A DNA stretch of 64,000 nucleotides from a virus (lineage: Duplodnaviria > Heunggongvirae > Uroviricota > Caudoviricetes), in the IMG/VR virus record IMGVR_UViG_3300013132_000019; one strand, written 5' to 3'. The notes below the pieces were generated by a model. That model did not search any database. It was not told the DNA's origin and saw only the letters and a list, made by a program, of their open reading frames with translations. How positions within the stretch are numbered: the stretch's first letter is position 1; each line of letters starts with the position of its first letter. This document shows positions 1 through 64,000 of the stretch, piece after piece. The position numbers were made by a program, and so were the translations under genes.

Positions 1-536
1 CATTTTTGAAACGTTGGTATATGTTCAGTTCTATCATCAAAAAGAGTTACGTCTTTAATATTAGGATTATTGGTTAAAATATCGTTCAGATAATCCAATT
101 TTGCTGTTAAAGTATCACTTTTATTATTAAAAAGATACATATCAAACTTTAAACCTTTATCATCCAATATTTTTTTAACCTCATCTGATAAGTTTCCACG
201 TCTACCAGTTAACATTACTTTCATGACATCAGGGTTATTTTTTACTGAATCATAAGCACTTTTTACCTCTGGAATCATTGGCATGTCAAAGGTATCCATA
301 TCCAAACTTTCTTTTCTACCCCACCAACCAGTTATTTTTTTGTTTTTTTCAACTTCATCAGCTGATTTTGATGGGAAATCAAATCCATACTTTTCTTTCC
401 AGATACGTCTACCAACTTCTGGTAATGGTGTATCCACAAGAGTAGCGTCAAAATCAAACACATATAATTTAGTTGGACCTGTTACATCTTCCAATAACAT
501 TTTTCTTAAGTTTTTTTTGATTGTTGAGTTCATCAT
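1..536 (-). CDS. HAD-superfamily phosphatase, Swiss-Army-knife RNA-repair-like HAD; runs off the window start
   Basis: Not in ORF track. Manual translation MMNSTIKKNLRKMLLEDVTGPTKLYVFDFDATLVDTP...MLTGRR...TLFDDR; DxD motif I, TGR motif II and DD motif IV. Confidence 0.8.
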   Translation of the reverse strand, partial: MMNSTIKKNLRKMLLEDVTGPTKLYVFDFDATLVDTPLPEVGRRIWKEKYGFDFPSKSADEVEKNKKITGWWGRKESLDMDTFDMPMIPEVKSAYDSVKNNPDVMKVMLTGRRGNLSDEVKKILDDKGLKFDMYLFNNKSDTLTAKLDYLNDILTNNPNIKDVTLFDDRTEHIPTFQK

Positions 537-558
537 ATTTTTATATTTAAATATTCTT

Positions 559-1233
559 TTAAACTCTTAAATCGTATGTATTATTAATTCCAACGCATCT
601 AAATTCACATGTTTTATATTGTGTTATCTCATCAGCATGGAAATGACCATAAAAATGGTGAGTGATGTTATTATTGAACATCAACATATCACACATCTCA
701 GCCATTTGTTCCCTTTCAATATATAGTTCAGTTATAAGATTAGGGTCATCTTGTGCAAAATGTCTAACCAAATCATTTATACCCAATGGAAATACGTAAT
801 TCGGTGCAGTATGAGTAACCACGATGTCTATATTACGGGCTTCGAAAGTTTTTTCTTTATCATATACGAAAACCTCATCATGCCAATAATATGGATTAAC
901 CTTTCTATCGATGCTAATAGCACCACCAACAAAGAACATCCTTTTACCTTCGATTTCTTTTATTGTATAATCTGGTAATAATTCGATATTATCATATATG
1001 TGATTCCCTTGCCAAAAATAAGGGTTATCATGATTACCACGAATCACATATAGTTTATTATTGTTCTCACCCAATAAGTTATTTAGACCCTCCAAGATGG
1101 TTTCCATGTTTTTGATATTATTATTCATACCAAAATCACCAACTTGGATAATAGGGCCTTTATTACCTATGGTTTTAATCAAATACCTTAGATAGTTAAA
1201 ATTACCATGTATATCACCTAATATAAACATCAC
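559..1233 (-). CDS. Calcineurin-like metallophosphoesterase
   Basis: Motifs GDIHG, GDFG, RGNHD, THT, GHFH. Confidence 0.9.
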   Translation of the reverse strand: MMFILGDIHGNFNYLRYLIKTIGNKGPIIQVGDFGMNNNIKNMETILEGLNNLLGENNNKLYVIRGNHDNPYFWQGNHIYDNIELLPDYTIKEIEGKRMFFVGGAISIDRKVNPYYWHDEVFVYDKEKTFEARNIDIVVTHTAPNYVFPLGINDLVRHFAQDDPNLITELYIEREQMAEMCDMLMFNNNITHHFYGHFHADEITQYKTCEFRCVGINNTYDLRV

Positions 1234-1715
1234 TCTAAAAACATTGCTAAACTTTCATTACTAAAACCATTGATGCCTGTTACTTCAGCTACAATAGCCT
1301 CTTCTAGTATCTCTGGTATTTGAAATGCGTGGTTTTCGCTTGGCAATTCAACCTCAGCCAATACCATCTTAATATTCACAAAATTATCAATTTGCCAAAT
1401 TAAATCATCATTTTTAAATTCATAACGTAACTTAACAATCTGACTTACAGCTTTACTCTCAGCCAATTCATACTCTTCTTTGTTAACCTCACACTCTATC
1501 TCCTCACAGACCATATCACTTACATATTTTTTAAGCGTTTTAACATAAGTTACTTTGTCATTAGTGTCTGTGATATATCTGTATCTTACAGTATAACCAT
1601 TCTCATCCTTTGGTAAGTATAATTGTGTTATCTGCAATAGATTATCAAACTCTCCCAAATTAAGTGGATTATATTTTAGTAAATATTTTCTTTCGATTTC
1701 TAACTGTTCAGTCAT
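1230..1715 (-). CDS. CYTH-domain protein (triphosphate tunnel metalloenzyme)
   Basis: EIERKYL N-terminal ExExK motif, K-x-RY and AEVEL motifs; start moved to MTEQLEIERK. Confidence 0.85.
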   Translation of the reverse strand: MTEQLEIERKYLLKYNPLNLGEFDNLLQITQLYLPKDENGYTVRYRYITDTNDKVTYVKTLKKYVSDMVCEEIECEVNKEEYELAESKAVSQIVKLRYEFKNDDLIWQIDNFVNIKMVLAEVELPSENHAFQIPEILEEAIVAEVTGINGFSNESLAMFLE

Positions 1716-1756
1716 ATTATTAATTTTGGTCAAAGATATAAAAATATTTTTGACTA

Positions 1757-2002
1757 TTAAAAACAATCTTCACAAAAAATTGGTGTTTGCTCACCAACAT
1801 AGGAACCTCTGACATTGAAATCAAAGTATTCTATTGCTTGTTCTAACAACATTTCATCATCTTCAACTAAGATATCTATACATTTTTCGACAGAATAAAT
1901 CAATCGCATGCTTGATTCATCAACACCAATGATTGCCTCATTAAAACCATCAGCAACCAAAAACGTATCGTCAGGATACATTTCTAAAATTCTTTCTAAC
2001 AT
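1757..2002 (-). CDS. Hypothetical phage protein
   Basis: 81-aa acidic ORF in operon context (ADGFNEAIIG...YFDFNVRGSYVGEQTP). Confidence 0.65.
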   Translation of the reverse strand: MLERILEMYPDDTFLVADGFNEAIIGVDESSMRLIYSVEKCIDILVEDDEMLLEQAIEYFDFNVRGSYVGEQTPIFCEDCF

Positions 2003-2012
2003 TATTAATTAA

Positions 2013-2915
2013 TTAATTTGCTTTAACTTCTGTTACGGTACCAGTAATATTGAAATTTTTAACTGGTTTCCAATTTGTAATTTGATTTGACATTACAGGT
2101 TTTCCACCCTCGTTAACATTAACAGCCATTGTTATATGTGGTATGTTATTGGTTGATGGGTATCCATCAACCTTAACGGCTATTGCCATATCAGAAATTC
2201 CCAACTCTTTAACTGTCAATGTAACGGTTTTACCTAAATCAGATTTCATGTCTTCTGGTAAACCTTTACCGAAAACTATCGTCATATGATGCGCAAAGGT
2301 TTTCCAACCTTCAGGTATGTCAAACTTAGCTAACAGCTCGTTTTTGGATTTTTCATCTAAAACAACAGCTGAATACAAAACCTTATCGGATTTATCTTTT
2401 TTGGTTTCTTTAAGAATATCATCAATCGTAATGTCTTTATTAGCGTTATACTTATCAATCATCGCTTTGATTTTATCCAATGGGACACCATGAGTATTCC
2501 TTTTCGCTAATTCTTCAGCTGAAGCACCACCAGTACCAACATTCACTATCTCTATATTCTTATCATCAAAACCCATTTCCAATGCGGCTTTGACATAAGC
2601 TTTAGATTCCCATGGCGCTAAATTAGTGTTATCTATAATGACTGGTGTTATACCATTCTTCATTGAGTTAATGGCATTTCTTAAATTTGTTTGGTGCGCC
2701 TTTTGTAAGTTTGAAAAATCTTTACGGGTTATCATATCAGCAAAAATATCATTATAATTACCCATAGAAGATATTACATCATCAGTTGAGTGAATTACAC
2801 CGCTCCCGACCAATTCTTTTGCCCTAGTGCTTTTACCTGACCCTGAAATTCCTCTCATTATGGTGAGTTTTTGGTCTGGTCTTGTTACCATATATCCTAG
2901 ACGATTTTTTTCCAT
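2013..2915 (-). CDS. P-loop polynucleotide-kinase-like domain fused to 2H (2',3'-cyclic) phosphoesterase
   Basis: RGISGSGKST Walker A, IIDNTN and RNTHGVP (N4BP2/PNK-like kinase); C-terminal HHMTI and PHITMA (two HxT motifs). Confidence 0.85.
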   Translation of the reverse strand: MEKNRLGYMVTRPDQKLTIMRGISGSGKSTRAKELVGSGVIHSTDDVISSMGNYNDIFADMITRKDFSNLQKAHQTNLRNAINSMKNGITPVIIDNTNLAPWESKAYVKAALEMGFDDKNIEIVNVGTGGASAEELAKRNTHGVPLDKIKAMIDKYNANKDITIDDILKETKKDKSDKVLYSAVVLDEKSKNELLAKFDIPEGWKTFAHHMTIVFGKGLPEDMKSDLGKTVTLTVKELGISDMAIAVKVDGYPSTNNIPHITMAVNVNEGGKPVMSNQITNWKPVKNFNITGTVTEVKAN

Positions 2916-2919
2916 AGCA

Positions 2920-2951
2920 CAAATATATACACTTAAATGTAAATATACAAA
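2920..2951 (-). promoter_or_regulatory. Bacteroidota primary-sigma promoter
   Basis: TTTG (2948-2951), 20 nt, TATATTTG (2920-2927), directly upstream of the kinase gene. Confidence 0.75.
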
Positions 2952-3254
2952 TTATTTTTCAAATTTAGATTTCTCTGGGAACCTTAAATATAATAACATT
3001 TTAACGTCATCACTTAAACCATCATCGTCATGGTTTAAGAATATTTTATCTCCTCACCCCTCGGCAATATCTTTTTTATCATATATTTTCTTCAAAGCTT
3101 CAATATCAGACCATGTAATTAATTGGTTGTCATGACCAAGAATACCTTCCTTACTGACTAAGATATTTTTTCCACCTTTTTCAAAAGAAAAATAGTCATA
3201 TATATTACCGCCAAATTTAAGACCTTCCTTTAATTTCACTTTTAGATTTTGCAT
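2952..3254 (-). pseudogene. Hypothetical protein interrupted by an in-frame TGA at 3054-3056
   Basis: The 66-aa ORF continues in frame after TGA for 33 sense codons (GDKIFLNHDDDGLSDDVKMLLYLRFPEKSKFEK) to TAA at 2952. Confidence 0.5.
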
Positions 3255-3453
3255 TTTTTCTGGATTTAAACCATGATGTAATTTGAATTATAGTTCTTCT
3301 TGTTGAGAATATTGGCCAAAAAATAATATTAAAAACTGGTTGTAATGGATTATCATATTTCGTTTTAAAATATGATACATCAACGATAACCCATACCACC
3401 CCTTTGATAAGGTAATATAAACCAAAACCGACTATAACCCAAAGATTCATCAT
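3217..3453 (-). CDS. Small membrane protein
   Basis: Hydrophobic N-terminus and IIFWPIF segment. Confidence 0.6.
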   Translation of the reverse strand: MMNLWVIVGFGLYYLIKGVVWVIVDVSYFKTKYDNPLQPVFNIIFWPIFSTRRTIIQITSWFKSRKNAKSKSEIKGRS

Positions 3454-3502
3454 AATAATAAATATACAAATAAATATACAAAAAAATAATCAAAAAAAAA
3501 AG

Positions 3503-3574
3503 TGACACTAAAAAGATTCGAACTTTTACACTCAATTTAGAAGATTGAGATGCTTCCATTTACATCATAGTGCC
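3503..3574 (-). tRNA. tRNA-Arg(TCT)
   Basis: GGCACTA/TAGTGTC acceptor, TCAAT-CTTCTAA-ATTGA anticodon arm, AAAAG-TTCGAAT-CTTTT T arm; no encoded CCA. Confidence 0.9.
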
Positions 3575-3581
3575 AGAAATG

Positions 3582-3661
3582 TGACGACAGAGGGATTCGA
3601 ACCCACATCCTCCGCTCCGATTACGATTACGTAGTTCGTAGCTACGCTCGGCTATGTCGCC
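3582..3661 (-). tRNA. Non-canonical tRNA-Arg(ACG)-like RNA; no D arm at the usual position
   Basis: GGCGACA/TGTCGTC acceptor, CGTAG-CTACGAA-CTACG arm after an 8-nt connector, GTGGG-TTCGAAT-CCCTC T arm. Confidence 0.7.
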
Positions 3662-3676
3662 ATTTTAATTTTAACG

Positions 3677-3746
3677 TTGCGAGTATCGGAATTGAACCGA
3701 TTTGGCTTCCCTTATGAGAGGAGGCTCTTTACCATTAAGACTCGCA
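3677..3746 (-). tRNA. tRNA with CAT anticodon (Met or lysidine-type Ile2), short D region
   Basis: TGCGAGT/ACTCGCA acceptor, TCCT-CTCATAA-GGGA, ATCGG-TTCAATT-CCGAT. Confidence 0.8.
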
Positions 3747-3753
3747 ATGATTG

Positions 3754-3825
3754 CTCTGGTGGTGAATTACGATATCACGACCACTTGTTTAACAGACAAG
3801 TGCTCTGCCTCTGAGCTACACCAGA
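3754..3825 (-). tRNA. tRNA-Asn(GTT)
   Basis: TCTGGTG/CACCAGA acceptor, GCTC/GAGC D stem, CTTGT-CTGTTAA-ACAAG; atypical T loop (ATCG instead of TTCG). Confidence 0.85.
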
Positions 3826-3839
3826 ATTTTAATTTAATG

Positions 3840-3929
3840 TAGTGCGGATTGGATTCGAACCAATATTTGATGTTATCTCAACATGCCATTACGAGTATAG
3901 AAGATATAAGCTTCCATCGGTACCGCACC
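3840..3929 (-). tRNA. Non-canonical tRNA-Ile(TAT)-like RNA; no D arm at the usual position
   Basis: GGTGCGG/CCGCACT acceptor, 7-nt connector, GGAAG-CTTATAT-CTTCT arm, long insert, ATTGG-TTCGAAT-CCAAT T arm. Confidence 0.65.
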
Positions 3930-4034
3930 AAGAAAGATTTTTACCCTAGAGAATCTTGTAACTCTGTCTGACTACTAACTAGTTTTCATCAGATATCAAA
4001 AGTGTGCTTCAAAGAGAGGCATTGATGGTTGATG

Positions 4035-4125
4035 TCGACCTGATTGGATTCGAACCAATGTTTGATGTTATCTCAAGATACCAGCTACAGTTCTCAAACT
4101 TATCAGGTTTGGCTGCTACAGGTCG
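4035..4125 (-). tRNA. Non-canonical tRNA-Ile(GAT)-like RNA; no D arm at the usual position
   Basis: CGACCTG/CAGGTCG acceptor plus discriminator A, 7-nt connector, CAAAC-CTGATAA-GTTTG arm, 35-nt insert, ATTGG-TTCGAAT-CCAAT T arm. Confidence 0.7.
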
Positions 4126-4131
4126 AATTTA

Positions 4132-4223
4132 TGGCGGAGACGAAGAGAGTCCAACTCTTACATCAGCTCATCACTGACCTAGCCGTTTTCAAGACGGTGT
4201 ACCTCTGTCAACTGGGCGCCTCC
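4132..4223 (-). tRNA. tRNA-Ser(TGA)
   Basis: GGAGGCG/CGTCTCC acceptor, G discriminator, encoded CCA, CCGT-CTTGAAA-ACGG, long variable arm. Confidence 0.85.
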
Positions 4224-4240
4224 ATTATATAATTTTATCG

Positions 4241-4328
4241 CGGTGAGGAAGGGAGTTGAACCCTTACGAGACTGGTTACTCCTAACTACCTAGCAAATAG
4301 CGGCCACCACCAATTGGCTTGCCTCACC
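4241..4328 (-). tRNA. tRNA-Ser(GCT)
   Basis: GGTGAGG/CCTCACC acceptor, G discriminator, CTAT-TTGCTAG-GTAG, long variable arm, AAGGG-TTCAACT-CCCTT. Confidence 0.85.
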
Positions 4329-4340
4329 ATAAATTATTTG

Positions 4341-4412
4341 CACAGACATAAGGCCTCGAACCCTAACCAATTGATTTGGAGTCAATTATGCTTCCAATTA
4401 CACCATGTCTGT
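4341..4412 (-). tRNA. tRNA-Trp(CCA)
   Basis: ACAGACA/TGTCTGT acceptor, ATTGA-CTCCAAA-TCAAT, TAGGG-TTCGAGG-CCTTA. Confidence 0.9.
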
Positions 4413-4463
4413 GTGTTTAATATTAATATGTCAAAGAACATATTATCCGAAGATAATATTCTG

Positions 4464-4550
4464 GGTCTGGTATCGGACTCGAACCGATTGGGGTATTTCT
4501 ACCACGGGGTCACAACCCGTTCCGCTAACCTGTTACGGGCTAACCAGACC
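4464..4550 (-). tRNA. tRNA-His(GTG) with an extra variable arm
   Basis: 8-bp acceptor GGTCTGGT/ACCAGACC (G-1:C73-like), ACGGG-TTGTGAC-CCCGT, variable hairpin GGTA-GAAA-TACC, ATCGG-TTCGAGT-CCGAT. Confidence 0.8.
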
Positions 4551-4554
4551 ATAT

Positions 4555-4589
4555 AAAAACAAAAAACCCGACTGTTTAAGGTCGGGTTC
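4555..4589 (-). terminator. Intrinsic terminator between the leader peptide and the tRNA array (attenuator)
   Basis: Minus strand AACCCGAC-CTTAAACA-GTCGGGTT followed by TTTTGTTTTT. Confidence 0.85.
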
Positions 4590-4615
4590 TTCATTTCTTA
4601 GTTTTATAATTTAAA

Positions 4616-4702
4616 TCAACTAAAGTTATGAGCATAACCGACCATGGTGGCGCTACTGCGTCTCCAATTAATCGAATTCATATGTATGCTCATAGTTTTC
4701 AT
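4616..4702 (-). CDS. Putative attenuator leader peptide MKTMSIHMNSINWRRSSATMVGYAHNFS (28 aa)
   Basis: Translated manually. Lies between a promoter and a terminator; contains GGTCGGTT complementary to the terminator 5' arm; codons match the downstream tRNAs. Confidence 0.75.
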   Translation of the reverse strand: MKTMSIHMNSINWRRSSATMVGYAHNFS

Positions 4703-4723
4703 AGCTTTTTATTAAATATGGTA

Positions 4724-4755
4724 CAAATATATAAAAGTTTTAGATGTAATGCAAA
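4724..4755 (-). promoter_or_regulatory. Bacteroidota primary-sigma promoter driving leader plus tRNA array
   Basis: TTTG (4752-4755), 20 nt, TATATTTG (4724-4731). Confidence 0.8.
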
Positions 4756-4775
4756 TTTTTTATTATTTTTTTTTT

Positions 4776-4940
4776 TCAATCAATTAGTTTAACAAAACCA
4801 AAATCTAACCATCGCATAATGAAGTCTGTCGAATATTCGTTATTTTCTGTCATAACCATCCCAGTGTTTCGATTGTTTGACGCTTTGATGATTAACTCTA
4901 CTCTGTCTTTGAATTGTAATTTTTTCCCCTTTTTTAACAT
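4776..4940 (-). CDS. Small hypothetical protein (54 aa)
   Basis: Not in track. MLKKGKKLQFKDRVELIIK...WLDFGFVKLID; preceded by TTTG-N20-TATATTTG at 4961-4992. Confidence 0.55.
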   Translation of the reverse strand: MLKKGKKLQFKDRVELIIKASNNRNTGMVMTENNEYSTDFIMRWLDFGFVKLID

Positions 4941-4985
4941 ATTAATTTAATTTGTTTGTACAAATATAGTAATAATATTTGGTTA

Positions 4986-5555
4986 TCACAAATCTTCCTT
5001 ATGTTTTTCGAATATTGAGATTATTTTATTTACGGTTCTAGTAGTTATTATTTTTTCACCCTTAGTTAATGGTTTATCGAATTCAAAGAAATGTAAACCA
5101 ACAAAATACAACGCAGTGTCACTTTCGGCTATTTTTCTCATCTTCGACCATTTAATTTTATCCAATATTAAATCTTTCTTTTTGTCACCATCAAATAATT
5201 CTTCAGTTATTATGGTTATTTCTTCACCAATATCCAACGGTTTTAGTTTGTCAACTATAGAATCCTCTATTAGTATCTCGCCACGTTTGACCGTTAACTT
5301 TTCAGTGCCATCATTATTGGTTTCATACACAACATCCATATATGGTGAATCCATATCGTGATGTAATTTCCATATACTCACTTTATCGATGTTGGTTTTT
5401 TCCACAATATAGTTTATGAGGTCATAAACCAAAGCTATATCTTTAACACAATTTAAGATAGGTGTACTTTTAGTTCTTTCTATAAAGTTTTTATATATGA
5501 ACCAAGCATTGGCTATTATCAAAATGATAATAATAAAAATCGGTAACGTATTCAT
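4986..5555 (-). CDS. N-terminally membrane-anchored hypothetical protein
   Basis: One N-terminal hydrophobic helix plus soluble domain; coupled to and resembling the upstream gene. Confidence 0.65.
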   Translation of the reverse strand: MNTLPIFIIIILIIANAWFIYKNFIERTKSTPILNCVKDIALVYDLINYIVEKTNIDKVSIWKLHHDMDSPYMDVVYETNNDGTEKLTVKRGEILIEDSIVDKLKPLDIGEEITIITEELFDGDKKKDLILDKIKWSKMRKIAESDTALYFVGLHFFEFDKPLTKGEKIITTRTVNKIISIFEKHKEDL

Positions 5556-6163
5556 TTGTTTTTTATTCCTTCAAATATCACTCTTATTTTACTTACAGCA
5601 ATTTCAATCTCGACCCTATCATTAGGTTCATCAAATCTATCATCATTATCGGTTGTCGCAAAACTAATGTAAAAGAAAGCATCATCAGTCTCACCAATAT
5701 AATGAACTTCCGAATAAACAATCGTTTCTCTTTGGTATATCTTTTTTAAGATACCGTCTTTCATTCGACTTACCAATAATTTATTTGATGTGGTTGGACC
5801 TATATCGCTCAACATCTTAACATAAATATCATCAACCAGAAGTCTTTGATAATCATTTTTAACTGAATTTAAAGGGTGTTTATAACCTTCATATAATACA
5901 CTGGCATATAAATGAGTACCTAATCTTGGTTTTCCACCACCGTCCTCGGTTTTCATTAATAATATTCTTTGAACACCAGTATCACTTAAAACCCTATCAA
6001 TAGCTTCTTGAAACTCTGAAACATTTATAAAATCAGATGATATGGTCTGAGTAGTCTTTTGGCGTTTATTGCTGTTCAAATACCATAGTATTATATTGCC
6101 CAACAAACCTATTAAAGCAACACCAACACCACCAGTCAATAAACTATCTAATAAATCTCCCAT
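5552..6163 (-). CDS. N-terminally membrane-anchored hypothetical protein (possible GAF-like fold)
   Basis: TM segment GGVGVALIGLLGNIILWYL plus soluble domain; fold assignment is a guess. Confidence 0.6.
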   Translation of the reverse strand: MGDLLDSLLTGGVGVALIGLLGNIILWYLNSNKRQKTTQTISSDFINVSEFQEAIDRVLSDTGVQRILLMKTEDGGGKPRLGTHLYASVLYEGYKHPLNSVKNDYQRLLVDDIYVKMLSDIGPTTSNKLLVSRMKDGILKKIYQRETIVYSEVHYIGETDDAFFYISFATTDNDDRFDEPNDRVEIEIAVSKIRVIFEGIKNK

Positions 6164-6358
6164 AATTCCTGTATATTACTTTTATAAATATATAGGTTAA
6201 TTGTAATAGACCGTTATTTAACTATTTTCGTTTTAATTGGCTACTGTGTCAAAAATAATCAAACATTTAACTATTTAAGTTATTAATAATCAATAACTTA
6301 ACTTAGTTATATATTTAGGTTTGCATGTCAATATTTTCAATATTTGTCCTTTTAGACT

Positions 6359-64000: not shown

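Follow-up and report, generated by a model that had tools for sequence, protein, structure and literature searches.

A putative multivalent leader-peptide attenuator in front of a ten-gene tRNA operon of a giant phage

Results

The set of ten tRNA genes on the minus strand of the phage DNA analysed here is probably controlled by a multivalent ribosome-mediated transcription attenuator of the leader-peptide type, which would feed back on the tRNA supply. In the direction of transcription a promoter is followed by a 28-codon open reading frame, an intrinsic terminator and the ten tRNA genes (Table 1); the codons of the leader match the downstream tRNAs, the same arrangement recurs in related phages with other codon sets, the antiterminator changes there together with the terminator, and the fold of the leader RNA depends on the ribosome position. 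We infer that the leader is translated and that this translation is coupled to RNA polymerase; what triggers the switch physiologically is an inference as well. Hereinafter "the window" means the whole 64-kb stretch of DNA that was analysed.

Table 1. Features of the attenuator and of the tRNA array in the window
Feature	Position	Strand	Remarks
Bacteroidota-type promoter	4724..4755	-	−33 TTTG 4755-4752, 20-nt spacer, −7 TATATTTG 4731-4724; read directly
Leader ORF	4616..4702	-	28 codons and TGA; peptide MKTMSIHMNSINWRRSSATMVGYAHNFS
Outer anti-antiterminator helix, 5' strand	4685..4694	-	UAUGAGCAUA, codons 3-6; MFE and centroid fold, duplex search
Regulatory run	4652..4693	-	codons 4-17 (14 codons), each one readable by the array, every tRNA touched
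Region 1 inner strand	4669..4675	-	UCGAUUA, codons 10-12; pairs with UGGUCGG in free RNA
Antiterminator segment	4638..4643	-	GGUCGG, codons 20-22; matches the 5' arm of the terminator by complementarity
Outer anti-antiterminator helix, 3' strand	4627..4636	-	UAUGCUCAUA; MFE and centroid fold, duplex search
Spacer hairpin	4597..4624	-	UUUAGUU ... AACUAAG across the stop codon; folds
Intrinsic terminator	4552..4592	-	stem GAAGAACCCGAC/GUCGGGUUUUUU 4592-4561, 8-nt loop, T-run to 4552
tRNA-His (GUG)	4465..4550	-	encoded G-1; ARAGORN/Rfam and leader-independent finder
AU-rich UUCG hairpin and motif	4413..4462	-	followed by GTTCTTTGACAT (4439-4428)
tRNA-Trp (CCA)	4341..4412	-	ARAGORN/Rfam
tRNA-Ser (GCU)	4242..4328	-	ARAGORN/Rfam and leader-independent finder
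tRNA-Ser (UGA)	4132..4223	-	sole gene with encoded CCA; leader-independent finder
tRNA-Ile (GAU)	4036..4125	-	atypical: anticodon arm near position 15, long 3' region; leader-independent finder
tRNA-Ile (UAU)	3841..3929	-	atypical, architecture as in the GAU gene; leader-independent finder, weak Rfam tRNA-Sec match
tRNA-Asn (GUU)	3754..3825	-	ARAGORN/Rfam
tRNA (CAU)	3678..3746	-	Met, possibly Ile2; leader-independent finder, no ARAGORN/Rfam call
tRNA-Arg (ACG)	3582..3661	-	atypical, anticodon at position 30; ARAGORN/Rfam and leader-independent finder
tRNA-Arg (UCU)	3503..3574	-	last gene of the array, then T-run and next promoter; ARAGORN/Rfam

Direct reading of the minus strand found the promoter, the reading frame, the terminator and the tRNA genes just where a previous sequence-only reading had placed them. 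The consensus of the primary sigma factor of Bacteroidota is composed of TTTG at −33 and TAnnTTTG at −7 with a spacing of about 19–21 nt, and the promoter of the leader conforms to it. The same site appears as promoter-like in the feature listing, is identical in the relative L001, and boxes of this type precede the leaders of other relatives as well as neighbouring genes. The ATG of the leader is 18 nt past the last promoter box, while tRNA-His starts only 1–2 nt beyond the T-run of the terminator, so that no terminator-free route leads into the array. The terminator combines a 12-bp stem with a T-run (−16.6 kcal/mol); the built-in scan gave a hairpin on the plus strand only, and the minus-strand T-run was registered by direct reading and our own scan.

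Only six tRNAs were called by ARAGORN and Rfam. A finder independent of the leader, which required an acceptor stem, a T arm and one anticodon arm, added Ser-UGA, Ile-GAU, Ile-UAU and Met-CAU, of which Ile-GAU and Met-CAU were missed by both standard tools and Ser-UGA is called by ARAGORN in L001. Taken together, these independent calls confirmed all ten anticodons previously ascribed to the array. In the metatranscriptome run X20 the contig spans only positions 4440–4544, i.e. a part of tRNA-His.

The correspondence between the leader and the array, claimed earlier for codons 4–17, was fully reproduced: the array can read 14 of these 14 codons, and all ten tRNA species are touched. A scan of all six frames of the window (127,996 codon positions) gave no other run of at least 12 readable codons; the next-longest one has 11 codons and engages 5 tRNA species. 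With a background fraction of readable codons of 0.31–0.34, p^14 equals 2.3e-7 per position; the previously proposed 4e-8 was thus somewhat optimistic. The number of runs expected in the whole window is 0.0075, with the all-ten criterion not yet applied. Fourteen readable codons would hit all ten tRNAs by chance with a probability of 0.009, giving a joint chance of about 2e-9 per position. Among leader homologues 11 of 15 substitutions remain within the readable set. Rfam produced over the leader only hits far below threshold and confined to the terminator hairpin (STnc240, ohsC, OrzO-P, Thr_leader and psbJ 3'UTR); for Thr_leader (RF00506) it was 22.9 bits versus a gathering threshold of 55, with the alignment restricted to the terminator part. 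T-box and other riboswitch families gave no match in the region 3000–5500 even at E ≤ 1.

Folding indicated a strong structure of the leader RNA (z = −5.2). Both pairings expected from the sequence-only reading are present, namely the complementarity of GGUCGG to CCGACC (4585–4580) in the 5' arm of the terminator and the 10-bp outer helix UAUGAGCAUA/UAUGCUCAUA. The former comprises 6 bp (−11.7 kcal/mol) and is equalled by 1.7% of shuffles. The helices sequestering the antiterminator, designated 1:2, had a mean own rank of 3.2 of 12 in the duplex search across cassettes. The column-based count of covariation in the outer helix did not exceed its controls, which is explained by the shift of its register between sequences, and in several relatives nascent folds registered no effect of the 1:2 helix.

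Folding of the nascent transcript with a ribosome at defined positions gave a position-dependent response. When the A site was placed on codons 2–16, the 5' arm of the terminator paired with GGUCGG with P about 1; the probability of this antiterminator was 0.18 in free RNA and 0.0–0.3 with the A site on codons 17–26. In these folds the antiterminator is thus released by a stall on codons 2–16 and neither in free RNA nor by a ribosome on codons 17–26. The earlier assumption that complete translation covers GGUCGG did not hold, since this segment stays free (P 0.8) when the ribosome has come to rest on the stop codon. According to the model, GGUCGG is masked while the ribosome passes codons 17–26 and is sequestered later by the 1:2 helices. 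At full-length equilibrium the terminator of the present copy outcompetes the antiterminator under every ribosome mask and no switch was observed; therefore, the switch must be kinetic. In six relatives it is visible even at full-length equilibrium.

In L001 the leader is 100% identical through codon 22, with the first change in codon 23, while the flanking reading frame is about 87% identical, and a natural variant contig has 27 substitutions in the neighbouring 165-nt reading frame and zero across positions 4546–4793, the leader included. Judging by these comparisons with diverged neighbouring sequence, the leader appears to be under purifying selection. Its 17-nt core UCGAUUAAUUGGAGACG, to which the inner strand of region 1 belongs, is invariant in seven phage contigs even at synonymous sites, which points to an additional, unexplained constraint. 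Towards the C-terminus the peptide shows no conservation, and relatives have shifted frames in this part; since the conserved AUGCU block at the 3' strand of the outer helix falls there in a different reading frame, its conservation operates at the RNA level. No relatives of the leader were found in the GenBank phage collection, where tRNA fragments were the only matches.

Related giant phages contain further units of this kind. The relatives G002, G003 and G004 have four tRNA blocks with four different leaders (HWSNIMR, CVL, FEDA and PQYTGK), and these blocks partition the 20 amino acids, each standing behind its own leader and terminator. Each leader is rich in residues of its own block. A homologue of the present leader always precedes the block of Ser, His, Ile, Asn, Arg, Trp and Met tRNAs, and non-homologous leaders of the same genomes precede other blocks and use the amino acids of those blocks. 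The own leader–block pairing comes first of 24 in G002 and likewise in G003. The antiterminator follows its terminator as well: its equivalents in relatives (GGUCAG, GUCGGG, AGUCAAGG and others) vary together with the terminator arm, the best duplex of a leader with its own 5' arm lies at codons ~17–25, and the own terminator ranks 1 of 15 in 11 of the 15 cassettes. In nine of these 15 the own duplex beats at least 98% of shuffled leaders. In thirteen cassettes an AUG is present, the frame is maintained and the stop codon lies at a fixed distance from the terminator; the spacing from stop to T-run is 42–56 nt in 13/15. The relative G003, which is complete, has four leaders, of which two lack a start codon and retain the codon string. 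Strict codon-level runs were unremarkable in G003_A, G003_C, G003_D and G002_B, partly because of incomplete tRNA detection. The leader of L030 matches its array moderately (14/23 codons by amino acid) and shares the antiterminator design. Scanning of IMG/VR with a promoter-plus-ATGAAAACT pattern gave mostly chance hits on ordinary genes, and tRNAs were located behind the hit in two lineages only.

The AU-rich hairpin and the motif GTTCTTTGACAT behind tRNA-His may represent an internal promoter or a processing signal. In relatives this motif is positioned 10–17 nt ahead of most of the tRNAs that it precedes in tRNA clusters (about 95 nt upstream in one case), and sometimes immediately 3' of the terminator of the leader; it is absent from the blocks G002_B, G003_A and G003_B. 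Should it act as a promoter, transcription of nine of the ten tRNAs could escape the attenuator.

Discussion

Based on this data one can propose the following course of events. Host RNA polymerase would initiate at the Bacteroidota-type promoter, and a ribosome would start on the 28-codon leader, where codons 4–17 would serve as a census of the ten downstream tRNAs. If the charged cognate pool of host and phage origin is short, decoding would slow down and the ribosome would linger on the 5' half of the leader, holding both anti-antiterminator helices open. GGUCGG could then pair with the emerging CCGACC, the terminator would be unable to form and all ten tRNAs would be transcribed. Upon fast decoding the ribosome would cross GGUCGG (codons 17–26) and be released; UAUGAGCAUA:UAUGCUCAUA and UCGAUUA:UGGUCGG would refold, the terminator would form and transcription would stop 10–15 nt before tRNA-His. 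Since the tRNA products would relieve the stall, the unit would be a negative-feedback homeostat for decoding capacity. That the trigger is cleavage of host tRNAs by anticodon nucleases is a conjecture, and a feedback that responds to decoding capacity in general would account for the unit just as well.

Other explanations have to be weighed against this scheme. An attenuator that is real and yet reports the general translation status (ribosome availability, host take-over or transcription–translation coupling), with the codon choice being secondary, is unlikely. The fold would change in the same way whatever slows the leading ribosome, and the invariant 17-nt core does suggest constraints beyond codon identity, but neither a run covering all ten tRNAs nor four leaders per genome with disjoint amino-acid sets matching four tRNA blocks finds an explanation there. 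It is rather improbable that the promoter, the small reading frame and the terminator form a separate unit encoding a small protein or an sRNA, with an ordinary gene end as its terminator and another signal, e.g. GTTCTTTGACAT, driving the tRNAs. The strength of the terminator would suit such a unit, as would the recurrence of the motif and its upstream hairpin just before tRNAs and sometimes right behind the leader terminator. However, tRNA-His is located between the terminator and the motif and leaves no space for a promoter, and several blocks have no such motif; a separate unit also gives no account of the codon–tRNA match, the joint changes of antiterminator and terminator and the fixed distance from stop codon to terminator, while a functional small protein is at odds with the shifted frames and the lack of conservation in the C-terminal part.

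Direct sensing in the manner of a T-box, with uncharged tRNAs or a protein attaching to the codon triplets and stabilizing the antiterminator in the absence of translation, seems highly improbable. It would explain why two leaders of G003 keep their codon string without a start codon and why conservation of the core extends to its nucleotides, but the absence of T-box and riboswitch matches even at E ≤ 1, the AUG, frame and positioned stop codon of 13 of the 15 cassettes and substitutions that follow codon membership speak against it, and an RNA reading ten anticodons has no known precedent. As to mere coincidence, i.e. a chance small reading frame in AT-rich DNA ahead of a terminator that ends the preceding gene, it is hardly credible. 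Codons ATT, AAT and ATA are indeed common in AT-rich sequences and about a third of background codons are readable, but the expected number of runs per window is far below one with all-ten coverage set aside, the arrangement is found again with different codon sets, and conservation is higher in the leader than in the adjacent gene. The uniqueness of the run, the ranking of own terminators, the own leader–block pairing and the variant contig effectively refute this possibility.

The proposed attenuator of the tRNA operon resembles several known systems. It is well known that enterobacterial amino-acid operons can have multivalent attenuators: the ilvGMEDA leader contains Ile, Leu and Val codons and the thr leader contains codons for Thr and Ile. 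Like these, the phage unit combines a short promoter-proximal reading frame, whose regulatory codons represent several amino acids, with an intrinsic terminator and an antiterminator competing for the 5' arm of the terminator; a 1:2 helix, predicted in the present copy, would likewise hold the antiterminator in free RNA. In the phage leader and in the enterobacterial attenuators alike the terminator is stronger than the antiterminator, which can therefore act only kinetically, as is the case in trp. Unlike ilvGMEDA and thr, which regulate biosynthetic enzymes and rely on tandem repeats of codons for one to three amino acids, the phage unit would regulate tRNA genes, and its census takes in ten tRNA species for seven amino acids, with 1–4 occurrences each; its antiterminator segment lies inside the reading frame about 20 nt before the stop codon, its product would act directly on the sensed step (closed feedback), and the element belongs to a phage with a host of Bacteroidota type. 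The pheST operon of E. coli, which encodes a synthetase for a single amino acid, is controlled through the pheM leader. This attenuator likewise acts on a component of the translation apparatus and contains codons of the amino acid handled, but its target is a synthetase rather than tRNA genes. T-box riboswitches also couple the state of the tRNA pool to the choice between terminator and antiterminator upstream of translation-related genes; in them a single uncharged tRNA is recognized directly, with no need of translation, by means of a specifier codon and a conserved box of 14 nt, whereas the phage leader is a reading frame. The genes behind the leader are ten tRNA genes rather than those of amino-acid biosynthesis or a synthetase; the unit would therefore work like leader-peptide attenuators but constitute a new variant. 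No published account of leader-peptide attenuation governing tRNA genes was found in the literature.

tRNA genes are generally thought to be controlled at promoters, not by attenuation, and to our knowledge essentially nothing is known about the regulation of the tRNA sets of phages, which are often large. A leader reading the codons of its own operon would sense decoding capacity directly. We are inclined to think that in giant phages with Bacteroidota-type hosts the tRNA operons work as closed-loop homeostats, each gated by a codon-census leader attenuator, with tRNAs topped up only upon failure of the host pool. If so, the decoding speed would be measured in real time for exactly the codons of the operon itself, four such channels in relatives would jointly cover all 20 amino acids, and tRNA genes would for the first time be known to be subject to leader-peptide attenuation. 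Failure of the host pool could arise from a mismatch in codon usage, host shut-off or a tRNA-cleaving defence. Such control would explain the sorting of tRNAs into fixed amino-acid blocks in these phages and would connect the acquisition of tRNAs with host tRNA depletion or anti-phage tRNA nucleases, a question which becomes testable with simple reporters. For synthetic biology the leader may offer a compact, programmable multi-codon sensor, and its codon list may serve as a means of annotating atypical phage tRNAs.

The phage from which this DNA originates is an uncultivated giant phage of lake water. Its tRNA array is flanked by a gene for a CCA-adding enzyme and by kinase/2H-phosphoesterase genes.

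Organization of the leader, terminator and tRNA genes

On the minus strand of the window a promoter, a 28-codon ORF, a terminator and ten tRNA genes follow one another, and each element of this layout, proposed by a model working from the sequence alone (hereafter the sequence-only reading), was read there. The two-box promoter is of the Bacteroidota type, and the same box type precedes neighbouring genes. Since a T-run and the next promoter stand after the last tRNA, the unit consists of the leader and ten tRNAs. Six of these were called by ARAGORN and Rfam. A finder blind to the leader recovered eight genes, among them all four missed by the two programs; its criteria were an acceptor stem of 7 bp, the T arm and a single anticodon arm in which U33 is present and position 37 is a purine. 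The combined array (His-GUG, Trp-CCA, Ser-GCU, Ser-UGA, Ile-GAU, Ile-UAU, Asn-GUU, CAU, Arg-ACG and Arg-UCU) coincides exactly with the anticodons of the sequence-only reading.

Features of the unit, its surroundings and related contigs (strand given where reported)
Feature	Sequence	Position	Strand	Remarks
Promoter, first box	window	4755-4752	-	TTTG
Promoter, second box	window	4731-4724	-	TATATTTG, 20 nt after TTTG
Untranslated stretch	window		-	18 nt, A-rich, between promoter and leader ORF
Leader ORF	window	4702-4616	-	28 codons, peptide MKTMSIHMNSINWRRSSATMVGYAHNFS
Antiterminator segment	window	4643-4638	-	GGUCGG, codons 20-22
Its target in the 5' arm	window	4585-4580	-	CCGACC
Terminator	window	4592-4552	-	12-bp hairpin, then TTTTTTGTTTTT
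tRNA-His	window	4550 (start)	-	G-1; one or two bases past terminator
UUCG hairpin and GTTCTTTGACAT	window	4462-4428	-	after tRNA-His; element span 4413-4462
Arg-ACG, Ile-UAU, Ile-GAU genes	window	3582-4125	-	atypical
tRNA repair/maturation genes	window	559-2915, 6359-7537	-	flank the array; metallophosphoesterase, CYTH protein, P-loop kinase/2H (CPD) phosphoesterase fusion, CCA-adding enzyme
tmRNA	window	11225-11596	-	58.6 bits against Rfam RF00023
Start-less leaders	G003 contigs	L141:9300-9390, L144:735-825
CUA tRNAs, one UUA	relatives	L138:2336-2490, L145:3499 and 5973, L143:5242
UUCG hairpin and GTTCTTTGACAT	relatives	L139:11665, L139:12413, L140:5339, L143:4875, L144:921, L030:8119
GIY-YIG-like ORFs	relatives	L124:11029-11676, L123:3150-3810		between tRNA-His and next tRNA

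In the Arg-ACG gene and both Ile genes, missed or barely scored by ARAGORN and Rfam, the anticodon arm lies at positions ~15-16, the D arm is nearly absent and the 3' region is long; in the two Ile genes this region bears the identical hairpin UUGA-GAUAACA-UCAA. Their 5' linker may form a stem with the region past the anticodon arm. CCA is encoded in only one of the ten array tRNAs.

Codon run of the leader

Under standard wobble pairing, 18 codons can be read by the ten anticodons, and these codons account for a fraction of 0.31 among the 127,996 codon positions in six frames of the 64-kb window. The six-frame scan bore out the claim that leader codons 4-17 are all readable by the array (14/14) and that all ten tRNAs are represented. 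This run is the longest anywhere in the six frames, the runner-up having 11 codons and touching five tRNAs. Calculated from the codon frequencies found in the window, p^14 equals 2.3e-7, and the earlier chance estimate of 4e-8 was a little too optimistic where the run by itself is concerned; the chance of all ten tRNAs being hit by 14 readable codons is 0.009, and the joint event, about 2e-9 per position, is rarer than had been estimated.

Conservation of the leader

In L001, a close relative represented in IMG/VR by a 22-kb fragment, the leader is base-for-base identical from the promoter through codon 22, with the first change in codon 23, while the 54-codon ORF just upstream of the leader is only about 87% identical. 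An aquaculture-metagenome contig carries 27 substitutions, mostly in third positions, in that same ORF (165 nt, 4776-4940) and none across 4546-4793. Because the leader stayed unchanged while the adjoining ORF diverged, it is under a constraint like that of RNA genes. Variants of this phage lineage (window 4546-4940) occur in lake, lagoon, freshwater and aquaculture metagenomes.

Distant relatives were reached via the upstream CCA-adding enzyme and further ones via the 17-nt core TCGATTAATTGGAGACG. Seven contigs have a leader homologous to that of the window, with the core peptide SINWRR; behind it stand a terminator and then, as one block, tRNAs for Ser, His, Ile, Asn, Arg, Trp and Met. Of 15 codon changes inside the run among homologues, 11 led to a codon that is still readable, against 45% expected for single-base neighbours (p = 0.03). 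The 17-nt core is invariant, synonymous sites included, and codon membership alone does not account for this invariance. Four relatives (L129, L131, L133, L130) have a conserved 56-57-codon ORF (…KLG.E…GELKFVKERG…), absent from the window, between this type of attenuator and the tRNA block, about 170-345 nt past the leader core.

Four tRNA blocks and their leaders

Three relatives rich in tRNA genes (35-68 each) were compared: G002 (152 kb; contig L138), G003 (353 kb, complete, with terminal repeats; L141, L143, L144) and G004 (83 kb; L146, L147). Mapping of tRNAs and terminators revealed four blocks partitioning the 20 amino acids (HWSNIMR, CVL, FEDA and PQYTGK), each directly behind a terminator. 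Every terminator has upstream of it the same promoter type and a small ORF, the middle of which is written in the amino acids of its own block. The leader of block A (His, Trp, Ser, Asn, Ile, Met, Arg) has the SINWRR core; leaders of block B (Cys, Val, Leu) contain LVLCLLSSVVLL, LVLCLVVL or LVLCLCVLVL, those of block C (Phe, Glu, Asp, Ala) FEFNFAAFAEEDD, FEFSFEAAEDD or FIFDFAIEAAEADF, and those of block D (Pro, Gln, Tyr, Thr, Gly, Lys) TTTYKGKQYPQGTKP or QYTQGVKPSGTG. When the tRNA sets were defined independently of the leaders, the pairing of leaders with their own blocks was the best of 24 in G002 and likewise in G003, and the runs of G002_C, G002_D and G003_B (genome and block) were the single longest in all DNA fetched from the respective genome. 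Leaders differ exactly as the tRNA sets do, which is the co-variation that the sequence-only reading had named as decisive.

Two of the four G003 leaders begin directly at the promoter: both have one and the same promoter sequence, which abuts the regulatory codons, in-frame stops lie upstream, and AUG, GUG and UUG are lacking. These leaders may be truncated, act constitutively or use an unconventional start of translation. Some relatives also encode tRNAs with the anticodon CUA, plus one with UUA; these could act as suppressors, and they suggest that stop codons may have been reassigned in the phages concerned.

Antiterminator pairing and folding under a ribosome mask

The best duplex between leader and terminator 5' arm was computed for 15 cassettes, each consisting of leader, terminator and tRNA block. 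Its position in all 15 is at codons ~17-25 of the leader, immediately past the codon run; in 11 the own terminator is the best of 15 targets, and 9 outdo at least 98% of dinucleotide shuffles. GGUCGG/CCGACC of the window is replaced elsewhere by GGUCAG/CUGACC, AGUCAAGG/CCUUGACU, GGGUCGAGC/GCUCGAUUC or CGGCUGGG/CCCAGCC, and since the paired sequences vary between cassettes, the pairing is kept by co-variation. The distance from stop codon to T-run is 42-56 nt in 13/15 cassettes.

The free leader RNA of the window is strongly structured (z = -5.2): codons 3-6 form a 10-bp helix with the ten bases right after GGUCGG, and UCGAUUA (codons 10-12) pairs with UGGUCGG. Column-wise covariation in the outer helix was no higher than in controls, and the 1:2 helix, the anti-antiterminator pairing, obtained only moderate support from a rank test over cassettes.

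Folding with ribosome footprints, suggested by the sequence-only reading, used a 29-nt mask on nascent RNA that reached as far as the terminator loop. With the A site on codons 2-16 the leader held the 5' arm with a probability of about 1; the value was 0.0-0.3 on codons 17-26 and 0.8 with the ribosome at the stop codon, compared with 0.18 for free RNA. The stall-sensitive codons coincide with the tRNA-derived run 4-17, and for most relatives the two differ by no more than about three codons. When the whole terminator was included, it won under every mask in the window copy, while in six relatives the antiterminator won even so, provided that the ribosome was stalled within the codon run. Since the terminator wins at full length in the window copy, the decision would have to be kinetic, like that of the E. 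coli trp leader, whose 2:3 pairing is weaker than 3:4.

Proposed mechanism and its alternatives

The attenuator interpretation is supported in silico, and the unit is quite probably a multivalent leader-peptide attenuator of the phage tRNA operon. Slow decoding of any of ten codon classes would hold the ribosome on the 5' half of the leader and keep the 1:2 helices open, so that GGUCGG could capture the terminator arm and the tRNA operon would be transcribed. Upon fast decoding the ribosome would pass over GGUCGG and leave the message, the leader would refold, and transcription would end before tRNA-His. Since the tRNAs produced would relieve the stall, the unit would serve as a negative-feedback controller of decoding capacity. 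Cleavage of host tRNAs, the trigger proposed earlier, is a possible one and fits the neighbourhood, where a CCA-adding enzyme, the kinase/2H-phosphoesterase fusion, the CYTH protein and a metallophosphoesterase are encoded; a mismatch in codon usage or shut-off of the host would have the same effect.

Of the structural features that define ribosome-mediated attenuators, the unit has the short ORF with a start codon, the cluster of regulatory codons, the intrinsic terminator and the antiterminator pairing. The sequence-only reading had assigned this geometry to the his, trp and thr type, and the anatomy matches that of trp, his, thr, ilv and pheM-pheST. These, however, regulate genes of amino-acid biosynthesis or synthetases, which the window unit does not. 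A T-box or any other Rfam leader family was ruled out by an Rfam search. In the openly readable full-text literature we found no leader-peptide attenuation of tRNA genes, of phage or cell, in line with the sequence-only reading, which knew of no described multi-tRNA attenuator of a phage tRNA array.

The UUCG hairpin with GTTCTTTGACAT recurs in relatives, 10-17 nt before most of the clustered tRNAs that it precedes (about 95 nt in L140) and sometimes right behind the leader's terminator. An internal promoter is one possible function of this element, a processing signal another; in the former case part of the array would escape the attenuator. ORFs resembling GIY-YIG homing endonucleases lie inside tRNA arrays of relatives. 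The phage also encodes a tmRNA, which ARAGORN did not report.

Follow-up and report, generated by a model that had tools for sequence, protein, structure and literature searches.

Three neighbouring genes on the minus strand of a Caudoviricetes genome fragment of 64,000 nucleotides (the window) very probably encode functional elongator tRNAs, Arg-ACG (RNA1), Ile-UAU (RNA2) and Ile-GAU (RNA3), which would belong to a large, mainly phage-borne family with a permuted D/anticodon domain. Judged by sequence comparison, the pattern common to RNA1–3 is far beyond chance.

Organization of the three genes

The features of the three genes, with positions in the window, are as follows.

3582–3661, minus strand: RNA1, putative re-threaded tRNA-Arg(ACG), 80 nt; acceptor 3655–3661 with 3583–3589, discriminator A at 3582, no encoded CCA
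3648–3650, minus strand: RNA1, 5' strand CGA of the D-stem-like helix (connector −4 to −2), partner TCG at 3624–3626, covarying in the family
3630–3646, minus strand: RNA1, anticodon arm CGTAG-CTACGAA-CTACG, anticodon ACG at 3637–3639
3616–3626, minus strand: RNA1, 3' strand TCG of the helix (3624–3626), D-loop-like T-A-A-T-C-G-G (3617–3623) and A20-like A (3616)
3607, minus strand: RNA1, Y48-like U, its partner being the R15-like A at 3621
3590–3606, minus strand: RNA1, T arm GTGGG-TTCGAAT-CCCTC
3840–3929, minus strand: RNA2, putative re-threaded tRNA-Ile(UAU), 90 nt; acceptor 3923–3929 with 3841–3847, discriminator A at 3840
3917–3919, minus strand: RNA2, 5' strand CGA of the D-stem-like helix, partner TCG at 3892–3894
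3899–3915, minus strand: RNA2, anticodon arm GGAAG-CTTATAT-CTTCT, anticodon TAT at 3906–3908
3886–3894, minus strand: RNA2, 3' strand TCG of the helix (3892–3894) and D-loop-like TAATGG (3886–3891); Y48-like U at 3865
3867–3881, minus strand: RNA2, optional hairpin TTGA-GATAACA-TCAA at the variable-arm position
3848–3864, minus strand: RNA2, T arm ATTGG-TTCGAAT-CCAAT
4035–4125, minus strand: RNA3, putative re-threaded tRNA-Ile(GAU), 91 nt; acceptor 4119–4125 with 4036–4042, discriminator A at 4035
4113–4115, minus strand: RNA3, 5' strand CAG of the D-stem-like helix, partner CTG at 4088–4090
4095–4111, minus strand: RNA3, anticodon arm CAAAC-CTGATAA-GTTTG, anticodon GAT at 4102–4104
4081–4090, minus strand: RNA3, 3' strand CTG of the helix (4088–4090) and D-loop-like TAGCTGG (4081–4087); Y48-like C at 4060
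4062–4076, minus strand: RNA3, optional hairpin TTGA-GATAACA-TCAA
4043–4059, minus strand: RNA3, T arm ATTGG-TTCGAAT-CCAAT

Read from 3661 to 3582, RNA1 runs GGCGACA, TA, GCCGAG, CGTAG-CTACGAA-CTACG, a 23-nt insert, GTGGG-TTCGAAT-CCCTC, TGTCGTC and A; RNA2, from 3929 to 3840, runs GGTGCGG, TA, CCGAT, GGAAG-CTTATAT-CTTCT, a 34-nt insert, ATTGG-TTCGAAT-CCAAT, CCGCACT and A; and RNA3, from 4125 to 4035, runs CGACCTG, TA, GCAGC, CAAAC-CTGATAA-GTTTG, a 35-nt insert, ATTGG-TTCGAAT-CCAAT, CAGGTCG and A. All three contain what a preliminary description of this DNA had reported, namely a 7-bp acceptor stem (7/7 paired, RNA1 and RNA2 including G.U pairs), a T arm with the loop TTCGAAT (one U.U mismatch in the RNA1 stem) and a discriminator A. 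The 7–8 nt that it had placed between the acceptor and an arm with an anticodon-type loop were likewise found, the arm (ACG, TAT, GAT) having in each case a 5-bp stem and a 7-nt loop with U33 and a purine at 37 (CT-ACG-AA, CT-TAT-AT, CT-GAT-AA); the gap from A9 to the anticodon stem is just 5–6 nt in RNA1–3, and none of them has a local D hairpin at positions 10–25. The inserts of 23–35 nt carry the T-A-R-Y-(Y)-G-G motif claimed for them (AATCGG, AATGG and AGCTGG), with C rather than U after GG in RNA2, and the core signature U8, A14, R15:Y48 and G18G19 is present as sequence in RNA1–3. RNA2 and RNA3 also share the 34-nt block noted earlier (3848–3881 and 4043–4076), where the single differing base is the Y48-like one, which covaries with R15 (A versus G at R15).

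Relatives and compensatory changes

More than 220 IMG/VR loci, on more than 200 contigs, gave 200 distinct phage-borne relatives that could be parsed, with the anticodons TCT (68), GAT (35), ACG (34), TAT (26), TCG (23), CCT (6), CAT (4), GCG (3) and TCA (1), Arg and Ile anticodons making up nearly all of them. A relative had to show both an anticodon hairpin and TA-R..GG to be parsed, and the tail TGAAAAY was preset in two of the scan patterns, so that these three features owe part of their presence to the search design; no constraint was placed on N20, the discriminator, the 15:48 pair or the partners in the helix. With a model built from the relatives, RNA2 reaches 104 bits and RNA3 96 bits.

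Compensatory changes among homologs affect acceptor, anticodon-stem and T-stem pairs. In a MAFFT alignment of 113 sequences the acceptor columns are 98.7% paired, with both-sided changes at all seven pairs, and the T-stem columns 98.2%. Relative to RNA3, homolog L001 has compensatory acceptor-pair changes and homolog L004 has the compensatory anticodon stem CCAAC/GTTGG instead of CAAAC/GTTTG; homologs of RNA2 have CCAAG/CTTGG, GCAAG/CTTGT or GGATG/CATCT instead of GGAAG/CTTCT; and homolog L028 has TATAG/CTATA where RNA1 has CGTAG/CTACG, that is, two compensatory pairs with ACG kept. A variant of RNA1 from an RNA library has a G.U at one anticodon-stem pair. At the site of the optional hairpin, other subfamilies have different hairpins, again with compensatory changes.

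In bacterial genomes, just 10 of 120 pattern matches parsed as family members, and CCA is encoded after the discriminator in five of these 10 and in the copy of the cultured phage Felix O1 (NC_005282, 25951–26029), which is an unannotated family member. HNH endonuclease genes occur inside such tRNA arrays, for instance in Felix O1. A BLAST search of two family members against GenBank phages returned no match for one and a single unannotated huge-phage match for the other, a weak negative because the queries are short; in the literature searched, which mostly excludes subscription journals, no published description of such tRNAs was found.

Pairing of the insert with the connector

Across the 200 relatives, a D-stem-like helix, scored by position only, joins connector positions −4 to −2 to the three nucleotides that precede the conserved TA. 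Its first pair reads C-G in 192 relatives, with U-A or A-U in seven more; its second is paired in 199/200 (G-C 118, C-G 58, A-U 17, U-A 6), against a fraction of 0.50 (maximum 0.585) in 1000 shuffles of the partners and 0.28–0.41 with the register shifted by one; its third forms in 113/200 and is lacking from 43% of members, which often reduces the helix to 2 bp plus a mismatch. The MAFFT alignment, which is unbiased, gives the same picture in columns 13:38 (GC 73, CG 30, AU 7, UA 1) and 42:68 (AU 92, GC 19), with 95.8% of cells paired overall, compared with 63% after shuffling and about 40% after sliding. The R after TA and the last insert base are A:U in 156 and G:C in 43, 199/200 in all, like the 15:48 Levitt pair, and both combinations occur within every major anticodon family; RNA3, for example, has G with C and L004 has A with U. 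Within the window, RNA1 and RNA2 both combine CGA/TCG with A:U, whereas RNA3 combines G:C with CAG/CTG, in which the two inner pairs have both of their bases replaced.

Since the insert pairs with the connector, the D stem would enclose the anticodon arm and the D-loop would come after it. This is the order put forward in the preliminary description (anticodon arm first, D-loop-like element 3' of it), with which the compensatory stems, the R15:Y48 covariation and the dependence of N20 on tRNA type all agree; the retention of the D/T elbow that it also proposed is suggested by the covariation of the R15:Y48-type pair and by the conservation of GG and the T loop. Its account of how the motif is closed stood only in part: CGT/GCG and CGT/ATG can indeed pair locally over 3 bp here, yet the family as a whole preserves neither stem. 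Local hairpins around the motif (CGT/GCG, CGT/ATG, ATC/GAT, TTC/GAA, CTC/GAG) have all three pairs in 12–16 of the 200 at equivalent offsets and are broken in homologs L019 and L028. Rather than being closed locally, the element has on its 5' side three bases whose partners lie in the connector, ahead of the anticodon arm.

Two other pairings were rejected. Pairing of the connector with Y-G-G (helix X) is not discriminating because connectors are C-rich (a best-of-registers count gives 3/3 pairs in 131/200), and GG is invariant as expected for G18G19; connector CC with GG is a possible competing conformer. The second hairpin, TTGA-GATAACA-TCAA, would as the true anticodon arm have A at 33 and C at 37; it is missing from the 80–81 nt TAT homologs, and its stem is weakened in L004. 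Minimum-free-energy folds of single sequences did not recover the D-stem-like helix for RNA1 or RNA3, and the Z-scores are weak (−0.8 to −1.5).

These data also bear on whether the RNAs might be D-armless tRNAs of mitochondrial type with a long variable region, the insert being no substitute for a D arm and the core being unlike that of a canonical tRNA. Such an account would fit the lack of any local D hairpin ahead of the anticodon arm, as well as the short D-stem-like helix, whose third pair is often missing; in addition, the Rfam tRNA model, whose cut-off of 29 bits RNA1 passes with 32, deletes the D arm in its alignment and takes the insert as variable region. A plain variable region, however, needs neither pairing with the connector in all four Watson-Crick types nor an invariant U-A...GG, neither a 15:48-type covariation nor an A20 in Arg types only; these features count against the D-armless account, which we regard as improbable.

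Reports of tRNA finders

That standard finders would miss or mis-assign these genes had been predicted, and ARAGORN calls RNA1 alone, as tRNA-Arg(acg) with the anticodon at position 30, by a different and non-conserved fold, and misses RNA2 and RNA3. Under relaxed settings it reads 3839–3929 as Thr(cgt), and with intron, mitochondrial and low-threshold options no consistent alternative fold appeared. Among the 200 relatives it found 15, with the right anticodon in four. In Rfam, RNA2 and RNA3 are without a tRNA match, RNA2 reaching 20.5 bits to tRNA-Sec.

The two ARAGORN proposals are what speaks for conventional cloverleaves with the downstream loop as anticodon (the ARAGORN fold of RNA1; CGT/GTA loops in RNA2 and RNA3). 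Nevertheless, the D and anticodon stems of the RNA1 fold contain mismatches; in L028 this fold retains a stem of only 3 bp and would have ATA as its 'anticodon', whereas the first hairpin keeps ACG with its two compensatory pairs; and the GTA triplet is invariant across the Arg and Ile families, with no flanking stem. According to the preliminary description, probing in favour of a downstream-loop cloverleaf, or a lack of conservation in the CT-NNN-A loop or the displaced GG, would speak against permutation; the loop and the GG are conserved and no downstream-loop cloverleaf is. The downstream-loop fold is already contradicted by the comparative data, and its probability is very small.

Identity elements and genomic context

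A20 is the major identity element for ArgRS, and A73 is an element for IleRS. In the family, 130 of 134 Arg types place an A directly behind GG, which matches A20, 53 of 61 Ile types place a U there, and all 61 Ile types have a discriminator A.

The array is preceded by a short open reading frame:

4616–4693, minus strand: leader ORF MSIHMNSINWRRSSATMVGYAHNFS*, upstream of the tRNA array

Its product, MSIHMNSINWRRSS..., is encoded with the codons ATA, ATT and CGC, as had been claimed, corresponding to RNA2, RNA3 and RNA1, respectively; given these three anticodon assignments, codons 2–14 are all read by the ten tRNAs of the array. At about 4556–4590 there is a hairpin with a U run behind it, and terminator-type Rfam look-alikes are found there. 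The phage is AT-rich. ATA makes up 42.8% of the Ile codons in the 24 largest ORFs of the window, and no canonical Ile tRNA occurs within the window despite the heavy use of ATA and ATT. A gene for a CCA-adding enzyme lies 2 kb away, and a kinase-like protein is also encoded in the surroundings. Parts of the array are represented in RNA-library contigs, one of which covers 3560–3748, a weak indication given possible DNA carry-over, and no cover over RNA2 or RNA3 was seen in the RNA-library runs.

Some of these observations could be read as signs of tRNA mimics or decoys acting outside translation, either as baits for tRNA-targeting host nucleases or modification enzymes or as regulators of a leader-peptide switch: the architecture is non-canonical, the CCA-adding enzyme and kinase-like protein are nearby, and the extra hairpin of RNA2 and RNA3 has a GAUAA-containing loop that resembles an Ile anticodon loop. 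A role outside translation seems hardly likely, considering that the identity elements follow the anticodon (A20 with Arg, A73 with Ile), that U33 and purine 37 are kept in the anticodon loops, that CCA is encoded in some copies, that the window uses ATA and ATT heavily without a canonical Ile tRNA, and that the codons concerned are used in the leader ORF. Decayed pseudogenes or rearrangement scars in a tRNA array would explain why gene finders miss these genes and would suit arrays that harbour HNH endonucleases, as in Felix O1; such decay is contradicted by the 200 distinct conserved sequences on more than 200 contigs plus that of Felix O1, and by compensatory changes in four helices and one tertiary pair, and can be given next to no weight.

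Proposed structure and function

For the preferred reading, that of functional permuted tRNAs, the chain would start with a normal acceptor 5' strand and U8-A9, followed by a connector of 5–6 nt whose positions −4 to −2 would be the 3' strand of the D stem (positions 23–25), and then by the anticodon arm. After a linker of 3–5 nt, three bases would form the 5' strand of the D stem (positions 10–12) and lead into the D-loop bases U, A14, R15, Y16, (Y17), G18, G19 and N20; next would come a tail whose last base is Y48 and which may contain a hairpin resembling a variable arm, and then the T arm and the acceptor 3' strand, both normal. Owing to this gene order, the secondary structure would be a three-way junction with one long arm, D stem plus anticodon, rather than a cloverleaf. 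Contacts U8:A14, R15:Y48 and G18G19 with the T loop may still form and give the L shape, and the L-shaped core is probably kept on a permuted backbone. The RNAs would be processed, receive CCA from a phage or host enzyme, be charged by host ArgRS and IleRS and be used by the ribosome, where they may serve ATA (43% of the Ile codons of the phage), ATT/ATC and CGN codons.

The wiring could be a frozen accident, having arisen in a single lineage of phage tRNAs and passed between Arg and Ile by anticodon switching, or it could be adaptive. An adaptation that spares phage tRNAs from host enzymes appears doubtful when taken as a whole: the tRNAs would retain all contacts for ArgRS or IleRS, EF-Tu and the ribosome and be poor substrates for enzymes that read the canonical path from D arm to anticodon stem, such as tRNA-cleaving defence nucleases and toxins, with the optional GAUAA-loop hairpin of Ile types as extra bait and the tRNA-repair and CCA genes near the array as part of the same counter-defence package.

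Implications

To our knowledge, the cloverleaf is treated as near-universal outside organelles. If the core contacts are kept while the backbone is re-threaded, the L shape would be the object of selection and the topology of the secondary structure would be free to change. Since finders miss most members, phage tRNA repertoires and analyses of codon supply are systematically incomplete for Arg and Ile, and the rare codons AGA and AUA are among those affected. The family may also offer new scaffolds for orthogonal tRNA engineering and a natural way to tell enzymes that recognize the connectivity of a tRNA from those that recognize its shape; the member in cultured Felix O1 makes these ideas directly testable.

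Comparison with known tRNAs

Much of the canonical bacterial and phage tRNA-Arg and tRNA-Ile (class I, RF00005) recurs in the phage family: the 7-bp acceptor, the 5-bp T stem with the TTCGAAT loop, the 5-bp anticodon stem with a 7-nt loop, U33 and A37, and also U8-A9, A14-R15-Y-Y-G18-G19-N20, the 15:48 covariation, A20 in Arg and A73 in Ile types. The differences lie in the absence of a D hairpin at 10–25, in D-stem strands that would flank the anticodon arm, in a D-loop that leads into the T arm and in a three-way instead of a four-way junction; RNA1 alone reaches the Rfam threshold. Metazoan mitochondrial D-armless tRNAs, such as mt-tRNA-Ser(AGY), also have a short connector between acceptor and anticodon arm and no D hairpin there, but they have lost the elbow contacts between D-loop and T loop and their variable regions are short, whereas the phage family, whose genes are in phages and not in organelles, keeps the GG/D-loop bases, the T loop and the 15:48 pair, moved 3'. 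Class II tRNAs (Leu, Ser and bacterial Tyr) share the long spacer between anticodon and T arms, in which RNA2 and RNA3 have a hairpin; they possess, however, a normal D arm and a self-contained variable arm, while the first part of the phage insert would be a D-stem strand and D-loop pairing with the connector, with no D hairpin.

The order of tRNA segments is permuted within the gene in Cyanidioschyzon merolae as well, where Soma et al. in 2007 reportedly described circularly permuted tRNA genes whose processing restores a normal cloverleaf; in the phage genes, by contrast, only internal segments change place, between normal ends, and the permutation would persist in the mature RNA. Allo-tRNAs with 8/4 or 9/3 acceptor branches are natural non-canonical tRNAs of metagenomes and phages that alter helix lengths within the cloverleaf (PMC5389517; review, PMC7609411), while the phage family has normal helix lengths and, it appears, a changed connectivity.

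The tRNA array and its genomic setting

The window has a G+C content of 33%, carries nearly all of its genes on the minus strand and encodes phage functions including a large terminase and an SbcC-like nuclease; near-identical DNA is found in metagenomes from lake, lagoon and other aquatic sources. Its tRNA array contains three RNAs (RNA1-3) in which, as the preliminary description had proposed, the arms are rearranged and the anticodon arm comes first. Read on the minus strand, they share a 7-bp acceptor stem, TA, a connector of 5 or 6 nt, a perfect 5-bp stem with an anticodon loop, an insert, a TTCGAAT T arm, the acceptor 3' strand and a discriminator A.

Features of the array and its surroundings
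2013-2915, minus: kinase-like ATPase with polynucleotide-kinase hits, flanking the array
about 3500-4550, minus: tRNA array
3582-3661, minus: RNA1, Arg-ACG, loop CTACGAA, insert 23 nt
3677-3746, minus: tRNA-like gene, 70 nt, CTCATAA loop, anticodon CAT (Met or Ile2)
3840-3929, minus: RNA2, Ile-UAU, loop CTTATAT, insert 34 nt
4035-4125, minus: RNA3, Ile-GAU, loop CTGATAA, insert 35 nt
4130-4228, minus: Ser(UGA)-like gene, loop CTTGAAA, long variable hairpin
4463-4549, minus: tRNA-His(GTG), 87 nt, G-1, long variable-arm hairpin (GGTAGAAATACC)
4616-4693, minus: leader ORF, translation MSIHMNSINWRRSSATMVGYAHNFS
6359-7537, minus: tRNA nucleotidyltransferase (CCA-enzyme gene), flanking the array
11225-11596, minus: phage-encoded tmRNA (Rfam, 58.6 bits), also present in the relative L004
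15747-17189, minus: 'RNA-binding protein' (phrog_850), flanking the array; in Felix O1 the same gene lies directly before that phage's own tRNA array
61165-62787, plus: large HNH/homing-endonuclease-like ORF (phrog_559, E 1e-167), on the strand opposite to every other large ORF of the window

Codons 2-14 of the leader ORF (AGC ATA CAT ATG AAT TCG ATT AAT TGG AGA CGC AGT AGC) include ATA, ATT and CGC, which upholds the match to RNA1-3 drawn earlier, and all of them are readable by the array's ten tRNAs, given the anticodons ACG, TAT and GAT for RNA1-3. The array lies downstream of this ORF; between the two, immediately ahead of tRNA-His, there is a GC hairpin plus a run of U residues, and the region 4556-4693(-) looks like a leader-peptide attenuator. 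ATA supplies 42.8% of the Ile codons in the window's large ORFs and AGA makes up 59% of their Arg codons, a usage that also favours functional tRNAs.

In the CAT gene at 3677-3746 the acceptor stem is of 7 bp and the T loop reads TTCAATT, but the D region is weak and the anticodon stem imperfect; the gene is missed by ARAGORN and Rfam and is kept, with one loop change, in L001, which carries a closely related copy of the entire array. The Ser-like gene, whose T loop (TTGGACT) is atypical and which encodes its CCA, is also missed by ARAGORN, and its L001 ortholog in the same place is detected as a normal tRNA-Ser(tga). The long variable arm of tRNA-His is unusual for His, and in relatives there are Ile(GAT) tRNAs that combine a normal D arm with a long variable arm (L021:187-271 and L024:2165-2249). 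At the position of the window's Trp(CCA) tRNA, close relatives have a different, longer Trp-like gene (L001, about 3330-3410(-); RNA-library run X19 across window 4343-4411), a replacement suggestive of cassette-style gene turnover within the array.

Conservation of the anticodon arm

ARAGORN reports six genes in the array, and four reach the threshold of the Rfam tRNA model. Among RNA1-3 ARAGORN calls only 3581-3661, as Arg(acg), its anticodon placed oddly at position 30, which would correspond to a conventional cloverleaf using the downstream loop as anticodon; this fold is not conserved, and in the ortholog L028 only 3 bp of its stem remain and the triplet in the 'anticodon' place is ATA. 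The anticodon-first layout is kept in relatives. L001, found by an exact-pattern scan, has compensatory changes in the RNA3 acceptor stem, and more distant phages were reached via the neighbouring CCA-enzyme gene (57% protein identity in L004). The anticodon stem is CCAAC/GTTGG in the L004 ortholog of RNA3 vs CAAAC/GTTTG in the window, CCAAG/CTTGG vs GGAAG/CTTCT for RNA2, and TATAG/CTATA vs CGTAG/CTACG for the Arg-ACG ortholog L028. These changes are compensatory, and the first hairpin of RNA1-3 is therefore an anticodon arm that is conserved and covaries; in the relatives the CT-NNN-A loop persists, and the T-A and GG of the displaced motif are invariant.

Extent of the family

Four further pattern scans of IMG/VR gave more than 220 loci, and covariance model R1 was run over five phage records. 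A positional parser retained 200 distinct sequences, all having TA at positions 8-9 and a connector of 5-6 nt; some family features were set by construction of the parser and scan patterns. Their anticodons are Arg and Ile almost exclusively (TCT 68, GAT 35, ACG 34, TAT 26, TCG 23, CCT 6, CAT 4, GCG 3, TCA 1). One member lies at 25951-26029 in Felix O1, a cultured Salmonella phage (Arg-TCT; helix CTC/GAG, 15:48-type pair A:U, A20, encoded CCA); this member is without RefSeq annotation and overlaps the beginning of a called HNH gene. Re-threaded Arg tRNAs also occur in bacterial assemblies (L288:6519-6598(+), L276, L277, L322, L358, L371, L377 and L384), the isolate Brucella haematophila CCUG 38531 among the carriers, and CCA is encoded straight after the discriminator in 5 of 10 copies in bacterial genomes or MAGs, B. 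haematophila included. Both the Felix O1 member and these encoded CCA ends speak for functional tRNAs. The TCA member, L210:440-527(+), would read UGA, has the Arg-type A20 and a discriminator A, and shares the GAGATAACATC hairpin of RNA2 and RNA3; one possibility is that it derives from an Arg tRNA and has come to read UGA. A marine RNA-library contig spanning 3560-3748, weak evidence for function given possible DNA carry-over, differs from RNA1 by one loop change and one anticodon-stem G-C to G.U change.

The relocated D-loop-like segment

The displaced motif had been described as closed by a local 3-bp stem in two of the three RNAs; such local hairpins are lost when the family is compared, as is a pairing of the connector with the GG of the motif. 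The pairing that holds is between positions -4 to -2 of the connector, numbered from the anticodon stem, and the three bases directly before the invariant T-A, partners defined by position only and unconstrained by the scan patterns or parser. Of the 200 sequences, 192 have C-G and 7 have U-A or A-U at pair 1; pair 2 shows G-C in 118, C-G in 58, A-U in 17 and U-A in 6, that is 199 paired vs a fraction of 0.50 (maximum 0.585) with shuffled partners; and pair 3 is formed in 113. The signal is gone when the register is shifted by one. In the window the helix reads CGA/TCG in RNA1 and RNA2 and CAG/CTG in RNA3. A recount on a structure-blind MAFFT alignment of 113 sequences gave GC 73, CG 30, AU 7 and UA 1 at the middle pair, with 95.8% of the whole structure paired vs 63% shuffled and about 40% slid.

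The purine after T-A also covaries with the last insert base before the T stem (A:U 156, G:C 43, one exception; AU 92 and GC 19 on the MAFFT alignment), both types occurring inside each major anticodon family. Canonical tRNA shows such covariation at its 15:48 Levitt pair. The 34-nt block reported as common to RNA2 and RNA3 is indeed there, and its single mismatch (U with R15 = A in RNA2, C with R15 = G in RNA3) is accounted for by this covariation. Directly 3' of GG, 130 of the 134 members with an Arg anticodon have A, and 53 of the 61 with an Ile anticodon have U; discriminator A is present in all 61 Ile members. A20 is the major ArgRS identity element and A73 an IleRS element. The relocated U-A-R-Y-(Y)-G-G-N therefore acts like positions 13-20 of an ordinary tRNA. 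A hairpin can be accommodated in the tail that follows N20: TTGA-GATAACA-TCAA in RNA2 and RNA3 and different ones with compensatory changes in other subfamilies (e.g. GGGTA..TACC vs GGGCA..TGCC); short TAT homologs have no hairpin there.

A probable permuted D/anticodon domain

No permuted D-arm tRNA architecture was found in searches of the open literature, among them a review of non-canonical tRNAs (PMC7609411) and an allo-tRNA paper (PMC5389517). Single-sequence folding is uninformative, and the structural reading comes from family covariation. On that basis, the D/anticodon domain is an internal circular permutation, in which the segments of a canonical tRNA would follow the order 22-25, 26, anticodon arm, 44-47, 10-13, 14-20/21, 48. 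The three new joins that this order would create (9 to 22, 47 to 10 and 21 to 48) probably each link residues that lie close together in the L-shaped molecule, and the covariation points to a fold equivalent in three dimensions to the canonical tRNA core.
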